Shown in pieces: positions 1-64,000 of a DNA stretch of 64,000 bases. The DNA is from Vicinamibacterales bacterium. GTDB lineage: Bacteria > Acidobacteriota > Vicinamibacteria > Vicinamibacterales > CAVVIG01. Made by a program: the position numbers and the translations under genes. Numbering within the stretch: position 1 is the first letter of the stretch; the number at the start of each line of letters is the position of its first letter. The stretch lies in NCBI GenBank assembly GCA_035650895.1, contig DASRGT010000017.1, positions 25,130-89,129 on the forward strand, given 5' to 3'. The notes beneath the pieces are model-generated. The model was not told the origin of the DNA and made no database searches. It worked only from the letters and a program-made list of their open reading frames with translations.

Positions 1-874
1 AGTACTGGCGGTCGTTGATCGGCGGCAGCGCCTGCTCGGCGGTCGTCGTCGCGATCTCCTGGACGATGCCGTTGCGATCGGCGTGGAACAGCGTGACGAA
101 CCCGGGGTAGATCTGGCGATCGCGCGCGACGAGCAGGCGGCGGTCGGCGGCCGTGAGCCGATCGTTCGACATCGCGAGCGCGAGCGACTCCACCGCCTGC
201 GCGTGCGACGTGACGTACGACGTGATGTGCTCGGCCAGCGCCGTGACCGCTTCGTGGAGGCGGGCGGCGCCGGCCGCTTCCTGGCGCGTGGCGATCGCCT
301 GGTTGTCGAGCGCGGCGAGCAGCAGCACGGGCAGCATCGCCACGAGCACGAAGGCGTGGAAGGCGTAGCTCCGCAGCCGCATCCGCTCGGGACGCCAGCC
401 GGTCGTCACGCGGACGCGCGGCGCGAGGACGATCGAGATCAGCTCGGCGATCACGACGGCGACGAGCGAGTTGAGCAGCAGCTGGAGCGCGAGCGGCCAC
501 GCCGTGGACCGCCGCACGTCGAGGCCGATGAACGACGGCGCGACGATCAGCAGCAGGGCGACCGACGCCCAGACCATGGCGCCGGCGACGAGCGGCGACT
601 TGCCGCGCCTCGCGAACACGCCGACGACGATCGCCTCGATCGTCAGGACCGCCAGCGCCGGGCCGGCCGGGACCGTCGTGCGCAGGACCGCGGCGCCGGC
701 GACGATCGCCGAGACGACGCCGAGCGCGGGGCCGGACATGATCGCGATGGGCAGCGTCACGACGCGGCCGAGCAGCATCGGCGCGATCGCGACGCCGGAC
801 ACGACGTTGATCGCGAAGCCGACGGCGCCGCACAGCACGGCGACGCCGAGCGGCCGGAGTCCCGAGTTGTTCAT
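1..874 (-). CDS. Membrane-bound sensor protein, N-terminal part (continues beyond the window start)
   Basis: Absent from the ORF track because no stop lies in the window. Reverse-strand ATG at 874..872 opens MNNSGLRPLGVAVLCGAVGFAINVV... with about 6 hydrophobic helices, then a Cache-like segment (..RQIYPGFVTLFHADRNGIV..). Divergent from a response regulator. Confidence 0.5.
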   Translation of the reverse strand, partial: MNNSGLRPLGVAVLCGAVGFAINVVSGVAIAPMLLGRVVTLPIAIMSGPALGVVSAIVAGAAVLRTTVPAGPALAVLTIEAIVVGVFARRGKSPLVAGAMVWASVALLLIVAPSFIGLDVRRSTAWPLALQLLLNSLVAVVIAELISIVLAPRVRVTTGWRPERMRLRSYAFHAFVLVAMLPVLLLAALDNQAIATRQEAAGAARLHEAVTALAEHITSYVTSHAQAVESLALAMSNDRLTAADRRLLVARDRQIYPGFVTLFHADRNGIVQEIATTTAEQALPPINDRQY

Positions 875-907
875 GCGTGGAGCGCACATTGTATACTTCG
901 CGCACCG

Positions 908-1534
908 ATGCACGTACTGATCGCCGAGGACGATCGCGCCACCGGCCAGATCCTCGCGCGCACGCTGCAGCGTCTCGACCACGAGACGACCGTGGTCTTC
1001 GACGGCGCGCAGGCGTGGGAACATCTGCGCACGGCGACGGCGCCGACGCTGGCGATCCTCGATTGGATGATGCCCGAGCTCGACGGCCCCGACGTGTGCC
1101 GCAAGGTGCGCGCGGAGCTGCCCGAGGCGAACATGTACCTGCTGCTCGTGACGGCACGCGAAAGCCGCGGCGACGTCATCGCCGGTCTCGACTCGGGCGC
1201 GGACGACTACATCATCAAGCCGTTCGATCCGGACGAACTGCGCGCGCGCGTCGCGGTCGGCGTGCGCGTCCTGGCGCTGCAGCAGAAGCTCGCCGAGCGC
1301 GTCGCGGAGCTACAGACCGCGCTGTCCAACGTCAAGCAGCTGCGCGGCCTGCTGCCGATCTGCAGCTACTGCAAGCGGATTCGCGGCGACGATCAGTACT
1401 GGCAGCAGGTCGAAGGCTACATCGCCGAACATTCCGATGCGCAGTTCAGCCACGGCATCTGTCCGAGCTGCTACGAAACGATCTCGGCCGAGCTCGACGC
1501 GGTGGCGAGGAACAAAGCCCGGATTCAGAAGTAA
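908..1534 (+). CDS. Response regulator: receiver domain + coiled linker + C-terminal Cys/His-rich motif, with no known output domain
   Basis: C-terminal 208 aa of ORF 83..1534, ATG at 908. REC signatures: AEDD, ILDWMMP (phospho-Asp), LVTA, IIKP. Tail: LPICSYCKRIRGDDQYWQQVEGYIAEHSDAQFSHGICPSC. Confidence 0.85.
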   Translation: MHVLIAEDDRATGQILARTLQRLDHETTVVFDGAQAWEHLRTATAPTLAILDWMMPELDGPDVCRKVRAELPEANMYLLLVTARESRGDVIAGLDSGADDYIIKPFDPDELRARVAVGVRVLALQQKLAERVAELQTALSNVKQLRGLLPICSYCKRIRGDDQYWQQVEGYIAEHSDAQFSHGICPSCYETISAELDAVARNKARIQK

Positions 1535-1550
1535 GAGCCGGCCCCGAGCT

Positions 1551-2771
1551 CTACCCGATCCGCCACGGGGAGAACCCCCAGCCGCGCATCGCGTCGATCG
1601 CCCACGCGCTGGTCTTGTCCTTGTGACACGACGTGCAGGGGTTGGGCACCGTCATCCGCTCCGTCGCGCCCGGCGTGATGAATCGGAACGTGTGCGCGCG
1701 GACGTTGATGTCCGCGATCGTCTGCTCGATCTGCGGCATGTGGCAGGCGACGCACTGGCTGCCGGCCGATCCCGCGGCGTGATGCGTGTGCTGCTCGATC
1801 GTCGCCGCGTGCGGACCGTTCGGCGACTTCGGTCCGTGGCACTGCAGGCAGACGCGATCGGCGGGCGCGCGCAGGTCGGCGTTGTTCGCCGTTCCGTGGA
1901 CGTCGTGGCAGTTGAAGCAGGTGACGCCCCGCTCGTACATCCGGCTCGAGGAGAAGTCGTTCCCTTGCATTCGGTTCTTGTGGGCCGTGCCGTCGGCGAA
2001 ATACAGGAAGTCCTGCTTCCCGAGCTCGGGCGGATCGAGGCGCCAGTAGTCGCTCAGGCGCGAAGTGGGCGTCACCTCGAATCCGACCGCCCAGTCGTAA
2101 TAGCGCCCCTCGATCGGGTTCTTCAGCGGCTGCCCCTGCGAGTGGCACTGGATGCACACGTCGTTGGCGCGCACCGGATCGAGCCGGGCCGGGTTGACGA
2201 TGTTCGCGCGCGTCGGCGTCGCGACATGGTCGGCGCCGGGGCCGTGGCACTTCTCGCAGCCGACGTTCCACTCCGACGGCGTCTTCGTCCGCACGTCGTA
2301 GTTGATCGAGTGGCAGCCGTCGCACGTCGGCCCGGTCGGCCGCTGCATGTTGTCGTCGGGGTAGTGCGCCACCCACCAGTCGGTGTTCGGCGCAACCTTG
2401 TACGGCCGCCAGATCCGGTGCGCGACGTCCCACTGCGCGCCCAGCGGGAAATAGTCGTCGCCCACCTTCGTGAAGTAGCGCTGCTTCCACTTGCTGCCGT
2501 AGACGAACGCGACGTCCGCCGCCGTGAACGTGACGAGCGGATCGGGCTTCGACAGGTCCGGCAGAATCGCGTCGGGATGCGTCTTCGGGTCGCGGACGAC
2601 GTTCGCCATCCGCGTCTTCGTCCAGCGGCTGTACTGATCGGCGTGGCAGCTCCGGCACTGTGCCGATCCGACGTACCGGTTGGCGGCGGGCGCCGCCGGC
2701 GCCTGCGCCCACAGGACCGCCGCGCACCACGGCACAACGCCGAGCGCCAGGACCGTCAGCGATCGACCCAT
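1551..2771 (-). CDS. Exported multihaem c-type cytochrome (8 CxxCH motifs)
   Basis: ORF 1551..2771. Signal peptide MGRSLTVLALGVVPWCAAVLWAQA. Haem motifs: CRSCH, CDGCH, CEKCH, CIQCH, CFNCH, CLQCH, CVACH, CTSCH. Confidence 0.85.
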   Translation of the reverse strand: MGRSLTVLALGVVPWCAAVLWAQAPAAPAANRYVGSAQCRSCHADQYSRWTKTRMANVVRDPKTHPDAILPDLSKPDPLVTFTAADVAFVYGSKWKQRYFTKVGDDYFPLGAQWDVAHRIWRPYKVAPNTDWWVAHYPDDNMQRPTGPTCDGCHSINYDVRTKTPSEWNVGCEKCHGPGADHVATPTRANIVNPARLDPVRANDVCIQCHSQGQPLKNPIEGRYYDWAVGFEVTPTSRLSDYWRLDPPELGKQDFLYFADGTAHKNRMQGNDFSSSRMYERGVTCFNCHDVHGTANNADLRAPADRVCLQCHGPKSPNGPHAATIEQHTHHAAGSAGSQCVACHMPQIEQTIADINVRAHTFRFITPGATERMTVPNPCTSCHKDKTSAWAIDAMRGWGFSPWRIG

Positions 2772-2777
2772 GGCGAG

Positions 2778-3617
2778 CTACTTCCCGGCCGCGACCTGGT
2801 CGACGATGCGCCGCGCGATCGGCAGGCTGACGCCGCAGGTGGGATCGTCGACGCGGCACCGTGCGATCGTCAGATCGCAGCCGCACGTGCACGACTCGGC
2901 GTTCAGCTTCTCGAGCGTCTGCCGCCGCTTCGCGGGCGGCAGTCTGGCCAGATCGACGCCCGGAATCTCGAGCGCCTGCGCGTTCGGCCCGAGCTCCAGC
3001 TTCTGCGTCTGCTCGACCTGCTCGATCCGCGCGTTGACCGGCAGGCCCGCCAGCGCGCGCGTTTCCTGCTCGGTCGTCGCGGCGTTCAGCATGCCGACGT
3101 GCTTCTGCACGATGCGCCCCTCGCGGTCGATCACGAACGAGGTCGGCAGCGCCGCGATCCCCGGGAACAGCTTCTCGAGCTCGGGCGACGTCATCGCGAT
3201 CGGGTAGTTCATGTGGTGGTCGGCGGCGTATTTCCGCACGACCGGCGGACCGTCTTCGTCCTCGGAGATGCCGATGATCTGCAGCTGGTCGCGGTACTTC
3301 TCCTGCAGCGCGATCAGATCGGGAATCTCCGCGCGGCAGGGCGGACACCACGTCGCCCAGAAGTTCACGATGGTGACCTTGCCCTTGAACGTGTCGAGCG
3401 AGATCTCGCGGTCGTCGATCGTCCGGACGGTGAACGGCTTCGCCGCCGCGGGGTTCTTGAAGAACCGCAGCGTGCCCGACGACGTGGCCGCCGCGCTTCC
3501 CGGTTCGGCGGCCGCCGCAACGCCGTCGCCGGCGTGCTGGAACTGCCGCTCGGCCAGCCACACGGCGGCGACGACGATCAGCACGACACCGATGGCGAGC
3601 GCGCGGCGCGGGGTCAT
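2778..3617 (-). CDS. TlpA/ResA-like thiol:disulfide oxidoreductase with a Cys-rich C-terminal extension
   Basis: Internal ATG (MTPRRALAIGVVLIVVAAV, membrane anchor) of ORF 2778..3821. Thioredoxin motif FWATWCPPC. Tail contains CTCGC..C..C. Only 6 nt upstream of the cytochrome gene. Confidence 0.85.
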   Translation of the reverse strand: MTPRRALAIGVVLIVVAAVWLAERQFQHAGDGVAAAAEPGSAAATSSGTLRFFKNPAAAKPFTVRTIDDREISLDTFKGKVTIVNFWATWCPPCRAEIPDLIALQEKYRDQLQIIGISEDEDGPPVVRKYAADHHMNYPIAMTSPELEKLFPGIAALPTSFVIDREGRIVQKHVGMLNAATTEQETRALAGLPVNARIEQVEQTQKLELGPNAQALEIPGVDLARLPPAKRRQTLEKLNAESCTCGCDLTIARCRVDDPTCGVSLPIARRIVDQVAAGK

Positions 3618-3643
3618 CAACCTCACCAGTGTAAGCTGAAGCC

Positions 3644-4303
3644 GTGCGGAATCAAACGGTTGCCACCCTGATGGCCGGCGCGATCCTTCTCGCGAGCTCG
3701 TGCGCGAAATCGGAGCCCGCGCCCGCGGCCACCTCGGCGGCGCCGGCGGCCACCGCGGCGCCCGCTCGGCCTGCGCCGGCGGCGCCCGGCACCGTGACCG
3801 GAAAAGTGCCCGGTTTTGCACCCGGCGCGTTCGCCATCGTCGTGCTCGAGCCGAAGACGCCGCGCGAGTTCCCGGCGTTGACCGAAACGCCCGTGATGGA
3901 TCAGGTGGGCCAGACCTTCTCCCCGGCCGTGCTGTTCGTCCGCACCGGCCAGCCCGTCGAGTTCCGCAACAGCGACGACACGCTCCACAACGTGCACGTC
4001 ACCAACGAAGACACGCGCGAGGGGGCGTTCAACGTCGCGATTCCAACCGAGAACACGTACAGCTACATCTTCGAGCAGGACGGCTTCTATCACGTCGGCT
4101 GCGACATCCATCCCGCGATGTCGGCGGAGATCATCTCGACGACGACGCCGTTTGCGACGATGGCGTCGGCCGACGGGAGCTACGAGTTCGACGACGTGCC
4201 GCCGGGATCGTACCGGCTGACGATCTACTCGGGCGGCGCGAAAACGCAGTCGGACGTCGACGTCACAGCGTCGCCGCCACGAGGAACGCCCAGCCCAGAA
4301 TGA
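3644..4303 (+). CDS. Cupredoxin (type-1 copper) lipoprotein with a C-terminal carboxypeptidase-regulatory-like beta-sandwich
   Basis: GTG start. Lipobox LLASSC. Type-1 Cu ligands: LHNVH and GCDIHPAM (C-x2-H-x2-M). Tail: DGSYEFDDVPPGSYRLTIY. Confidence 0.75.
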   Translation: MRNQTVATLMAGAILLASSCAKSEPAPAATSAAPAATAAPARPAPAAPGTVTGKVPGFAPGAFAIVVLEPKTPREFPALTETPVMDQVGQTFSPAVLFVRTGQPVEFRNSDDTLHNVHVTNEDTREGAFNVAIPTENTYSYIFEQDGFYHVGCDIHPAMSAEIISTTTPFATMASADGSYEFDDVPPGSYRLTIYSGGAKTQSDVDVTASPPRGTPSPE

Positions 4304-4625
4304 ATGCCACGCCGCCGAGCGGCGTGATCGCGCCCAGCGTCCGGACGCCCGTGAGCGCCAGCAGGTACAGGCTGCCGGAGAAGAGCAGGATGCCGACGGT
4401 GAAGCTCCAGCCGGCGGCGTGGAACAGCCAGCCGTCGAAGCGCGCCATCAACGCGGCCAGCGCGATCAGCGCCAGCGCGTGGTACATCTGGTATCGCACG
4501 CCCGTTTCGAAGACCGCCAGCATGTCGGGCGACAGCCGCGCCCGCAGGGCGTGCGCCCCGAACGCGCCGAAGCCGACGCCCACGCCGGCGGCGAGCGAAC
4601 CGATGAAGAGAAATGTGCGAGCCAT
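4263..4625 (-). CDS. DUF423 (YgdD-like) small membrane protein
   Basis: C-terminal 120 aa of ORF 4263..5240 from MARTFLFIGSLAAGVGVGFGAFGAHAL. Four hydrophobic helices. Its start shares one base with the upstream stop (TGATG). Confidence 0.75.
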   Translation of the reverse strand: MARTFLFIGSLAAGVGVGFGAFGAHALRARLSPDMLAVFETGVRYQMYHALALIALAALMARFDGWLFHAAGWSFTVGILLFSGSLYLLALTGVRTLGAITPLGGVAFILGWAFLVAATL

Positions 4626-5266
4626 CAGCGCCTCGGCACGAACCGCGCGAGCGCACCCTCGTCGGTCTGCGTGTTGACGATCTCGAACCCGTAGCCGTCC
4701 TCGGCGCGCGTCGTGCGGACGGTCAGGCTCGTGTTGACGTCCCAGTCCTGTGCCTGAAATCGATCGCGGGGGTGGATCTCCCAGCGCGAGCCGTCTTCGA
4801 GCATCAGAAAGCGTCCGTCGCCGCTCACGTCGCGCAGCAGATGCCCGCCGCCGAGCGCGGCATACGTCGTCGCGCCGGCGGTCGGCGACGCGGCCTTCGG
4901 CGTCTTCTTCGTGAGGCGCAGCTTGTGCTCGGCGCCGTTCGCGTCGCGCACGTACACGGTGTTCTTCTCGACGGCGAAGGTGACCGCGGCGCCGATCTCC
5001 GCGTCGATCGAGCGGCGCGTGATCGGCACGGTGTCGCGCAGCACGTAGGTGGCCTCGTCCGTGTCGATCGTGAAGACGCGCACGTCGGCGAGCGCCCGCA
5101 TCTGCAGCCCGGCGTTCGGCGGACCGAAGCTGCTCTGGCCCGGACCGAAGTCCACGAGCTGGCGCGTCGTCGAGATGTCGGTCCACGTGCCGGTCTGCCA
5201 GTGGCGCTCCGCCGCGACGAGGGGGGCGGCAAGGAGACACGCGACCGTAAGGGCGATCGCACGCAC
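4625..5266 (-). CDS. Hypothetical exported protein
   Basis: ORF 4625..5266. Signal peptide MRAIALTVACLLAAPLVAA. No motif recognised. Confidence 0.6.
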   Translation of the reverse strand: MRAIALTVACLLAAPLVAAERHWQTGTWTDISTTRQLVDFGPGQSSFGPPNAGLQMRALADVRVFTIDTDEATYVLRDTVPITRRSIDAEIGAAVTFAVEKNTVYVRDANGAEHKLRLTKKTPKAASPTAGATTYAALGGGHLLRDVSGDGRFLMLEDGSRWEIHPRDRFQAQDWDVNTSLTVRTTRAEDGYGFEIVNTQTDEGALARFVPRR

Positions 5267-5312
5267 GCTCAGAGTGTACAGCGTGGGGCGGCGGGTGGTG
5301 CAGGTGTCGGGA

Positions 5313-5696
5313 TTACGCGCGGGAGAGGAGCCGCTCGGCGAGTTCGTGCAGGTCTTCGGTCCAGATCGGCTTGAAGCAGACGTCGGCCCCGAGGTCGGCG
5401 ATTTCGGTCAGCGCGTCCTCGGTCAGCGAGGCGTCGCCGGTGATGATCGTCACCGGGGTGCGCTCGTCGCGTTCCCGCAGGCGGTAGAGGAATCCCAGGC
5501 CGTTGACGAGCGGCATGCGCAGGTCGAGGATGATCGCGTCGGGACGGAACTCTTCGGTCTCGCGGAGGGCGTCCTGGGCGTTGCCGGCGGTGCGCACCTG
5601 ATGGCCCTCGAGGCGCAGAATCCCCGCGAACGTCTGCGTGACGCCCTCGTCATCGTCCACGATGAGGAGACGGCCGGGTCGGCTCATGACGATCAT
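5313..5696 (-). CDS. Single-domain (CheY-like) response regulator
   Basis: C-terminal part of ORF 5313..5867. LLIVDDDE, IILDLRMP, IITGD, CFKP. Start at MIVM (5696) or MSRP (5687). Confidence 0.8.
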   Translation of the reverse strand: MIVMSRPGRLLIVDDDEGVTQTFAGILRLEGHQVRTAGNAQDALRETEEFRPDAIILDLRMPLVNGLGFLYRLRERDERTPVTIITGDASLTEDALTEIADLGADVCFKPIWTEDLHELAERLLSRA

Positions 5697-5890
5697 GACG
5701 CGCACGCGACGGGTCGGGCGGTCACCGATTCGAGGAACAGCGCTTCGAGTTCCTGCTCGCGCTTCACGGCGTCGGCGGCCGTCGCAAAGTACTCGACGAT
5801 GGTCCCTCGCGGATGCACGACCGACAGCTTGAACGGTCCGCCGCTGGCGACGGTCACGATTTCCCACGTGACGCGCTCTGACCCCGCCAT
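5693..5890 (-). CDS. Small hypothetical protein (65 aa), translationally coupled to the CheY-like gene
   Basis: ATG at 5890 (MAGSERVTWEIVTVASGGPFKLSVVHPRGTIVEYF...). Its stop overlaps the downstream ATG (ATGA at 5693..5696). No known motif. Confidence 0.4.
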   Translation of the reverse strand: MAGSERVTWEIVTVASGGPFKLSVVHPRGTIVEYFATAADAVKREQELEALFLESVTARPVACAS

Positions 5891-5940
5891 GAAGAAGTTT
5901 GTCACATCTACTGCACAGGCAATGCCGGTACCCGCGGATT

Positions 5941-5958
5941 GTGTGCAGAATTGCACAC
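5941..5958. promoter_or_regulatory. Perfect inverted repeat GTGTGCA-GAAT-TGCACAC in a divergent intergenic region (candidate operator)
   Basis: Read directly. 7-bp arms with a 4-bp spacer, 51 bp from the minus-strand start at 5890 and 86 bp from the plus-strand start at 6044. Confidence 0.35.
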
Positions 5959-6012
5959 TCTGGCGCGACACCGTGTCCTGCTGAGGTACACGGGACTACA
6001 ACTCTGCAAGCG

Positions 6013-6037
6013 TATAATCGGCCGCATTTCGAAGGAG
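6013..6037 (+). promoter_or_regulatory. Consensus TATAAT box (6013..6018) and GAAGGAG Shine-Dalgarno (6031..6037) ahead of the MBL gene
   Basis: Both read directly. No convincing -35 hexamer at 17-18 bp spacing. Confidence 0.3.
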
Positions 6038-6043
6038 CTACAG

Positions 6044-6937
6044 ATGCAGCGATTCACCGCGCTGACGGCGCTCGTGGCGGCCGGCGCCCTGTCGGCGGCC
6101 ATCGGCGCACAACAGCAGCCGCCGCGACCCACGCTGCCGGATGCGCAGAAGGTCAGGGACACCCTGTGGGTAATCACCCAGTCGACGCCGGGCCCGGACT
6201 TCACCGGCGGCAACACCGGCATCTTCGTGACCGACACCGGCGTGGTCGTCGTCGACACGAAGCTCTCGGGGTACGGTCCGTCGATCCTGGAGAAAATCAG
6301 GAAGATCACGGACAAGCCGGTGACGACGATCATCAACACGCACACGCACGGCGATCACACCGGGAGCAACGAGGCGTTTCCCGCGACCGTCGACTTCGTC
6401 GCGCAGGAGAACACCAAGGCGAACATGGCGAAGATGCCGGCGTTCGCCGGCGACAGGGCGCGGTTCCTGCCGAAGCGCACCTACAAGGACAGGCTGACGC
6501 TCGGCAGCGGCAAGAACGAGATCGATCTCTACTACTTCGGTCCCGGCCACACCAACGGCGACACGTGGGTGGTGTACAAGTCGCTCCGCGTCCTGCTGAC
6601 GGGCGACATGTTCGCGTGGCGCGACGCGCCGACGATCGATCGGAACAACGGCGGCAGCGGCGTCGAGTACCCGAAGACGCTGGCGAAGGCGATCGCCGGC
6701 ATCAAGGACGTCGACACGGTGATCCCCGGCCATAGCCCGGTCACGACGCCGAAGGATCTGCAGCAGTATCAGCAGTTCATGGCCGAATGGATCGCCGCCG
6801 TGCAGCAGGCGAACGCCGCCGGCAAGAGCGCCGACGAGGCGGCGGCCTCCATCGATCTGACGTCGAAATACCCCGGCTACAAGAAGGAGCGCTACAAGAC
6901 CGCGATCGACGCCGTCTACGCAGAGCTCAAGAAGTGA
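6044..6937 (+). CDS. Exported MBL-fold metallo-hydrolase
   Basis: ATG 6044 within ORF 5939..6937, preceded by an SD. Signal peptide MQRFTALTALVAAGALSAAIGA. THTHGDHTG metal motif. Confidence 0.85.
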   Translation: MQRFTALTALVAAGALSAAIGAQQQPPRPTLPDAQKVRDTLWVITQSTPGPDFTGGNTGIFVTDTGVVVVDTKLSGYGPSILEKIRKITDKPVTTIINTHTHGDHTGSNEAFPATVDFVAQENTKANMAKMPAFAGDRARFLPKRTYKDRLTLGSGKNEIDLYYFGPGHTNGDTWVVYKSLRVLLTGDMFAWRDAPTIDRNNGGSGVEYPKTLAKAIAGIKDVDTVIPGHSPVTTPKDLQQYQQFMAEWIAAVQQANAAGKSADEAAASIDLTSKYPGYKKERYKTAIDAVYAELKK

Positions 6938-6958
6938 GAGGGAGCGTTCGGCTCCCTC
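6938..6958. terminator. Hairpin GAGGGAGC-gttcg-GCTCCCTC between convergent genes
   Basis: Perfect 8-bp stem directly after the TGA at 6935..6937 and before the minus-strand stop at 6963. No U-tract. Confidence 0.5.
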
Positions 6959-6962
6959 CTTC

Positions 6963-7532
6963 CTACTGCGGCCGCTTGAACCGGCCGACCAGAATCGCCT
7001 TGCCGAGAACGTGCCCGTCGATCGCCTTCAACACGTCGGCGCGCGTCGCGTCCGGCGTGAGATCGAGCTTCGTGTCGAGCGCGTAGAGCTCCCACGTGTA
7101 GTGATGGTTCGGGCCGACGGCCGGCGCGCCCGGCCCGAGAAAGCCCACGGCGCCGCGCTGGTTCTTGATCTGGATCGTCCCGTCCGCCAGCTTCGCGTCG
7201 GCCGGGACCGCCTCCGGCAGCTCGCGCGCCGTGCCCGGAATGTTGAAGGCCATCCAGTGGACCACGGTGTCGGTCTTGCGCTGCAGCGCCGTGTCCGGGT
7301 CGAGCATGTTCAGCACGAACGACTGCGTGCCGTCGGGCACGTTCGTCCATTCGAGCCTGGGCGAGACGGGATTCGGCACGGCCTGCGTGTACTTGCCGGG
7401 GATCTCGCCGCCGTCCTGGAACGCGGTCGTCGTCAGCGTGAGGCCCGGCCGCGGCGGCCCGCCGCGCTGCTGGGCGTGCATCGCCGTCGAGAGGAGCAAG
7501 AGGGCCGCGGCGATCGTCAGCATGATTTTCAT
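6963..7532 (-). CDS. YbhB/YbcL-family PEBP (Raf-kinase-inhibitor-like) protein, exported
   Basis: ORF 6963..7532. Signal peptide MKIMLTIAAALLLLSTAMHA. PEBP-like core ..VLNMLDPD..VHWMAFNIP..GPNHHYTWELYALD. Confidence 0.85.
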   Translation of the reverse strand: MKIMLTIAAALLLLSTAMHAQQRGGPPRPGLTLTTTAFQDGGEIPGKYTQAVPNPVSPRLEWTNVPDGTQSFVLNMLDPDTALQRKTDTVVHWMAFNIPGTARELPEAVPADAKLADGTIQIKNQRGAVGFLGPGAPAVGPNHHYTWELYALDTKLDLTPDATRADVLKAIDGHVLGKAILVGRFKRPQ

Positions 7533-7554
7533 CCGCGCATATTAAACTTCCGGC

Positions 7555-8703
7555 ATGTCGATCTCAATGCGCGCGCTCGCGGTGGCGGCTCTCGTCGCGA
7601 CGCAACAGAACCCCTTTCCGGGCGGCACCAACCCCGACGGATCGCTGCGCCCGACGCCGCCGGTGACGCGGCTGTTCACGCAGGACGCGTACACCGAATA
7701 CGCGATCCTCGAGCCGGGCAGCGAATCGTTTCGGATCAAGTTCCTGCCGGAAGAGACGCGCGCGGGTGCGACCGAGCTGGGCAACGCGACACGCGGCGGC
7801 AGCGAAGGCTCCGACATCGAGGTCTTCGATCCGCGAACGGGCAAGCCGCTCCCGTTCGCCTACGAGCAGGACAAGAACGATCCGGACACGCACGCGATCC
7901 ACGCGAAGCTGCCGATCCCGGTGCCGCAGGGCGGCGTCGGCCGCGTCCTGATCTACAAGACGTACAAGGATCCCCGCACCTACATGATGCACGGCGACGA
8001 CATCGTCTGGGTGAGGAGCCTCAGCGGCTATCGCCTGGGCGTCCTGCTGCCGCGAGGCTTCGCCTTCATCTCGTCGAACGTCGCCGCGCAGCTCTCGACG
8101 ACGGCGGACGGCCGGCTCAAGCTGGCCTTCGCGAACCCGAGCGGCCAGAGCAACCCGGTGACGATTCACGCGCGCAAGACGACGGCGAAGCTCGAGCCGA
8201 CGCCGTACACCGACATGTTCTTCGACGACATGAAGACGCTGTACGACCTCGGGGACCCGCAGCGCGGACAGATCCACGTCGACCAGACCTACAGCGACTA
8301 CCGCAAGGGCCCGGCCGCGACGCTCGACTCCCTGTCGTATCTGCGGATGCCCGACGCGAAGGTCGTCGATCTCGACACGGCGAAGCCGCTGCGGATCTCC
8401 AAGACGCAGATGACGTCGACGGCGGCGCTCGACGTGCCGATCGCCGACGACCGGCAGAGCGCGCACCTGCAGATCACCGGCACGCTAGAAGACGGCAGCT
8501 ACAAGCTGGCCGGCGACGAGCTGCAGTTCGAACGGGTGATGCGCGGCCTGCGGAACACGATCCTGCTGCCGGCCGGGTGGGATGTGACGGCGGTCTCGCA
8601 GTCGGGGACGATCGGGACCTATCAGGGCCGCCAGTTCGTCGCGCTGATCAACCTGAACGCGGAGAACCAGTACACCGTCCGGCTGCGGGCACGTCGGCGA
8701 TAA
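7555..8703 (+). CDS. Hypothetical exported protein
   Basis: ORF 7555..8703, ATG confirmed. N-terminal hydrophobic stretch MRALAVAALVA. No motif recognised. 42 nt upstream of an ADOP permease. Confidence 0.6.
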   Translation: MSISMRALAVAALVATQQNPFPGGTNPDGSLRPTPPVTRLFTQDAYTEYAILEPGSESFRIKFLPEETRAGATELGNATRGGSEGSDIEVFDPRTGKPLPFAYEQDKNDPDTHAIHAKLPIPVPQGGVGRVLIYKTYKDPRTYMMHGDDIVWVRSLSGYRLGVLLPRGFAFISSNVAAQLSTTADGRLKLAFANPSGQSNPVTIHARKTTAKLEPTPYTDMFFDDMKTLYDLGDPQRGQIHVDQTYSDYRKGPAATLDSLSYLRMPDAKVVDLDTAKPLRISKTQMTSTAALDVPIADDRQSAHLQITGTLEDGSYKLAGDELQFERVMRGLRNTILLPAGWDVTAVSQSGTIGTYQGRQFVALINLNAENQYTVRLRARRR

Positions 8704-8745
8704 CGGCACTCAACCTTCGATTGGCGGCGATCGTCTAACCGGCAC

Positions 8746-11160
8746 ATGGCCGATCTCCGCTACGCCTTCCGCATGCTGCGCAAGCAGCCGATCTTCACGA
8801 TCGTCGCCGTGCTGACGCTCGCGCTCGGGATCGGCGCCAATACCGCCATCTTCAGCCTCTTTTACCAGATCCTGCTGAGGCCGCTGCCGTACGCGCAGGC
8901 CGACCGGCTGGTGATGGTGTGGAACAGCTATCCGGGCAGCAACCTGCTCCAGGCCTCGGTCTCCATTCCCGACTACCTCGAGCGGAAGACCCAGGCGCGG
9001 TCGCTCGAAGACGCCGCGCTGATCACCGTCCGGAACGCGAATCTCAACGAGGGCGGCGTGCCCGAGCAGGTGCGCGCCGCGGCGGTGACGCCGTCGTTCT
9101 TCTCGACGATCGGCCGCGCGCCCGCGATCGGCCGCGCGTTCACCGAGGCCGATGCGACGCCGGATGCCGATCGGTTCGCCGTGCTGATGTATGGCCTGTG
9201 GGCGTCGCACTACGGGTCGGATCCGTCGATCGTCGGGCGCGACATCCGCGTCAACGGCGAGGCGTATCGCGTCGTCGGCGTGATGCCGGCGGACTTCGAA
9301 GTGCCGGCGCGCGACGTCGCGATGCTGGTGCCGTTCGCCTTCACGCCGGCGCAGATGTCCGACAACGGCCGCGGCAACGAGTTCAGCACGATGGTCGCGC
9401 GGCTGCGGCCCGGCGCGACGCTCCAGACGGCGAAGGCGGACTTCGACGCGATCATCGCGCGCAACAGCGCGCGGCTGCCCGCGCTGCGCGGCTTCTGGCA
9501 GACCGCCGGATTCACCGCCTATGCGATCGGACTTCGCGACCAGATCGTCGGCGACGTGCGCACGCCGCTCTACATCCTGCAGATCGGGGTCGTCCTCGTG
9601 CTCCTGATTGCGTGCGCGAACGTGGCGAACCTGCTGATGATGCGCGCCACGGGCCGCCTGCGCGAGCTCGCGATTCGCGGCGCGCTCGGCGCCGCCAGGC
9701 GGCGGATCGTCTCGCAGCTGCTCGTGGAAGGGCTCGTGCTGGCGGCGATGGGCGCGGTGGGTGGACTCGCCGTCGGCTACGCGGGCCTGCACGCGCTGAT
9801 CGCGCTGAGCACGACCCGAATCCCCGGCTCGCCGCACGCCGCGCTGCACCCGCCGGTGCTGCTGTTCACGATGGCGCTCGCCCTCGTCACCGGCATCGTG
9901 TTCGGCATCGCCCCGTCGCTGACGGTGCTGCGCGGGAACACGGCGGCGTTCCTCAAGGACGACAGCGCCCGCGGCACGGCCGGCCGCGGCACCGGCGCCA
10001 CGCGTGCGGCGCTCGTCGTCGTCGAAACCGCGTTTGCGGTGATGCTGCTCATCGGCGCCGGCCTGACGATTCGCAGCTTCGCGCGGCTGCAGCGCGTCGA
10101 TCCGGGCTTCGCGCCCGAGAACGTCCTCACCGCCCAGGTGGCGCTGCCCGCAACGCGGTATCCGGATGTCGCCGCGCGCGGCGCGTTCTGGACGCGGCTG
10201 GTCGACCGCGTGCGCGCGATTCCCGGCGTGGTCGCCGTCGGCGCGACCTCCAACGTGCCGTTCAACGGCATGGTCGGATCGGGGTCCTACTCGATCGTCG
10301 GCCGGACGATCGCGGCCGACGAAGCGGCGCCGCACGGCCGCCAGGAGGTCGTCGGCGGCGACTACTTCCGCGCGATGCACATCCCGCTCGTCAGCGGCCG
10401 CGTCTTCAACGACGGCGACGTCGCGTCGGCGCCGCGCGTCTGCGTCATCGACGCGTACCTCGTGCAGAAGTACTTCCAGCATCAGAACCCGCTCGGGCAG
10501 CAGATTCAGAACGGCCAGACCTACACGATTGTCGGCGTGGTGGGCTCGATCAACAGCATCGATCTCGGTCAACCGGTCACCAAGGAGCGCATCTACTACG
10601 CGGCGGCGCAGCGCGCGCCGCAGGCGATGGGCCTGGTGGTGAAGACCGCGATGGATCCGCTCACGCTCGTCACGCCCGTGCGCGCGGCGCTGCAGGCGAT
10701 CGATCCCGAGCAGCCGATGGCCGACGTGCGGACGATGGACGAATGGATCGCGCGGTCGCTCGAGACGCGGCGCGCGCCGACGACGCTGCTCGCGGTGTTC
10801 GGCGCGGTGGCGCTCGCGCTGTCGGCGATCGGGATCTACGGCGTCATCGCGTTCGGCGTCGCCCAGCGGGCGCGCGAGTTCGGCATCCGCCACGCGCTCG
10901 GCGCCGACGGCGGGACGATTCTCGCGCTCGTGCTCTCGGAAGGCATGCGGACCGCCGGCCTCGGCGTCGCGCTCGGCCTGGCCGGCGCCTTCGCGTCGAC
11001 GCGCGCGCTGGACTCGCTGCTCTTCGGCGTGACGACGCACGATCCCGCGGTGTTCGCCGCGGTGGCGGCGATGCTGCTGGCGGTCGCCGCGGCCGCGTGC
11101 TACGTGCCCGCCCGGCGCGCGACGAGCGTCGATCCGATGGTGGTCCTGCGCGAGTCGTAA
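8746..11160 (+). CDS. ADOP-type (MacB/FtsX-like, duplicated) ABC permease, no adjacent PadR
   Basis: ORF 8746..11160. N-terminus MADLRYAFRMLRKQPIFTIVAVLTLALGIGANTAIF. Two FtsX-like 4-TM blocks. C-terminus YVPARRATSVDPMVVLRES. Confidence 0.85.
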   Translation: MADLRYAFRMLRKQPIFTIVAVLTLALGIGANTAIFSLFYQILLRPLPYAQADRLVMVWNSYPGSNLLQASVSIPDYLERKTQARSLEDAALITVRNANLNEGGVPEQVRAAAVTPSFFSTIGRAPAIGRAFTEADATPDADRFAVLMYGLWASHYGSDPSIVGRDIRVNGEAYRVVGVMPADFEVPARDVAMLVPFAFTPAQMSDNGRGNEFSTMVARLRPGATLQTAKADFDAIIARNSARLPALRGFWQTAGFTAYAIGLRDQIVGDVRTPLYILQIGVVLVLLIACANVANLLMMRATGRLRELAIRGALGAARRRIVSQLLVEGLVLAAMGAVGGLAVGYAGLHALIALSTTRIPGSPHAALHPPVLLFTMALALVTGIVFGIAPSLTVLRGNTAAFLKDDSARGTAGRGTGATRAALVVVETAFAVMLLIGAGLTIRSFARLQRVDPGFAPENVLTAQVALPATRYPDVAARGAFWTRLVDRVRAIPGVVAVGATSNVPFNGMVGSGSYSIVGRTIAADEAAPHGRQEVVGGDYFRAMHIPLVSGRVFNDGDVASAPRVCVIDAYLVQKYFQHQNPLGQQIQNGQTYTIVGVVGSINSIDLGQPVTKERIYYAAAQRAPQAMGLVVKTAMDPLTLVTPVRAALQAIDPEQPMADVRTMDEWIARSLETRRAPTTLLAVFGAVALALSAIGIYGVIAFGVAQRAREFGIRHALGADGGTILALVLSEGMRTAGLGVALGLAGAFASTRALDSLLFGVTTHDPAVFAAVAAMLLAVAAAACYVPARRATSVDPMVVLRES

Positions 11161-11162
11161 CG

Positions 11163-11230
11163 GGTACCTGGCACGTACCTGGTACGTACCAGGTACGTAC
11201 CTGGCACGTACCTGGCACGTACCAGGTACC
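11163..11230. repeat. GTAC-rich tandem/palindromic repeat: six 11-bp units GTACC(T/A)GG(C/T)AC, equivalent to two 33-bp units, flanked by GGTACC
   Basis: Read directly. Units start at 11164, 11175, 11186, 11197, 11208 and 11219. Segment 11175..11196 is a perfect 22-bp palindrome. The repeat fills the gap between convergent genes. Confidence 0.9.
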
Positions 11231-11233
11231 GCG

Positions 11234-12493
11234 TCAGCGCGGACCGGCGGTCGCGGTCGCAGGCTCGGCCAGCAGCTGCTCGGTCAGCTCGCGCAGCTCC
11301 TTCTTCAGCCGCACGTGCTCCTCGCCGGTCGCCGGGCTCGCGAAGCCGGCGTGCACGGTGCGCACCTTGCCGTCGCGCCCGAGATAGATCGACGTCGGGT
11401 ACGCGCCGAAGTTGACGAGCTGCGGCAGCGCGTCGGCGATCGTCTTCGATTGCGGCGTCGGGCTCGTCGTCCCCGCGTACAGCATCGGGTACTGGATGTT
11501 GTAGCGCTTCATGAACGCCTGCACGCGCGGACGGTAGTTCTTCGGGTCGGGATCGTTTTCGAACATCAGGCCGACGATCTCGAGCCCCTTCGCGTGGAAA
11601 TCGCGGTACAGCTCGCCGAGGAACGGCGCCTCGTCGTGACAGTTGGGGCACCAGCTGCCGCCGATCGCCAGGATGACGACCTTGCCGCGGAACTGCGGAT
11701 CGCTGCTCGACACCATCTTGCCGGTGATGGCGTCGGCGAACGCGAACTGGAAGGGCGCCGTCGGATCCTTGACGTTCGTGTAGCGCGACGGGTCCGGCGG
11801 CTCCGGGATGCCCTTGGCGCGCGCCATGTCGCTGCGCATCACCGTGTAGTGCGCGTTGCCGTTGTAGGTGACGGCGAGCGAGCCGTCGGGGTTCGGCGTC
11901 GCTTCGAACAGCGTCGGACGTTCGCCGGAGAAGTGGCTCAGCGTCAGCCGGCCGTTCTTCCAGTGCCCGACCAGCGTGCCGACGTCGCCGTCGACGCGCA
12001 GGACGGAGCCGGACACCTCGGACCCCGACTGGCGGAGAAACACGTTCCACGTGCGCGTGTCGCGCGGCGCGGTCACTTCGGATTCGAGGCGCCGCATCTC
12101 CCAGTAGCCCGCGACCTGCGGCACGTTGTCGGCGTCGGCCGACACCGCGACGAACCGCTTCATCCGCACGTCCTGCGGCCGCGCGTTGGGCCGGTTGTTC
12201 CGGTAGGTGCCGACGAGCTCGTCGCCCTTCTGCGTGAGCTCGAGGATCGTGTTCAGGAAGTCGTACTCGAACCGGAGGGTCCCGTCGGCCACCGTGCCGG
12301 CCGTCGATCCGATCCTGCGATCGCCTTCGAAGAAGAAGCCCTGGGGCTGGGCGCCCTTCGTGTCGATCTCGAACCGGAACGGCACGTCGGTGCCGCTCGC
12401 GGCGATGACGGCGTCCCACAGGCCGTCGACGGTCGCCGCGCGCATCGGCGCGACGATCAGGAGCGCGGCGGCGATCAGCATCACTTTGCGCAT
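11234..12493 (-). CDS. Exported TlpA/redoxin-family thiol-disulfide oxidoreductase with a duplicated N-terminal beta-rich domain
   Basis: ORF 11234..12493. Signal peptide MRKVMLIAAALLIVAPMRA. Two GxW-type repeats, then GGSWCPNC. Confidence 0.8.
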   Translation of the reverse strand: MRKVMLIAAALLIVAPMRAATVDGLWDAVIAASGTDVPFRFEIDTKGAQPQGFFFEGDRRIGSTAGTVADGTLRFEYDFLNTILELTQKGDELVGTYRNNRPNARPQDVRMKRFVAVSADADNVPQVAGYWEMRRLESEVTAPRDTRTWNVFLRQSGSEVSGSVLRVDGDVGTLVGHWKNGRLTLSHFSGERPTLFEATPNPDGSLAVTYNGNAHYTVMRSDMARAKGIPEPPDPSRYTNVKDPTAPFQFAFADAITGKMVSSSDPQFRGKVVILAIGGSWCPNCHDEAPFLGELYRDFHAKGLEIVGLMFENDPDPKNYRPRVQAFMKRYNIQYPMLYAGTTSPTPQSKTIADALPQLVNFGAYPTSIYLGRDGKVRTVHAGFASPATGEEHVRLKKELRELTEQLLAEPATATAGPR

Positions 12494-12504
12494 AAGACCC
12501 CTTG

Positions 12505-12522
12505 GCAGCCCGGACGGGCTGC
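12505..12522 (-). terminator. Hairpin GCAGCCC-ggac-GGGCTGC after the M28 peptidase stop
   Basis: Perfect 7-bp stem between the stop at 12524 and the next start at 12493. No U-tract, so it may only attenuate or stabilise. Confidence 0.35.
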
Positions 12523-12523
12523 G

Positions 12524-14128
12524 CTACGGCTGCGATGAACCCCTGGCCGCCGACCGCTGCGCCGTCGGCAGCACCTTGCGCGGCAGCTTCTCGTCCCGCA
12601 TCGCCGCGTCGTACGCGAACGCCGCGATCACGGTCGCCTGCTGGACCATGTCGTCGCGCTGCACCCGGTCGAACGTGTCCATGTTCGAGTGGTGCGTCCG
12701 CGAGTTGTACTCGAGTCGATCGACGAGGAACTGGAATGCCGGCACGCCGATGTTGTCGAACGACACGTGGTCGGTCTGCGCGACGGAGCGCGGCGACAGG
12801 ATCGTCACGCCGAGATCCTTCAGCGGCGCGATCCACTGTTCGAAGACCGGCCGCACCGCGAGGTTGCTCTGCATCCAGACGCCGCGCACTTTGCCGCTGC
12901 CGTTGTCCGAGTTGAAATAGGCGGCGAGCTTCGCCTGTTCCGGCTTCAGCGTCATCGTCTCGACATCGCCGAGGTGCTCGGCGACGTACGCCTTCGACCC
13001 GAGGAGCCCCTGCTCCTCGCCGCCCCACAGCGCCACGCGGATCGTCCGGCGGGGCCGCACGCCGACCGCTTTCAGGATCCGCACCGCTTCCATCATCGCC
13101 GCGCTGCCGGTCGCGTTGTCGGTGGCGCCCGTCGCATAGGGATGGGAGTCGAGGTGCGCGCCGAGCAGGACGACTTCCGACGCGAGATCGGTGCCAGGCA
13201 GCTCGGCGATCGTGTTGATGCCGTTCATGCCGGCGCCTTCGTCGTAGTACTTCGTCTCGACGTTCAGCTCCACCTTCGGCCGCAGCCCCTTGTCGAGAAG
13301 CCGCACGAGCCGGTTGTAGTGCTCGACCGCGAGCGTGACGCCGGGCACCGCCGTGCCGGCGCGCTCGTCGCGCGCGAAGCCGCCGGACGGAAACACCGTG
13401 CCGCCGTCGGGATGCTGCTGCTGCCACGACAGCGTGCTGCCGCCGTCGGCCATGTCGCTGTCGCTGCCGCGATCCAAGGTGGCGACGACGCCTTCGCTGG
13501 CGTAGAACGCCTCGACTTTGTCGCGGAACGCCTGGGCCGCGGCGCCTCGGCCGCCGCCGGGACGCGCGGCCGGCACCGGCGTCTCCTCCGCCTCGCGCGT
13601 CCACCGGTCGTCCATGCGCAGGATGTTCGGTCCCTCGTACATCCGCACGCGCCGCTCCGGCTGCGTGAGCACGATCTTGCCCGCGAGCGTGCCGCGGTAC
13701 TTGTCGAAATCGTTGTCGGTGGCGATCTGGACGCGCACGACGTCCGCGGTGATCGTTCCCCGGGTGCCCGACGACCACTCGCGCGGGTAGCCGACGATCG
13801 TCTGCACCTGCGGCTCGACGAGCTGCGCGCTGAAGCGGACGAGCGACCATCCCTTGCCGAACTTCCACCGCTCCTGGTGGACGTTGGCGAGACCCCAGTC
13901 GCGGAACTGCTTCATCGCCCACTCCGACGCCTGCTGCATCGCCGGCGATCCCGTGAGCCGCGGCCCGTACACGTCGCTCAGCCACGCCACGTGGTCCATC
14001 ACCTGCGACCGCGTCAGCCCTTCGTCGCGGATCTTTCCGATCGTGGCGTAGTCGATCTTTTCGGTCTGCGCGACGCCGACGGCGACGAGGGACGCGACGG
14101 CCAGCGCGGCGACAGGCAGTGTTCTCAT
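12524..14128 (-). CDS. Exported M28-family aminopeptidase with a PA domain
   Basis: Internal ATG (MRTLPVAALAVASLVAVGVA) of ORF 12524..14275. LLGAHLDSHPYATGATDNATGSAAMME, ALWGGEEQGLLGS. Confidence 0.8.
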   Translation of the reverse strand: MRTLPVAALAVASLVAVGVAQTEKIDYATIGKIRDEGLTRSQVMDHVAWLSDVYGPRLTGSPAMQQASEWAMKQFRDWGLANVHQERWKFGKGWSLVRFSAQLVEPQVQTIVGYPREWSSGTRGTITADVVRVQIATDNDFDKYRGTLAGKIVLTQPERRVRMYEGPNILRMDDRWTREAEETPVPAARPGGGRGAAAQAFRDKVEAFYASEGVVATLDRGSDSDMADGGSTLSWQQQHPDGGTVFPSGGFARDERAGTAVPGVTLAVEHYNRLVRLLDKGLRPKVELNVETKYYDEGAGMNGINTIAELPGTDLASEVVLLGAHLDSHPYATGATDNATGSAAMMEAVRILKAVGVRPRRTIRVALWGGEEQGLLGSKAYVAEHLGDVETMTLKPEQAKLAAYFNSDNGSGKVRGVWMQSNLAVRPVFEQWIAPLKDLGVTILSPRSVAQTDHVSFDNIGVPAFQFLVDRLEYNSRTHHSNMDTFDRVQRDDMVQQATVIAAFAYDAAMRDEKLPRKVLPTAQRSAARGSSQP

Positions 14129-14189
14129 CTCGGTTCTCGTGTCCCTCCGGGCGCGACCGAACGCCGAGGTTACATGATACGCTCCGGCC

Positions 14190-15077
14190 ATGCGAATGGC
14201 CGCCGTTCTTCTCGTGCTCGGCCTCGCCGGGCCCGACGTCATCCGCACGGGCGACATCACGGTTCGCGGCCTCACGGCGGGCGATTTTCCGCGCGTCCAG
14301 CGGCTGGCGACAAACGTTTACACCTTCGAGCAGATCGATCCGACCAAACGCACGGTGACCGTCAACAACCTCATCGTCACCTCGGAGTCGGGCGTGCTCG
14401 TGGCGGAGGGGCAGGGGACCGACGCCAACGTCGCGCTGCTGAAGGCCGCGGTCGCTCGACTCACGGCTCAGCCGATCAAGTACGTCGTCGTCGGATCGGA
14501 GCACGGCGACCATACCGGCGGCGACGCGGCGTTCGGGCCCGACGTGACGTTTCTCGTCCACCCGAAGTCGAAGGGCGCCGTCGAGCGCCGGCTGCGGGGT
14601 CCCATCGAAACGGTCGCGGACACCCGCGTGCTGCGTCTCGGGACGACCGAGGTCGACGTCCTGTTCCTCGGGCGCGCCCACACCGGCGGCGATCTCGAGG
14701 TGTACCTGCCGCAGCCGAAGATCCTGTTCATGAGCGAAGTGTTCTCGAACCGGATCTTCCCGTCGATGGCCAACGGCTACCCGAGCGAGTGGATCGCCAC
14801 GCTGCGGAAGGCCGAGCGGCTGGCGCCGGCGTGGTTCGTGCCGGCGCACGGCTTCGTCGATACCGCCGCGATCCTGTCGGAGGAAGAGCGGAACTACCGC
14901 GCCGCGATCGAGCGCATCGTCGCGGAAGGCACGCGGCTGCACGACCGCGGCGTCGACGTCGAGACGGCGGCGGCGGGCGCGGTGCTCGAGCCGTACGACG
15001 CGTGGACCCGCGCAGGCAACAACGCGTACCAGGCGATCAAGCGCGTGTACACCGAGCTGGATGGAGGGCTGCAATGA
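14190..15077 (+). CDS. Exported MBL-fold metallo-hydrolase (paralog class of 6044..6937)
   Basis: ORF 14190..15077. VVVGSEHGDHTGG motif. Its stop overlaps the next ATG (ATGA at 15074..15077). Confidence 0.8.
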   Translation: MRMAAVLLVLGLAGPDVIRTGDITVRGLTAGDFPRVQRLATNVYTFEQIDPTKRTVTVNNLIVTSESGVLVAEGQGTDANVALLKAAVARLTAQPIKYVVVGSEHGDHTGGDAAFGPDVTFLVHPKSKGAVERRLRGPIETVADTRVLRLGTTEVDVLFLGRAHTGGDLEVYLPQPKILFMSEVFSNRIFPSMANGYPSEWIATLRKAERLAPAWFVPAHGFVDTAAILSEEERNYRAAIERIVAEGTRLHDRGVDVETAAAGAVLEPYDAWTRAGNNAYQAIKRVYTELDGGLQ

Positions 15078-16264
15078 ACCGACGCGAATTTCTGGCGGCG
15101 ACGGCGGCGGCGTCGCGCGTTCGTCCCGCGCACGCGTTCGGCTCCCGCGCGGCCGACCGCGCGTCGTGGCGCGCCGATTTCCCGGTGACGCAGGCGTCGA
15201 CCTATCTCAACTCCGCCGCGATGCATCCGCTCAGCGTGCCTGCGGCCAGGGCGCTGCAGGAGTACATCGACGCGCAGGTGTACCGCCGCACGCGCGACTT
15301 CGACGCGGAGCGCCAGGCCGAGCTCAAGCAGCGTTTCGCCGCGCTCGTCAACGCGCGTCCCTCGGAGATCGCCTTCGTCCAGAACACGTCCGACGGCGAG
15401 AACATCGTCGTCATGGGCATGGACCTCGCGCGTCGCGGCGGCAACGTCGTGCTGGACGAACTGCATTTCGAGACGTCGCTCTACATGTACAAGACGCTCG
15501 AGGCGAAAGGGCTGCGGCTGCGGGTCGTCAAGCACCGCGGGTGGAGGATCGATCTGAACGACATGGACCAGGCGATCGATCGCGAGACGCGACTCGTGTC
15601 GATGGCGCTCGTGTCCAACGTCAACGGCTACCTGCACGACGCGCGCGCCATCGCGGATCTCGCGCACGCGCGCGGCGCGTACGTGTTCGCCGACCTGGTG
15701 CAGGCCGCCGGCGCCGTGCCGGTGGACGTGCGCGCGATGGGCATCGACTTCGGGTCGACCGCCACCTACAAGTGGCTGATGGGCGAGCGCGGCTTCGGGT
15801 TTCTCTACGTCCGCGACGACCTGCAGGACACCGTCGTCCCGACGACGAGGTACGGACACCGGCAGCTGGCGAAGTTCGATCGCGTGGGCATCACGTGGGA
15901 ACCGCTGCCGGGCGCGGCGAAGTACGAAACGGGCACGATCCCCAACGCGCTGGCCGCGTGCGCGTCGCGGTCGCTGCAGTACATCGCGGAAATCGGCGGC
16001 GTACCGGCGATCCGGGCGCACGCACGGCCGCTCGTCGAGCGCCTGCAGACCGAGCTGCCGAAGAAGGGCTACGCCCCCGTGACGCCGCACGGGACCGAGA
16101 CGCCGATCGCCGCCTTCGAGGTGCGCGACGTCGCCGCGGTGCAGCAGAAGCTGCAGGCGGCGAACGTCTCGGCGACGCTGATCCCCGACGAGAAGCGGCT
16201 GCGACTGTCGGTGTCGGTCTTCAACAACGACGAAGACATCGATCGCGTCGTCGCCGCGCTCTAG
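15074..16264 (+). CDS. Class V aminotransferase-fold PLP enzyme with a Tat-type signal
   Basis: ATG 15074 inside ORF 12689..16264. MNRREFLAATAAA twin-arginine motif. TYLNSAAMHP, ALVSNVNGY, STATYKWLMG (PLP Lys). Confidence 0.8.
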   Translation: MNRREFLAATAAASRVRPAHAFGSRAADRASWRADFPVTQASTYLNSAAMHPLSVPAARALQEYIDAQVYRRTRDFDAERQAELKQRFAALVNARPSEIAFVQNTSDGENIVVMGMDLARRGGNVVLDELHFETSLYMYKTLEAKGLRLRVVKHRGWRIDLNDMDQAIDRETRLVSMALVSNVNGYLHDARAIADLAHARGAYVFADLVQAAGAVPVDVRAMGIDFGSTATYKWLMGERGFGFLYVRDDLQDTVVPTTRYGHRQLAKFDRVGITWEPLPGAAKYETGTIPNALAACASRSLQYIAEIGGVPAIRAHARPLVERLQTELPKKGYAPVTPHGTETPIAAFEVRDVAAVQQKLQAANVSATLIPDEKRLRLSVSVFNNDEDIDRVVAAL

Positions 16265-16274
16265 CGGGCCCGAC

Positions 16275-16313
16275 GCTGCGCACGGCCGGACGACGTGTCC
16301 GGCGGCGCGCAGC
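16275..16313. terminator. GC-rich nested hairpin between convergent genes
   Basis: Outer stem GCTGCGC/GCGCAGC and inner stem CCGGAC/GTCCGG, read directly between the stops at 16264 and 16316. Confidence 0.45.
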
Positions 16314-16315
16314 AT

Positions 16316-18349
16316 TCAGGGCTGCTTGTCGTACATGCGCCCGTACGCGAGGTACTGCTTCATCGGATCGCGCGGGTAGGCGATGTGCACGGCGGCCGCG
16401 TTGCCTTTCGCGTCGAGGTCCGCCGTCAGCTCCGCGTTGACGCCGGCCCAGTAGGTCGGCAGGTCGAGCCCCTTGTAGCGCGCGACGACCTGGTCGCGCA
16501 GCGCCGGATCGAAGTGCACGCCGTAGCGATCGATCAGCGCCTTGATCGCCGCGTAGTCGCCTTCCGCTTTGATCCGCATCAGCTCGGCGAGCAGCAGGCC
16601 GACGCCGTCGTGCATCTTCTGGTAGTCCTTCACCTCGATGTACGTCTTCCCGCCGTGCTGCACGTAGTCGATGGCGCCGGTCCTGTCCTTGATGTAGTTG
16701 ACGATCAGCTGCCGATCGCGCTCGTGATCCTCCTCGATGGTGTCGCCGGACAGGATGCGCCGCAGCTGCGTCAGCGCCGCGCGCGCCGCCGCGTCGTACA
16801 TCGTCTTGGCGACGGCGTCCTGGTCGGACACCAGGCCGAGCGCCTTCAGTTTCGGGTCCCAGACGTTCCACAGCCCCATCAGGTCGGCGCGCGCCTCCTC
16901 GAGGGTGGAGAAGTATTCCTTCAGCGCGGGGCCGGCGCCGCCCTTCGCGAGGTGCTCGCTCAGCCTACCCGATCCGTGGCCGATCACTTCGTGCATCGCC
17001 GTCAGCACGTCTTCCGCCTCTTCGCCGTACTTGTCGGCGCGGCGCGCCTCGTCGGGCGTCGCCGCGAACTCCGAGCTGGTTTTCGCCGACGCGGCCGCCG
17101 AGAGCGCATGGCTGCTGCCGAGGAACAGGAAGTTCTTCGTGCCGTACATCTCGTGGATTTCGTTTTCGTTCGGCAGGTTGTCGCCGATCGTCGTGACGTG
17201 GAAGTCGCCCGTCTCCACCAGCACTTCGACCGCCTTGACGAGCGGCGGCGTGAAGTCCTGCTTCTTGTACCTGGCGTCCCACGGCGCCTTCTGCTCGAAA
17301 TAGGCAGCGTTCTGCGCCAGCTTCGTCATCGCATCGGTGACCGGCTTGTCGGTGACGGTGACGAACGCCTGCGAGCTGCCCTTCGCGCCGCGCGCATCGC
17401 GGTAGACCTCGATGAAGCCGTTCGCGAAGTCGACGGTCCCGTTGTCGCGCACCCAGTCGCCGCCGAACTGCAGCCACTCGGCCGGCTCGCCGGTCTCGTA
17501 GTACCGAACGAGATCGCTGATCGCCTTGGCCTGCGGCTGGTCGACCGAAGCGGCCGCGAGGCGCGCCTTCTCCAGATAGTCGACGGCCTTCCGCAGGTAG
17601 ACCGCGTAGAGTCCGGGCGCCACGCGCCCGTCCTTCGTGCCGGCGCGGTAGACCTCCTCCCGGATCGTGCCGTCCGCGCCTTTGACCACGCGGGAATTCA
17701 GCGGGTACTGCTCCTTGAAATTCTTGAGCTCGGCGAGCGTCACGCCGCGGTAGAAGGTGTTGGAACTCGCCTGGATGATGTCCTTGCCCGGCGCCGGCGT
17801 CTTGGTCGTCGCCATCGGCTCCACGTTCGCGTCGAAGAGCGACGCGCGCAAATCGCCGAGCTCGCGCCGCAGCGCCGCCGCATCGGCGAGCGGCGGCAGG
17901 TCGGCGTAGCCGCCCTTGAAGGCGCCGTGCGCCTGCGCGCGCAGCGCCGCGTCCTGCCACTCGTCGAACGTGAATGCCGGCAGGAACTTCTGCGACGTGT
18001 TCTCGTTGTGATTGCCGCGGTTTGCGAAGAAGAGCAGCGCGTACTCGCGGATCCGGCCCAGAACCTCCGGCGGAATGCCTTCGCTGTGGGCCATCACGCC
18101 TTCCAGCAGCCGCTTCTCGCGGATGCCGTACTGCGACAGCTGGTCGTAGATGATCGGATCGATCGCGATCGCCGCCTGCGTCAGCCAGTACGCCACCGCC
18201 TGCTGCGAGGGCGTCAGCTGCGAGAAGCTGTCCGCGCGAAGCTGGATGAATCCGGTGTCGCGCACCCGCTCGACGAGCGGCGACGCCGGCGGCTGCGCGG
18301 AGGCGACCGCGCCTCCGAGGAGCACGGCGACGAGAAGTCGGGAGAACAT
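16316..18349 (-). CDS. Exported M49-family (dipeptidyl-peptidase III-like) zinc peptidase
   Basis: ORF 16316..18349. Signal peptide MFSRLLVAVLLGGAVASA. HEVIGHGSG (HExxGH) and EEARADL second zinc motif. Confidence 0.8.
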   Translation of the reverse strand: MFSRLLVAVLLGGAVASAQPPASPLVERVRDTGFIQLRADSFSQLTPSQQAVAYWLTQAAIAIDPIIYDQLSQYGIREKRLLEGVMAHSEGIPPEVLGRIREYALLFFANRGNHNENTSQKFLPAFTFDEWQDAALRAQAHGAFKGGYADLPPLADAAALRRELGDLRASLFDANVEPMATTKTPAPGKDIIQASSNTFYRGVTLAELKNFKEQYPLNSRVVKGADGTIREEVYRAGTKDGRVAPGLYAVYLRKAVDYLEKARLAAASVDQPQAKAISDLVRYYETGEPAEWLQFGGDWVRDNGTVDFANGFIEVYRDARGAKGSSQAFVTVTDKPVTDAMTKLAQNAAYFEQKAPWDARYKKQDFTPPLVKAVEVLVETGDFHVTTIGDNLPNENEIHEMYGTKNFLFLGSSHALSAAASAKTSSEFAATPDEARRADKYGEEAEDVLTAMHEVIGHGSGRLSEHLAKGGAGPALKEYFSTLEEARADLMGLWNVWDPKLKALGLVSDQDAVAKTMYDAAARAALTQLRRILSGDTIEEDHERDRQLIVNYIKDRTGAIDYVQHGGKTYIEVKDYQKMHDGVGLLLAELMRIKAEGDYAAIKALIDRYGVHFDPALRDQVVARYKGLDLPTYWAGVNAELTADLDAKGNAAAVHIAYPRDPMKQYLAYGRMYDKQP

Positions 18350-18429
18350 CCCGCGATTTTACCCCTCGCGCGTGGCCGGCCGGTTGCTGTAGGCGCCGCG
18401 CTCGCGGCGACCCGGAGGGTGGCGCGGGA

Positions 18430-21400
18430 ATGGGTTACCGGTTAGTACCAACGATCTTCTGCTTAGTGGCGAGCTCGTTCGCGGCCGCAGCGGTCGCGCG
18501 CGCTCAGCCATTATCCTTCGCGCGTGACGATGTCGCGTCGGCGACCGGCGCGCGCGGCATCGCCGTCGCCGATCTGAATCGAGACGGGTGGCCGGACGTC
18601 GCGACGGCGAACACCGTCCGCAATTCGGTCGTCGTGCTGCTGAACCATGCCGGCACGCTGACCAAGAGCCTCGAAGTGCCCGTCGGCCGCGGCCCGTTCG
18701 ACATCACCTCCGGCGATTTCAACGGCGACGGCAAGCCCGACCTGGCGGTGACCAACGCCGATGCGAATTCGGTGACGCTCCTCGTGGGCGACGGCAGCGG
18801 CGGGTTCTCCGCGCAGGCGACGATTCCGTTCGGGCCGTCGGTGTCGAGTCCGCGCGGCATCCGCGCCGCCGACGTCAACGGCGACGGCCGGCTCGACCTG
18901 GTGGTCACCGGCTACAGCTCGAACTCCGTGATGACCCTGATCGGCGACGGCGCCGGCGGCTTTTCGATCGGCCCCAGCTTCACCGGCTACGCGCCGCAGC
19001 CGCAGGGCGCCGCCGTCGCCGACTTCAATCACGACGGTCGTCCCGACCTCGCGGTGGCGTACGACAGCGGAGGCGGCCTGGCGATCATGTACGGCAACGG
19101 CACGGCGAATCTGTTCGCCGCGCCGAAAGCGGTCGGCGGGCCTCAGTCGCTCAACGTCGTCGCCGCCGCCGACTTCAACGGCGACGGATGGATGGACGTC
19201 GCCGCGGCGTCGACGCGGAACGGCATCGTGTCCGTGTTTCTGGGCAGCTCGACCGGCCTCGCGTTCAGCGGATCCTACTCGGTCGGATCGTCGCCGCGCG
19301 GCATCGCGGTCGCCGACGTGAACGACGACGGCGCGCTGGACATCGTGACGGCCAACTACGGCGCCGGCACGGTCAGCGTGGTGATCGGGAACAAAGCGCG
19401 TCCCGGCCTGTTCACCGGCGAGGTCCAGTTCGCCGCCGGTCCGGGCAGCCGCGCGGTCGCGATCGCGGACATGAACCACGACGCGCGCATCGACATCGTC
19501 GCTGCGGATCAGAACGCCGCGGCGGCGACGGTGCTCGTCAACGAAATGGCGGCCGCGCCGGCGGCGTTCGCGTTCAGAGCGACGACGATCGGAACCGACA
19601 GCGGCACGGCGGGCGGCAGCAACCACGTCGAGGTCGCGGACTTCAATCGGGACGGCAAGCCGGATCTCGCGACGCTCGGCGCGAATCTCGACGTGCTCGT
19701 CTACCTCGGCGGCGGCGGGACCGTGTCGCTGCAGCCGAACCCACCGTACGGCGTCGGCCGATGGAACGTCGTCGACGCCAACGCCGACGGCGCGCCCGAC
19801 ATCGTCTCCGTGCTCGGCGCCGAACCCGACACGCTGACCGCGTTCGTCGGAAACGGCCGCGGAACGTTTACGAAGGTGCAGACGTCGACCCCGCTGCGCG
19901 TCGCGGACTATGCGCTCGCCGACATGAACGGCGACGGGCGTCCCGACCTGGTGTTCTATGGATACGACCGCGGCGCGGCGACGTACGTCCTCGGCGTGTT
20001 CCAGACGAACGCCAACGGGACGTTCACGCTCGTGACGAAGATGCCGATCGGCACGCAACTGCTGAACCTGGCGGTCGCCGACGTCGATCGCGACGGAAAG
20101 AGCGACGTGGTCGCCGAAGTGTGGCCGACCGGGCTGACGACCTTCACCGACTACGCGGCGTCGCAGGGCTGGCGGCGGGTGGCGACCTACGATCTGTCGC
20201 TGCCGAACATCGCCGCGGAAATCGTGTGCGGCGATGTCAACCACGACGGCTTCGCCGATCTCGTGCTGTCGACCGACGAGCAGACGGCGGTGATGCTGGG
20301 CGGCGCATCGGGGTTCCGCGAAGCGACGTACTTCGATCGGCAGACCGTCGGAGGCAGCTTCTGGTCGCCGACGATCGCCGACGTGAACGTGGACGGCAAC
20401 CCCGACGTCGTCACGGACCAGGGTGTGATCGTCTTCGGCAACGGCGACGGCACCTTCGGCCCGCCGCAGAAATTCGACGTCGGCATCAATGGCGGGTACG
20501 GCGTGACGGCGGCCGACGTGGACGGCGACGGCCTTCCCGACCTGTTGTTCGGCGGCGCCTGGTCGCAGGTGACGGTGCTGTACAACTCGCGCGACACGGC
20601 CAACCATCCGCCGAGCGTGTCGGGCGGCGACCGGACGGTGAGCTATCAGGACCAGTTCGGCGAGGACGGCGTGGTGCTGGTGGCGAGCGGCAGCGATCCC
20701 GACGCGCACGCGCTGACGTACGTCTGGCGCGATCAGCACGGCGCCGTCGTTGCGACCAGTCGGTTTTACGAGCTGCTCCAGCCGCTGCCGCCCGGCACCT
20801 ACACGTTCACCGTCACCGCAAGCGACGGCCGGGGCGCCTCGGCCACCGATTCGGTTGCGTTGACGATCGCGCCGGTGAAGGAGATCGTCGTCTGGGCCGC
20901 CGACGGCTTCCCGCAAGGCAGCGCATGGGTCATGGCCGCGGACGCCTCGGCCGCCGGCGGCGCTCGCGCCTACAATCCGAACGCGAACGCGGCGAAGATC
21001 AACGCGCCGCTCGCGAACCCGTCAAGCGGCTACACGATCGGCTTCATCGCCGATCCGACGCAGACCTACAAGCTCTGGATTCGACTGAAGGCCGACGGCA
21101 ACTCGCCCTACAACGATTCGATATTCGTGCAGTTCTCCGGATCGACCGACGCCGCCGGGCATCCCGCCTATCGCCAGGGGACGACGTCGGCGCTTCCGAT
21201 CAACCTCGAGGAGTGTGCGGGGTGCGGCGAATCAGGCTGGGGTTGGGAAGACGACGGCTGGGGCAGCGTCGATCGGAACGGCGTCACGCTGCGGTTCCCG
21301 GACGGCGGCTTCCACCAGATCTTCATCCAGCAGCGGGAAGACGGCGTGTCGATCGATCAGATCGTGCTCTCGTCGGAGAAGTTCCTGACGACGAGACCGG

Positions 21401-21459
21401 GCAAGGCGAAGAACGATTCGACGATCCTGCCGCGCACGTTCGTGCCCGGGGAGGATTGA
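18430..21459 (+). CDS. Large exported FG-GAP/VCBS-repeat protein with C-terminal Ig(PKD)-like and carbohydrate-binding-like domains
   Basis: ORF 18430..21459. Many repeats of the type DxNxDGxPDxxxxN....V.LL.GDGxGGF. Confidence 0.85.
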   Translation: MGYRLVPTIFCLVASSFAAAAVARAQPLSFARDDVASATGARGIAVADLNRDGWPDVATANTVRNSVVVLLNHAGTLTKSLEVPVGRGPFDITSGDFNGDGKPDLAVTNADANSVTLLVGDGSGGFSAQATIPFGPSVSSPRGIRAADVNGDGRLDLVVTGYSSNSVMTLIGDGAGGFSIGPSFTGYAPQPQGAAVADFNHDGRPDLAVAYDSGGGLAIMYGNGTANLFAAPKAVGGPQSLNVVAAADFNGDGWMDVAAASTRNGIVSVFLGSSTGLAFSGSYSVGSSPRGIAVADVNDDGALDIVTANYGAGTVSVVIGNKARPGLFTGEVQFAAGPGSRAVAIADMNHDARIDIVAADQNAAAATVLVNEMAAAPAAFAFRATTIGTDSGTAGGSNHVEVADFNRDGKPDLATLGANLDVLVYLGGGGTVSLQPNPPYGVGRWNVVDANADGAPDIVSVLGAEPDTLTAFVGNGRGTFTKVQTSTPLRVADYALADMNGDGRPDLVFYGYDRGAATYVLGVFQTNANGTFTLVTKMPIGTQLLNLAVADVDRDGKSDVVAEVWPTGLTTFTDYAASQGWRRVATYDLSLPNIAAEIVCGDVNHDGFADLVLSTDEQTAVMLGGASGFREATYFDRQTVGGSFWSPTIADVNVDGNPDVVTDQGVIVFGNGDGTFGPPQKFDVGINGGYGVTAADVDGDGLPDLLFGGAWSQVTVLYNSRDTANHPPSVSGGDRTVSYQDQFGEDGVVLVASGSDPDAHALTYVWRDQHGAVVATSRFYELLQPLPPGTYTFTVTASDGRGASATDSVALTIAPVKEIVVWAADGFPQGSAWVMAADASAAGGARAYNPNANAAKINAPLANPSSGYTIGFIADPTQTYKLWIRLKADGNSPYNDSIFVQFSGSTDAAGHPAYRQGTTSALPINLEECAGCGESGWGWEDDGWGSVDRNGVTLRFPDGGFHQIFIQQREDGVSIDQIVLSSEKFLTTRPGKAKNDSTILPRTFVPGED

Positions 21460-21472
21460 CGACGACCGGCCG

Positions 21473-22627
21473 CTACTTCACCCGCGCGCCCGTCAGCTGA
21501 GCGACGGCGCCGAGCGTGGTCTGCGCCGCGTTGAGCCCCAGGCGGAAGTCCTTGTCGTCGTACGTCGCGTAGACGTCCGTCGGCTGATGCCACTGGGGAT
21601 CCCAGCCGGCGCCGATCTCGGTGCCGCGTTCGTTCTCGCGGACGCTGAGCGACGCGACCGCGTCCATGAACGGCGTGGAGTCGGTGTTCGTCATGTGGCT
21701 GCCCACATGGGCGGGGTAGTCGGTCGCGAACTTCTCGTTCGCCTCCTCCAGGATCCACGCGAGCTTCTGGCTGGCATCCGCCATCTTCGAGTTCACCTGG
21801 AACTCGATGTTCACGTCGGCCTCGGGCCGCTGCTCCCTGCTGAGCGTGCCGTCCGCGTGCGGCATGCCGTGATCGAACAGCATCATGTCGTGCTGGATCA
21901 TGCCGAGCCACTTCGGCTCGTCGGGCGTGCCCTGCAGCGCCTGGCGCTGCGTGACGTAGGCGCGCGCACCGTTCAGCCCGGTCTCTTCGTTGTTCCAGAG
22001 CGCGAACCGGATCGTGCGATCGGTGAGGACGTCGGGGCTGCTGAAGACGCGCGCGAGCTCCATGACGAGCGCGGTGCCCGACCCGTCGTCGTTCGCCGCT
22101 TCGCCCCACCCGTGACCGTCCATGTGGCCGGACACGATGTACATCTCGTCGCGATGCGTCGTGCCCCACTTCGTGCAGTAGACCTCTTCGCGCGGGCCGT
22201 CGGTGGCCGGCTGGGTATCGAGCGCGCGCAGCTTCTCGTCGGGCTGCTTCATCGGATCGGTGTTGACGCCGGTGCGCGCGCGGATGCCGCGCAGCCGCCC
22301 GCCGCCCTGCGCTTCGTCGGCGCCCCGTCCGCGGCCGCGGCCCTGCGCCGGCGGCGGCGTCGTGTATTCGTACCGGATGCGCGCGGTGGGGCAGCCGTAG
22401 CTTTTCAGCTGCGCCTCGATCCAGTCCACCGCCGCGCGATTGCGATCCGTTCCCTGCCGCCGGTCGCCGAACTGCGTCAGCCCCTTGATCGTGGCCTTGT
22501 ATTTCTCCAGGTCGAGCCGCGCCACCAGCTTCTTCGCGTCGTCGTTGTTCTGCGCGCGCGTCGCGCCGGGCGCAAACGCCGCGGCGAGGCACGCCACTGC
22601 CAGGATCGAGGTTCGTCGCATGCCCAT
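21473..22627 (-). CDS. Exported M28-family peptidase
   Basis: ORF 21473..22627. VSGHMDGHGWGEAANDDGSGTALVMELARV, ALWNNEETGLNGA. Confidence 0.85.
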   Translation of the reverse strand: MGMRRTSILAVACLAAAFAPGATRAQNNDDAKKLVARLDLEKYKATIKGLTQFGDRRQGTDRNRAAVDWIEAQLKSYGCPTARIRYEYTTPPPAQGRGRGRGADEAQGGGRLRGIRARTGVNTDPMKQPDEKLRALDTQPATDGPREEVYCTKWGTTHRDEMYIVSGHMDGHGWGEAANDDGSGTALVMELARVFSSPDVLTDRTIRFALWNNEETGLNGARAYVTQRQALQGTPDEPKWLGMIQHDMMLFDHGMPHADGTLSREQRPEADVNIEFQVNSKMADASQKLAWILEEANEKFATDYPAHVGSHMTNTDSTPFMDAVASLSVRENERGTEIGAGWDPQWHQPTDVYATYDDKDFRLGLNAAQTTLGAVAQLTGARVK

Positions 22628-22640
22628 ACTTTACCCGCTG

Positions 22641-22668
22641 TTCGCCGGGACCGGGGCGGCATTCGCCG
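22641..22668 (+). promoter_or_regulatory. Direct repeat TTCGCCG ... TTCGCCG with 21-bp register upstream of the LiaF-like/LytS/LytTR genes (candidate LytTR site)
   Basis: Copies at 22641..22647 and 22662..22668, read directly. A 7-mer repeat could arise by chance in GC-rich DNA. Confidence 0.25.
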
Positions 22669-22724
22669 ATATCCGATCGGGATTTCGCGCGCCGGCTCCG
22701 CACACTGGGCCGCAGAGGCCGATA

Positions 22725-23426
22725 ATGACTGACGCAGACCTGATGAATCCCCGCGACAACGTCACCCCGCAGCTCGTGATCGGGCTGGCCGTGATGGCGG
22801 CCGGCGTGCTGATGACGCTCGACGTGGCCGGCATGGTCCACGCGCGCGACTACCTGCGCTACTGGCCGGTCGTGCTCATCGTGATCGGCGCGCTCAACCT
22901 GGCGTCGGGCTCGAGCCGCCGCGGATCGTCGACCGGCCTGGTGCAGATGGCGATCGGAATCTGGTTCCTCCTCATCTCCACGCGCGTGCTGCCGCGCAAC
23001 GCGTGGCTGCTGTTCTGGCCGATGGTGCTGATGTTCGGCGGCGCGATGCTGGTGCTGCACACGATTCGGCGCGGCAGCGAGCCGCTCGACACGCGCGAGA
23101 TGGTCAGCATGACCGGCATCCTCGGCGGCAGCAACCGCCAGTCGAACGCGAACCCGCTGCGCGGCGGCGAACTCGTCGGCCTGATGGGCGGCGGACGTCT
23201 CGACCTGCGCCAGGCGGTGATTCCGCCCGGCGGTCAGGCGGTGCTCGACGTGCTGTGCGTCATGGGCGGGTACGAAATCGTCGTGCCCGACTCCTGGATC
23301 GTCGACGACCGGACGACGGCGTTCCTGGGCGGCAACGGCAACGAGACGCGGCCGCGTGCCGACGCGTCGGCCGTGCTCGTGCTGCGCGGGTTCCTGATGA
23401 TGGGCGGTTGCGCGATCAAGAACTGA
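22725..23426 (+). CDS. LiaF-like membrane protein (4 TM + DUF2154-type C-terminal domain)
   Basis: ATG 22725 within ORF 22440..23426. Four TM helices, then GGELVGLMGGGRLDLRQAVIPPGGQAVLDVLCVMGGYEIVVPDSW. Confidence 0.65.
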   Translation: MTDADLMNPRDNVTPQLVIGLAVMAAGVLMTLDVAGMVHARDYLRYWPVVLIVIGALNLASGSSRRGSSTGLVQMAIGIWFLLISTRVLPRNAWLLFWPMVLMFGGAMLVLHTIRRGSEPLDTREMVSMTGILGGSNRQSNANPLRGGELVGLMGGGRLDLRQAVIPPGGQAVLDVLCVMGGYEIVVPDSWIVDDRTTAFLGGNGNETRPRADASAVLVLRGFLMMGGCAIKN

Positions 23427-23427
23427 G

Positions 23428-24477
23428 ATGCATCCGATTCTGATCGACGCGAGGCGGCTGGGCCTCTATCTGCTCGGCTGGATCCCGGTCGTCACCCTGT
23501 TGACGCTGGGCCTCGGGCGCGGCGCGCCGCCGTGGGCGGCGATCGCGGTGTTCGTGCCGCTCGGATTCGTCTACGCGTTCATCGGCCTGTCGGCGTGGTG
23601 GGTCTGCCGCGTGGCGCCGATCGAGCGCGGAATCGGCCTGCGAGCGGCGGCCGCGCAGGCCGTCGCCGCGGGCATGGCGAGCGCCATCTGGATTCTCGCG
23701 GCCGACATGTGGGTGTCGCTGCTCGATTCGACGATGCCGCAGCTCGCCGCCGGGGCGATGTTCGCATCGCGGCGCCTGCCGCTCCTCGTCATCGGCGCGC
23801 TGTTGTTCTGGCTGGCCTCGGCGCTGCACTACCTGCTCATCGCCTTCGCCGCGTCGCAGGCGGCCGAGCGCCGGGCGCTCGAGCTGAGCCTGCTCGCGCG
23901 CGACGCCGAGCTGCGGGCGCTGCGCGCGCAAATCGACCCGCATTTCCTCTTCAACAGCCTCAACTCGATCAGCGCGCTGACGGTCGCCGACCCGCCCGCC
24001 GCGCGCCGCATGTGCCTGCTGCTGGCGGACTTCCTCCGCGACACGCTGCGGCTCGGCGCGAGCGCGCGGATCTCGCTGGCCGACGAAATGCGGCTCGCGG
24101 ATCGGTTCCTGGAGATCGAGCGGGTGCGGCTCGGCGGCCGCCTGCAGGTGACGCGCGAGACCGATCCGCTGGCGGCGGGGTGCCTCGTGCCGCCGCTGCT
24201 GCTCCAGCCGCTCGTCGAGAACGCGGTCGTGCACGGGATCGACCAGCTCGTCGACGGCGGGACGATCCGCATCGCCGCCCGCCGCGCCGGATCGGCGCTG
24301 CGGATCACGCTCGAGAACCCGTGCGATCCCGATCGGCCGCGCCGGACGGGCAGCGGCCTCGGCCTCGACCTGCTGAAGCAGCGCGTCGTGACGCAGTTCG
24401 GGACGGACGGCGGCGTCGACGTCGACGAACGGCCCGATCGGTTCCGCGTGGAGGTGACGATCCCATGCGCGTCGTGA
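23428..24477 (+). CDS. LytS/YehU-type sensor histidine kinase
   Basis: ORF 23428..24477. Membrane N-terminus. LRAQIDPHFLFNSLNSI (His_kinase), LLLQPLVENAVVHG, GSGLGL. Confidence 0.85.
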   Translation: MHPILIDARRLGLYLLGWIPVVTLLTLGLGRGAPPWAAIAVFVPLGFVYAFIGLSAWWVCRVAPIERGIGLRAAAAQAVAAGMASAIWILAADMWVSLLDSTMPQLAAGAMFASRRLPLLVIGALLFWLASALHYLLIAFAASQAAERRALELSLLARDAELRALRAQIDPHFLFNSLNSISALTVADPPAARRMCLLLADFLRDTLRLGASARISLADEMRLADRFLEIERVRLGGRLQVTRETDPLAAGCLVPPLLLQPLVENAVVHGIDQLVDGGTIRIAARRAGSALRITLENPCDPDRPRRTGSGLGLDLLKQRVVTQFGTDGGVDVDERPDRFRVEVTIPCAS

Positions 24478-25193
24478 TCGTCGACGACGAGCCGCTGGCG
24501 CGGCGGCTGATGCGCGAACTGCTCGCCGCGCACGCGGACGTGGAGATCGTCGCCGACTGCGCCAACGGGTTCGAGGCGGTGAAGGCGGTGACCGATCACA
24601 AACCGGATCTGCTGCTGCTCGACGTCCAGATGCCGAAGCTGGACGGCTTCGAGGTGCTCGACCTGCTCGGCGGCGAGACCGACGTGATCTTCGTCACGGC
24701 GTACGATTCCTACGCCATCCGCGCCTTCGAAGTGCATGCGATCGACTACCTCCTCAAGCCGTTCAGCGCGGAACGCCTGTCGGAGGCGCTCGAGCGCGCG
24801 CGGCAGCGCATCGCCGCGCGCAGCCGGCCGGCGCAGGCGTTCGCGTCGGAGATGCGCGCCGAGCGCGCGCCGCTCGGCCGCATCCTGATCCGCGACCGCG
24901 GCGACGTCCACGTCGTGCCGATCCCGAAGGTCGACTACATCGAATCGCAGGACGATTACGTGGCGGTCCACACCGGCGGCCGGAGTTTCCTGAAGGAGCA
25001 GACGCTCGGCGAGCTCGAGTCGCTGCTCGACGGATCGGCGTTCGTCCGCATCCACCGGCGGTACCTCCTCAACGTCTCGCGGCTGGCGAAGATCGCGCTC
25101 GGCGCCAAGGACAGCCGGATCGCGATCCTCAACGACGGCACCGAACTGCCGATCAGCCGCAGCGGCTACGCGCGGCTGCGCGAGCTGTTGTGA
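24465..25193 (+). CDS. LytR/AlgR-family response regulator (REC + LytTR)
   Basis: ATG 24465 in ORF 23532..25193, 13-nt overlap with the kinase gene. MRVVIVDDEPLAR, LLLLDVQMP. LytTR: IESQDDYVAVHT..FVRIHRRYLLN. Confidence 0.9.
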   Translation: MRVVIVDDEPLARRLMRELLAAHADVEIVADCANGFEAVKAVTDHKPDLLLLDVQMPKLDGFEVLDLLGGETDVIFVTAYDSYAIRAFEVHAIDYLLKPFSAERLSEALERARQRIAARSRPAQAFASEMRAERAPLGRILIRDRGDVHVVPIPKVDYIESQDDYVAVHTGGRSFLKEQTLGELESLLDGSAFVRIHRRYLLNVSRLAKIALGAKDSRIAILNDGTELPISRSGYARLRELL

Positions 25194-25196
25194 CCC

Positions 25197-25234
25197 GGCG
25201 GCCGGAGCCTCGCGCCGTTGCGGCTGCGGCCGCC
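25197..25234. terminator. Long GC-rich hairpin (GGCGGCCG...CGGCCGCC) in a convergent intergenic region
   Basis: 8-bp outer stem plus inner AGCC/GGCT pairing, read directly after the TGA at 25191..25193. Confidence 0.4.
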
Positions 25235-25287
25235 GCGACGACCGGCCAGCAGGGGACCGCGCCGTGCGCGCCGTATCACGTGTCCGA

Positions 25288-26166
25288 TCAGCGCGAGCTG
25301 GCGTTGCCCGCGCTCGACATCCAGTCGTTCGAGCGGACCACCGGCCGACGGAAATAGCGATAGAGCAGCCAGAGATCGATCCCGACGACGATCGCGAAGA
25401 GGGCGAAGGCCGCCGCGCCGTCGACGAATCGCAGCTCGCGCAGCAGCATCGACAGCCCGAAGCCCACGACCCACGCGTCGAAGCTCATACAGATCCGCCG
25501 GAACGCTTCGGCGGGGAGATGCCGGATCGCCAGCGCACCCAGCGGCACGCCGATCGCGACGCTCGGGACGATGCTCGGCAGCAGCGCCAGGCTGTCGTCC
25601 GAGAACAGGCCGGCGGCGAGATACGCGCCCGCCGTCATCGTCGATTCCGCCAGCCGCACGAACCCGACGGCCGCGCGGAATTCCTGCTTCGAGAAGCCCT
25701 GATTGTTCAGGGCAACCGCCAGCGGCGGACCCGAAATCGTCGTCACCGAGTACAGCGCCCCGAGCCCAAGGCCGAACACGGGGCCGGCACCGCGCTCCGA
25801 GCGGATCGGGCGCCGGAATCCGGATGCCTGCAGCAGGATCACCGGCAGCAGCGCCGCGTAGGTCGCGAACTTCACCCACGCCGGGCTGATGCGCGCGACG
25901 ACGAGCGTCCCGACGACGACGCCGGGCAGGAGGCCGACGACCACCGGCGTCAGCCGGCGCCTGACGGCGCCGAGCGACGCGCGATTGACCCAGAGCACGT
26001 ACGCGTTGAGTGCAACCTCGATCCCGACGAGCGCCGGGTTGAGCACCCGGTTGCTGACGAGGAACAGCGCGAGCGGAACCGTGATGGAGGAAAAGCCGTA
26101 CCCGAGCGCCCCGTTCACGATTGCGGCACCGAATGTAATCAGGGCGATGCCGCCGGACGACAACAT
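25288..26166 (-). CDS. TauE/SafE (TSUP) family anion exporter
   Basis: ORF 25288..26166. Polytopic. GALGYGFSSITVPLAL and a duplicated 4-TM pattern. Confidence 0.8.
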   Translation of the reverse strand: MLSSGGIALITFGAAIVNGALGYGFSSITVPLALFLVSNRVLNPALVGIEVALNAYVLWVNRASLGAVRRRLTPVVVGLLPGVVVGTLVVARISPAWVKFATYAALLPVILLQASGFRRPIRSERGAGPVFGLGLGALYSVTTISGPPLAVALNNQGFSKQEFRAAVGFVRLAESTMTAGAYLAAGLFSDDSLALLPSIVPSVAIGVPLGALAIRHLPAEAFRRICMSFDAWVVGFGLSMLLRELRFVDGAAAFALFAIVVGIDLWLLYRYFRRPVVRSNDWMSSAGNASSR

Positions 26167-26184
26167 GCGGCATCATTATGGTCC

Positions 26185-27453
26185 ATGAACCTGGACCGGT
26201 ACGGCGACCTCGCGGTGAGAGTGGCGTTGAATCTCCAACCCGGCCAGCGGCTGCTCATCATCGGCCCGCTGGTGAACGGCGGCGTGGCGCTCGAAGCGGC
26301 GCCGCTCGTGCACGCCGTGACGGCGGCGGCGTACCGCGCCGGCGCCGAACTGGTCGAGGCGATCTGGGGCGACCAGGCGATGATGCAGACCCGCTTCCGC
26401 GAGGGTCGCCGCGAATCCTTGACCGCGGTGTCGCGCTGGCTGCCGCACGCGCTGCAGGCGCACGCGGCGGCGGGCGGCGCGCTGCTGTCGATCTACGCCA
26501 ACGATCCGGATCTCCTCTCGCACGAGCCGTCGGACATCGTCGGCGCGCTGCAGCAGGCGGTGTCTCGCGAGCTGGCGCCGTTCCGATCCCATATCTCGAA
26601 GAACGACACGAACTGGGGGGTCATCGCGGGAGCCGAACGCACGTGGGCGGCAAAGGTGTTTCCCGACGCCGGCGACGCGGACGGCGTGGCGCGCCTGTGG
26701 GCCGCGATTGCGCGGCTCTGCCGCCTCGATCAGCCGGACCCGCTCGCCGCGTGGGACGTGCACCTGAAGCACCTGGCCGAGCGGAGCGCGTTTCTCAACG
26801 CGAAGCACTATTCGGCGCTGCAGTTTCGAGGGCCGTCGACCGATCTCCGCGTCGGGCTGCCGGCGGGGCACGTCTGGGTGAGCGGCCAGTCGGTGAGCCG
26901 GACGGGCATTCCGTTCGTGGCGAACATTCCCACCGAAGAAGTGTTCACGATCGCCGACCGCGCACGCGTCGACGGGACGGTGCGCGCGACCAAGCCGCTC
27001 AGCTACGGCGGCACCATGATCGAGGACTTCGAGCTGACCTTCAAGGACGGCCGCGTCGTCGCCCTGTCGGCCGCACGCGGCGAGGCGGCGCTGCGGCAGC
27101 TCGTGTCGACCGACGACGGCGCGGGACGCCTCGGCGAAGTGGCGCTGGTGCCGCACGGTTCGCCGATCGCGCAGTCGGGCCTGCTCTTCTACAACACGCT
27201 GTTCGACGAGAACGCGGCGAGCCACGTCGCGCTCGGCACGGCGTACAAGTTCACCCTGTCGGGCGGCGAGACGATGGACGAGGATGCGTTCGCGCGCGCC
27301 GGCGGCAACCGCAGCGCCGTGCACGTCGACTTCATGATCGGGTCCGGCGAGGTCGACGTCGCGGGCATTACGTCGACCGGCTCGTCGGAGCCGGTCATGC
27401 GCGCCGGCGAGTGGGTCGACTCGCCGATGCCGGAGCGTCCTACTCCGCTCTGA
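26185..27453 (+). CDS. M29-family aminopeptidase (AmpS/PepS-like)
   Basis: ATG 26185 in ORF 25264..27453. NIPTEEVFT, GEVALVPH, FYNTLFDENAASHVALG. Confidence 0.85.
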   Translation: MNLDRYGDLAVRVALNLQPGQRLLIIGPLVNGGVALEAAPLVHAVTAAAYRAGAELVEAIWGDQAMMQTRFREGRRESLTAVSRWLPHALQAHAAAGGALLSIYANDPDLLSHEPSDIVGALQQAVSRELAPFRSHISKNDTNWGVIAGAERTWAAKVFPDAGDADGVARLWAAIARLCRLDQPDPLAAWDVHLKHLAERSAFLNAKHYSALQFRGPSTDLRVGLPAGHVWVSGQSVSRTGIPFVANIPTEEVFTIADRARVDGTVRATKPLSYGGTMIEDFELTFKDGRVVALSAARGEAALRQLVSTDDGAGRLGEVALVPHGSPIAQSGLLFYNTLFDENAASHVALGTAYKFTLSGGETMDEDAFARAGGNRSAVHVDFMIGSGEVDVAGITSTGSSEPVMRAGEWVDSPMPERPTPL

Positions 27454-29947
27454 GGGCGATCATCGGGTCGACGTGCGTCGCGCGGCGCGCCGGCACGAGC
27501 GTGGCCACCGCCGACACGAGCGTCACCACCGCGAACACCGTCGCGTAGGTCGCCGGGTCGCGCGCCGTCACGCCGTACAGCGTGTTCTGGATGCCGTCGC
27601 CCAGCGCGGTCGCCGCGGCGAACGCCAGGCCGAACCCGAGCGCCAGTCCAATCGCGATCTGCAGCGTCCCCTGCCGCAGCACCATCGCGATGATCTTGCC
27701 GGCGTTGGCGCCGAGCGCCATGCGGACGCCGAACTCCTGCGTACGCTGGTTGACCGAGAACGACATCACGCCGTAGATCCCGACCGACGCCAGCACCACC
27801 GCGACCAGCCCGAAGATCGAGAACATCGCCGCGATGATCCGGTTCGCCGCGACGAACACGTCCTGCTGCGACGCCGGCGTGCCGACGAAGTACAGCGGCA
27901 GGTCGGGATCCACCTTCGCGACGTCGCGCCGCAGCGTCGTCGCGAGCGCGTCGGCGCGCTGCCCCGCGCGCGGCTTGACGACGACGGTCGCGAACTGCGA
28001 GGCGAGCGGCGCAGGCAGCGCCGGTCCCGTGACCGTCGAATAGAACGGCACGTAGAAGCCGGTGTCGTCGACGTTCGGGTTGTTGAAGGGGCCGAGCATC
28101 CGGACGTTCGACACGACGCCGACGATGGTGCGCCACGGGCCCGGCGTCTTGGTGTTGCCGTCCACGGTGCGGAATCGCCGGCCCACGGCGCTCTCGCTGC
28201 CCCAGTACTTTCGCGCGAATGCGGCGTTGACGATCGCCACCGGCTGTTTCGCGTCGAGGTCGTCGTCGCGGAACGCGCGGCCGTCGAGGACGCGCTGCGC
28301 GGTCACGTCGAAGTAGCCGCCGGTCACCTGCTCCCAGTTGGCCTGCGGCCGGTCCTTGTGCTCCATGTACTTGCGGCCTTCGATCTCGATCGGGCCGTTG
28401 CCGGAGAACACCATGCGGAAGCGGTTGGTCAGGCCGACCGATTCGAACTGCGGCTCGGCGCGGAGCTCGCGCGCGAGCCGGTCGTAGAACACCTTGCGCG
28501 CGTCGGAGTTCGGATACGCGCCGTCCATCAGGCCCATGCGCGCCGACAGTACGCCGGTCGTGTCGTAGCCGTAGTCGATCGTCTGCTGCTTCAGGATCGA
28601 GCGCAGCTGGAGCAGCGATCCGACCAGCAGCACGCAGGTGACGATGATCTGGAACACGACCAGGCCGCGCGATACGAGCGTGACGCTGCGGCTCGTGTTG
28701 CCGCGTCCGGCGTCGCGGAGCACGTCCACCGCGTTCTCGCGCGAGGCCATCCAGGCCGGCAGCAGCCCCGACGCGACGGCGGAGAGCAGCGTCGCGGCCA
28801 CGCTGATCGCGAGCACGATCGGGCTGACGTCGAAGGTGATCCACGACGGCGGCGGGTTTTCGAGTCCGCGCACGCTCGCCGAGAGCCAGCTGATCGATCC
28901 GTACGCCAGCGCGATGCCCGCGGCGGCGCCGATTGCCGACACCAGCAGGCTTTCGGTGAGCATCTGGCGCAGCAGCGTGGCTCGCGTGGCGCCGAGCGAC
29001 GAGCGCACGGCCAGCTCCTTCGCGCGCAGCGTCGCGCGCGCGAACTGCATGTTCATCACGTTGACGCACGCGATCAGCAGCACGCCGACGCAGAACGCCA
29101 GCATCGTCCAGAGCGTGCCCCGCAGCGGCCGCGGGGTGAAGGTCTGGATGAGCGGCTCGACGCGCGCGGCGGTGAACTGCTTGTTCGACTCGGGATAGGC
29201 CTTCGCGAAGCGGGACGCGAAGGTCGCGAACTCGGCGTTCGCCTGATCGATCGTGACGTCGCGCTTGAGCAGGCCGAGCAGCGCCGGATTGTTCGCGCTC
29301 GGGTCGTTGCGAGGCTTGGGCAGGAACTCGCTGAAGAGCGGAATCCACAGCTCTTCGTTGGTCGGGAAGGCGAAGCCTTTCGGCATCACGCCGACGATCG
29401 TGGCCGGCTTCCCGTTGATGCGGACCGGACGTCCGACGATATCGGCCGCGCCGCCGAAATCGCGCTGCCAGATGCCGTAGCCGATCAGCGCCACCTTGGC
29501 CGCGCCCGGCGTGTTGTCCTCGGCCGTGAAGTCGCGCCCGAGCATCGGGGCGACGCCGAGAATCCTCAGGAAGTGCTCGGTCGTGTACGCGCCGGTGTAA
29601 CGCTGCGGCCGCCCGTCGACCGTGACGTTGACGGTCGACCCGTTCAGGTACGCCGCCAGGTACTCGAACGAGCGCTGCTGCGGCAGCAGCTCTTCGTAGT
29701 CCATCGACGACACCTGCCCGTTGACGCCGAAGAAATTGGCGCTGGACGGATCGATGAACGTGGCGCTCGCGAGACGGTCGGCGTTCGGAAACGAAAATCC
29801 GCGGAGCATCACCCCGTTGACCACGCTGAACATCGTCGTGACGCCGCAGATGCCGAGGCCGAGGACGATGACCGCCAGCGAGCAGAAGGCGCGCTCTTTG
29901 ATCAGCACGCGCAGGCCGATCCGCACGTCCCGCAGGAAAGTCTCCAT
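27440..29947 (-). CDS. ADOP-type duplicated MacB/FtsX-like permease, no N-terminal prefix domain
   Basis: ORF 27440..29947. METFLRDVRIGLRVLIKERAFCSLAVIVLGLGI. C-terminus LVPARRATHVDPMIALRAE. Confidence 0.85.
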   Translation of the reverse strand: METFLRDVRIGLRVLIKERAFCSLAVIVLGLGICGVTTMFSVVNGVMLRGFSFPNADRLASATFIDPSSANFFGVNGQVSSMDYEELLPQQRSFEYLAAYLNGSTVNVTVDGRPQRYTGAYTTEHFLRILGVAPMLGRDFTAEDNTPGAAKVALIGYGIWQRDFGGAADIVGRPVRINGKPATIVGVMPKGFAFPTNEELWIPLFSEFLPKPRNDPSANNPALLGLLKRDVTIDQANAEFATFASRFAKAYPESNKQFTAARVEPLIQTFTPRPLRGTLWTMLAFCVGVLLIACVNVMNMQFARATLRAKELAVRSSLGATRATLLRQMLTESLLVSAIGAAAGIALAYGSISWLSASVRGLENPPPSWITFDVSPIVLAISVAATLLSAVASGLLPAWMASRENAVDVLRDAGRGNTSRSVTLVSRGLVVFQIIVTCVLLVGSLLQLRSILKQQTIDYGYDTTGVLSARMGLMDGAYPNSDARKVFYDRLARELRAEPQFESVGLTNRFRMVFSGNGPIEIEGRKYMEHKDRPQANWEQVTGGYFDVTAQRVLDGRAFRDDDLDAKQPVAIVNAAFARKYWGSESAVGRRFRTVDGNTKTPGPWRTIVGVVSNVRMLGPFNNPNVDDTGFYVPFYSTVTGPALPAPLASQFATVVVKPRAGQRADALATTLRRDVAKVDPDLPLYFVGTPASQQDVFVAANRIIAAMFSIFGLVAVVLASVGIYGVMSFSVNQRTQEFGVRMALGANAGKIIAMVLRQGTLQIAIGLALGFGLAFAAATALGDGIQNTLYGVTARDPATYATVFAVVTLVSAVATLVPARRATHVDPMIALRAE

Positions 29948-29990
29948 TGCGGAATTGGACGAGCGGCGCCGCCCGATGGTTCTGCCGGAC

Positions 29991-30968
29991 CTAGTCGAAA
30001 TGGACAGCGGTGGTGTTGCCGCCGCTCAGCACGATGCCGACCCGCTCGCCCGGCGCGGGCACATAGCGGCCGGACAGGACCGCGGCGGTCGCGGCCGCGG
30101 CGCCGGGCTCGACGACGAGCCGCAGGACGTCCCAGAGCTGCCGCTGCGCGCGGCGGATCTCCTCGTCGTCCACCAGAACCGTGCGCGACACGTGACGCTG
30201 CGCGATGGCGAACATCAGCGCGCCGACCTGCCGCGGCGCCAGCGAGTCGGCGGCGATGCTGCCGGCGGGCGCGTCGACGGGCCGTCCCGCATCGAGCGCC
30301 ATCGTCAGCGTCGGCGCGCCGGTCGGCTCGACACCGACCACGCGCGTCGGGCTGCCGGCGTACCATGCGGCGACGCCGCCGATCAAACCGCCGCCGCCGA
30401 CGCCCATCAGCACCGTGTCGAGCGACGGCGCCTGCTGTTCGAGCTCGAGGCCCACGGTCCCCTGACCGAGCAGCGTCTCCGGCGCATCGAACGCGTGCAC
30501 GGCGTACGCGCCCGACTCGGCGACCCAGCGCTCGCTCGCCGCCAGCGCGTCGGCGTAGCGGTCGCCGACGAGCACGAGCTCGGCGCCGTAGCCGCGGATG
30601 CGATCGACCTTCGCTTTGGACGAAATCGTCGGCACGAAGATCGTGGCGCGGATGCCGAGACGCATCGCGGCGTACGCGACCGCCGCGCCGTGATTGCCGC
30701 CCGAGGCGGCGGCGACGCCGGCGGCGGGCAGCTGACGGCCGAGGAGGTTGGCAAACGCGCCGCGCGCCTTGAACGACCCGGCGTGCTGCAGGTGTTCGAG
30801 CTTGAAGGTGAGCGGGAAGTCGGCGAGGCCGAAGTCGGCGCCGCGCGCCGAGACGACGGGCGTCTGCCGCACGTGCGCGCGAATTCTCGCGTACGTGGGT
30901 TCAATCGACGAACGATCGATGGTCACGCGATCGACTGTAATCGACCTCGAGGCGGCGCACCCGGCCAA
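29991..30968 (-). CDS. PLP-dependent threonine/serine dehydratase-family enzyme (no ACT domain)
   Basis: ORF 29991..30968, TTG start as drawn (GTG at 30926 is an alternative). LQHAGSFKARGA (PLP Lys), ASGGNHG, GVGGGGLIGG. Confidence 0.8.
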   Translation of the reverse strand: MAGCAASRSITVDRVTIDRSSIEPTYARIRAHVRQTPVVSARGADFGLADFPLTFKLEHLQHAGSFKARGAFANLLGRQLPAAGVAAASGGNHGAAVAYAAMRLGIRATIFVPTISSKAKVDRIRGYGAELVLVGDRYADALAASERWVAESGAYAVHAFDAPETLLGQGTVGLELEQQAPSLDTVLMGVGGGGLIGGVAAWYAGSPTRVVGVEPTGAPTLTMALDAGRPVDAPAGSIAADSLAPRQVGALMFAIAQRHVSRTVLVDDEEIRRAQRQLWDVLRLVVEPGAAAATAAVLSGRYVPAPGERVGIVLSGGNTTAVHFD

Positions 30969-31007
30969 TTCGCCATTGGCCCGTGCCGCCGTCGCGGCGG
31001 TCGACGG

Positions 31008-32051
31008 CTACTTCCCGACCGCGATGATCGTGAACGAGTCCGCGACCATCGGTCCGCGCCCCGCGCGTCCGCCGGCCGGCGGAGGGCTGGGCGGCGGTCC
31101 GAATTCCGCCGCGATGAGGATCACGCGGTTGGTCTTCGCGTCGATCGTCATCGTCCGCGCGCCGGGCATCGTCTGGACCGTCTGTTCGACCGAGAACGCG
31201 GACGGGCTGTTCTCCTTGATGACGGTCAGCGTGCCGTCGCCCTGCGAGCTGAATGCCTCCATCGTCTGCGGGTTGAAGCCGGCGCCGTCGACGCCGGTGC
31301 CGATCGGCAGCGTCGTGACGATACTGCCGGTCTCCGCATTCAGGATCACCATCGTCGGCGCGTTCCGGCAGGCGGAGAACAGAACGTGGTTTTTCGCGTC
31401 GAGCGCGAGCCCCGCCGGCGTTTTCGCTTTCGAGGACAGGTCGTAGGTGCCGGTGACCTTGAGGGTCTTCGCGTCCACGACCGCGACGCTGTCCTTGTCT
31501 TCGATGTCGACGAACACGCGGCCGTTGCCGTCGCTCTGCGCCTGCTCGGGCGCGCCGCCGAGATCGATCGTCCCGACGATCGAGCCGTCTTTCCCGTCGA
31601 GCACCGTGGCGTTCGGTGCGGAGTGGCTCAGGATCCAGACCCGCTCGTTGAAGCGGTCGAACATGATGCCGTCGGGGTTGCCCTGCACGTCGATCGTCTT
31701 CACGACGTTCAGGGTTTTCGTGTCGAACATCACCACCGGGCGGCTGCTCGAGAACCCGTGGCCGGATGCCGCATCGACGGCGACGCCGTGCGCGTTGACG
31801 TCCGGGATCTCGCCGACCGGCGCGAGCGTGTCGAGGTCGAAGACGGTGATTCGCGCGCCCTGGCCGCTGCGCGGGATGTACAGGCGCCGCCCGTCGGAAT
31901 CGGCGAAGACGTAGTCGTACCCGCCCGCGCCGCCGACTTTCGCGGTCTTCAGAATCTTGTACGGGCCGGCGCCGGACTGCGCCGCGGCCGCCGCCGCCAT
32001 GACGGCCATTGCGCAGACGGTCGTGCCGATCGCCGCGGAGATCGTTCGCAT
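31008..32051 (-). CDS. Exported YncE-like (YVTN) beta-propeller protein
   Basis: Internal ATG (MRTISAAIGTTVCAMAVMAAAAAAQS) of ORF 31008..32219. Repeated ..G..P.G+A+D... blades. Confidence 0.7.
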   Translation of the reverse strand: MRTISAAIGTTVCAMAVMAAAAAAQSGAGPYKILKTAKVGGAGGYDYVFADSDGRRLYIPRSGQGARITVFDLDTLAPVGEIPDVNAHGVAVDAASGHGFSSSRPVVMFDTKTLNVVKTIDVQGNPDGIMFDRFNERVWILSHSAPNATVLDGKDGSIVGTIDLGGAPEQAQSDGNGRVFVDIEDKDSVAVVDAKTLKVTGTYDLSSKAKTPAGLALDAKNHVLFSACRNAPTMVILNAETGSIVTTLPIGTGVDGAGFNPQTMEAFSSQGDGTLTVIKENSPSAFSVEQTVQTMPGARTMTIDAKTNRVILIAAEFGPPPSPPPAGGRAGRGPMVADSFTIIAVGK

Positions 32052-32095
32052 CGTGGGGACTCCTGGCGGCATTCTACACCGGCGGCGCGAACGCT

Positions 32096-32114
32096 CCTGT
32101 TGACTTCCGACAGG
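32096..32114. promoter_or_regulatory. Inverted repeat CCTGT-TGACTTCCG-ACAGG (candidate PadR operator, copy 1)
   Basis: Read directly in the 97-bp divergent region. 5-bp arms with a 9-bp spacer. Confidence 0.45.
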
Positions 32115-32118
32115 CATT

Positions 32119-32137
32119 CCTGTTGAATTTCTACAGG
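32119..32137. promoter_or_regulatory. Inverted repeat CCTGT-TGAATTTCT-ACAGG (candidate PadR operator, copy 2), overlapping the AGGAGG SD
   Basis: Read directly. Same 19-bp architecture, 23 bp downstream of copy 1. Ends 11 nt before the padR ATG. Confidence 0.45.
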
Positions 32138-32148
32138 AGGCCGGTTCG

Positions 32149-32490
32149 ATGGGCCACGACGACAAGGCGGACATCCTGCGCGGCACGCTCGACCTGCTGG
32201 TGCTGAAGACGCTCGACACGCTCGGACCGCAGCACGGCTACGGGATCGCGCAGCGCATCCAGCAGGTGTCGGGCGACATGCTGTCGCTCAACCAGGGGAC
32301 GCTCTATCCCGCCCTGCTGCGCCTCGAGCAGCGCGGCTGGATCGCGTCGCGCCTCGGGACCTCCGACAACAACCGGCGCGCGCGGTTCTATTCGCTGACG
32401 ACCGCCGGCCGCCGCCAGCTCCGCCAGGAGACGGAAGACTGGGTGCGCGTGTCGGGCCTGATCAACCGGATCCTGCGGGCGACGGACTGA
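32149..32490 (+). CDS. PadR-family transcriptional regulator
   Basis: ORF 32149..32490. LDLLVLKTL..HGYGIAQRI......LNQGTLYPALLRLEQRGWI. Confidence 0.9.
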   Translation: MGHDDKADILRGTLDLLVLKTLDTLGPQHGYGIAQRIQQVSGDMLSLNQGTLYPALLRLEQRGWIASRLGTSDNNRRARFYSLTTAGRRQLRQETEDWVRVSGLINRILRATD

Positions 32491-32500
32491 GGAGGGCAGC

Positions 32501-35155
32501 ATGCGCGAATGGCTGATGCGCGCGATGTCCGTCGGCCGCCGCGGGCGGCGCGATCGCGATCTGGACGACGAGCTGCGGTTCCACGTCGACGAGCTGTGCC
32601 GCGCGTTCGAGCGCCGCGGATACGACGCGCACGCCGCGCGCATCGCCGCGGAGCGCGAGCTCGGCGGCGTCGGCCGGACGAAGCAGGCCTGGCGCGATCA
32701 ACGGACCTCGCCGCCGCTCGAGGAGCTGCTGCAGGACGTTCGCTACGGCATGCGCGTGCTGTGGCGGTACCGCGGGATGACGGCCGCGGCGGCGCTGATG
32801 CTGGCCGGCGCGGTTGCCGCGACGACGGCGCTGTTCTCGGTCGTCGACGCCGTGCTGCTCGCGCCGCTGCCGTACGCGCGGGCCGGACAGCTCGTGGTGC
32901 TCTTCGAGAACTACCTCACGCTGCACGCGCCGGATGTCTCGGTGACGCCCGGCAGCTTCCTCGAATGGCAGTCGCGCGCGCACACGATCGCCGCGATGAC
33001 CGCGATCGATCAGCGGCAGCAGAACCTGACGTCGGACGGCGAGCCGCTGCAGGTGAACGTCGCGGCCGTGACGCGCGGGTTCGCCGCGACCGTCGGCGTC
33101 CAGCCCGTCACCGGGCGCCTGTTCACCGACCGCGAATTCGAAGCGGGCAACGAGCGCGTCGCGATCATCTCGCACGCGCTCTGGACGACGCGGTACGGCG
33201 GCGCGGCGATCGACGGCACCTCCATCGTGCTCGACGATCGGCCGTACGCCGTCGTCGGCGTCATGCCGGCGAGCTTCCTGTTTCCGACGCCGCGGCAGCA
33301 GATCTGGGTTCCGCGTCCGATGACGGCGGCCGATCGCGAGAACCGCACCGGCCACACGCTGTACGCGGTCGCGCGCGTCCGCGACGGCGTCTCGATCGCG
33401 GCCGCCGAGCGCGAGCTGCACGACATCGCGGCCGCGCTGCGGCGCGACTACCCCGATTCGAACCGGGAATGGGACATCACGGTGATGCCGGCACGCGACG
33501 CGCTGATCGGCCAGACCTCCGACGTCCTCGCCGCGATGATGGGCGCCGTCGCGCTGCTGCTCCTGGTGGCGTGCGCCAACGTCGCCGGCCTGCTCCTGAC
33601 GCACGGCCTGACGCGCAGCCGGGAACTCGCGGTGCGGGCGGCGCTCGGCGCCACGCGGCTGCGCATCGTGCGGCAACTGTTGACCGAGAGCGTGCTGCTG
33701 GCGGCGCTCGGCGCCGCGCTCGGCGTGTTCCTGGCCTGGGCGGCGCAGCCGCTGCTGGAGGCGCTGCGTCCGGCAGATTTCCTGACGTGGAAGCCGATCG
33801 CGATCGACGCGCGCGCGCTGTCTTTCTCCGCGATCGTCGCCGTGGCGTGCGGCGTCCTGTTCGGCACGCTGCCGGCCGTCGCCGCTTCGCGCGCGAACAT
33901 CGCCGCGGCGGCATCGACACGCGCGGCGGGCCGCGGCGCTTCGCGTCTGCGCCATGCGCTGGTCGCGGTCGAAGTGGCGCTCGCCGTCGTGCTCGTTGCC
34001 GGCGCGGCGCTGCTGGGGCAGGCGCTGCATCACGTCGTCGCGATCGATCCAGGGGTGCGCGCCGACGGCGTGGTGACGATGACGGCGTCGCTGCCGGCGA
34101 CGCGCTACGGCGAAGATGCGCGGGTCGACGTGTTCTATCGGACGCTGTTCGATCGGATTCGCGCGATTCCCGGTGTCCGCGCGGCGGGCGCCGTGCAGGC
34201 GCTGCCGTTCAGCGGCAACACGTCGGTGCGTCCGTACGCCACCGACCGCTCGGCGCCGACGCTCGAGAGTCCGGTGGCGCACTACCGGATCGTGACGCCC
34301 GGCTACGTCGAGGCGATGGGCATTCCGCTGCGCGCCGGCCGCACCTTCACCGACCGCGATACCGCGAACGCGCCGCTCGTGGTGCTGGTCAACGAGCGGC
34401 TGGCGCGCGAGGCGTGGGGCGACCCGAGCCCGATCGGCGCGCGCATCACCTTCGGCGGCGGTTCGGGCGCGAACGTGAAGTGGGCCGAAGTCGTCGGCGT
34501 GGTCGGCGACGTGCGCCACTTCGGTCCGGCGGCGCCGGCGCCGGCGGAGATGTACTGGCCGGCCGAGCAGATCGACGCGGTGCCGGGCGAGACCCTTCGC
34601 CGGATGCGCCGCGGCCTGACGCTGGTCGTCTCGACCGACGCCGCCGATCCGCTCGCGATCGTGGCGCCGGTGCGCGCGGCGCTGCGCAGCGTCGATCCGG
34701 CGCAGCCGGTCGCGAACGTGCGGACGCTGACGTCGATGCTCGGCGCCTCGCTGTGGCTGTCGCGCGCCGCGACGTGGCTGCTGACGATCTTCGGAACCGC
34801 CGCGCTCGCATTCGCGCTGCTCGGCGTGTTCGGCGCCGCCTCTTACGGCGTCGCGCAGCGGCGGCGGGAACTGGCGGTGCGGCTGGCGCTGGGCGCGGCG
34901 CCGCGCGCCGTCGCGTCGCTCGTCCTGCGGGGCGCGATGGTGGGCGCCGCGGCGGGCGTCGGCGTCGGCGTGCTGATGGCCGCCGCGCTCGCGCGGAGCG
35001 TGTCGGGTCTGCTCGTCGGTGTGGCGCCGGGGGATCCACGAACGCTCGTCGCCGTCGCCGCCGGGCTCGGCGTCGCGGCGACGCTGGCGACGTGGGCGCC
35101 TGCGCGCCGCGCCGCCCGCCTCGACCCGATGTCGACGCTGCGGAACGCGGATTGA
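32501..35155 (+). CDS. ADOP-type duplicated MacB/FtsX-like permease with an N-terminal cytoplasmic prefix domain
   Basis: ORF 32501..35155. SD GGAGGG upstream. Prefix DRDLDDELRFHVDE. C-terminus WAPARRAARLDPMSTLRNAD. Confidence 0.85.
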   Translation: MREWLMRAMSVGRRGRRDRDLDDELRFHVDELCRAFERRGYDAHAARIAAERELGGVGRTKQAWRDQRTSPPLEELLQDVRYGMRVLWRYRGMTAAAALMLAGAVAATTALFSVVDAVLLAPLPYARAGQLVVLFENYLTLHAPDVSVTPGSFLEWQSRAHTIAAMTAIDQRQQNLTSDGEPLQVNVAAVTRGFAATVGVQPVTGRLFTDREFEAGNERVAIISHALWTTRYGGAAIDGTSIVLDDRPYAVVGVMPASFLFPTPRQQIWVPRPMTAADRENRTGHTLYAVARVRDGVSIAAAERELHDIAAALRRDYPDSNREWDITVMPARDALIGQTSDVLAAMMGAVALLLLVACANVAGLLLTHGLTRSRELAVRAALGATRLRIVRQLLTESVLLAALGAALGVFLAWAAQPLLEALRPADFLTWKPIAIDARALSFSAIVAVACGVLFGTLPAVAASRANIAAAASTRAAGRGASRLRHALVAVEVALAVVLVAGAALLGQALHHVVAIDPGVRADGVVTMTASLPATRYGEDARVDVFYRTLFDRIRAIPGVRAAGAVQALPFSGNTSVRPYATDRSAPTLESPVAHYRIVTPGYVEAMGIPLRAGRTFTDRDTANAPLVVLVNERLAREAWGDPSPIGARITFGGGSGANVKWAEVVGVVGDVRHFGPAAPAPAEMYWPAEQIDAVPGETLRRMRRGLTLVVSTDAADPLAIVAPVRAALRSVDPAQPVANVRTLTSMLGASLWLSRAATWLLTIFGTAALAFALLGVFGAASYGVAQRRRELAVRLALGAAPRAVASLVLRGAMVGAAAGVGVGVLMAAALARSVSGLLVGVAPGDPRTLVAVAAGLGVAATLATWAPARRAARLDPMSTLRNAD

Positions 35156-35179
35156 CGATCCGCATTCCCGCAGCTCTGA

Positions 35180-35764
35180 CTATCGGGATCCGCGAAGGTC
35201 GGCGCGCGACGCCGCCTCGTCCTTGAGCGGCGTCACCTTGTCGGGATCGATTCGCACCATCAGGTACCGGATGTGATCGTCGATCTGCGTGAACTGATGG
35301 CCGACGCCCGCCGGGATCACGATCACGTCGCCCGGCTTGAGGTGATGGGTGACGGGATTGCGGATCGACGTGCCGTCGCCGCCCGGGCCGTTGAGCAGCC
35401 GCACGTTGGTCTGATCGCCGGGGCGCCTCTTCCAGCCGGCGATGTCGGACCCGGTGACCAGGGTCGCCGTGCCCTCGATGACGTGATACACCTCGCTCAC
35501 CTGATCGTGCTCGGCGACGTTCGGCGCGCCGCTGATCCTGCCGCGGTACACGACGCCGATGGCCACGTGCGACTTGCCGACGTCCACGTCGCGGACCTGC
35601 TGATCGTTGACCGCCTGCGTCGCCCGCGCGAAGTACTGCTGGATTTCGTCGACGCCGATGTAGGTTGCCGAGCACCTGTTGCAGGTCGGCTTCGGCGCGT
35701 CCTGGGCTTGCGCGGCGGCGCCGAGCGCGACGAGCGCCGCCAGCATTACGGTTTTCGCGGCCAT
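35180..35764 (-). CDS. Exported cupin-domain protein
   Basis: C-terminal 194 aa of ORF 35180..37432 (MAAKTVMLAALVALGAAAQA). EVYHVIEGTATL ... GDVIVIPAGVGHQF. Confidence 0.7.
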   Translation of the reverse strand: MAAKTVMLAALVALGAAAQAQDAPKPTCNRCSATYIGVDEIQQYFARATQAVNDQQVRDVDVGKSHVAIGVVYRGRISGAPNVAEHDQVSEVYHVIEGTATLVTGSDIAGWKRRPGDQTNVRLLNGPGGDGTSIRNPVTHHLKPGDVIVIPAGVGHQFTQIDDHIRYLMVRIDPDKVTPLKDEAASRADLRGSR

Positions 35765-37017
35765 ACCACCCCCTGATCTTTCTTCGTGACCGGCGCGAGC
35801 CCTCTGTACACGAACTTCTGAACGCGCTGGCCGCGGTAGGTCTCCGTCGTGTAGATGTTGCCCTTCGAATCGGTCGCGATGCTGTGCACCCCGTAGAATT
35901 CGCCCGGCTGCCGGCCGCCTTCGCCGAACGTGGTCAGCATCTCGAGCGACTGGCGATCGAAGATGTGCACGCGATCGTTCTCGCCGTCGGCGAGATACAG
36001 GTACTTCTGCTGCGCATCCTTCGAGAACGCGATGTCCCACGCCGATCCCGATCCGCGCGTCTCTTTCTCGACGAACATCTCTTTGACGAACGTGCCGTCC
36101 GGCTTGAACACCTGCACGCGATCGTTGACGCGGTCGCAGACGTACAACAGCCGGTCGACCGACAGCTCGGCGCAGTGCACCGGATTGCGGAACTGCTGCG
36201 CCGGCGCCGCGCTCGGGTCGTAGTTGCCGAGGTTCACGTCCTCGGGCCGGTGGCCGTACGCGCCCCAGTGGCGCTTGTATCGTCCCGTGTCGGCGTCGTA
36301 GACGATCACGCGGTGGTTGCCGTAGCCGTCGGCGACATAGACTTCGTTCGCGACCTTGTCGACGAACGTCTTCGCCGGCAGCCGCAGGTTCGCGGTGTCG
36401 TTGCTGCCCTTGCTCGCGCCGGGCTTGCCGATCTGCAGCAGAAAGGTGCCGGACTGCGTGAACTTCAACACCATGCTGTCGTTGAAGTAGCCCCGCACGC
36501 CGGCGGTCTGCGATTCGTCGAGCTCCTGCTGCCCGCGGCCGGGGCCGCCCTGCGCCGCGCCGGGGGCGCGGCCGCGCCCGTTGCCGCCGATCCAGACGTT
36601 GCCTTTGTAGTCGACCGTGATGCCGTGGTTCGAGTCGGGCCAGTCGTACCCCTGTCCCGGACCGCCCCAGTGGCCGATGAGCGTGCCGTCCTGGTCGAAC
36701 TCGAGCACCGGCGGCGCCGGCGCGCAGCACTGCGCCGTCGGCGGCGTCGTCGTCGCATGCTGCTCGCCCGGTTCGAGCGAGCCGGCGCGGTGGATGATCC
36801 AGACGTGATCCTGCGCGTCGACCGACACGCCGATCGTCTGCCCGAGGATCCAGTGGTTCGGCAGCGGCTTCGGCCAGAGCGGATCGACCTCGAAGCGCGG
36901 CGCCACCGCGCCGGAGGGGGCCGCGCGGACGGCCGCCGCGTGATGGATCCCTGCCGCGCCGCCGAAGAGCGCCGTCAGGATCGAGGCGACCGCGAGATGC
37001 CGTTTCATGCGGCGCAT
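35746..37017 (-). CDS. Exported NHL-repeat beta-propeller protein (paralog of 53106..54233)
   Basis: ORF 35746..37050. Start at MRRMKRHLAV (37017) or MKRH (37008). Repeats such as YVCDRVNDRVQVFKPDGTF and YLADGENDRVHIFD. Confidence 0.75.
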   Translation of the reverse strand: MRRMKRHLAVASILTALFGGAAGIHHAAAVRAAPSGAVAPRFEVDPLWPKPLPNHWILGQTIGVSVDAQDHVWIIHRAGSLEPGEQHATTTPPTAQCCAPAPPVLEFDQDGTLIGHWGGPGQGYDWPDSNHGITVDYKGNVWIGGNGRGRAPGAAQGGPGRGQQELDESQTAGVRGYFNDSMVLKFTQSGTFLLQIGKPGASKGSNDTANLRLPAKTFVDKVANEVYVADGYGNHRVIVYDADTGRYKRHWGAYGHRPEDVNLGNYDPSAAPAQQFRNPVHCAELSVDRLLYVCDRVNDRVQVFKPDGTFVKEMFVEKETRGSGSAWDIAFSKDAQQKYLYLADGENDRVHIFDRQSLEMLTTFGEGGRQPGEFYGVHSIATDSKGNIYTTETYRGQRVQKFVYRGLAPVTKKDQGVVWPRKP

Positions 37018-37061
37018 TGTAGCGGTTTCGCCGCGCGATCGACGTGGCATAAGCTGAGAGA

Positions 37062-37556
37062 ATGTTTTCCCTCGACGACTTCCTGCACACGTTCGGCCGC
37101 GTGCGCGACCGCACCCGGCGCGTGGCGGCCTGCATCCCCGAGGACCGCCTGGAGTGGACGTACAAGCCGGGCGCCTTCACCCTCGGCGATCTGGTGCGGC
37201 ACATCGCCGTCGCGGAGCGCCGCATCTGGGCCGAGACGGTCCACGGCCGTCCGGTCCGGTACACCACCCACGGTCGCGAGCTCGCCGACGGCAAGGACGC
37301 GGTGCTCGCGTTCCTCGATCGCATGCACGCGGAAGCGCTCGCGGAATTCCGCGCCCTGACGCCGGCCGCGCTCGACGCGAAGTGTCTGACACCGGCCGGC
37401 TCGCCGATGACCACGTGGAAGTGGCTCGGCATGATGCCCGAGCACGAGATCCACCATCGCGGCCAGATCTACACGATGCTCGCGCTGCTCGACGTGCCGA
37501 CGCCGCCGCTGTACGGCATGACCGCCGATCAGGTCAAAGCGGCGTCGACGCCGTGA
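37062..37556 (+). CDS. DinB-family protein
   Basis: ORF 37062..37556. LGDLVRHIAVAER ... EHEIHHRGQIYTML (DinB His triad pattern). Confidence 0.8.
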   Translation: MFSLDDFLHTFGRVRDRTRRVAACIPEDRLEWTYKPGAFTLGDLVRHIAVAERRIWAETVHGRPVRYTTHGRELADGKDAVLAFLDRMHAEALAEFRALTPAALDAKCLTPAGSPMTTWKWLGMMPEHEIHHRGQIYTMLALLDVPTPPLYGMTADQVKAASTP

Positions 37557-37578
37557 CGCCGCTCGCGGCGCCGGCCGC

Positions 37579-38970
37579 TCACAACGCGCGCAGGAACGCC
37601 GCCAGGTCCGCCTTCTCCTGGGCCGTCAGCCGCAGATCGAACCGCTCGTCGTAGAAATCGACGACGTCGGACAGCGTGGCCGCGAGGCCGTTGTGGAAGT
37701 ACGGCGCGCGGGCCGCCAGACCTCGCAGCACCGGTCCCTTGAACTTGCCGACGTCCGCCCATTTGCCGGTGATCATCGCGCGGCCCGGATCGGTGGTCTG
37801 CACCGTCTCGCCGGTCGCGCGGTTCATCAGCGTGTAGAGCGGCATGTCGTCCGTGCGCCGCGACGCGTCGGTGAGGCCGATGTTGAGCGGCGCCTTCAGC
37901 GAGTGGTCGCCCGCCCCCGGCGTGTCGTGGCACACGGTGCACGACCCGGTGAACGAGTCGGGAACGTGGACGCCGTTCGGCAGCGTCTGCCCGTTCAGGC
38001 CGGCAACCCCCTGAATCGTGATCGGCCGCGTGTTGAAGATCCGCTGGCCGCGCGCGATCGCGGCGCGCGCGTCGCCCGCCGGATCGTGATGGCGGCTGCG
38101 CAGGCCCTCCCACGCATCGAACATCCGGAAGACGCCGGGATCGAACGCCGCACCCGACGGATTCAGCCCGACCGGATCGTTGATGCCGATGAAGAACGGC
38201 TGCCGCGCCAGCGCGCGTGGTCCGCCCGACGCGCCGTCGCCGCTCAGGCTGCCGGCGGCGGTATCGCGCGCCTGCGCCGTGAACAACCCGGTTTCGAACT
38301 CGACGATCGCCTGCTGCTGCGCGGGCGTGAGGTCCAGCGACGCCTGCGCGTGACCCAGCGTCGCATCGTTCGCCTGATGCGCCAGGTCCTGCAGGATCGT
38401 CGTCGTGGTCGCGGCCGGCGTTTCGCGGCCGTCCCACATGACCGCGCTCAGGAAACGCAGATTCGTCGAGGGCAGCGGCCGCCGATACATCGAGACGCTC
38501 TGCAGCGGCGCACGGCACCCGTGCGGATCGTCGACGGCGACGACGTCGAACTCGGCGTCGCTCGGTACGTCCATGCCGACGCGGATCAGCCCCTTCGACA
38601 ACAGCATGCGGTACGCGGCGCGGCGATCCCCGTTGACCGCGTCGACGCCTCCGCAGTCCGATCCGTCGTTGGCGCGGAAGATCGGATCGGTGCCGCGGCT
38701 GCGCGCGAACCGCTCCCGCAGGTGCGCCGGCGTCACCGTCCACGCGTCGCCCGGCTGGTGGCACGTGACGCAGCGGCGTCCGTTGGTGCCGAGATCCTGG
38801 AAGAAGGGATTCGAGAGATCCAGGTCGCCGCCGGCGTCGAAGGTCCGCAGCTGGCCGCTGCCGTCCTGAAACGCGAGCAGCGCCGGATCGTGATCGGCGC
38901 GCGAGGTGGCGACCGCGATCGCGAGCGGCGCGAAGACGAGAACGAGCGCGGCGAGCAGTCGTGATTTCAT
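37579..38970 (-). CDS. Exported di-haem cytochrome c peroxidase/MauG-superfamily protein
   Basis: C-terminal 463 aa of ORF 37579..41385 (MKSRLLAALVLVFAPLAIAVA). PFFQDLGTNGRRCVTCH, GSCTVCH, APYFHNGLAATLSDVVDFY. Confidence 0.8.
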   Translation of the reverse strand: MKSRLLAALVLVFAPLAIAVATSRADHDPALLAFQDGSGQLRTFDAGGDLDLSNPFFQDLGTNGRRCVTCHQPGDAWTVTPAHLRERFARSRGTDPIFRANDGSDCGGVDAVNGDRRAAYRMLLSKGLIRVGMDVPSDAEFDVVAVDDPHGCRAPLQSVSMYRRPLPSTNLRFLSAVMWDGRETPAATTTTILQDLAHQANDATLGHAQASLDLTPAQQQAIVEFETGLFTAQARDTAAGSLSGDGASGGPRALARQPFFIGINDPVGLNPSGAAFDPGVFRMFDAWEGLRSRHHDPAGDARAAIARGQRIFNTRPITIQGVAGLNGQTLPNGVHVPDSFTGSCTVCHDTPGAGDHSLKAPLNIGLTDASRRTDDMPLYTLMNRATGETVQTTDPGRAMITGKWADVGKFKGPVLRGLAARAPYFHNGLAATLSDVVDFYDERFDLRLTAQEKADLAAFLRAL

Positions 38971-39026
38971 CCTGTATCTCCGTCTGATCCACAGATCGGA
39001 AACGCGGGAAGAAACCCGACAACGGG

Positions 39027-41663
39027 TCACGGACCGGCGGCCGCCAGCTGCCGAGCCCGGATGGTTTCGGCGTGCGCCGCGCCCGCCGCGGCGCCGAGGA
39101 TGTCGGCGGCAGCTGCAAATTCCGCGCGGGCCGCCGCGATTCTGCCCTGCGCCTTCCACGCGAGACCGAGCGCCACATGCGCGCGGCCGGCGTTGATCGA
39201 GCGCTCGAGTCCCAGCGATCGCGCGAGTTCGAGCGATCGCCGGGCGTCGCCGACCGCATCGGCGGCGCGACCGAGCTCGAGCGCGACGCCGGCGCGGCGC
39301 ATCAGGCCGATCTGGAGGTATTCGGTGCCCTGGTTGCGGCGCGCGACGGCGTCCTCGGCCAGCCGCACCGCTTCGTTCGCGCGGTCCAGTGCCGCGGCCG
39401 GATCGCCCTGCGCGTCGGCGAGCAGTGCCTGCTGGAGGGCGAGCGAGGATCGCCCGATGTGTCCCGGCGGCAGGTCGCGCGCGTACCGCGCCGCCGCCTC
39501 GTCGACGGCGCGCGCGGCCGCCTCGAGATTCCCGCGCCCCCGCTCGATCGCGGCGACGACGAGCAGCGACTGGTCGACGACGACGCCGGCGCCGGCGTCG
39601 CGCGCTTTGGCGTACGCGCGACCGGCGTAGTCGGCGGCGCGATCGAACGCCTCGAGCTCCGCGAGGATGCGCGCGTAGTTCACGAGCAGCATCGGCGCCA
39701 CCGCCGCTTCGCCCGCATCGTCCTGTCCGAGCCGGATCGCGCGGCGGAAGATCGGTTCCGCGCGCAGCGGCTGACCGGCGAGGTAGAGCGAGACGCCCCA
39801 GTTGTTGAGAATCGTGGCCGCGCGCTGCGTGTCGTCGCGGCCGAGCGCGCCCAGGCGCGACATCGCCTGTTCGAACGCGGCCGCCGCCTCGCGATGGCGG
39901 CCGCCGCTCGTGTAGGCGCCGGCCGTCGTAATCAGCACGTCGATGTCGGTCACCTCGGAGCGGACGGGCAGCTGCAGGGCGGTCGCGCGCGCCGCTTCGG
40001 CCTGCGCGATCGCGTCGGCCGCCGCCCCGGCGCGAACCGCCACCTCGCTGGCGCGGAGCTGGCAGTCGAGTCGATCGCCGGCGTAGGTCGGATCGCGCGG
40101 CAGCACGCGCAGCCCCTCGTCGATCAGCGCTTTCGCGCGGGGCAGGTTGCCGGTGCTCGCGTCGACCTGCGCGAGGCCGCACGCGGTCTCGGCGCGCATC
40201 GCCGGATCCGGCAGCGCCTGCGCAGCGGCATACGCCTTGTCGAGCAGCGCGCGCGCTTTCGCGTACTCGTCCTGCACGGTGTACTGACGGCCTATCGACG
40301 CCAGCAGCTCGACGCGGCGCCGCTGGTCGCCGTGCTCGCGCTCGACGATCTGCTCGGCGCGGGCGAGCAGATCGTCGACGGTGAAGCGATGGCCGGCCGG
40401 CGCCGCATCCGAGAGCAGGAAGGCGTTGAGGCCGTTCACCGCCTCGCTGCGGGCGAGCTCGCGCAGGGCGAAGTCGCGCTGCACGCGCGCCGTCCGCGCC
40501 TGGGCGAGCGTCCCGACCACGCCGGCCGTCGCCGCCGCCGCCGCCAGCGCGGCGAGCGACGCGGCGAGGCGGTTGCGCTGCAGGAGCTTGCCGGCGCGGT
40601 ACGCCCACGAGTCGCGCCGCGCCGAGATCGGTTCGTGGCGCAGGTACCGTTGCAGATCGTCGGCGAGCGCGGCGGCGGTCGCGTACCGGTCGCGCGGATC
40701 CTTCTTCAGCGCCTTCCGTACGATCGTGTCGATGTCGCCGCGCAGCCGGCGATCGGGGTCGCGCTCGACGATCGCTTTCATCAACAGCGCCGGCGACCGC
40801 AGCGCCTGGTCGCCGGCCGGATGGGTGCCGGTGAGCAGCACGAAGAGCAGCACGCCCGCCGCGTACACGTCGGTGGCGGTCGTGATGTCGCCGCCGGTCA
40901 CCTGCTCGGGCGCCGCGTAGGCCGGCGTCAGCGCGGACCCGTCGTCCGCGGTCGCGAGCGTCGCGGCGGCGCGATCGGACTGCAGCAGCCGCGCGATGCC
41001 GAAGTCGAGCAGCTTGACGTGCCCCTCGCCGGTGACGAGGACGTTCGACGGCTTCAGATCGCGATGCACGATGAGGTTCGCGTGCGCGTGGGCGACGGCC
41101 GAGAGCATCGCGACCACGAGACGGATCCGATCGTGCGCGTCGAGCGCGCGGCGCTCGCAGTAGCGATCGATTGGCTCGCCCTCGACGAACTCGAGGATCA
41201 GATGCGGCTGACCGTCGGCGGTGACCCCCGCGTCGAGCAGCTGCGCGATGTTGGGATGCGACAGGCGGCCGACGATCGATCCCTCGCGCCGGAAGCGGTG
41301 TTCGTCGGCGGCCGCCAGCGTCAGCCGCGGAAACTTCACCGCCGCGCGGCGCGCGAAGCGGCCGTCGCTCCGATCGGCCAGCCATACCGTGCCCATCCCG
41401 CCTTCGCCGATGCGCGACACGAGCGTGTAGGCGCCGACGCGTTGCCCGGGCGAGAGTCCGAGCGACGGGGAGGGGCCGTCGAGAAACCGGTCGCGCGCGA
41501 GCGCGCGATGTTCGTCGAGCAGCATCTGCAGCTCCGCGGCGAGCGTCGGCGCGTCGGCGCGCAGCGCGCCGAGCCAGGCGAGGCGATCGGTCTCGGTCAG
41601 TTCGAGGGCGCGATCGAGCAGCGGACTGATCTGCTGCCAGCGGTGCGCGTCGAATCCGCGCAT
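39027..41663 (-). CDS. Ser/Thr protein kinase with one TM helix and a long TPR-like extracytoplasmic domain
   Basis: ATG 41663 in ORF 39027..41789. GEGGMGTVW, AVKF, HRDLKPSNVL, DFGIA. TM helix LAASLAALAAAAATAGVVGTLA. About 480 aa of helical repeats. Confidence 0.85.
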   Translation of the reverse strand: MRGFDAHRWQQISPLLDRALELTETDRLAWLGALRADAPTLAAELQMLLDEHRALARDRFLDGPSPSLGLSPGQRVGAYTLVSRIGEGGMGTVWLADRSDGRFARRAAVKFPRLTLAAADEHRFRREGSIVGRLSHPNIAQLLDAGVTADGQPHLILEFVEGEPIDRYCERRALDAHDRIRLVVAMLSAVAHAHANLIVHRDLKPSNVLVTGEGHVKLLDFGIARLLQSDRAAATLATADDGSALTPAYAAPEQVTGGDITTATDVYAAGVLLFVLLTGTHPAGDQALRSPALLMKAIVERDPDRRLRGDIDTIVRKALKKDPRDRYATAAALADDLQRYLRHEPISARRDSWAYRAGKLLQRNRLAASLAALAAAAATAGVVGTLAQARTARVQRDFALRELARSEAVNGLNAFLLSDAAPAGHRFTVDDLLARAEQIVEREHGDQRRRVELLASIGRQYTVQDEYAKARALLDKAYAAAQALPDPAMRAETACGLAQVDASTGNLPRAKALIDEGLRVLPRDPTYAGDRLDCQLRASEVAVRAGAAADAIAQAEAARATALQLPVRSEVTDIDVLITTAGAYTSGGRHREAAAAFEQAMSRLGALGRDDTQRAATILNNWGVSLYLAGQPLRAEPIFRRAIRLGQDDAGEAAVAPMLLVNYARILAELEAFDRAADYAGRAYAKARDAGAGVVVDQSLLVVAAIERGRGNLEAAARAVDEAAARYARDLPPGHIGRSSLALQQALLADAQGDPAAALDRANEAVRLAEDAVARRNQGTEYLQIGLMRRAGVALELGRAADAVGDARRSLELARSLGLERSINAGRAHVALGLAWKAQGRIAAARAEFAAAADILGAAAGAAHAETIRARQLAAAGP

Positions 41664-41667
41664 GACG

Positions 41668-42186
41668 TCACCGGGGCGGCGCCGGGCGCAGCGCGTGGTG
41701 CAGATAGATGCGCGCCTTGTCCCAGGTGCGCTGCACCGTCCGCTCCGACGTTCCTCGCATCGCGGCAATCTCGCCGAACGAGAAGCCACAGAAGAATTTC
41801 AGGTCGACGACCTCGGCGAGCGCCGCGTCCGTCTTCGCCAGCTCGTCGAGCGCGTCGCTGATCGCGCTCAGCTGCCGTGCGTCGGCCCCGCGCTGCGCCG
41901 GGGCGTCGCCGAGCGTCGTCAGGACGAAGCCGCCGCCGCGCTTGGCCGCCTGGCGCTCGCGCAGGTCGTCGATGATGACACCGCGCATGACGCGCGCGGC
42001 GTAGCGCATGAAGCGCGCTTCGTCGGGAAACCGGGGCAGCTGCCGCTCCGCCATGTCGAGATAGGCCTCGTGCAGCAGCGTCGTTGCGCTGACGCGGGCG
42101 GCGCGGCCCTGACGGCCGACCTCCCGCCGGGCGATGCGATGCAGCTCGGCGTAGAGCGACGCGAACGTCGCCCGATCGGGTTCCAT
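41668..42186 (-). CDS. ECF-type sigma-70 factor (the kinase-associated type)
   Basis: ORF 41668..42186. LLHEAYLDM.., VVDLKFFCGFSFGEIAAMRGTSERTVQRTWDKAR. 4 nt upstream of the kinase gene. No anti-sigma gene nearby. Confidence 0.85.
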   Translation of the reverse strand: MEPDRATFASLYAELHRIARREVGRQGRAARVSATTLLHEAYLDMAERQLPRFPDEARFMRYAARVMRGVIIDDLRERQAAKRGGGFVLTTLGDAPAQRGADARQLSAISDALDELAKTDAALAEVVDLKFFCGFSFGEIAAMRGTSERTVQRTWDKARIYLHHALRPAPPR

Positions 42187-42223
42187 GGGCGTTACCCGGC
42201 CGGCCGCTGGGGGTGGGACCGGC

Positions 42224-43390
42224 CTACGAAATCATGACCTTGCGCGGCGCCTGCGAGTTCTCCTCGAGGAACGATTTCTTGTCCTTCAGGTCCTCGGCGG
42301 TCGGCTGCACTTTGCCGGCGGCGTCGGTGACGCGCGACACCAGCGTGTGCGCGCCGGGCGTCGGGTTGTTCCACGTGTAGTGGAACAGCTTCCAGCCGAA
42401 CTTTTCCTTGGCGGTCGCCGGGTCGAGCGTCGCCGGCTGCCACGCGCCGTCGTCCACCTTCACCTCGACCGACTTGATCGGCGTGCCGTCGTTGAGCACG
42501 ACGCCGGTGACCGTGCACTGTTTTCCACTCTTCGTTACGCGCGCAACGAAGGATTTGAGGTTCATGTGCGTGACGGCCGTTTCCATGTACTTCATCTCGC
42601 CGTCGATCATCTCGCCGCGCACGGTGCGGTACCACCTGGCCTGGTACTTGCCGAGGTACGCATCTTCCTGGACGTGAATCTGCGAGAGCCACTTGACGTT
42701 GGCGACGCCGTACCAGCCGGGCACGATCAGGCGGAGCGGCGCGCCCTGGTGCTTGGTCAGCGGCTCGCCGTTGAGCGACCAGGCGAGGAACGGCTCGGAG
42801 GAGAGCGCCTTTTCGCGGTTCAGGCTGCGGCCGAACGGAACGTCGATGTTGTACTTCTGCGTGCGCCACTCGACGTCTTCGGTCCCGTGGTCGGCGCCGA
42901 AGAAGACGAACTCGCGCGCCGAGGGCTTGACGCCGCACGAATCGAGCAGCGTCTTCAGCGAGACACCGGTCCACTTTGCGTTGCCGCACAGGCCCTGCAA
43001 CGGTCCGCGGTTGCCCGAGCACTCGAAGCCGGCGACGAGATCGGTGGAGCCGATCTTCTTCAGTTCGTCGAGCGTGAGCTGCTTGGGCCGATCGACCAGC
43101 CCCGACACCTTCAGCTTGTAGGAGGCGAGATCCACGTCGGGGTGGCCGTAGTGCTGCGTGGTGGCGAACTTGTCCTTCGCGACGAACGGCCCCTCGATCG
43201 TGCGCACGTCCAGCATGCGGCGATCGGGCGGGGTGTCCCAGCGGACGTTCTCCGGGATGTCGGTGAACGGGACGAGGGTTTCGCCCTGTGCCATCGCGGG
43301 CACGACCCAGTCCGGCAGCCCGGCGACGGAGAGACCGGCCAGGACCAGACCACCTTTGAGGACGTCACGCCGAGTGTGCGGATTCGACAT
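42224..43390 (-). CDS. Tat-exported sulfite-oxidase-family molybdopterin oxidoreductase with an Ig-like dimerisation domain
   Basis: ATG 43390 in ORF 42224..43429 (MSNPHTRRDVLKGGLVLAG). GFECSGN (Mo-binding Cys), RLIVPGWYGVANVKWL. C-terminal beta domain. Confidence 0.85.
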   Translation of the reverse strand: MSNPHTRRDVLKGGLVLAGLSVAGLPDWVVPAMAQGETLVPFTDIPENVRWDTPPDRRMLDVRTIEGPFVAKDKFATTQHYGHPDVDLASYKLKVSGLVDRPKQLTLDELKKIGSTDLVAGFECSGNRGPLQGLCGNAKWTGVSLKTLLDSCGVKPSAREFVFFGADHGTEDVEWRTQKYNIDVPFGRSLNREKALSSEPFLAWSLNGEPLTKHQGAPLRLIVPGWYGVANVKWLSQIHVQEDAYLGKYQARWYRTVRGEMIDGEMKYMETAVTHMNLKSFVARVTKSGKQCTVTGVVLNDGTPIKSVEVKVDDGAWQPATLDPATAKEKFGWKLFHYTWNNPTPGAHTLVSRVTDAAGKVQPTAEDLKDKKSFLEENSQAPRKVMIS

Positions 43391-43441
43391 GCCGCAGATT
43401 CTAGCGCGAAACGGGGAACCGCTTGACACCGGAATCCGTAT

Positions 43442-43459
43442 TACTGTACTAGTTCAGTA
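43442..43459. promoter_or_regulatory. Near-perfect palindrome TACTGtACTAGTtCAGTA (candidate YtrA/GntR operator) downstream of a TTGACA box (43423..43428)
   Basis: Read directly. 16 of 18 positions are self-complementary. Ends 5 nt before the GTG start at 43465. Confidence 0.4.
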
Positions 43460-43464
43460 GCACA

Positions 43465-43866
43465 GTGACGCTGTTCCGCCCCAACCCGTCGCTCGGCGTC
43501 CCGATTTACCTCCAGTTGATGGAGCAGGTGAAGCACGCCATCGAAACCGGCGCGCTGCGGCCTGGCGAGCAGCTGCCGGGGATCCGGCCGCTCGCGGAAG
43601 AGCTGGTCGTCAACCCGAACACGATCGCGAAGGCGTATCGCGAACTCGAGCACGAGGGCGTCCTCGAGCTGCGGCACGGCGCCGGCGCGTTCGTGTCGGC
43701 GCAGGCGCGCGACAAGAAAGCCTCGGACCGCCTGCGCGGCGCGCAGCCGGTGGTGAGCGGAACGATCGAAAAGCTGCGGGCGCGGGGCCTGACCGACGAG
43801 GAGATCCGCCGGCTGTTCGAAGCGGAGCTCGCGGGACTCGCGCGCAAAGGAGACGAGAGTGTCTGA
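43465..43866 (+). CDS. GntR-family (YtrA-subfamily) transcriptional regulator
   Basis: ORF 43465..43866, GTG start. PIYLQLMEQVKHAIETGALRPGEQLPGIRPLAEELVVNPNTIAKAYRELEHEGVL. Short C-terminal helices. Confidence 0.85.
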   Translation: MTLFRPNPSLGVPIYLQLMEQVKHAIETGALRPGEQLPGIRPLAEELVVNPNTIAKAYRELEHEGVLELRHGAGAFVSAQARDKKASDRLRGAQPVVSGTIEKLRARGLTDEEIRRLFEAELAGLARKGDESV

Positions 43867-44755
43867 CGTCCTCGCGATCGAAACCGTCGACCTCCGCAAG
43901 CGCTACGGCGACGTCGAGGCGCTGCGCGGCATCAACCTGGGCGTGCCGGCCGGATCGATCTTCGGCTTCCTCGGCCGGAACGGCGCCGGCAAGACGACGA
44001 CGATTAAGGTGCTGCTGGGGATGGCGAGGGCGACGAGCGGAGCGGCGCGCGTGCTCGGCATCCCCGCATCGCCCGACGCCGTCGACATCCGGCGGCGGAC
44101 GGCGTTCGTCAGCGAAGAAAAGGACCTCTACGACTCCATGACGGTCGAGGAGATCGTCCGCTTCACGGCCAGCTTCTATCCGCGCTGGCGATCGGAGCTC
44201 GAGCAGCGATACCGGCGCGCGTTCGACCTGTCGCCGAACGCGCAGGTCAAGACGCTCTCGCGCGGCACGCGCTCGAGGCTCGCGCTGCTGCTGGCGTTGT
44301 GCCGCGGCGCGGAACTGCTGATCCTCGACGAACCGACGTCGGGTCTCGATCCGGCCGCCGCCGAGGACGTGCTGCAGGCGCTCGTGGCGCATGCCGCGGC
44401 GGACGCCGTCACCGTCTTCTTCTCGTCGCACCAGATCGCCGAGGTGGAGCAGATCGCCGACCACATCGCGATCGTCGATCGCGGACGCACCGTGGTCGCC
44501 GGAGCGCTCGACGATCTGCGCGCGCAGTACCGGCGCGTGCAGTTCGTCTTCGACGGCGACGCGCCGGCCGTGTCGTTTCGCGCGCCTGGCGTCGCGCGTC
44601 TGCAGCGGCAGGGGCGCGTCCTGACCTTGCTGTGCAGCGGCGGCGTCGACGCGCTCGTCGCCGAGGCCCACGCGCTGCAGCCGGTCGCGATCGACGTCAC
44701 GCCCGTCACGCTGAAGGACATCTTTCTGGACACGGTCCACGCGGAGGAGGCATAG
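43859..44755 (+). CDS. ABC transporter ATP-binding protein
   Basis: ORF 43859..44755, GTG start, 8-nt overlap with the gntR-type gene. GRNGAGKTT, LSRGTRSRLALL, LLILDEP. Confidence 0.9.
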   Translation: MSDVLAIETVDLRKRYGDVEALRGINLGVPAGSIFGFLGRNGAGKTTTIKVLLGMARATSGAARVLGIPASPDAVDIRRRTAFVSEEKDLYDSMTVEEIVRFTASFYPRWRSELEQRYRRAFDLSPNAQVKTLSRGTRSRLALLLALCRGAELLILDEPTSGLDPAAAEDVLQALVAHAAADAVTVFFSSHQIAEVEQIADHIAIVDRGRTVVAGALDDLRAQYRRVQFVFDGDAPAVSFRAPGVARLQRQGRVLTLLCSGGVDALVAEAHALQPVAIDVTPVTLKDIFLDTVHAEEA

Positions 44756-44757
44756 CC

Positions 44758-45534
44758 ATGCTGTGGCAGAAATCGTGGGTCGAAACGCGGTGGCGGTTCC
44801 TCATTGGCTTCGCCATCCTGCTCGTGCTCGCGTGCGGCATCGTCATGCAGTACCCGGCGATGCGGCGGTTGATGCCGCTCGCCGCGTCCGTCGGCGCCGG
44901 TACGGCGGATGGGCGCCTCGCGCGCGCCATCGAGCACGCGATCGAGGTGCAGCGGGACTACCGCGGGTTCGTCTGGTACCAGTGGGTGAGCCAGAACTTC
45001 GCGCACACCTGGGTGCTGTTTGCCGCGCTGCTCGGCAGCGGCGGCCTGCTCGCGCGATCGACGGGCGCCGGCGCCCTCTTCACGCTGTCGCTTCCGGTGC
45101 GCCGCCGCGATCTCGTCGAGGTTCGCGCCCTGACCGGGCTGGCGGAGCTGTTTGCGCTGGCGCTCGTCCCGTCGCTGCTCATCGTCGTGCTGTCGCCCGC
45201 GATCGGCGAGCGCTACAGCCTTGCCGACGCGGCGGTGCATGCCGCCTGCGTCTTTGTCGGCGGCGCGATGTTCTACTGCCTGGCGCTGCTGCTGTCGACG
45301 CTGTTCAGCGACATCTGGCGGCCGGCGCTGATCACCTGCGGCGTCGCCGTGCTGATGGCGGGTGCCGAGGCGATGGCGGCCGGCGGCTCGCGCTTCGGCA
45401 TCTTCGGCGCGATCACCGCCGAGTCCTACTTCCGCACGGGCGCGCTGCCGTGGCCGGGACTGCTCGTCAGCGTGGCGGCGTCGGCCGCGATGCTCTCCGC
45501 GACGCTCGCCAACGTCAACAACATGGAGGTGTGA
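44758..45534 (+). CDS. ABC-2-type membrane permease-like protein
   Basis: ATG 44758 in ORF 44299..45534. About 6 hydrophobic helices. 2 nt after the ATPase stop. Confidence 0.65.
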   Translation: MLWQKSWVETRWRFLIGFAILLVLACGIVMQYPAMRRLMPLAASVGAGTADGRLARAIEHAIEVQRDYRGFVWYQWVSQNFAHTWVLFAALLGSGGLLARSTGAGALFTLSLPVRRRDLVEVRALTGLAELFALALVPSLLIVVLSPAIGERYSLADAAVHAACVFVGGAMFYCLALLLSTLFSDIWRPALITCGVAVLMAGAEAMAAGGSRFGIFGAITAESYFRTGALPWPGLLVSVAASAAMLSATLANVNNMEV

Positions 45535-45535
45535 C

Positions 45536-46201
45536 ATGACATCCGTTCTCCTCGCCCTCGCCGTCGCCGCCTCGGTCAACCCGGCGGGACACTGGGAAGG
45601 GTCGGTCGAAACGCCGCAAGGGAACATCGCGTTCCAGATCGATCTCGCCGGATCGACCGGCGCGATGGTCGGTGCCATCACCATCCCCTCGCAGCGTCTC
45701 CGGGCGCTTCCGCTGACGACGATCACGGTCGACGGCGCGACGCTGATCTTCGGCGCGCGCACCGATCAGCTCCTCGAGGCGCGCGTGGCCGACGACGGGC
45801 AGTCGATGACGGGCACGTTCCGCCTGGCGACGTATGCGTTTCCGTTCGCGTTGTCGCGCACGGGCGACGCGCGGTTGACGCCGGCGCCGGCCAGCCCCCG
45901 CGTCGGCGCCGAGCTCGAAGGCACGTGGCGCGGCACGCTCGCCGACACGGGCGGCGATCTGCACGTCGTGCTGACCGTGCACAACGATGCCGACGGCTTC
46001 GCGCGCGCCGAAATCGTCAACCTCGACGAAGGCGGGCTGCGGATCCCGCTCGCGATCGCGCAGACCGCCGCGGCGGTCACCTTCGAGTCGCCCGCCGTGG
46101 AGGGTTCGTTCGCCGGATCGCTGACCGCATCGGGGGAGCTCGCCGGCACGTTCCGCCAGAACGGCGCCGAGCTGCCGCTCACCTTCCGACGGACCGAGTA
46201 G
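45536..46201 (+). CDS. Hypothetical exported protein with an internally duplicated GxWxG beta-rich domain
   Basis: ATG 45536 in ORF 45362..46201. GHWEGSVETPQGNIAFQIDL... and GTWRGTLADTGGDLHVVLTV... halves. Confidence 0.55.
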   Translation: MTSVLLALAVAASVNPAGHWEGSVETPQGNIAFQIDLAGSTGAMVGAITIPSQRLRALPLTTITVDGATLIFGARTDQLLEARVADDGQSMTGTFRLATYAFPFALSRTGDARLTPAPASPRVGAELEGTWRGTLADTGGDLHVVLTVHNDADGFARAEIVNLDEGGLRIPLAIAQTAAAVTFESPAVEGSFAGSLTASGELAGTFRQNGAELPLTFRRTE

Positions 46202-46211
46202 CATTGAACGG

Positions 46212-47288
46212 ATGCGGGTCGTTGCCGCCGTCGCCGGCGTCACGCTCGTCGCGCTCGTCCTCATCGACGCGTTCGAGACCGTCGTGCTGCCGCGCTCCGT
46301 GTCGTGGCGGTTTCGTCTCACGCGCGTGTACTTCCAGGCGACGTGGCGGGCGTGGACGGCCTTCGCGCGCCGCGTCGATCGGGTCGCGCGGCGGGAACGG
46401 TTCCTCGCGGTGTTCGGACCGTTTTCGCTGCTCGGCCTGCTGGCCGTGTGGGCGGCCGCGCTGATCCTCAGTTTCAGCGCCTTGCAGTGGAGCGCCGACG
46501 CGCTCTCGGCGGGCGACGCGCTCTTCATCAGCGGCACGCTGTTCTTCACCCTCGGCTTCGACACGCTGCACCCGGTCAGCGGTCTCGCGCGGGTGCTCGC
46601 CGTGGTCGAAGGCGGCATGGGATTCGGGTTCCTCGCGCTGGTGCTGGCGTACTTTCCGGTGCTGTATCAGTCGTTCTCGCGCCGCGAAGTGCGGCTGACG
46701 CTCCTCGACGCGTGGGCGGGCTCGCCGCCCGCCGCCGGCGAAGTGCTGCGACGACTCGCGCGCGCCGGCGAGCTGCCCGCGCTCGAGCACTTCCTGCGCG
46801 ACTGGGAGGTGTGGTGCTCGGAGCTGCTCGAGAGCGGGATCTCGTACCCGGTGGTCGCCTACTTCCGGTCGCAGCATCAACGCCAGTCGTGGGTCTCGGC
46901 CCTGACGACCGTCCTCGACCTGACGGCGCTGCTGCGTGTCGGCATCGACGGCCTGCCGTCGTGGCAGGCGCGGGCGACATTCGCGATCGCCCGGCATGCG
47001 GCGGTCGATCTCTCGCAGGTGTTCCGCGCCGATCCCGATTTTTCGTGCGATCGGCTCGACGACGAGGCGCTCGAGCGCCTGCGCCGGCATCTGGAAGCGG
47101 CGGGCCTGCGGCCGAGACGCTCGCCCGAGGCCGACGCGCAGCTGCGCGAGCTGCGTCGCTCGTACGAACCGTTCGTGTCGGGCCTGTCGCGATCGATGAT
47201 GATGCCGCTGCCCGCCTGGTGGCGCGACGAGCCGGCGAAGGACAACTGGGAGACGAGCCCGAAGCGTCCGGCCGACGGGCATCTCTGA
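46212..47288 (+). CDS. Ion-channel-like membrane protein (Ion_trans_2-type pore with a degenerate filter) plus a cytoplasmic helical domain
   Basis: ORF 46212..47288. Pore region DALFISGTLFFTLGFDTLHP between hydrophobic helices. No GYG. Confidence 0.5.
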   Translation: MRVVAAVAGVTLVALVLIDAFETVVLPRSVSWRFRLTRVYFQATWRAWTAFARRVDRVARRERFLAVFGPFSLLGLLAVWAAALILSFSALQWSADALSAGDALFISGTLFFTLGFDTLHPVSGLARVLAVVEGGMGFGFLALVLAYFPVLYQSFSRREVRLTLLDAWAGSPPAAGEVLRRLARAGELPALEHFLRDWEVWCSELLESGISYPVVAYFRSQHQRQSWVSALTTVLDLTALLRVGIDGLPSWQARATFAIARHAAVDLSQVFRADPDFSCDRLDDEALERLRRHLEAAGLRPRRSPEADAQLRELRRSYEPFVSGLSRSMMMPLPAWWRDEPAKDNWETSPKRPADGHL

Positions 47289-47320
47289 GCGCGCGACGGC
47301 TCGCAGTCGACCGGGCGGCG

Positions 47321-48022
47321 TCACCCGCCGACGGGGCCGAGGACGGCGTTCAGCGCGTTCGCGAACGCCTCGCGCATGAAGAGTGCCGCGTGGCCGCCGC
47401 CTTCGACGATCGCCAGGCGCTTCCTCGGGGCGACAATGTCGCGTTCGAAGTCGGCGACGACGCTCGTCGGCGTGTAGCGATCGAGATCGCCCTGGATGAA
47501 CAACATGGGCAGCGAGTATTCGAGGCCGAGCGCCCGAGCGTCGAAGGCCGCGATCTCGTCGCGCAGCTGCAGGTACATCGTCGTCGCCTGCGCGCGCTGA
47601 TCGGTGCCGGTGCGCGGGATCGCGGCGAACGCGGCCTGTTCCGCCGGCGTCAACACGAGCCCCTCTTGCGAGTCGGTGATGTCGGTGCCGCGCACGATCT
47701 GGCCCGTGCCGACGTACGCGGCGAACAGGTCGGGCCGCGCTTTCGCCATCTTCAGCCCCACGATCGATCCGCCTGACGTGCCGAGGAGGATCGGCGCCGT
47801 GCCGCCGAGTGCGGCGCGCACCGCCTCGGCGACCGCGAGGCCGTCGACCGCGAGCCGATCGAGCGTCACCCCGCCGTCCGTCGGCTGATCCCAATAGACG
47901 AGGCGAAAGGACGATTCCCACGGCGCGAAGAACTCCGCCATCCGCGACAGGTGAAGGCCGGCGCCGCTGACGAGCAGCAGCGCGGGATTCGATTGATCGT
48001 GGCCGCGGATTTTGAACAACAT
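47321..48022 (-). CDS. Alpha/beta hydrolase
   Basis: C-terminal 233 aa of ORF 47321..48598 (MLFKIRGHDQSNPALLLVSGAG). Nucleophile elbow GTSGGS. GDLDRY. GGGHAALF. Confidence 0.7.
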   Translation of the reverse strand: MLFKIRGHDQSNPALLLVSGAGLHLSRMAEFFAPWESSFRLVYWDQPTDGGVTLDRLAVDGLAVAEAVRAALGGTAPILLGTSGGSIVGLKMAKARPDLFAAYVGTGQIVRGTDITDSQEGLVLTPAEQAAFAAIPRTGTDQRAQATTMYLQLRDEIAAFDARALGLEYSLPMLFIQGDLDRYTPTSVVADFERDIVAPRKRLAIVEGGGHAALFMREAFANALNAVLGPVGG

Positions 48023-48028
48023 AGACGT

Positions 48029-48832
48029 GTGTTGACACACTACACCGACGTGCGCGGTTGGATCGACGTTGCCGATCGCGTCGTCGCGCTGACGGGTGCC
48101 GGCATCTCGACCGAATCGGGCATCCCCGATTTCCGCGGGCCGCAAGGGCTGTGGACGACGAACCCGAAGGCCGAGCGGATGTCGAACATCCACTTCTACA
48201 TGTCGGACCCCGAGGTGCGCCGGCTGTCGTGGCAGAGCCGCCTCGATCATCCGGCGTGGTCGGCGCAGCCGAACGCCGGCCATCGCGCGCTCGTCGATCT
48301 CGAACGGCGCGGCACGCTGCATGCGCTCGTCACGCAGAACATCGACGGTCTCCATCAGCTGGCGGGGAGTTCGCCCGCGAAGGTCATCGAAGTCCACGGC
48401 ACGATGCGCGACGCGATGTGCATGTCGTGCGGGTGGCGCGGACCGATGCCGGCGGTCCTCGATCGCGTGCGCGCCGGCGAGGACGATCCGCCGTGCGAGC
48501 GATGCGGCGGGATTCTGAAGAGCGCGACGATTTCGTTCGGTCAACCGCTCGTGCCGGCGGTCATCGATCGGGCGCTCCGCGCCGCGTCCGAGGCGCACGT
48601 CCTCCTCGCGATCGGCACGAGCCTGCAGGTGTATCCGATCGCCGGCGCGGTGCCGGTCGCCCGGTCGTCCGGCGCGCGCGTGGTGATCGTCAACGCGGAG
48701 CCGACGCCGTTCGACGACATCGCGGATGCGGTCATCCGCGATCGCATCGGCGCGGTGTTGCCGCAGCTGGTGCCGCCGGCGCGCGCCGCAGCGTCCTCAG
48801 TCGGACCCTGGCAGCACGACCCGCCGCGTTGA
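48029..48832 (+). CDS. cobB: Sir2-family NAD-dependent protein deacylase
   Basis: In ORF 47951..48832. GTG 48029 (alternatives TTG 48032, GTG 48050). LTGAGISTESGIPDFRG, TQNIDGLH. Zn ribbon CMSCG...CERCGG. Confidence 0.85.
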   Translation: MLTHYTDVRGWIDVADRVVALTGAGISTESGIPDFRGPQGLWTTNPKAERMSNIHFYMSDPEVRRLSWQSRLDHPAWSAQPNAGHRALVDLERRGTLHALVTQNIDGLHQLAGSSPAKVIEVHGTMRDAMCMSCGWRGPMPAVLDRVRAGEDDPPCERCGGILKSATISFGQPLVPAVIDRALRAASEAHVLLAIGTSLQVYPIAGAVPVARSSGARVVIVNAEPTPFDDIADAVIRDRIGAVLPQLVPPARAAASSVGPWQHDPPR

Positions 48833-50146
48833 CGCGAACTCGCGTCGCAGCTGCGCGCGGAAATCGGGGTGGGCGATGCCGATCAGCGCGTCGGCACGTT
48901 CCCGCAGGGTCTTGCCGAACAGATCCACCGCGCCGAACTCGGTGACGACCCAGTGCACGTGGCCGCGCGTCGTCACGACGCCGGCGCCGGCGCGGATGGC
49001 GGAGGTGATGCGCGACACCGTGCCGCCCGCGGCGGTCGAGGGCAGCGCGATGATCGGCAGCCCCCCGGGCGAGAGCGCCGCGCCGCGGATGAAGTCCATC
49101 TGCCCGCCGATGCCCGAGTAGATCCGCGCGCCGATCGAATCCGCGACGACCTGGCCCGAGAGATCGACCTCGAGCGCCGAGTTCACCGCCACGACGAGAT
49201 CGTTCTTGCGGATCACCGCCGTGTCGTTGGTGTGATCGCACGGAAAGAACTCGACGAACGGGTTGTCGTCGACGAAATCGTACAGGCGCTGCGATCCCAT
49301 CACGAAGCTCGTCGCGATCCGCCCGGGATGGACCTTCTTGAACTTGTTCGTGACGATGCCGGCGGCCACGAGATCGAGGATGCCGTCGGAGAACATCTCC
49401 GTGTGGACGCCGAGATCGTGCTTGTCGACGAGCCGGCGCAGCGCCGCCTCGGGAATCGCGCCGATGCCCAGCTGCAGCGTCGCGCGATCCGGGACGAGCC
49501 GCGCGATGTGCTCGCCGATCGCGTCTTCGACCGGCGACGGCGGCGCCGGTGGATGCTCGAACAGCGGCCGCGACGTGTGCACGAGCGCGTGCACCTTCGA
49601 GACCGGCACCAGCGTGTTGCCGTGCGTCCGCGGCATGCGCTCGTTGATTTCGGCGACGACGAACCGCGCGGATCGCGCCGCAGCGAGGGCGGTGTCGACC
49701 GACGTTCCCAGCGTGCAGTAGCCGTGGCGATCGGGCGGCGACAGTTGCAGCAACGCGACGTCGAGCGGCACGCGGCGCGACGAGAACAACCCGGGGATGT
49801 CGGAGAGGAAGATCGGGACGTAGTCGGCGCGCCCTTCGTCGATCGCGCTGCGGACCGGCGGCCCCGCGAACAGCGAGATGGACAGGAACCGGCCGCGATG
49901 CCGCGGTTCGATGCACGGCATGTCGCCGGTCGTGTGCAGGTGATAGAGCTTGACGTCGGCCAGGTCGAGCCGGCGGCTCAGCGCGTCGACGAGCGGCGTG
50001 GGTGTCGCGGCGGCGCCGTGGATGAACACCGACATGCCGCTGCCGACGCACGCGACGGCTTCGTCCGCGCTGACGGCGCGGTCGGCCCAGGGGAGTGCGG
50101 TGGCGGCGCTCTCGGTCACGCTCTCACCGTAGCGCACGGCATCCAT
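48797..50146 (-). CDS. Acetyl-CoA hydrolase/transferase-family enzyme (4-hydroxybutyrate/succinyl-CoA:acetate CoA-transferase-like)
   Basis: ORF 48797..50146. LQLGIGAIP, VHTEMFSDG, SGIGGQMDF. Confidence 0.85.
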   Translation of the reverse strand: MDAVRYGESVTESAATALPWADRAVSADEAVACVGSGMSVFIHGAAATPTPLVDALSRRLDLADVKLYHLHTTGDMPCIEPRHRGRFLSISLFAGPPVRSAIDEGRADYVPIFLSDIPGLFSSRRVPLDVALLQLSPPDRHGYCTLGTSVDTALAAARSARFVVAEINERMPRTHGNTLVPVSKVHALVHTSRPLFEHPPAPPSPVEDAIGEHIARLVPDRATLQLGIGAIPEAALRRLVDKHDLGVHTEMFSDGILDLVAAGIVTNKFKKVHPGRIATSFVMGSQRLYDFVDDNPFVEFFPCDHTNDTAVIRKNDLVVAVNSALEVDLSGQVVADSIGARIYSGIGGQMDFIRGAALSPGGLPIIALPSTAAGGTVSRITSAIRAGAGVVTTRGHVHWVVTEFGAVDLFGKTLRERADALIGIAHPDFRAQLRREFASTRRVVLPGSD

Positions 50147-50152
50147 TCGACG

Positions 50153-51655
50153 TCAATGGGCGCGCTCGCATTCCTCGCACGCGACGTGCACGCCGGCGCA
50201 CGGAGCGCCGTCGCCCTGCAGTTCCGCGCAGCACGCCTCGTGCGCGTGGACCGCCTGGCGCCCCGCCTCGAACGCGTCGAGGTTCGCCGGGATCAGCGCC
50301 GGCCTGGCGTGGAGCGCCTGTCGGATCGCGGTCGCGAACGTGTCGATCGGAAACAGACCGGTCGCCTCCGCGAGCGCGCCGAGCGCAACCATGTTCTTCA
50401 TCATCAGTTTGCCGAGGCCGTTCGCGATCCCTGTCGCCGGCACCGGCACGACGGCGACGCCGGGAAGCTCGGGCGGCGTCGGCACGACGGTGCTGTCGTA
50501 GATCACGATGCCGCGTTCGGCGACCGTCGGGCCGAACCTGGCGAGGCTGGGCGCGTTGAACGCGACCAGGACGTGCGGAGCGGGCGCCGCCGGCGACAGC
50601 ACCTCGTCTTCGGCGATGCGCACGTCGGCGTACGAGGTGCCGCCGCGCGACTCCGGGCCGTAGCTCGGGATGTGCGTCGCGTCGAACCCTTCGTTGATCG
50701 CCGCGCGCGCGATGATCATCGCCGCCGTTTGCGCGCCGTCGCCGCCCGCGCCGGCGAGCTTCAGCGCGATGTCGGATCCCCACCGCTCGCGCGGGAACGC
50801 GGCGCAGAATCGATCGGCGCGCTCCGGGGACGCGCCGAGGACCGCGGCGACCCCGGCGGCATCGAACGCGGGCGCGGCGAACGGCGGCCACGGCTCACGC
50901 GTGGCGGTGACGTCCTTCTTTACGCCGAGCGGGTAGACCGGCACCATGCGGTCCTTCACCCAGCGTTCGGCCTCTTCCGGCGTCAGCCCGAGGTGGAGCG
51001 GGCATTCGGCCAGCACCTCGACGAACGCGAAGCCTTTGTTGTCGATCTGGAGCCGGAGCGCTTTCTCGATCGCTCTGCGGGCCTTCACGCGCTGCTTCGC
51101 GTCGAAGAGCGCGACGCGTTCCACGTAGACCGGCGCGTCGAGCTGCGCGATCAGCTCCGACATGCGCAGCGGCTGGCCCATGATCCGCTCGCGCCCCGCG
51201 GGGCTCGTCGCCGTTTTCTGTCCCATCAGCGTCGTCGGCGCCATCTGACCGCCCGTCATGCCGTAGATGGCGTTGTTCACGAAGACGACGGTGATCGGGA
51301 TGCCGAGCTCGGCGGCGTGCATGATCTCCGCGAGACCGATCGACGCGAGATCGCCGTCCCCCTGGTAGCTGACGACGATCGAATCGGGCCGTGCGAGCTT
51401 CTGGCCGAGCGCGACCGCGGGTGCGCGGCCGTGCGCCGCCTGCACGTTGCCGACGTCCAGGTAGTAGTAGAGGAACACGGCGCAGCCGACCGGCGAGATC
51501 GCCACCGTTCGGTCCTGCACGCCGAGCGATTCGATCGCGTCGGCGACGAACTTGTGCACGAGGCCGTGGCCGCAGCCGGGGCAGTAGTGCGTGCTGTGCG
51601 CCTTCAGTCCCTCGCCGCCCGCGTGGCGTTCGAAATGGTCGTAGAAGGTGCTCAT
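50153..51655 (-). CDS. 2-oxoacid:ferredoxin oxidoreductase, fused beta (TPP) + gamma subunit
   Basis: ATG 51655 in ORF 50153..52336. HYCPGCGHG, GDGDLASIG (beta). KLAGAGGDGAQT...SYGPESRGG (gamma). Cys-rich tail. Confidence 0.85.
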   Translation of the reverse strand: MSTFYDHFERHAGGEGLKAHSTHYCPGCGHGLVHKFVADAIESLGVQDRTVAISPVGCAVFLYYYLDVGNVQAAHGRAPAVALGQKLARPDSIVVSYQGDGDLASIGLAEIMHAAELGIPITVVFVNNAIYGMTGGQMAPTTLMGQKTATSPAGRERIMGQPLRMSELIAQLDAPVYVERVALFDAKQRVKARRAIEKALRLQIDNKGFAFVEVLAECPLHLGLTPEEAERWVKDRMVPVYPLGVKKDVTATREPWPPFAAPAFDAAGVAAVLGASPERADRFCAAFPRERWGSDIALKLAGAGGDGAQTAAMIIARAAINEGFDATHIPSYGPESRGGTSYADVRIAEDEVLSPAAPAPHVLVAFNAPSLARFGPTVAERGIVIYDSTVVPTPPELPGVAVVPVPATGIANGLGKLMMKNMVALGALAEATGLFPIDTFATAIRQALHARPALIPANLDAFEAGRQAVHAHEACCAELQGDGAPCAGVHVACEECERAH

Positions 51656-53001
51656 AGCCGGCTCACCACGCGTTCGACGATGTCGTCCTGCGACGGAATC
51701 ATGCCGCCCAGTCGCGTGACCCGATCGATTTCGATGTGCCGTGTCTCCGCGCGCGACATCGCGAGCCGCAGCTCGTTCTCCAGCTGGCCGCCGCTCGCCT
51801 CGACGACGACGACGCGCGCCGCGCTGTCGAGGATGGGCGCGAGGAGACGGATCGGGAACGGCCACAGCGTCAGCGGCCGGAACAGGCCCGCCCTGATCCC
51901 GCGGCTGCGCAGCGTCCGCACCGCGCCCTTCGCCATCCGCGCCGGCGTGTTGCACGCGACGATGACGAACTCCGCGTCGTCGCATTCGAACAGGTCGGCG
52001 CGCTGCTCCTCGTCGTCGATGCGCTCGTAGGTGCGGAAGAGATGCTGATTCGCGACTTCGAGGTCCGCGTAGTCGAGGAAGATCGACGAGACGAGATTGC
52101 GGCGGTGCGCGGCGTCGCCGGCGACGGCCCACGCCGGCACGCCGGGGACGACGAGCCGCGGCGGCAACGTGACCCTGCCGGTCATCTGGCCGAGATATCC
52201 GTCGGCGAGGACGATCGTCGGGTTGCGGTACTTGAACGCCAGATCGAACGCGAGCATCGTCAGGTCGAGCATCTCCTGCGGCGTCGACGGCGCGAGGACG
52301 ATCGCGCGGGTGTCCCCGTGGCCGAGCCCGTGGCACGCGAGCTTGATGTCGCTCTGCGCCGGCCCGATGTTGCCGAGCCCGGGGCCGCCGCGCATCACGT
52401 CGACCACGACGCCCGGCACCTGCGCGCCGATCATGTAGGAGAGGCCTTCGAGCATCAGGCTGAAGCCGGGCGACGAGGTGAAGGTCATCGACCGCACGCC
52501 GGCGGCGCCGGCGCCGTACATCATGTTGATCGCGGCGACCTCGCTGACCGCCTGCACGAATTCACCCTGCAGGCGCGGCAGCAGCTTCGCCATCAGCTCG
52601 GCGCCTTCGGTCGACGGCGTGATCGGATAGCCGAAGAAATGACGACAGCCGGCCAGCAGCGCGCCAATCGCCGACGCGTACATCCCCTTGACGACCAGCG
52701 GCTCGCTCGACGGCAGGTCGGCGAACGTGTCGGGGATCGGCACCGCGGCGGGTTGCGGTCGAGAGAGGATCGTGGCGCCTTCGGGCCGAAGGCCAAACGG
52801 CTCGGGGCAGGCGTCGAAGCAGAGGCCGCAGCCGGTGCATCGATCCAGGTTGACGAGCGTCACCGGGACGAGCCCGGTCGCCTGATGCACCGTCGCGCCC
52901 GGTTCGATGCAGCGGTGGGCGCATGCGTCGATGCAGCGGCCGCAACCCTTGCAGTATTCCGGAGACAGCGCGGGCTTCGGACGATCGAGCGTTGCAGGCA
53001 T
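51652..53001 (-). CDS. 2-oxoacid:ferredoxin oxidoreductase, fused delta (2x[4Fe-4S] ferredoxin) + alpha subunit
   Basis: ATG 53001 in ORF 51652..53043. CKGCGRCIDAC and CTGCGLCFDACP, then FFGYPITPSTE...TSSPGFSLM. ATGA overlap with the beta-gamma gene. Confidence 0.85.
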   Translation of the reverse strand: MPATLDRPKPALSPEYCKGCGRCIDACAHRCIEPGATVHQATGLVPVTLVNLDRCTGCGLCFDACPEPFGLRPEGATILSRPQPAAVPIPDTFADLPSSEPLVVKGMYASAIGALLAGCRHFFGYPITPSTEGAELMAKLLPRLQGEFVQAVSEVAAINMMYGAGAAGVRSMTFTSSPGFSLMLEGLSYMIGAQVPGVVVDVMRGGPGLGNIGPAQSDIKLACHGLGHGDTRAIVLAPSTPQEMLDLTMLAFDLAFKYRNPTIVLADGYLGQMTGRVTLPPRLVVPGVPAWAVAGDAAHRRNLVSSIFLDYADLEVANQHLFRTYERIDDEEQRADLFECDDAEFVIVACNTPARMAKGAVRTLRSRGIRAGLFRPLTLWPFPIRLLAPILDSAARVVVVEASGGQLENELRLAMSRAETRHIEIDRVTRLGGMIPSQDDIVERVVSRL

Positions 53002-53105
53002 GTGGGCCGTCCCGCCGGGCCGGCTGCAAGCGGACGGCCACACGACATTGCTCCGGATCGTCCGCGTCGGCGGGGCCGGTGCCGGGAATCCGGCAGTAGC
53101 GTAGG

Positions 53106-54233
53106 ATGTCGGGCATGACGATCGCGTCGAAGGGATTCGTGCTGGCGGCGGCGTTCGCCGCGTTGGCGTATGCGGAACACCGCCTCGAGCCGGCAGCGGA
53201 GGCCCAACGGCGCGCCCCGGCGTTCCAGGTCGATCCGGCGTGGCCGAAAGTGCCGAAGCAGTGGATGCTCGGGCAGGTGGCCGGACTCGCCGTCGACGCG
53301 CGCGACCACGTGTGGATCATCCAGCGGCCGTGGTCGCTCGCGAGCGACGAGGTCGCGAAGGATCCCGAGGCGCCGTGCTGCCATCCGGCGCCGCCGGTGA
53401 TGGAGTTCGACGCGGCGGGCAACTACGTGCAGGGATGGGGCGGACCCGGCGAGGGCTACGAGTGGCCCGCCGACGAGCACACCATTCACGTCGACTACAA
53501 AGGGAACGTGTGGATCTCTTCGGCCGGCGGTCCGCGGCTGCCGACGCGCAAGGAGAACCAGATTCTCAAGTTCACGCAGGCGGGGAAGTTCCTGATGCAG
53601 ATCGGCCACCGCGGCATGAGCAAGGGCAGCCTCGACACCGACAACTTCAACAACGCCGCCGACATCTACGTGTACCCGAAGACGAACGAAGTGTTCGTCG
53701 CGGACGGCTACGTCAATCGGCGCGTCATCGTGCTCGACGCCGACACCGGCGCGTTCAAACGCATGTGGGGCGCGTACGGCAACAAGCCCGACGACGGCGC
53801 GCCGAACAAGCTCGGGCCGGAAGGGCCCGGCCCGCAGCAGTTCAATCTCGTGCACGGCATCCGTGTGTCGGACGACGGCCTGGTCTACGTCGCCGATCGG
53901 ATGAACAACCGCATGCAGGTGTTCACCGTGGACGGCACGTTCACGCGCGAGATCTTCGTCGAGCGCCAGACCAAGCTGCTCGGGACGTCGTTTTCCGTGG
54001 CGTTCTCACCGGATCCGCAGCAGGACCTGCTCTATCTGGCCGATGCCGGCAACGGCCGCATCCACATCTTCGACCGCAAGACGCTCGACGAAGTCGGCGC
54101 GTTCGGCCGCATCGGCCACTACGCCGGAGAATTCGTGTTCCTCCACAACGTGGCGACCGACTCGCACGGCAACGTCTACACCGCCGAGGTCGGGAACGGG
54201 AAGCGGGTTCAGAAGTTCGTGAAGTCGCGATAG
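53106..54233 (+). CDS. Exported NHL-repeat beta-propeller protein (paralog of 35746..37017)
   Basis: ORF 53106..54233. Aligns by eye with the paralog over its whole length (FQVDPAWPK.., DHVWIIQR, CCHPAPPVMEFD, VDYKGNVWI, YVADRMNNRMQVF). Confidence 0.75.
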   Translation: MSGMTIASKGFVLAAAFAALAYAEHRLEPAAEAQRRAPAFQVDPAWPKVPKQWMLGQVAGLAVDARDHVWIIQRPWSLASDEVAKDPEAPCCHPAPPVMEFDAAGNYVQGWGGPGEGYEWPADEHTIHVDYKGNVWISSAGGPRLPTRKENQILKFTQAGKFLMQIGHRGMSKGSLDTDNFNNAADIYVYPKTNEVFVADGYVNRRVIVLDADTGAFKRMWGAYGNKPDDGAPNKLGPEGPGPQQFNLVHGIRVSDDGLVYVADRMNNRMQVFTVDGTFTREIFVERQTKLLGTSFSVAFSPDPQQDLLYLADAGNGRIHIFDRKTLDEVGAFGRIGHYAGEFVFLHNVATDSHGNVYTAEVGNGKRVQKFVKSR

Positions 54234-54994
54234 CCGCGGTCGCCCCACGCGACGAGCCGCGGGCGATCCTCCGACCACCAGACCACGATCCGCCCGTTCA
54301 ACGACTCGTCGTGCGCGATGCGCGCGACGATGTCCGCGACGTCGGTCGTCTTCAGCAGGCGGGCGGGCACGCCGCGCTCGACGCGCTGTTCGGGCGTCAG
54401 CGATTCCCAGTACTGCCGCGGCCCGTCGGAGTCGATCCACCCGGGCGCGAGGCAGTTGATGCGGATGCCGTGTCGGGCGAGGTCGTTGGCGAGGCCGGTG
54501 GTCGCCGAGAGGACGCCGGCCTTGGCGACGTCGTAACCCGGGAAGCCGCCCGGCGTCGTGCGGCCGCGCCACAGCGCCGAGATCGAGGAGATGCTCACGA
54601 TCGATCCGCCGCTCGTGCGCATCGCGTCGATCGCGTGTCGCGTCGTGTGCAGCGTCCCGAACAGATCCGTTCGGATCGAATCGAACCAGCCGGGAATGCC
54701 GTCCACCGGGGGATGCGGCGCCGACGCGTTGTTGATCAGCACGTGCAGGCCGCCGAAGGTCGAGACGGCAAACGCGATCAGGTCGCGCGCCTGCGCGTCG
54801 TCGCCCACGTCGGCATGCTGGAACGCGGCGCGGCCGCCGGCCTCCCGGATGACGCGCACCGTCTCGTGTCCGCCCGCGTCGTTGGTGTCTGACACCACGA
54901 CGGCGAGACCGTCGCGCGCGAACCGCTTCGCGATCGCCCGGCCGCAGCCGGTGCCGCCCGACCCGGTGACGACCGCGACGCGCGTGGCATCCAT
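54209..54994 (-). CDS. SDR-family oxidoreductase
   Basis: ORF 54209..54994. VTGSGGTGCGRA (Rossmann fold), NNAS, YDVAKAG (YxxxK). Confidence 0.85.
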   Translation of the reverse strand: MDATRVAVVTGSGGTGCGRAIAKRFARDGLAVVVSDTNDAGGHETVRVIREAGGRAAFQHADVGDDAQARDLIAFAVSTFGGLHVLINNASAPHPPVDGIPGWFDSIRTDLFGTLHTTRHAIDAMRTSGGSIVSISSISALWRGRTTPGGFPGYDVAKAGVLSATTGLANDLARHGIRINCLAPGWIDSDGPRQYWESLTPEQRVERGVPARLLKTTDVADIVARIAHDESLNGRIVVWWSEDRPRLVAWGDRGYRDFTNF

Positions 54995-55009
54995 CGAGCG
55001 GAGATCCTA

Positions 55010-56557
55010 TCAGCGCCGGGCGAGCCGACGGTAGATGATGAACGTCGGCCCGGGGCGCAGGATCGCGTGAAAACCGGTGACCGGCAGATAGAACGCGTCG
55101 TCGAGGTCGTAGACGCCCGTATCGGGAACGTCCGGCCGCGTCGCGCGGACGCGATGCACGATCTCGTACTGCTGCGACGCGACGGTTCGCAGCGAGGCCG
55201 GCACGGAGGAGTAGAGCGTCAGCGGCGACTCGGGGACGATCAGCCAGTCCGGCAGCGTGTCGCTGCTGCCGATGAAGCGCCCCGACTCTCCGTCGAAGGC
55301 GTGGCGCGGCCACGTCTGGGTTGCGAGGGCGCCGAGCGGCGCGTCGCTGAGACTCGATCCCGCCTGGTAGAGCGACTCCGACGGCTTGACGTGTTCGGCG
55401 AGCCACTGCGACACGAGCACGCGCGTGTCCGGCCGGGCGAGCAGCGTGTCGGACCACACGCTGGTGACGAGCGCGGGGACGACGATCAGGAGCGCGATCG
55501 GGCTGCGGGTCGCCGCGCGTATCGCGAACGCCGCCGCCACGCACAGGAACGGCACGATCGGCAGAATGTAGCGGAAGAACACGGTGTGGCCGCTGCCGAG
55601 CGCCGCGTAGACCGCGAGACAGAACGCGCCGAGCACGGCTGCCGCCGCGCGGCGCCGAACCGCCATGAGGACGAACCCGGCGGTGCCGGCGAGCAGCAGC
55701 GGCCAGCTGAGCGCGGCCGGCAACGATCGCGTGAGGTGATACGTCCAGCCGATGCCGACCTGCACACTGTTGTGTCCCTCCGACAGATGCGTGACGTCGT
55801 ACGTGAACCCCTCGAAAAAGGTGTGGCGATCGAGCAGCGCGTACGGCGTGCCGAGGAGAAACCCCGCAGCGCACGCGGGGGCGAACGCCAGCGACGGCAG
55901 CCACGTTCGCCACGTTCGCCACGAGCGCGGCGACTCGCGTGCCAGCCACAGCTGCGCGGCCGCCATCGACACGACGATCGCGCCGGCGCTGTACTTGGTC
56001 GACGCCGCCAGCCCGCCGACGAATCCTGCCGCGGCGAACCCGCGCGCCGCGCGCGACTCGAGGGCGCGCACCAGCAGGAGCATCGACCCGACGATGAGGC
56101 ACGTCGCCAGGATGTCGGTCATCGCGAAGTGCGAATCGCGGACGTGCAGCGGCGCGACCGCCAGACACAGCGCGGCGACGCCGCCGGTGGCGCCGTCGCC
56201 GATCCGCCGCGTCAGCAGGTAGACGAGCGCCACCGTCAGCGTGCCGGCGGCGGCGACGACGCCGCGAGCGATCAGCAGATCGCCGACGTAATCCGGCGGC
56301 GCGACGCCGACGAGGTGCCGCAGCGCGATCGCCGTCCGGAAGCACGCCGCCAGCAGATAGAACGTCAGCGACGGCCAGTGGAAGAACCGCGGATTGAAGT
56401 CGCCGCCGAGGACGTCGACGGCGTGGCCGATCGTGACCTCTTCGTCGGGCCGCGCATACTCGAAGGGCAGGCCGAACCAGATCGGCACGAACCGCAGGAC
56501 CGCCGCGAGCGCGAGCACGAGGACGATCCAGCGGCGGGAAACGTCAGCGCGCCGCAA
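55010..56557 (-). CDS. GT39/ArnT-like (PMT_2) membrane glycosyltransferase
   Basis: ORF 55010..56557, TTG start. Polytopic. N-terminal PFEYARPDEEV loop typical of the DE-motif family. Confidence 0.75.
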   Translation of the reverse strand: MRRADVSRRWIVLVLALAAVLRFVPIWFGLPFEYARPDEEVTIGHAVDVLGGDFNPRFFHWPSLTFYLLAACFRTAIALRHLVGVAPPDYVGDLLIARGVVAAAGTLTVALVYLLTRRIGDGATGGVAALCLAVAPLHVRDSHFAMTDILATCLIVGSMLLLVRALESRAARGFAAAGFVGGLAASTKYSAGAIVVSMAAAQLWLARESPRSWRTWRTWLPSLAFAPACAAGFLLGTPYALLDRHTFFEGFTYDVTHLSEGHNSVQVGIGWTYHLTRSLPAALSWPLLLAGTAGFVLMAVRRRAAAAVLGAFCLAVYAALGSGHTVFFRYILPIVPFLCVAAAFAIRAATRSPIALLIVVPALVTSVWSDTLLARPDTRVLVSQWLAEHVKPSESLYQAGSSLSDAPLGALATQTWPRHAFDGESGRFIGSSDTLPDWLIVPESPLTLYSSVPASLRTVASQQYEIVHRVRATRPDVPDTGVYDLDDAFYLPVTGFHAILRPGPTFIIYRRLARR

Positions 56558-57548
56558 GCCCTTCCTTCAGGAATGCGACGAGCGGCGGGTACGTTCGATC
56601 GGGCGCTTCCATGTGCGGCACGTGGCCCAGTCCCGGCAGGAGCAGCAGCCGCCCGTTGCCGTTCGGAATCGTGTCGGCGATGTACTTCATCCGATCCTGG
56701 AACACCTTCGCCGAACCGGCGAGCATGTCCTCCGCGCCGCCGAACGCCAGCGTGGGCGCCTTGATGTGCGCCCAGTCGTCGATCACCTGCTCGCGGTACA
56801 GCATGTCGCCGATGAGCGTCTGGATCATCGCGAGCCGCGGCCAGTCGGCCGAGAGCGTCCACGCGTAGCGGATCCTGGCGTAGCTCTCGAACTGCGGCGT
56901 CCATGCCGCCGGGTTGTGCGCGACGTACCGCATCAGCGACGACCTCACCGTCTGATAGTTCGACGCGAGCGTCCGTTTGTAGGTCTCCTCCGTGTTGCCG
57001 GCGGGACGGTTGTAGCGGCCGTCGACGAGACCGATCGGGTTGTAGAGGACGAGCCGCTCCACCGTATCGGGGAACTGCGTGGCGAACCGCGCCGCGAGCA
57101 TTCCGCCCATCGAATGCCCGACGACCATCGCCTTCTGAATCCCGAGGTGCTCGAGGATCAGATGCGTATTGCGCGCCATGTCGTCGAACGTGTACGGCAT
57201 GATCGGCTTCGACGACCGGCCGTATCCGATCTGATCCGGCACGACGACGCGGAACCCGGCCTGCCGCAGCGCATCGATGGGACCGCCGAAGTAGAAGCCG
57301 GCGAAATTGTTGCCGTGCAGCAGGACCACCGTATGGCCGTTCGCCGGACCGCTCGGCGGCACGTCCATGTACGCGATGCGCAGATCCTGCCCGTACAGCG
57401 TGACCGGCAGGTACGAACTCGGGTACGGATACGGAACATCCTCGCAGGTGATGCTGCCGGGTTTGACGTCGGTCGGGTTGGGCGTCGGCGCCGGCTGCTG
57501 CGCGGACACGACGGCTCCGAGTGCGAGCGCGAGCGCGAGAGATTTCAT
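56544..57548 (-). CDS. Exported alpha/beta hydrolase
   Basis: ATG 57548 in ORF 56544..57650 (MKSLALALALGAVVSA). VVLLHGNN, GHSMGG, GLGHVPHME. Confidence 0.8.
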   Translation of the reverse strand: MKSLALALALGAVVSAQQPAPTPNPTDVKPGSITCEDVPYPYPSSYLPVTLYGQDLRIAYMDVPPSGPANGHTVVLLHGNNFAGFYFGGPIDALRQAGFRVVVPDQIGYGRSSKPIMPYTFDDMARNTHLILEHLGIQKAMVVGHSMGGMLAARFATQFPDTVERLVLYNPIGLVDGRYNRPAGNTEETYKRTLASNYQTVRSSLMRYVAHNPAAWTPQFESYARIRYAWTLSADWPRLAMIQTLIGDMLYREQVIDDWAHIKAPTLAFGGAEDMLAGSAKVFQDRMKYIADTIPNGNGRLLLLPGLGHVPHMEAPDRTYPPLVAFLKEGLAAR

Positions 57549-57573
57549 ACGTCGCGCAGTGTACCTGAAGTCG

Positions 57574-58743
57574 TCAGCCGGACGGCCGGGCCCAGATGTC
57601 CGCCAGGGCGCGCTGCGCGTTGCCGCCGAGGATGCCCGCGATCTGCGCATCGGTGTAGCCGCGCCGGATCAACCCCTCGGTGAAATCGAACACGCGCCTG
57701 ACGTGATTCAGTCCGCGGATCGTGATGCCGCCGTCGGGATCCTCGTGATACTGGTAGCGCGAGAAGTTCGGCTGCGACCGCGGATCGAAGCCGCCGCCGT
57801 TCACCGCGTTCGGGTTGCCGACCACGTCGAGGTCGCTGCCGATCGCGACGTGCTCGATCCCGACCAGCTTCGCGACGTAGTCGACATGGTCGAGCACGTG
57901 CTCGATCGTGACGGGCTCGCTGTCCTTCACCATGAAGCGGATCATCGCGATGCCCATCACGCCGCCGGTCTTCGCCATCCTGCGGATCGCATCGTCGGTC
58001 TTGCAGCGGAGGTGTCCGGGGACCAGCGCCCGCGCGGTCGCGTGCGTGAACAGAACCGGCCTGGTCGCGGCGGCCAGGGCGTCGAGCGTCGTCTGATCGC
58101 CGCAGTGCGACACATCGACGGCCATGCCGACGCGCTCCATCCGCCGCATGATCGCGTGGCCGAACACCGACAGGCCGCCGTCCCGCTCCTCGAGGAAGCC
58201 GCTGCCGATGCGGTTGTTGAAGTTGTAGGTGAGCTGCGAAATCCGCTGGCCGAGACCGAAGAACGCGTCGACGTCGTCCGGCGACCGGAAATGCGTCGAG
58301 TCCTGCAGCGTGAGCATGACGCCGATCTTGCTCTGCGCCTTGGCCCGCGCGAAATCCGATGCCTTGTCGATGCGCGTCAACCACTCGCTGTAGCCGGCGA
58401 GGAATCCGTTCCACTTCGCGAACAGCTCGACGCCGTCCTCGTAGCCGCGCGCGCCGTCGCCGAGGCAGAAGCACGTGATCCCCGAGCTGCGGTATCGGGC
58501 GGCGTCGTCGGCGGTAAACGCGCCGGGCGTCGTCAGCCATCGATCGATGCGGGGCGGCTTCACCGCGTAATCCGGGAACTGGAACTGGTCGAGGAGGTCG
58601 ACGACGACGTTCGATTCGACCAGGTGGATCGCGCGCGCCGAATACGTCGCGTTCGATTGCGCGAACGGCGTGAACCGTCCGCGCAGGATCGCCGGCGCCG
58701 CGGCGCCCACCGCGAGCGCGCGCATCGTCTCCCGCCGCGTCAT
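57574..58743 (-). CDS. M19-family (renal-dipeptidase-like) peptidase with a Tat-like signal
   Basis: ATG 58743 in ORF 57574..59286 (MTRRETMRALAVGAAAPA). VDVSHCG, FTHATARAL, GSDLD. The first HxD motif is not obvious. Confidence 0.75.
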   Translation of the reverse strand: MTRRETMRALAVGAAAPAILRGRFTPFAQSNATYSARAIHLVESNVVVDLLDQFQFPDYAVKPPRIDRWLTTPGAFTADDAARYRSSGITCFCLGDGARGYEDGVELFAKWNGFLAGYSEWLTRIDKASDFARAKAQSKIGVMLTLQDSTHFRSPDDVDAFFGLGQRISQLTYNFNNRIGSGFLEERDGGLSVFGHAIMRRMERVGMAVDVSHCGDQTTLDALAAATRPVLFTHATARALVPGHLRCKTDDAIRRMAKTGGVMGIAMIRFMVKDSEPVTIEHVLDHVDYVAKLVGIEHVAIGSDLDVVGNPNAVNGGGFDPRSQPNFSRYQYHEDPDGGITIRGLNHVRRVFDFTEGLIRRGYTDAQIAGILGGNAQRALADIWARPSG

Positions 58744-58748
58744 CGCGC

Positions 58749-60035
58749 TCACCGCAAGGCTCCGTCGCCGCGGACGAGGCGGCCGCCCTTGATCACGTAG
58801 CGGATGCGACGCGTGTTGCGAATGTCGATCGCCGGATCGGCGTCGACGACGAGGATGTCGGCGATCTTGCCAGGCGCCAGCGTTCCACGTTCGTCGTCGA
58901 TCCCGATCGCATGCGCGGCGCCGCTGGTGGCGGCGACCAGCGCCTGCATCGGCGTCAGCGTCGCGCCCTGGACCAGCGCCTCGAGCTCGCGATGCAGCAG
59001 CGGCAGCGGGTCGCGGTCGGACATCATGTCGTCGACGCCGGCGGCGATCGTGACGCCGAGCTCCTGCGCGCGCTTGGTGACGGCGTTCATCCATGGCGTC
59101 CGCACGGCGGCAAGGTCGTCCTTCGCCGGACCGTTCGAGAAGATCCACAGTGTCGGATTCAACGCCACGTCGCGCTGCCGCATCGACTGCAGCAGCGCCG
59201 TCATCGCCGCACCGTCGGCCGGCACCGCCGCGAAATCGCCGCGCGCGCGTTTCGAAAAGTCGGCGCTCGGCGGCATCCCTTCCCACACGAGATATGCCGC
59301 GTGCGCGAGCATCTTGACGCCGGCGCCGACGAGATCGGACGGCTTGGCCGGGAAGACCGTCGCGTGAGCGACGAGCCGGACGTGCTGCCGTGCCGCTTCT
59401 TCGCCGATGCGCCGCACCGTCGGCGCGTCGAGCGCGGCGTAGAGCTTGATCGTCGTCGCGCCGGCGCCGCGCGCCTCAGCGACGGCGTGGACGAGATCCG
59501 TGCCGCTCGAAATTTCGCGGTTCCACGGCGCATCGCCGGGTCGGTACCCGAGCGACGCCGCGACGACGCGGGGATCGGTGAAGAAGGCGGGTCCGGCGAA
59601 CAGCGACGCGTAGCCGATCGCCGGCGAGTCGATGTCGCCGGCGAGCGACTCGCGCGCGAGGTCGCTCGTCATCCGCACGTCGCCGGCCATGTCGAAGACG
59701 GTGGTGACGCCGCCGCGCAGCACCCGCGACAGCCGTTCGACGACCTCGGCGCGCGGCCCGCCCGACAGGTGCACGTGCGCATCGATCAGGCCCGGCACCG
59801 CGAACAGGCTGCGGCCGTCGATGGTCAGGTCGGCGTCGGGCGCGTCCTGGCCGATCGACGCGATGCGGCCGTCACGGACGAAGACGCTCGCGCCGGCACG
59901 CGGCGCGCCGCCGCTCCCGTCGATCACCGTGACGCCGCGAATCAACAGCGACGGGCCGGGCGGCCGCGACTGCGCGATAATCATCGGCGCGCTTGCGACG
60001 ATGGACGCGAGCAGCAGGGCGAGGGGACGACGCAT
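58749..60035 (-). CDS. Exported amidohydrolase-family protein
   Basis: ATG 60035 in ORF 58749..60200 (MRRPLALLLASIVASAPMIIA). GLIDAHVHL. C-terminal GKIADILVVD. Confidence 0.8.
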   Translation of the reverse strand: MRRPLALLLASIVASAPMIIAQSRPPGPSLLIRGVTVIDGSGGAPRAGASVFVRDGRIASIGQDAPDADLTIDGRSLFAVPGLIDAHVHLSGGPRAEVVERLSRVLRGGVTTVFDMAGDVRMTSDLARESLAGDIDSPAIGYASLFAGPAFFTDPRVVAASLGYRPGDAPWNREISSGTDLVHAVAEARGAGATTIKLYAALDAPTVRRIGEEAARQHVRLVAHATVFPAKPSDLVGAGVKMLAHAAYLVWEGMPPSADFSKRARGDFAAVPADGAAMTALLQSMRQRDVALNPTLWIFSNGPAKDDLAAVRTPWMNAVTKRAQELGVTIAAGVDDMMSDRDPLPLLHRELEALVQGATLTPMQALVAATSGAAHAIGIDDERGTLAPGKIADILVVDADPAIDIRNTRRIRYVIKGGRLVRGDGALR

Positions 60036-61902
60036 GGCGAAATCGTATCGCAGACGAACGTTCCTGAAGGCCGCGGCGGCGGCAACGGCCGGCAGCGTGC
60101 TCGCGCGGCGCTCCGCGTGGGCCGCGGCGAACGGCGCCACGACGATCGATCCCGCCTGGATGATCACGCCGAAGCAGGCGCTGGAGTGGAACCTCTTCAA
60201 GAGCGCCGGCGGCCCGACCTACGCCGGCAGCAGCGGCTGGAAGCGCTTCACCGATTTCCTGGTCGCCAGGCTGCCCGAACTCGGCGCCGTCGATCTCGAT
60301 TCGGTCGACATTCCGTACGACCACTACATCGTCCAAGACTGGCCCGATCGCCGGACGCACGCCCACGGATCGGGCGTCGCGGTCGAGGCGCTCGTCAGCG
60401 ATGGAACGGCGGTCCCGGTCGTCGCATCGTACGGGATGACGTCCGGATTCACGCCGAAGGAAGGCATCACGGCGCCGATGCTGTTCTACGATCCGGCGCA
60501 ACCGCCCGACGCGCGGGCGATCGCCGGAAAGATTCTCGTGTTCGCGACCGCGCCGTACCCCGACCCGCCGTACTCCGACACGTTTCTCGACAACTACACG
60601 CCGACCGACTACGAGTGGCGCTCGCCGGGCGAGTGGCCGCCGCTGTTCGTGCCGCCGCCGCCGAGCGTGACGAGCTCCTATCACTGCCGGTGGGTGTGGG
60701 GCCAGCTCGGCGCGTGCGCCGCGATCGGCATCCGGCACCGCGCCGCGGGCATCGTGGCCGTCTACGATCTGTCGCCCGGCGCGGCGTTCGGCCTGGCGCA
60801 GCGCAGCGTGTACACCGCCGACGGCAAAGCCGGACTCGGCGCGGCGTACGTGAACTGTCCGACGCTGACGCTCGATCGCGTCAACGGCGCGAGGGTGATC
60901 GGCGACGCGAAGGCGGGGAAGACGGCGACGCTGACGCTGACCGCGCGCTTCCAGCGCGACACGGGCCGCGCGTTCATCGCGCACCTTCCCGGTCGCCGCT
61001 ACGGCGCGCCGGACGACGAACAGATCCTGATCGCGACGCACACCGATGCCATGTCGCTCGTCGAAGAGAACGGCGGTCTCGGCCTGCTCGGCATCCTCTC
61101 CTACTTCAACCACGTGCCGAGGTCCGCGCGTGCTCGCACGCTCACCTTCTATTTCGACTGCCGCCACTTCATGCCCGGAGGCGAGGCCAGCTGGCCGCAG
61201 TTCGACTACTACACGATCCATCCCGACAAGCTGCGGTCGATCGTCGCGACGATCGGCGTCGAGCACATGGGCGGACGCCAGACGATCGAGACCGGCCCCG
61301 GGGGAAACGACTACGCGTACTCGAGCGCGCGGCCCGAGGACGGCGGCGTGATCACGAGCTTGATGGACGTCTACAACAACAACGTGTGGCTCGTCGACGC
61401 GATCGCGCGCGCCGCGACCGGGAACCGCTGGCCGAGAGTGGACGTCAAGGCGGGGAACGTCGCCCCCGGCGTGAACGGCGGCTTCCAGGGCACGGTCAAG
61501 AGCCCGATGAACAAGGGGCGCGCGTACAAGATTCCAGGCGTGGGCCTCGCCGGCGACTGGCCGGGCGGCTGGACGCAGACCTACGCGCAGGCCGACACGG
61601 AGGCGGGCGCGCACGGGTTCGACGAGCGCTACTTCGTGCAGCAGGTCGCGGGACTGTCGCAGATTGCCGGCGATCTGATGACGGTGGCGCCGATCGTGAT
61701 CGACCTGGGCTGGGGCGCGCTGAAGTCGGCCATCGCCCGGCTGCCGATCGTCGAACGCGACGCTCGCATGGCGCAGTACCTCGCCGCGTTCCGCCACGTC
61801 GAAACCGGCGCGCTCGGCCGCGCGCATGCGGCGCTGGCGCCGCTCGCCTCGACCCCGTCGCTCGCGCCGCTCGTCGAGGCGCAGCTCGCCAAACTGGCGT
61901 GA
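60034..61902 (+). CDS. Tat-exported hypothetical protein (possible PA / M28-like fold)
   Basis: ATG 60034 in ORF 59632..61902. MAKSYRRRTFLKAAAAATAG Tat motif. ILIATHTDAMSLVEENGG. Function unclear. Confidence 0.6.
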   Translation: MAKSYRRRTFLKAAAAATAGSVLARRSAWAAANGATTIDPAWMITPKQALEWNLFKSAGGPTYAGSSGWKRFTDFLVARLPELGAVDLDSVDIPYDHYIVQDWPDRRTHAHGSGVAVEALVSDGTAVPVVASYGMTSGFTPKEGITAPMLFYDPAQPPDARAIAGKILVFATAPYPDPPYSDTFLDNYTPTDYEWRSPGEWPPLFVPPPPSVTSSYHCRWVWGQLGACAAIGIRHRAAGIVAVYDLSPGAAFGLAQRSVYTADGKAGLGAAYVNCPTLTLDRVNGARVIGDAKAGKTATLTLTARFQRDTGRAFIAHLPGRRYGAPDDEQILIATHTDAMSLVEENGGLGLLGILSYFNHVPRSARARTLTFYFDCRHFMPGGEASWPQFDYYTIHPDKLRSIVATIGVEHMGGRQTIETGPGGNDYAYSSARPEDGGVITSLMDVYNNNVWLVDAIARAATGNRWPRVDVKAGNVAPGVNGGFQGTVKSPMNKGRAYKIPGVGLAGDWPGGWTQTYAQADTEAGAHGFDERYFVQQVAGLSQIAGDLMTVAPIVIDLGWGALKSAIARLPIVERDARMAQYLAAFRHVETGALGRAHAALAPLASTPSLAPLVEAQLAKLA

Positions 61903-62963
61903 CCCGCGCGCGCATCGCCGCCGCGCGGCTCGCGAACCAGCATCTCGCGCGGCCCGCGTCGGACGATCCCGCCGCGGTGGTGTCGTGGTTCGGCGCCGTC
62001 CAGGCGCAGGACTACGGCGCCGCGACCTGGGCGCTCGCGACGCGGCTGCGCGGTCGCGCCACCCACGCGGCGATCTCCGCCGCGATCGACGAGGGCCGCA
62101 TTCTGCGCACGCACGTGATGCGTCCGACGTGGCATTTCGTCGCGCCGGACGACATCCGCTGGATGCTGGAGCTGACCGCGCCTCGCGTTCATCGCGCGCT
62201 GAACTGGGGACACACGCAACTCGGGACGCATGCCGCGCTGCGGAACCGCGCGATGGCGGTCATCGAACGCGCGCTCGCCGCGCAGCCGGCCCAGACGCGG
62301 CCCGAACTCGCAAGCCACCTCGCGCGGGCGGGGATGCCGTTGAACGGCACGGCGCTCGCCCTCGTCGTCATGCACGCGGAGGTGGAGCAGTTGATCTGCA
62401 GCGGTCCGCGGCGCGGCAAGCAATCGACCTACGTGCTGTTCGAGCGCCGCGTTCCGAAATCGACGCGCCGGTCGCGCGACGAAGCGCTCGCGGAGTTGAC
62501 GATCCGCTACTTCCGGAGCCATGCGCCCGCGACGGTGCGCGATTTCAGCTGGTGGTCGGGCTTGACGGCCGCCGACGCGCGCCGCGGACTCGACATCGTG
62601 CGCGGCCGAAGCGAGTCGATCGACGGGCTGACCTACTTTTCGCTGCCGCACCGCCGCCGCGCGACGCCGTCGGCGCGTGTTCATCTGCTGCCGGTGTACG
62701 ACGAGTACCTGGTCGCATACCGCGATCTGGCCGCCGTTCCGCGCGGCGCCGCGAAGTGGGGCATCCTCCCCCAGGCTCTCGTCGTCGACGGCCTGGTCGT
62801 CGGCGACTGGAAACCCGACCGTCGCGGGAACGACCTCACGGTGCGCGTCAGAGCCGAGCGGCGGCTGACCGAAGCCGAGCGCGCCGCGCTCGTCCGGGTG
62901 GTGGACCGCTACCGCGGCTTCCACGCGGCGCCGACCGCACGCCTAGACATACTGCCTATGTGA
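61899..62963 (+). CDS. Winged-helix HTH_42 (YcaQ/AlkZ-like) DNA glycosylase-family protein
   Basis: GTG 61899 (GTGA overlap with the upstream stop) in ORF 58911..62963. ..VVSWFGAVQAQDYGAATWAL.. N-terminal pattern. C-terminus LLPVYDEYLVAY. Confidence 0.7.
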   Translation: MTRARIAAARLANQHLARPASDDPAAVVSWFGAVQAQDYGAATWALATRLRGRATHAAISAAIDEGRILRTHVMRPTWHFVAPDDIRWMLELTAPRVHRALNWGHTQLGTHAALRNRAMAVIERALAAQPAQTRPELASHLARAGMPLNGTALALVVMHAEVEQLICSGPRRGKQSTYVLFERRVPKSTRRSRDEALAELTIRYFRSHAPATVRDFSWWSGLTAADARRGLDIVRGRSESIDGLTYFSLPHRRRATPSARVHLLPVYDEYLVAYRDLAAVPRGAAKWGILPQALVVDGLVVGDWKPDRRGNDLTVRVRAERRLTEAERAALVRVVDRYRGFHAAPTARLDILPM

Positions 62964-62973
62964 CCGGTAGAAT
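62944..62973 (+). promoter_or_regulatory. Candidate promoter TAGACA-N18-TAGAAT ending 8 nt before the padR ATG (implies a leaderless mRNA)
   Basis: TAGACA at 62944..62949 and TAGAAT at 62968..62973, read directly. No SD before the ATG at 62982. Inverted repeat ACATA-N5-TATGT at 62947..62961. Palindrome TGCCTAGGCA at 62973..62982. Confidence 0.35.
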
Positions 62974-62981
62974 GCCTAGGC

Positions 62982-63317
62982 ATGGCCGCCGCCGATCGCT
63001 CCGACCTCCTCCAGGGCACGCTCGACATGCTGATTCTGAAGACGCTCGACGCGTCGCCGCTCCACGGCTACGCGATCGCGCAGCAGATCAATCGGACATC
63101 GCGCGCGCTGCTGCACGTCCCGCAGGGCTCGCTGTACCCGGCGCTGCACCGGCTCGAGAACAGAGGATGGCTCGACGCGCAGTGGACCGAGACGGAGTCG
63201 GGGCGCGAGGCGAAGGTGTACAAGCTGACCCGCAAGGGGCGCGCGCGGCTCGAGACCGAAATCGCCGGCTGGCGGCGCCTGACCGAAGGGATCGCGCTGG
63301 TTCTGGAGGGCGCATGA
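62982..63317 (+). CDS. PadR-family transcriptional regulator
   Basis: ORF 62982..63317. LDMLILKTL..HGYAIAQQI......VPQGSLYPALHRLENRGWL. Confidence 0.9.
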   Translation: MAAADRSDLLQGTLDMLILKTLDASPLHGYAIAQQINRTSRALLHVPQGSLYPALHRLENRGWLDAQWTETESGREAKVYKLTRKGRARLETEIAGWRRLTEGIALVLEGA

Positions 63318-64000
63318 ACTGGGTGATGCGCGTCTGGCATCGCGACCGGCTGGATCGCGACCTCGACAAGGAGCTCCGCTTTCACGTCGACGAAGAGACG
63401 CAGCGCCTCGTCGCCGGCGGCATGCGGCCCGACGATGCGCGCCGGACGGCGATGGCCGCGTTCGGCGGCATCGAGCCGATCAAGGAAGCGGCGCGCGACG
63501 TGCGCGGGTCGCGATGGCTCGAGGATCTCGTCCAGGACGCGCGATACGCCGCGCGGACGATGCGGCGCGCGCCGGTCTTCGCCACCGCGGCGGTGCTGTC
63601 GCTGGCGATCGGGATCGGCGCCAACACCGCCGTCTTCGGCGTCGTCGACGCATTGCTGTTGCGGCCGCTGCCGGTGCCCGACGCTGGGGAGCTGTCGTAC
63701 GCCGTTCGCACCGGGCCGTCGACCGACGGCCAGATGCTGCAGGCGCGTTCGCGTTTTTCGTACCCCGCCGCGCAGCGCTTTGCGGCGGAACTGCAGGCGG
63801 TCCACGGCCGCGTGGGCGCGATGGCAGCGGTGACGCGCATGCAGGTGACGGCCGGCGCCGACGATCAGGCGGAACTCGTCCTCGGCCAGCTCGTGGGCGG
63901 CAGCTGGTTCGGCGTCCTCGGCGTCGCGGCGCAGCGCGGACGCCTCCTCGCCGAGGCGGACGACGTCGACATCGGCGGCGCTCCGGTGGCCGTGATCAGC
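63314..64000 (+). CDS. ADOP-type permease with an N-terminal prefix domain (5' part, continues beyond the window end)
   Basis: ATG 63314 (ATGA overlap with the padR stop). DRDLDKELRFHVDE prefix, then RRAPVFATAAVLSLAIGIGANTAVFGVVDALLLRPLP. Confidence 0.85.
   Translation, partial: MNWVMRVWHRDRLDRDLDKELRFHVDEETQRLVAGGMRPDDARRTAMAAFGGIEPIKEAARDVRGSRWLEDLVQDARYAARTMRRAPVFATAAVLSLAIGIGANTAVFGVVDALLLRPLPVPDAGELSYAVRTGPSTDGQMLQARSRFSYPAAQRFAAELQAVHGRVGAMAAVTRMQVTAGADDQAELVLGQLVGGSWFGVLGVAAQRGRLLAEADDVDIGGAPVAVIS

Follow-up and report, generated by a model that had tools for sequence, protein, structure and literature searches.

The locus and its response regulator

The window, that is, the whole stretch of DNA that was analysed (64,000 nucleotides), carries close to its left end a response regulator gene and a second gene divergent from it. 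These genes and the features of the regulator are listed below.

1..874, minus strand: divergent partner gene, cut by the left edge of the window; its N-terminal 291 aa are visible (ATG at 874)
875..907, no strand: divergent intergenic region of 33 bp, given by the two start-codon coordinates
908..1534, plus strand: response regulator gene, 208 aa plus stop, from the list of open reading frames and the translation
914..1252, plus strand: receiver (REC) domain, residues 3-115 (PF00072, E = 2.3e-22)
1061-1063, plus strand: phospho-acceptor D52 of the receiver, read from the sequence
1229..1330, plus strand: helix α5 of the receiver running on as a heptad linker or signalling helix, residues 108-141, predicted by AF2
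1343..1471, plus strand: core of the C-terminal domain (the tail), residues 146-188, from AF2 models and family conservation
1361..1372, plus strand: first CxxC (C152 and C155), invariant in alignments A2, A3 and A4
1460..1471, plus strand: second CxxC, in the form CPxC (C185 and C188); C185 is invariant, and C188 is conserved in at least 90% of sequences and invariant in A4
1463..1528, plus strand: C-terminal helix, residues 186-207, predicted by AF2 and variable in sequence across the family

The translation of 908..1534 is exactly the 208-aa protein quoted in the preliminary description, and it is 100% identical to P0260, a protein of 208 aa from a Vicinamibacterales (Acidobacteriota) metagenome-assembled genome. 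As judged by profile, catalytic residues and kinase context, this protein is a bona fide response regulator. Its receiver had been described as intact, and the complete active-site set (E7/D8/D9, D52, T82, Y101 and K104) was indeed read by eye in the translation, in addition to the PF00072 match. The best PDB matches of the receiver are those of PleD and MtrA (E down to 8e-22), and its AF2 model displays an alternating β/α pattern with pLDDT values of 88-97. When the whole protein and the tail alone were scanned against Pfam and NCBIfam, no domain besides PF00072 was found above threshold, in agreement with the earlier statement that the protein has neither a helix-turn-helix (HTH) nor an enzymatic domain. 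The OmpR-family equivalogs of NCBIfam matched the receiver part alone, with scores far under their cut-offs.

The names given to this protein and its orthologues (P0260 and P0261-P0379) are in conflict with one another and are unsupported by the domains. The NCBI name of P0260 is 'response regulator transcription factor', which was probably driven by the OmpR-like receiver alone, and at JGI many soil orthologues with 82-96% identity are called 'RsbU phosphoserine phosphatase' or 'OmpR family regulator'. The RsbU name is given even to tail-only fragments of 67-116 aa; tail-bearing proteins therefore seem to have been in the training set of a KO or COG assignment. We rejected the transcription-factor and RsbU identities because their defining domains were tested and found to be absent: the Trans_reg_C winged helix of OmpR/PhoB-type factors is missing from both the protein and the tail even at E ≤ 10, and the protein, which stops 20 residues past the tail, has no SpoIIE/PP2C catalytic domain in Pfam or NCBIfam.

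A conserved four-cysteine domain at the C-terminus

The tail (LPICSYCKRIRGDDQYWQQVEGYIAEHSDAQFSHGICPSC; residues 149-188, nt 1352-1471) has the pattern CSYC-x29-CPSC, and positions 1361..1471 span the codons from the first Cys (C152) to the last (C188). We determined its conservation in 176 domain copies from the best 139 proteins, using a regular expression that permitted x29 to x31 between the motifs. The CxxC-x29-CxxC spacing was identical in all copies (176/176), and the four Cys were also invariant or conserved in at least 90% of sequences in alignments A1-A4, including alignments chosen independently of the Cys pattern. Among the remaining positions of the 176 copies, conservation was high at P150 and W165 (99% each), R159 (93%), D161 (92%), K156 and G147 (91% each), Y171 (89%), E169 (87%) and P186 (80%), and fell past C188. 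The preliminary description had placed four Cys and two His in a fixed spacing. The claim holds for the Cys but not for the His, since H175 and H182 are only partly conserved (75% and 81%, respectively, with Ser common in place of H182); these His are therefore not obligatory metal ligands, and the candidate ligands are the four Cys.

The AF2 fold of the tail is compact and confident (mean pLDDT 86-90), as predicted from an input alignment that is shallow in diversity (45-88% identity). The predicted order of the core elements is a strand, the CSYC knuckle, a short helix, a helix at residues 164-175, a strand and the CPSC knuckle, so that each CxxC is located at a strand-to-helix junction. Four conserved candidate ligands in two knuckles are present, as in a Cys4 mini-domain. 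One structural Zn2+ is most likely coordinated by the four Cys of the two CxxC knuckles, which are separated by 29 residues, and the predicted topology suggests that the four sulfurs would converge. The tail core is net acidic, with a mean charge of -1.4 in the family and -2 in the 208-aa protein, and a conserved basic patch, CK(K/R)IR, is found right after the first knuckle. The surface of the tail is nearly constant across very different sensors and phyla.

We also observed that the first knuckle, P-I-C-x-Y-C-K-x-I-R (residues 150-160), is almost the same as the opening of the zinc ribbon in bL36, PICEYCKVIRR. This match is short and insignificant (E = 0.3), and the resemblance is probably a convergence of the zinc knuckle.

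Distribution of the tail and its relation to known families

We searched 1.84 billion cluster representatives exhaustively with HMMER, using a 69-aa tail query (residues 140-208), and obtained 21,049 representatives at E ≤ 1e-3 and 14,124 at E ≤ 1e-10. Because so many representatives match and the spacing is fixed, the CxxC pattern of the tail is not a product of chance. For the phylum survey, species-representative genomes were scanned with one peptide pattern, CKKIRDDxG, and 80 loci among the matches listed placed the tail in at least 15 phyla. The hosts among the matches listed include Desulfobacterota, Nitrospirota, Acidobacteriota, Verrucomicrobiota, Bacteroidota, Ignavibacteriota, Chloroflexota, Spirochaetota, Planctomycetota, Kiritimatiellota, Lentisphaerota, Hydrogenedentota, Latescibacterota, Poribacteria, Neomarinimicrobiota and Aegiribacteria, and anaerobes are numerous among the carriers. 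The earlier statement that similar tails end many REC, PAS and GAF proteins in several phyla was therefore correct. The 64-kb window itself holds a single such tail.

The tail could be assigned to no characterised family by Pfam, NCBIfam, PDB sequence and profile comparison or Foldseek. Pfam and NCBIfam returned for the tail only sub-threshold zinc-ribbon noise (Zn_ribbon_HMPTM, Cys_rich_CPXG and DUF3039; E 0.04-0.5), and neither phmmer nor a 56-sequence profile matched the tail to any PDB sequence below E = 0.04. Foldseek found no related fold for the tail in PDB or BFVD, including no solved zinc ribbon or treble clef. In the literature, searches with motif strings, MASE6, zinc-ribbon outputs and CXXC outputs gave no description of the tail, which agrees with the earlier remark that no experimental characterisation was known. 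The tail is a real and very common domain without a database family.

Domain architectures that carry the tail

We tabulated the architectures by a Pfam scan of 84 diverse representatives and 79 genome-encoded members, a sample of 163 proteins that is biased to query-like sequences. The domains preceding the tail in these proteins were of input or transmitter types alone, with the tail behind REC, PAS, GAF, HAMP and membrane sensors, and none of the 163 combined the tail with a kinase or GGDEF domain. REC preceded the tail in 23 of the 84 representatives and 20 of the 79 genome-encoded proteins, PAS in about 8 and about 32, and Reg_prop/Y_Y_Y in 2 and 8, respectively. MASE6 (21) and HAMP (5) were also recorded in the census, and GAF, HisKA_7TM, SBP_bac_3, VUPS, PocR, dCache_3, CHASE3 and TPR were less frequent. 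Matches to T2SSE and DegT also turned up in the scan of the 84 representatives. In the genome-encoded proteins, which have 200-960 aa, the last Cys is located 10-42 residues (in one case 72) before the C-terminus. When a hybrid kinase and a GGDEF protein were compared by phmmer with 218 tail proteins, no HisKA, HATPase or GGDEF was found, and the matches consisted of receivers and coiled coil alone.

Some proteins contain two tails, in the order [MASE6-tail]x2 in many clusters and [REC-tail]x2 in some; these form dozens of distinct clusters at 50% identity and have lengths of 490-560 aa. Such single chains imitate a dimer covalently. In the two-tail examples among P0121-P0169 (e.g. P0132, P0133, P0135 and P0121), the first tail is internal rather than C-terminal.

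A Rosetta-stone type of fusion was sought as well, and the sole non-sensor fusion inspected, P0251 (a MerR HTH, half a receiver and the tail), looks chimeric and was set aside. Most of the short tail-only matches were likewise discarded, being either fragments or pieces of REC-tail or GAF-tail genes split by frameshifts in long-read assemblies. A small number of free-standing genes for a coil plus the tail seem genuine, such as that for P0400, an 84-aa protein encoded by the isolate Malonomonas rubra DSM 5091 (locus L088, 4001-4255) with a gap of 182 bp upstream. This gene is annotated 'sensor histidine kinase TtrS' and is divergent to dksA, 182 bp away. DksA is an RNA-polymerase-binding protein with a C4 zinc finger; the adjacency is a single case and may be a coincidence.

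Phasing of the linker

In the AF2 model of the full-length protein, residues 108-141 form one helix, and the block pLDDT is 91-95 up to residue 140. A heptad-like linker had been proposed from the sequence, and this was confirmed by hydrophobic residues at 9 of 13 a/d positions in one register and by the spacing within the family. The distance from the K-P motif of the receiver to the first Cys was 34, 41, 48 or 55 residues in 24 of 29 non-redundant REC linkers. The binomial probability of such a single phase is about 3e-16, a value that serves just as a guide, given that regular expressions set the anchors and that the sequences are related to one another. In the 208-aa protein the distance from K104 to C152 is 48, the modal value of the family. 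For PAS proteins, the distance from the D-I-T motif to the first Cys was 28, 35, 42 or 63 in 11 of 17 linkers, several outliers being false anchors. The helix ends at a nearly invariant L-x-G-L-L-P-I-C junction.

As read from these sequences, the stepping by seven residues would mean a continuous coiled coil whose phase matters. Heptad-stepped linkers are a hallmark of PAS-kinase linkers and are known for kinase DHp and GGDEF outputs. Such phasing also fits any pair of dimeric modules, and therefore proves rigid coupling and not the direction of information flow. A kinase-like origin of the linker was considered and rejected, as its similarity to a kinase linker is at the level of the coiled coil alone and is insignificant.

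Genomic neighbourhood

The visible 291 aa of the divergent partner consist of an N-terminal multi-TM part and the beginning of a periplasmic sensor region, and gave no Pfam match. We located orthologous loci (L001 and L002) via P0352, which is 84% identical to the 208-aa regulator. At these loci the regulator is divergent from a 1200-aa kinase with the architecture dCache_1-HisKA-HATPase_c-REC-Hpt and convergent with a TlpA-like redoxin. The divergent partner is 51% identical over all 291 aa to the N-terminus of this kinase (E = 6e-82), and this similarity makes it a presumed hybrid histidine kinase with an Hpt domain. By orthology, the regulator has a cognate histidine kinase or phosphorelay nearby, with the N-terminus of the kinase alone lying inside the window. 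The preliminary description had placed the regulator 33 bp from a divergent multi-TM Cache-like sensor; the gap and the multi-TM gene were as described, but the gene is more than a sensor, namely a hybrid histidine kinase by orthology. Next to the hybrid kinase gene, on its downstream side and in the same orientation, the orthologous loci encode a GGDEF protein (L001, 5105-6094; L002, 3247-4236), which hints that the phosphorelay may feed c-di-GMP signalling too; the matching part of the present locus falls outside the window.

On the other side of the regulator, two genes follow on the opposite strand.

1551..2771, minus strand: multihaem cytochrome c of 406 aa, with Paired_CXXCH_1, Cytochrom_c3_2 and NrfB-like matches
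2778..3821, minus strand: TlpA/AhpC-like redoxin, with the domain at residues 126-251 (Pfam)

The cytochrome c gene is located between the regulator and the redoxin. It looks like a lineage insertion, because the redoxin directly follows the regulator in L001-L004.

We further inspected ten loci with REC-tail genes in other phyla. Directly upstream and on the same strand lies a histidine kinase gene in 5 of the 10; in 3, the upstream gene encodes a single-domain receiver and is itself preceded by a larger gene. When 723 ORFs from 80 loci were clustered all against all, no recurrent neighbour of the tail genes emerged, the most shared family being present at 5 loci. The gene for the target of the tail is therefore not a neighbour of the tail gene, the usual situation with generic signalling outputs.

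Comparison with known systems

In composition the tail resembles Cys4 zinc modules, with no match to a curated family or a solved fold. In position and linker geometry it is like the coiled-coil-coupled kinase and cyclase outputs, and it is not a member of those families. The kinase DHp/HisKA and GGDEF outputs are likewise C-terminal after REC, PAS, GAF or HAMP and are reached through linkers that step by seven residues, whereas the tail is unrelated to them in sequence, lacks catalytic motifs and is no longer than about 45 residues. The C4 zinc finger of DksA/TraR and the ZAS domains combine a helical region with a Cys-rich zinc site and act by protein-protein contact. Their likeness to the tail is a functional analogy only; PF01258 and zf-HC2 do not match the tail, and their spacing and motifs differ from those of the tail.

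Rubredoxin, as in the sequence of C. pasteurianum, has the spacing CxxC-x29-CPxC with a strand before each knuckle, and the mycobacterial kinase PknG has a rubredoxin-like regulatory domain. The tail shares with both this identical spacing and a strand ahead of each knuckle, but differs in the helix predicted by AF2 between the knuckles (residues 164-175). Homology to rubredoxin was rejected, since hhalign gave a probability of 2% over 9 aligned columns and Pfam gave no match. A thioredoxin-fold CxxC oxidoreductase was rejected as well, the Foldseek matches being insignificant (E 0.96-5, TM 0.3-0.4).

The sole analogue of the tail that we found in the literature is HalOD2, an output domain of haloarchaeal regulators that is a predicted Zn finger with unknown function, which, as Galperin and co-workers suggested, may bind DNA or RNA (Galperin et al. 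2018, PMC5847659). As in the protein described here, a receiver is followed by a helical segment and then by a C-terminal pair of conserved CXXC motifs (PMC5847659). However, the motifs of HalOD2 come after a HalX-like helical part and are separated by 20-25 residues, and HalOD2 is reported from just a few halobacteria and after receivers alone (PMC5847659). The motifs of the tail are separated by a fixed 29 residues, and the tail is present in at least 15 bacterial phyla and behind many sensor types. The tail was accordingly not assigned to HalOD2: the x29 spacing and the bacterial hosts set it apart from the published description.

Proposed function of the tail and alternative explanations

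The tail domain exists, is conserved, occupies an output position behind phase-preserving linkers and is found within two-component operons. A known signalling chassis thus carries an undescribed output module. The preliminary description had suggested a phosphorylation-controlled output or interaction domain, and the position of the tail and the heptad-quantised linkers read from the sequences would fit a regulated module of either kind. We therefore propose, with a confidence that we put at about even, that a Zn(Cys)4 tail is the signal-controlled C-terminal output of a phosphorelay led by the hybrid kinase and that it acts probably via protein interaction. Under this proposal, the Hpt domain of the neighbouring hybrid kinase would phosphorylate D52; in the PAS, GAF and HAMP relatives, ligand binding would take the place of receiver phosphorylation. 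From what is known of the receiver family, the α4-β5-α5 face and the α5 coiled coil would then change register or association, the two Zn(Cys)4 tails of a dimer would be re-oriented, and the re-oriented tails would switch their binding to a target whose gene lies elsewhere in the genome. The tail would in this way fill the place of the kinase, cyclase or DNA-binding domains in other sensors. A protein target is favoured because the core is net acidic, and many inputs appear to converge on one partner, since the tail surface is nearly constant behind very different sensors. Four parts of this scheme are inferred: that zinc is bound, that the protein dimerises, what kind of target is contacted and in which direction regulation runs.

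Three other explanations were weighed against the same observations. The tail could be an additional input, namely a thiol-disulfide, zinc-release or iron (rubredoxin-like or Fe-S) redox sensor that alters dimerisation or the activity of the receiver or PAS domain. This is unlikely in our judgement, despite several features that point to it: the two CxxC, one of the CPxC type, are predicted at strand-to-helix junctions as in thioredoxin-fold proteins, thioredoxins recur (without significance) in the top Foldseek lists, the rubredoxin spacing is shared, and many carriers are anaerobic. Against these stand the hhalign result for the family profile, in which a single knuckle was aligned with rubredoxins, the lack of a Pfam match to rubredoxin or thioredoxin, and helices in the AF2 model where rubredoxin has loops and sheet. 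The TlpA-like redoxin gene is a conserved convergent neighbour, which would suit a redox function, but it is not co-transcribed with the regulator, and redoxins of the TlpA type are periplasmic. Moreover, a HAMP or receiver domain normally passes its signal to a partner on its C-terminal side, and with the tail as an input the proteins composed of PAS, GAF, HAMP or REC plus tail would be left without an output.

Most one- and two-component outputs bind DNA, and it might accordingly be supposed that the tail is a dimeric nucleic-acid-binding zinc finger and the protein a transcription factor or an RNA-binding regulator. The basic patch after the first knuckle, the precedent of HalOD2, for which DNA or RNA binding was suggested (PMC5847659), and the NCBI name of the identical protein agree with such a role. 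However, the protein has no match to an HTH or any known DNA-binding model, the core of the tail carries a net negative charge (mean -1.4; -2 here), and the tail surface is nearly constant among sensors and phyla, unlike that of DNA-reading domains diversified by their targets; we regard this explanation as improbable. More improbable still is that the tail is a zinc-stapled cap for dimerisation or stability on the coiled coil, like the zinc hook of Rad50, with the receiver or PAS surfaces doing the signalling. Heptad-phased linkers are likewise expected between two dimeric modules, tandem two-copy proteins are known in the family, and the gene neighbourhood of the 80 loci gave no partner, all of which would suit a cap. 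The nearly invariant K156, R159, D161, W165, E169 and Y171 nevertheless exceed the needs of a clamp, free-standing coil-plus-tail mini-proteins such as the 84-aa P0400 exist, and sensors with HAMP or large periplasmic domains would remain without an effector.

Possible significance of the output class

Because thousands of proteins carry the tail and no family, structure or function has been described for it, the tail is probably an unstudied signalling output. We advance only tentatively, at somewhat below even probability, the broader proposal that it represents an unrecognised and widespread output class: an effector of about 45 residues held by zinc, with one conserved target and an undescribed mechanism, in at least 15 phyla. 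If this is true, a new branch would stand beside the outputs of DNA binding, kinase activity, cyclic-nucleotide turnover, methyl-accepting function and phosphatase or partner switching. Thousands of sensors with the tail are at present annotated by their input alone ('PAS domain S-box protein', 'response regulator' or 'ligand-binding sensor'), and others wrongly carry the name of a transcription factor or an RsbU phosphatase; many of these annotations would be put right by a curated domain model. If the tail is a common effector, a whole class of one- and two-component systems would gain an assigned output once the target of the tail is found; such systems occur in Acidobacteriota, Desulfobacterota, Nitrospirota, Spirochaetota, Chloroflexota, Bacteroidota, Verrucomicrobiota and other phyla. 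Being small, self-contained and apparently phase-coupled, the tail could also serve as a compact part for engineered signalling proteins.

Additional observations on neighbouring genes

Two further genes of the window were annotated.

3644..4303, plus strand: small secreted-looking protein, cupredoxin/plastocyanin-like and CarboxypepD_reg-like, divergent from the redoxin gene
5313..5867, minus strand: receiver-only orphan protein of 184 aa, with REC at residues 68-176 (Pfam)

The start of the redoxin ORF (2778..3821) was probably set too far upstream, which gives it a long N-terminus, since its orthologue has 273 aa. At its C-terminus, the same protein is extended by about 95 residues that include a Cys-rich stretch, ESCTCGCDLTIARCRVDDPTCG, and no Pfam model covers this extension. 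The orphan receiver protein (5313..5867) begins with an Arg-rich extension of about 65 residues, which may be an over-called start.

Follow-up and report, generated by a model that had tools for sequence, protein, structure and literature searches.

Spacer-less 11-nt palindromic units between two convergent genes of a Vicinamibacterales bacterium: a probable REP-type array

Introduction

The 64,000-nucleotide stretch of Vicinamibacterales DNA analysed here, which is referred to as the window, contains two convergent genes whose short gap is taken up by a palindromic tandem repeat at 11163-11230, and the question arises as to what kind of element this repeat is. Three readings were offered in a preliminary description of the sequence, namely a REP/BIME-like dispersed element, a phased protein-binding array and a bidirectional terminator. 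REP sequences and their REP-associated HUH/Y1 tyrosine transposases (RAYTs) are among the commonest non-coding repeat systems of bacteria, and what is known of them comes almost entirely from Proteobacteria and a small number of Cyanobacteria.

Sequence and structure of the array

The array (11164..11229, unstranded like its sub-features below) is composed of six 11-bp units without spacers, in the order GTACCTGGCAC, GTACCTGGTAC, GTACCAGGTAC, GTACCTGGCAC, GTACCTGGCAC and GTACCAGGTAC, which can be written as the unit string a-b-c-a-a-c (a = GTACCTGGCAC, b = GTACCTGGTAC, c = GTACCAGGTAC). The units run head to tail and all six match GTACCWGGYAC exactly; units a and b have T at the centre, and unit c is b in the inverse orientation. 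When up to one mismatch was allowed on both strands of the window, 12 matches were obtained against 0.83 expected, all of them at the array, and the window holds a single array copy. Tandem Repeats Finder returned a period of 11 with 5.5 copies (score 99) and a period of 33 with 2.0 copies (96% matches, score 125), the top-scoring among the short-period arrays in the window. The two 33-bp copies of three units each, located at 11164..11196 and 11197..11229, differ at a single base (T at 11183 in the first, C at 11216 in the second), in keeping with a recent three-unit expansion, and the 33-mer of the first copy recurs alone as a three-unit element in a metagenome locus (L207).

Together with the terminal GGTACC at both ends, the whole of 11163..11230 forms an imperfect palindrome by inverted-repeat and fold analysis, with arms of 34 nt each (11163-11196 and 11197-11230), 88% complementarity and a spacer of 0 nt. 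A perfect 22-bp palindrome, GTACCTGGTACGTACCAGGTAC, lies at 11175..11196 and represents the minimal two-unit form of the family, and an 8-bp stem is formed within 11208..11229. The preliminary description had quoted the sequence exactly, and its division into six 11-bp units or two 33-bp copies with one mismatch (recovered by unit matching and by Tandem Repeats Finder), the GGTACC at each end, the palindrome, the stem, the flanking genes with their distances to the array, and the GC content below that of the surroundings (about 60% versus 72–78% in the flanks by direct count) were all borne out; its figure of 12 GTAC tetranucleotides has to be lowered to nine, starting at 11164, 11175, 11182, 11186, 11193, 11197, 11208, 11219 and 11226. 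A strain of 99.88% identity that was assembled independently (L115, ENA ERZ27279688) has an identical array, and the array is therefore not an assembly artefact.

The nine GTAC, two GGTACC and six CCWGG sites within 68 bp might be taken for a methylation sink of a restriction-modification system or for a target of very-short-patch repair. GTAC is, however, over-represented across the window (201 matches versus 84 expected) and so is not avoided there, most family members elsewhere carry GTGC in its place, so that GTAC is not a conserved feature, and there is no known mechanism by which such systems make dispersed tandem arrays, all of which renders this explanation very improbable.

The array folds strongly in either nucleic acid. 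RNA folds reached −54.2 kcal/mol (z of −4.7 against shuffles) for the + strand and −69.3 kcal/mol (z of −8.1) for the − strand, single-stranded DNA folds reached −31.5 and −34.9 (z of −5.8 and −6.7 against shuffles), and the z-scores across the array folds spanned −3.5 to −8.1. As single-stranded DNA, 11175-11196 alone yields a 9-bp stem with an ACGT loop at −7.8 kcal/mol. The array thus has the form of a REP, that is, of a perfect or imperfect palindrome of about 20–40 nt that makes a stem-loop in a single strand. No match at the gathering score was found for the array in an Rfam 15 scan at a permissive E-value; the best match reached 44 bits against a cutoff of 65, and all sub-threshold matches belonged to animal or viral miRNA hairpin models.

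The convergent gap and its orthologues

Upstream of the array lies a gene for an ADOP-family duplicated permease (8746..11160, + strand; TIGR03434, 886 bits) and downstream a gene for a redoxin/TlpA-like thiol-disulfide oxidoreductase (11234..12493, − strand), both of them context outside the element. The first unit follows the ADOP stop codon by 3 nt and the last unit ends 4 nt before the redoxin stop, which reads tca on the + strand at 11234-11236, so the array sits between two stop codons, in the extragenic, typically 3' position of REPs. Such a position, 3–4 nt from both stops of a convergent pair, and the very stable hairpins on both strands are also what would be seen if the host had selected the hairpin mainly for a role at 3' ends, as a bidirectional factor-independent terminator or as an mRNA-stabilising stem-loop, with copies elsewhere since the hairpin works well. 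Against this, the scan of 10700-11700 returned no terminator-like site and no T-run follows the hairpin on either strand, so that of the G+C-rich hairpin and U-tract by which an intrinsic terminator is defined only the hairpin is present.

The same gene pair in relatives speaks in the same direction. The orthologous redoxin/ADOP gap measures 27 nt and is free of repeats in two relatives (L120 and L121), without any such hairpin, and in two others (L116 and L118) it holds different, unrelated repeats in the form of 8-bp arrays; the 11-bp units are absent from 31 kb of the relative MAG that carries the 8-bp repeats (GCA_035652515.1). The array has entered a gap that stands empty in a relative, and the bidirectional terminator of the preliminary description is not supported as its primary identity.

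Related arrays in the soil metagenome

A metagenome scan for two or more consecutive GTACCWGGYAC units gave at least 119 loci. Among these, at least 31 further arrays with the unit types of the window were found on 26 contigs that share its tetranucleotide signature (Vicinamibacterales). Among the matches listed, the tetranucleotide profiles of 27 loci, which lie on 26 contigs of sample Ga0070741, correlate with that of the window at r = 0.979–0.996, as compared with 0.970–0.993 for the window's own 3.5-kb chunks, 0.995 for the same-strain locus L115, 0.988–0.989 for known Vicinamibacterales relatives (L116, L118 and L119) and at most 0.97 for listed loci of at least 5 kb outside the signature group and these three relatives. 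The nearest named proteins of a protein from one signature contig are from Vicinamibacterales (81% identity), and the assembly containing the window's strain (ERZ27279688) overlaps the Ga0070741 metagenome; the assignment of the 26 contigs to the same genome is one by composition and sample identity, not by a closed genome.

The arrays on the listed signature contigs comprise 2–9 units with a median of 5.5, and one of them (L187) reads a-c-a-a-c as against a-b-c-a-a-c in the window. Both unit orientations are mixed in the listed arrays, unit a and its inverse d differing at 3 positions. The head-to-tail 11-bp period and the two 33-bp copies one base apart could have suggested a locus-specific microsatellite that arose by replication slippage alone and has no relatives elsewhere, but the further arrays on same-signature contigs and the hundreds of loci elsewhere contradict this, and slippage alone does not yield both orientations, which leaves a practically negligible chance for such an origin. 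Uniqueness to this locus together with absence from orthologous gaps had been named in the preliminary description as evidence against its reading: the uniqueness is contradicted by the further arrays, and the absence from the orthologous gaps examined is what a mobile insertion would lead one to expect.

The arrays of the family pile up right after stop codons. A stop codon lies within −12 to +30 nt of 18 of the 32 listed arrays, compared with 4.1% of random segments (p = 3e-17), and none of the 14 classifiable arrays among the matches listed lies in a divergent gap. The enrichment after stops would again suit a host-selected 3'-end element, but selection at the RNA level, with the G·U-tolerant strand as the mRNA-sense strand, found no support: the sense strand had the more stable RNA fold in 5 cases versus 8. 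Insertion of arrays into the loops of older terminator hairpins was also considered for the lineage cluster and discarded, the flanks being complementary at 3.28 of 10 positions against 2.87 in the control and only 1 of 29 flanks reaching at least 7 of 10. Many two-unit copies in other genomes do show flank complementarity, and the flanks there are part of the element.

The wider GTRCCWGGYAC family

Two or more consecutive units of the relaxed form GTRCCWGGYAC were found at no fewer than 114 loci in at least 53 genome assemblies and at least seven phyla, where 2–6 loci would be expected by chance, and the family is abundant in Gaiellales and Thermoleophilia (Actinomycetota). The published REP tables that were searched are without any GTRCCWGGYAC class, and when the unit sequences (GTGCCAGGCAC, GTACCTGGCAC and others) were looked for in the literature, only eukaryotic primers and motifs came up, none of them bacterial. 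The 22-mer had 0 matches in IMG/VR, and blastn against PLSDB and INPHARED gave no match, in a search whose sensitivity may be lowered by the BLAST low-complexity filter. Arrays of this kind can break assemblies, as two loci (L105 and L144) start inside arrays.

Some low-GC members (L040, L042 and L059) have A-tract and T-tract flanks that resemble bidirectional terminators, which is a further point for the 3'-end element. Selection for termination nevertheless fails to explain an identical 11-mer in at least seven phyla, repeats on both sides of RAYT genes and the orientation mosaics, and we consider it unlikely that a host-selected hairpin is mainly what the array is. A secondary effect on RNA 3' ends is plausible, because the arrays directly follow stop codons.

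The period of 11 bp, nearly one helical turn, would align the palindromic sites along the same side of the DNA, and every unit has dyad symmetry, which could point to a phased array for a dimeric DNA-binding protein or to a binding or decoy site of sigma-54 RNA polymerase. The consensus of the −24/−12 sigma-54 promoter is TGGCAC-N5-TTGCW, and positions 11202-11217 (TGGCACGTACCTGGCA) read TGGCAC-N5-TGGCA, with GG-N10-GC spacing and TGGCACG. The −12 element is nevertheless TGGCA in place of TTGCA, and the site is directed at the 3' end of a convergent gene rather than at a gene start, whereas a sigma-54 promoter stands upstream of a gene and has an enhancer-binding protein as its partner. The abundance of the family in two Actinomycetota groups also argues against sigma-54, a factor that Actinomycetota are generally considered to lack. 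Binding of host proteins to E. coli REPs is described in one report (PMC2817692) and would favour a binding array, but the family arrays occupy gene 3' ends, none of the 14 classifiable listed arrays being in a divergent, promoter-type gap, their unit number varies freely, and the RAYT is the sole candidate binding protein encoded beside arrays. A role as a phased or sigma-54 binding array is accordingly regarded as quite improbable.

RAYT genes beside the repeat

In 1.68 Mb of loci from other organisms that were retrieved by the repeat alone, 10 RAYT loci were detected, nine of them independent and from at least four phyla, and every one has an array within about 170 nt. The repeat occurs on both sides of the RAYT in L019, L058, L068 and L223, which is the REPtron layout; the exact unit of the window GTACCTGGCAC is present three times upstream and five times downstream of the L223 RAYT and is also found downstream of the L068 RAYT. 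The proteins adjacent to the repeats all match Pfam PF01797 (Y1_Tnp), and with NCBIfam NF047646 (REP_Tyr_transpos, cutoff 80) two scores fell above the cutoff (81.5 and 81.9) and two below it (70.3 and 51.4). The HUH (NHxH) and Tyr (RYVxLNP) motifs align across the repeat-adjacent RAYTs except in L080, which has a degenerate NRYH. A profile search of the PDB placed E. coli TnpA_REP (4ER8) at the top with E = 6.7e-10; phmmer of one single RAYT against the PDB gave nothing, 4ER8 being reached by the profile search only. These proteins, all outside the window, thus combine the Y1 HUH fold motifs with curated-model matches as RAYTs of the TnpA_REP kind do.

The motifs NHVH, WE, YVELNP and WSS are present in the L068 RAYT, and NHYH, YVVLNP and WSS in that of L058. 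Subclass 2.1 (Quentin 2018), which equals Group 1 (Bertels 2017), is marked by NHVH or NH[YF]H, W[EQ] or FQ, YIELNP or Y[IV]HLNP and an SS tail motif, often with a C-terminal HTH extension. The closest database relatives of the repeat-adjacent RAYTs (50–61% identity, about 285 aa) carry HTH_23 or HTH_28 domains. Judged by their motifs alone, the repeat-adjacent RAYTs resemble subclass 2.1 (Bertels Group 1).

The identities among these proteins do not follow the repeat. The L068 RAYT is 85% identical to that of L084, which is of the same genus, 65–67% identical to RAYTs flanked by quite different palindromes, and 29–39% identical to GTRCC-associated RAYTs of other lineages. A single clade of GTRCC-associated RAYTs, co-inherited with the repeat vertically or horizontally, was ruled out by a neighbour-joining tree and by these identities. 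Because the RAYTs beside the repeat are not monophyletic, there is no one-to-one correspondence between repeat and enzyme, and convergence or a host factor could account for the shared core instead of common descent.

A tblastn search detected no RAYT in the window, nor in the same-signature contigs, which total about 280 kb. We infer a RAYT link for the window's own organism.

Discussion

The array at 11163-11230 is probably a cluster of REP-type units, one of a dispersed Vicinamibacterales population that belongs to a cross-phylum GT[A/G]CC-W-GG[C/T]AC family. It is read as a mobile REP-type element of unusual construction and not as a purpose-built terminator, because the repeat family is dispersed, forms hairpins and flanks RAYT genes elsewhere. 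Of the readings in the preliminary description, the REP/BIME-like dispersed element is the one that stands, with the same-signature arrays and the RAYTs flanked by the wider family behind it, and the array is best read as a variant of the REP/BIME type whose 11-nt units lack spacers, whose head is GT[AG]C and whose RAYTs are subclass-2.1-like.

The likeness to the REP/BIME elements and the REPtron of E. coli (TnpA_REP, 4ER8) is considerable, as both comprise short, dispersed, extragenic palindromes that are often clustered, alternate in orientation and occupy the 3' regions of genes, with copies on both sides of a single-copy RAYT gene (here in the loci of other organisms). Every unit also carries the CC^T cleavage motif of TnpA_REP (type I site TGCC^TG), and tandem amplification is a recognised outcome of strand transfer for BIMEs (PMC3333891). 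The differences are as clear. The units of the array are 11 nt long and abut, with mixed orientations and no linkers, whereas E. coli BIMEs are alternating REPs of about 35 nt with defined L and S linkers; the window and the family alike have a GT[AG]C head, in contrast to GT[AG]G in E. coli and in the accepted definition of a REP (Nunvar 2010; Quentin 2018); the two-unit forms are perfect palindromes, whereas stem mismatches are needed by TnpA_REP; and one core is spread over at least seven phyla, whereas known REP families are lineage-specific.

The REPINs of Pseudomonas fluorescens and its relatives, which Group 2/3 RAYTs mobilise, are likewise made of two inverted units that give one long hairpin and differ in presence or absence between related genomes. 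They exist as a within-genome population of similar but non-identical copies, as the arrays described here probably do, and are tied to a single-copy RAYT, as the family is in the loci of other organisms. The two-unit palindromes described here are inverted hairpin doublets as well, but with zero spacer, whereas a short spacer parts the two REPs of a REPIN, whose hairpin is the replicating unit; arrays reach at least nine units, with 2–9 among those listed, and the associated RAYTs are subclass-2.1-like (Bertels Group 1) by their motif signature. The 'double-foot' REPs of RAYT subclass 2.4 (Quentin et al. 2018, PMC6006769) share the feature that a head and its reverse complement end one palindrome, as GTRC...GYAC here and as GT[AG]G...C[TC]AC there, but they are long, occur in Cyanobacteria and Bacteroidetes, lack tandem 11-nt units and go with a RAYT of a different signature (NH[IFV]H, WQ, YIxNNP; PMC6006769). 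With intrinsic (Rho-independent) bidirectional terminators the array has in common a stable hairpin between convergent genes near both stops; it differs from them in having no U- or A-tract, in being a shared repeat in place of a locus-specific stem, and in a GC content below that of the surrounding genome.

A mechanism may be proposed by analogy with these systems. In E. coli, TnpA_REP acts on single-stranded DNA only, depends on a REP hairpin there and cuts at CC^T (type I site TGCC^TGAT), and its strand transfer can build tandem BIMEs (PMC3333891). Each unit of the family has a CC^T step at its dyad, on the strand set by W = T or A, and the GTGCC^TGGCAC form of the unit, as read from its sequence, has TGCC^TG at its centre. 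In single-stranded DNA, such as the lagging-strand template, adjacent units would pair into hairpins, which a RAYT would recognise, cleaving and rejoining single strands. Done in register, such breakage and rejoining would remove, insert or add DNA in quanta of 11 nt, and this would explain the spacer-less arrays of variable number, the orientation mosaics and the 33-bp duplication of three units. Once placed, the hairpin probably also influences how both convergent transcripts end, whether by protecting their 3' ends from exonucleases or by causing pausing that needs no U-tract; this would be a side effect and not the reason for the existence of the sequence.

Subclass 2.1/Group 1 is the largest group of RAYTs, and it was reported without REPs in the 2017–2018 surveys, where it was not scored as REP-associated. 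It is conceivable, and we put it forward as a tentative proposal, that the GTRCCWGGYAC arrays are the missed REP partners of subclass-2.1/Group-1-like RAYTs and form a cross-phylum super-family in which the enzyme adds, removes and inverts 11-nt quanta. The 11-nt 'double-foot' unit would then hold its own CC^T site at the dyad and so give rise to spacer-less palindromic arrays. The same core is kept with RAYTs that are just 27–39% identical, and close RAYT relatives use other palindromes sharing the AC|GT dyad junction, which would mean that a minimal GT[AG]N head and hairpin geometry are what the enzyme recognises; if this is true, REP sequences can be swapped or re-invented.

These observations extend the range of REP/RAYT systems to uncultured soil Acidobacteria, Gaiellales, Thermoleophilia, Planctomycetota and others, and suggest that the largest RAYT group, believed to be without REPs, has cognate repeats. 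The architecture, with its 11-nt unit, lack of a linker, GT[AG]C head and tandem growth, would be missed by current REP finders, which seek GT[AG]G with a hairpin or frequent 16-mers. For annotation, it explains a class of strong hairpins other than classical terminators after stop codons in high-GC soil MAGs, and the small unit with a central candidate cleavage site provides a very simple substrate for hairpin recognition and amplification by an HUH transposase.

Sequence and gene context of the array

The gap between two convergent genes, an ADOP-family permease (8746-11160, + strand; TIGR03434, 886 bits) and a redoxin/TlpA-like protein (11234-12493, - strand) with 100% identity to an NCBI protein encoded by a Vicinamibacterales (Acidobacteriota) MAG, is filled by the array. 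The sequence quoted for 11163-11230 in the preliminary description matches the window DNA exactly, all six 11-bp units, written there as GTACC(T/A)GG(C/T)AC, fit GTACCWGGYAC, and the two 33-bp copies were recovered by Tandem Repeats Finder at 11164-11229 (period 33, 2.0 copies, 96% matches, score 125) along with an 11-bp period (5.5 copies, score 99), whereas the GTAC tetranucleotides, put at 12, number nine. Three window-type units, a (GTACCTGGCAC), b (GTACCTGGTAC) and c (GTACCAGGTAC), are arranged as a-b-c-a-a-c, and a unit d (GTGCCAGGTAC) is the inverse of a. Taken whole, the array forms an inverted repeat whose 34-nt arms are 88% complementary and have zero spacer between them, and its folds lie far below shuffled controls as RNA (-54.2 kcal/mol on the + strand, -69.3 on the - strand) and as ssDNA (-31.5 and -34.9 kcal/mol, respectively). 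Even when mismatches were tolerated, the 64-kb window yielded no further GTACCWGGYAC copies. The array is no assembly artefact, because an independently assembled strain (99.88% identity over 13.3 kb) has an identical six-unit array. A restriction or methylation role finds no support, as GTAC is in excess across the window and most family members elsewhere carry GTGC, not GTAC; the excess (201 matches vs 84 expected from dinucleotide-preserving shuffles, ~2.4-fold) is spread through coding sequence and the array alone does not account for it.

The M28 peptidase-redoxin-convergent ADOP synteny is kept in relatives with 81-83% identical redoxin. Among these retrieved loci (L-numbers), the gap is 27 nt and repeat-free in L120 and L121; in L118 and L119 it spans 106 nt and contains two runs, inverted to each other, of degenerate 8-bp TGGTTATC-like units, and in L116 it spans 327 nt, with YATCTGGT x8 at one boundary and its inverse, ACCAGATR x4, at the other, these hairpin elements (L116:5260-5588; L118:5272-5379) being orthologous to window 11161-11233; no 11-bp units occur in the 31 kb examined of a relative's MAG. 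As the relatives' gaps are empty or hold other repeats, the window array is a lineage-specific insertion, and the gap repeatedly acquires hairpin-forming tandem elements. The inverted 8-bp-unit arrays may represent a second spacer-less class of tandem palindromes in the order. A relative's genome (L251:13522-13728 and 14445-14778) also has long tandem repeats within coding regions (18 bp x 11.5 and 42 bp x 8) adjoining a PEGA-domain gene, where gene calls disagree between two near-identical assemblies.

Neither a sigma-70-type promoter nor an intrinsic terminator was called in 10700-11700, a T-run after the hairpin is absent on both strands, and Rfam gave sub-threshold matches only, to generic miRNA hairpin models. 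A dedicated bidirectional terminator, one of the readings first offered, is therefore unlikely as the primary identity, considering that the U-tract is missing, the orthologous gap is empty in a relative, and the same sequence is found across phyla and flanks RAYT (REP-associated tyrosine transposase) genes. The hairpin may plausibly act, in a secondary way, on the 3' ends of the two transcripts; no strand bias pointing to RNA-level selection was found among the arrays.

Dispersal within the lineage

Two adjacent GTACCWGGYAC units were detected at at least 119 metagenome loci, among which 27 loci on 26 contigs (~0.6 Mb in total) all derive from sample Ga0070741 and have tetranucleotide profiles whose correlation with that of the window is r = 0.979-0.996. 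Pieces of 3.5 kb from the window itself give 0.970-0.993, the same-strain locus L115 gives 0.995 and L116, L118 and L119, known relatives from Vicinamibacterales, give 0.988-0.989, while loci of at least 5 kb outside the cluster and these relatives reach at most 0.97 and shorter loci outside the cluster at most 0.953. The nearest named proteins to a penicillin amidase on one cluster contig are from Vicinamibacterales (81% identity), and the ENA assembly with the window's strain and the JGI metagenome have contigs in common. Judged by composition, sample identity and one protein, the 26 contigs appear to come from the same genome as the window or from a very closely related one.

Uniqueness to the locus, which the preliminary description had named beforehand as counting against its reading, did not hold, as at least 31 further arrays lie on same-signature contigs (unit types a, b, c and d, with 2-9 units and a median of 5.5 among arrays listed); such dispersal contradicts a microsatellite that arose by local slippage alone. 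The unit order in L187 is a-c-a-a-c, and the window's 33-mer is present in another organism (L207) as a single 3-unit element. With genes called by a crude GC3-based heuristic, a stop codon lies at -12 to +30 nt in 18/32 arrays compared with 4.1% of random segments (p = 3e-17), and of the 14 arrays that could be classified, none is flanked by divergent genes. Some contigs start inside long arrays, such as L105:1-88 (8 or more units), L144:4-80 (7) and L229:3-57 (5); arrays probably break short-read assemblies, and the largest are therefore likely under-sampled. Two arrays (L190:661-737 and L209:4437-4524) sit just within the 5' end of long stop-to-stop ORFs, before the first Pfam domain (PIG-L and PD40 proteins), with zero stop codons in any frame, and could be read through or lie in 5' leaders.

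A cross-phylum repeat family

The wider form, GTRCCWGGYAC x2, was scanned in one genome per GTDB species (596 Gb), where 2-6 matches are expected by chance, and was found at at least 114 loci in about 53 assemblies, often several per genome, from Alpha-, Beta- and Gammaproteobacteria, Planctomycetota, Actinomycetota (Gaiellales, Thermoleophilia), Acidobacteriota, KSB1, Patescibacteria and a 'Deltaproteobacteria' MAG. All family matches come from MAGs or metagenomes, copy numbers from both scans are lower bounds, and no family member was detected in IMG/VR, PLSDB or INPHARED. The commonest form in the genome set is GTGCCAGGCACGTGCCTGGCAC, a perfect palindrome of 22 bp that often has inverted flanks specific to the genome; the arrays at the genome loci listed have 2 (n=114), 3 (n=22), 4 (n=2), 6 (n=1) and 8 or more units (n=1).

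The array also contains a sigma-54-like site, TGGCAC-N5-TGGCA (TGGCACGTACCTGGCA; 11202-11217, +), with one mismatch, in the -12 element, to the -24/-12 consensus (TGGCAC-N5-TTGCW), and two same-orientation family units always yield such a site. A phased array for protein binding, or a sigma-54 site, is thus a formal possibility, against which stand the location of arrays at 3' ends, their variable unit number and the abundance of the family in Actinomycetota, a phylum that is generally held to be without sigma-54.

At L085, L100, L141, L177 (3189-3322, for instance), L186, L195, L201, L215, L216 and L237, perfect DnaA boxes lie on one or both sides of a GTACCAGGTACGTACCWGGTAC core, inverted when on both (tgtggataac-core-gttatccaca); these contigs (about 45-50% GC) belong to a Patescibacteria MAG, a Gammaproteobacteria MAG and groundwater metagenomes. 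The flanks may be linked to the C-terminal DnaA-like DNA-binding domain of RAYT subclass 2.1.2 (Quentin et al. 2018). In a Gammaproteobacteria MAG (L054:2098-2144 and 2524-2570), a parS-like 16-bp palindrome, tgtttcacgtgaaaca, lies directly upstream of a GTACCAGGTACGTACCTGGTAC core twice within 430 bp. Six Planctomycetota MAG loci (L002, L061, L076, L094, L095 and L098) exhibit a related palindrome, GTGCACGGCACGTGCCGTGCAC, alongside GTGCCWGGCAC copies and irregular TGGCAC runs at 10-11 nt spacing, which suggests sub-families with a common GGCAC|GTGCC dyad.

Association with RAYT genes

Three intervals between paired repeat copies encode proteins with HUH and catalytic-Tyr motifs. RAYT genes were identified by tblastn in 8 of the at least 114 genome loci and 2 of the at least 119 metagenome loci (9 independent cases), each at most about 170 nt from an array, with the repeat on both sides in L019 (Planctomycetales), L058 (Gaiellaceae), L068 (Allosphingosinicella) and L223. 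The products of these genes match Pfam Y1_Tnp, score 81.5, 81.9, 70.3 and 51.4 with the NCBIfam 'REP-associated tyrosine transposase' model (cutoff 80, the last two below it), and as a profile best match E. coli TnpA_REP in the PDB (4ER8, E = 6.7e-10), with HUH and Tyr motifs aligned. RAYTs typically number about one per genome, and the loci, 1.68 Mb in total, were gathered by the repeat alone; with 10 RAYT loci all adjoining it, the association is therefore strong. The window unit GTACCTGGCAC itself flanks the L223 RAYT (x3 upstream, x5 downstream, same orientation) and occurs in the array directly downstream of the L068 RAYT. The RAYT beside the repeat in a Thermoleophilia MAG (L080:2422-2955) has NRYH, the first His of the HUH motif being replaced, and may be inactive.

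In the reverse test, with the RAYT profile as start, GTRCCWGGYAC was found beside none of the independently fetched homologues. Short-form RAYTs 65-67% identical to that of L068 have other palindromes in their flanks (GGGACAGCTAC-nn-GTAGCTGTCCC; GGGGACAGTTAC|GTAACTGTCCCC; GGTGACAGTTACC...), and long-form RAYTs (about 285 aa, HTH tails) have GGGGTCAGAYCT motifs; the head-to-head AC|GT junction is found in one of these other palindromes too. By locus, L241-L244 (gene 2501-3109) carry GGGACAGCTAC-nn-GTAGCTGTCCC x3-4, L246 and L247 GGGGACAGTTACGTAACTGTCCCC, L245 GGTGACAGTTACC..., and L248 and L249 GGGGTCAGAYCT. These palindromes look dispersed, each homologue with its own, and the downstream repeat region differs between the strains L241 and L242 by a 28-bp duplication. 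The general rule that a RAYT is flanked by its own palindrome holds, while the GTRCC core recurs with RAYTs merely 27-39% identical and close relatives use other sequences. A single clade of GTRCC-associated RAYTs was rejected, as they are not monophyletic in a neighbour-joining tree. By motif only (NHVH or NH[YF]H, W[EQ], Y[IV]xLNP, SS tail, HTH-tailed nearest relatives), they resemble subclass 2.1 (Quentin et al. 2018), which is Group 1 of Bertels et al. 2017, for which the published table gives REP 'no' and flanking 16-mers have been reported as only weakly enriched.

Identity and possible mode of growth

The array combines hairpin potential, dispersal, a post-stop location and insertion polymorphism with RAYT adjacency in other genomes. 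The REP/BIME-like dispersed element first proposed is thus supported, and by function and association the array is best regarded as a REP/BIME/REPIN-type element. It departs from the strict definitions in two respects: the canonical REP head is GT[AG]G whereas the array has GT[AG]C, and BIMEs and REPINs require linkers or spacers whereas the units here are spacer-less. For the window's own genome, the link to a RAYT is a putative one.

E. coli TnpA_REP acts on ssDNA only and requires the REP hairpin; it cuts at CC^T, in TGCC^TGAT at type I sites and within CTAC at type II sites, through a 5'-phosphotyrosine intermediate, and its strand transfer can give rise to tandem BIMEs (PMC3333891). A GTRCC^WGGYAC unit would offer CC^T at the dyad, on one strand if W = T and on the other if W = A. 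Through in-register cleavage and rejoining between units, array length would change by multiples of 11 nt, and units of both orientations could be inserted, a model that fits arrays without spacers, the mosaics of a and d orientation and the duplicated 33 bp. No description of the GTRCCWGGYAC unit was found in the searchable REP literature, and the features that set this variant apart are the 11-nt 'double-foot' unit, tandem growth without spacers, recurrence across phyla and pairing with RAYTs that resemble subclass 2.1.
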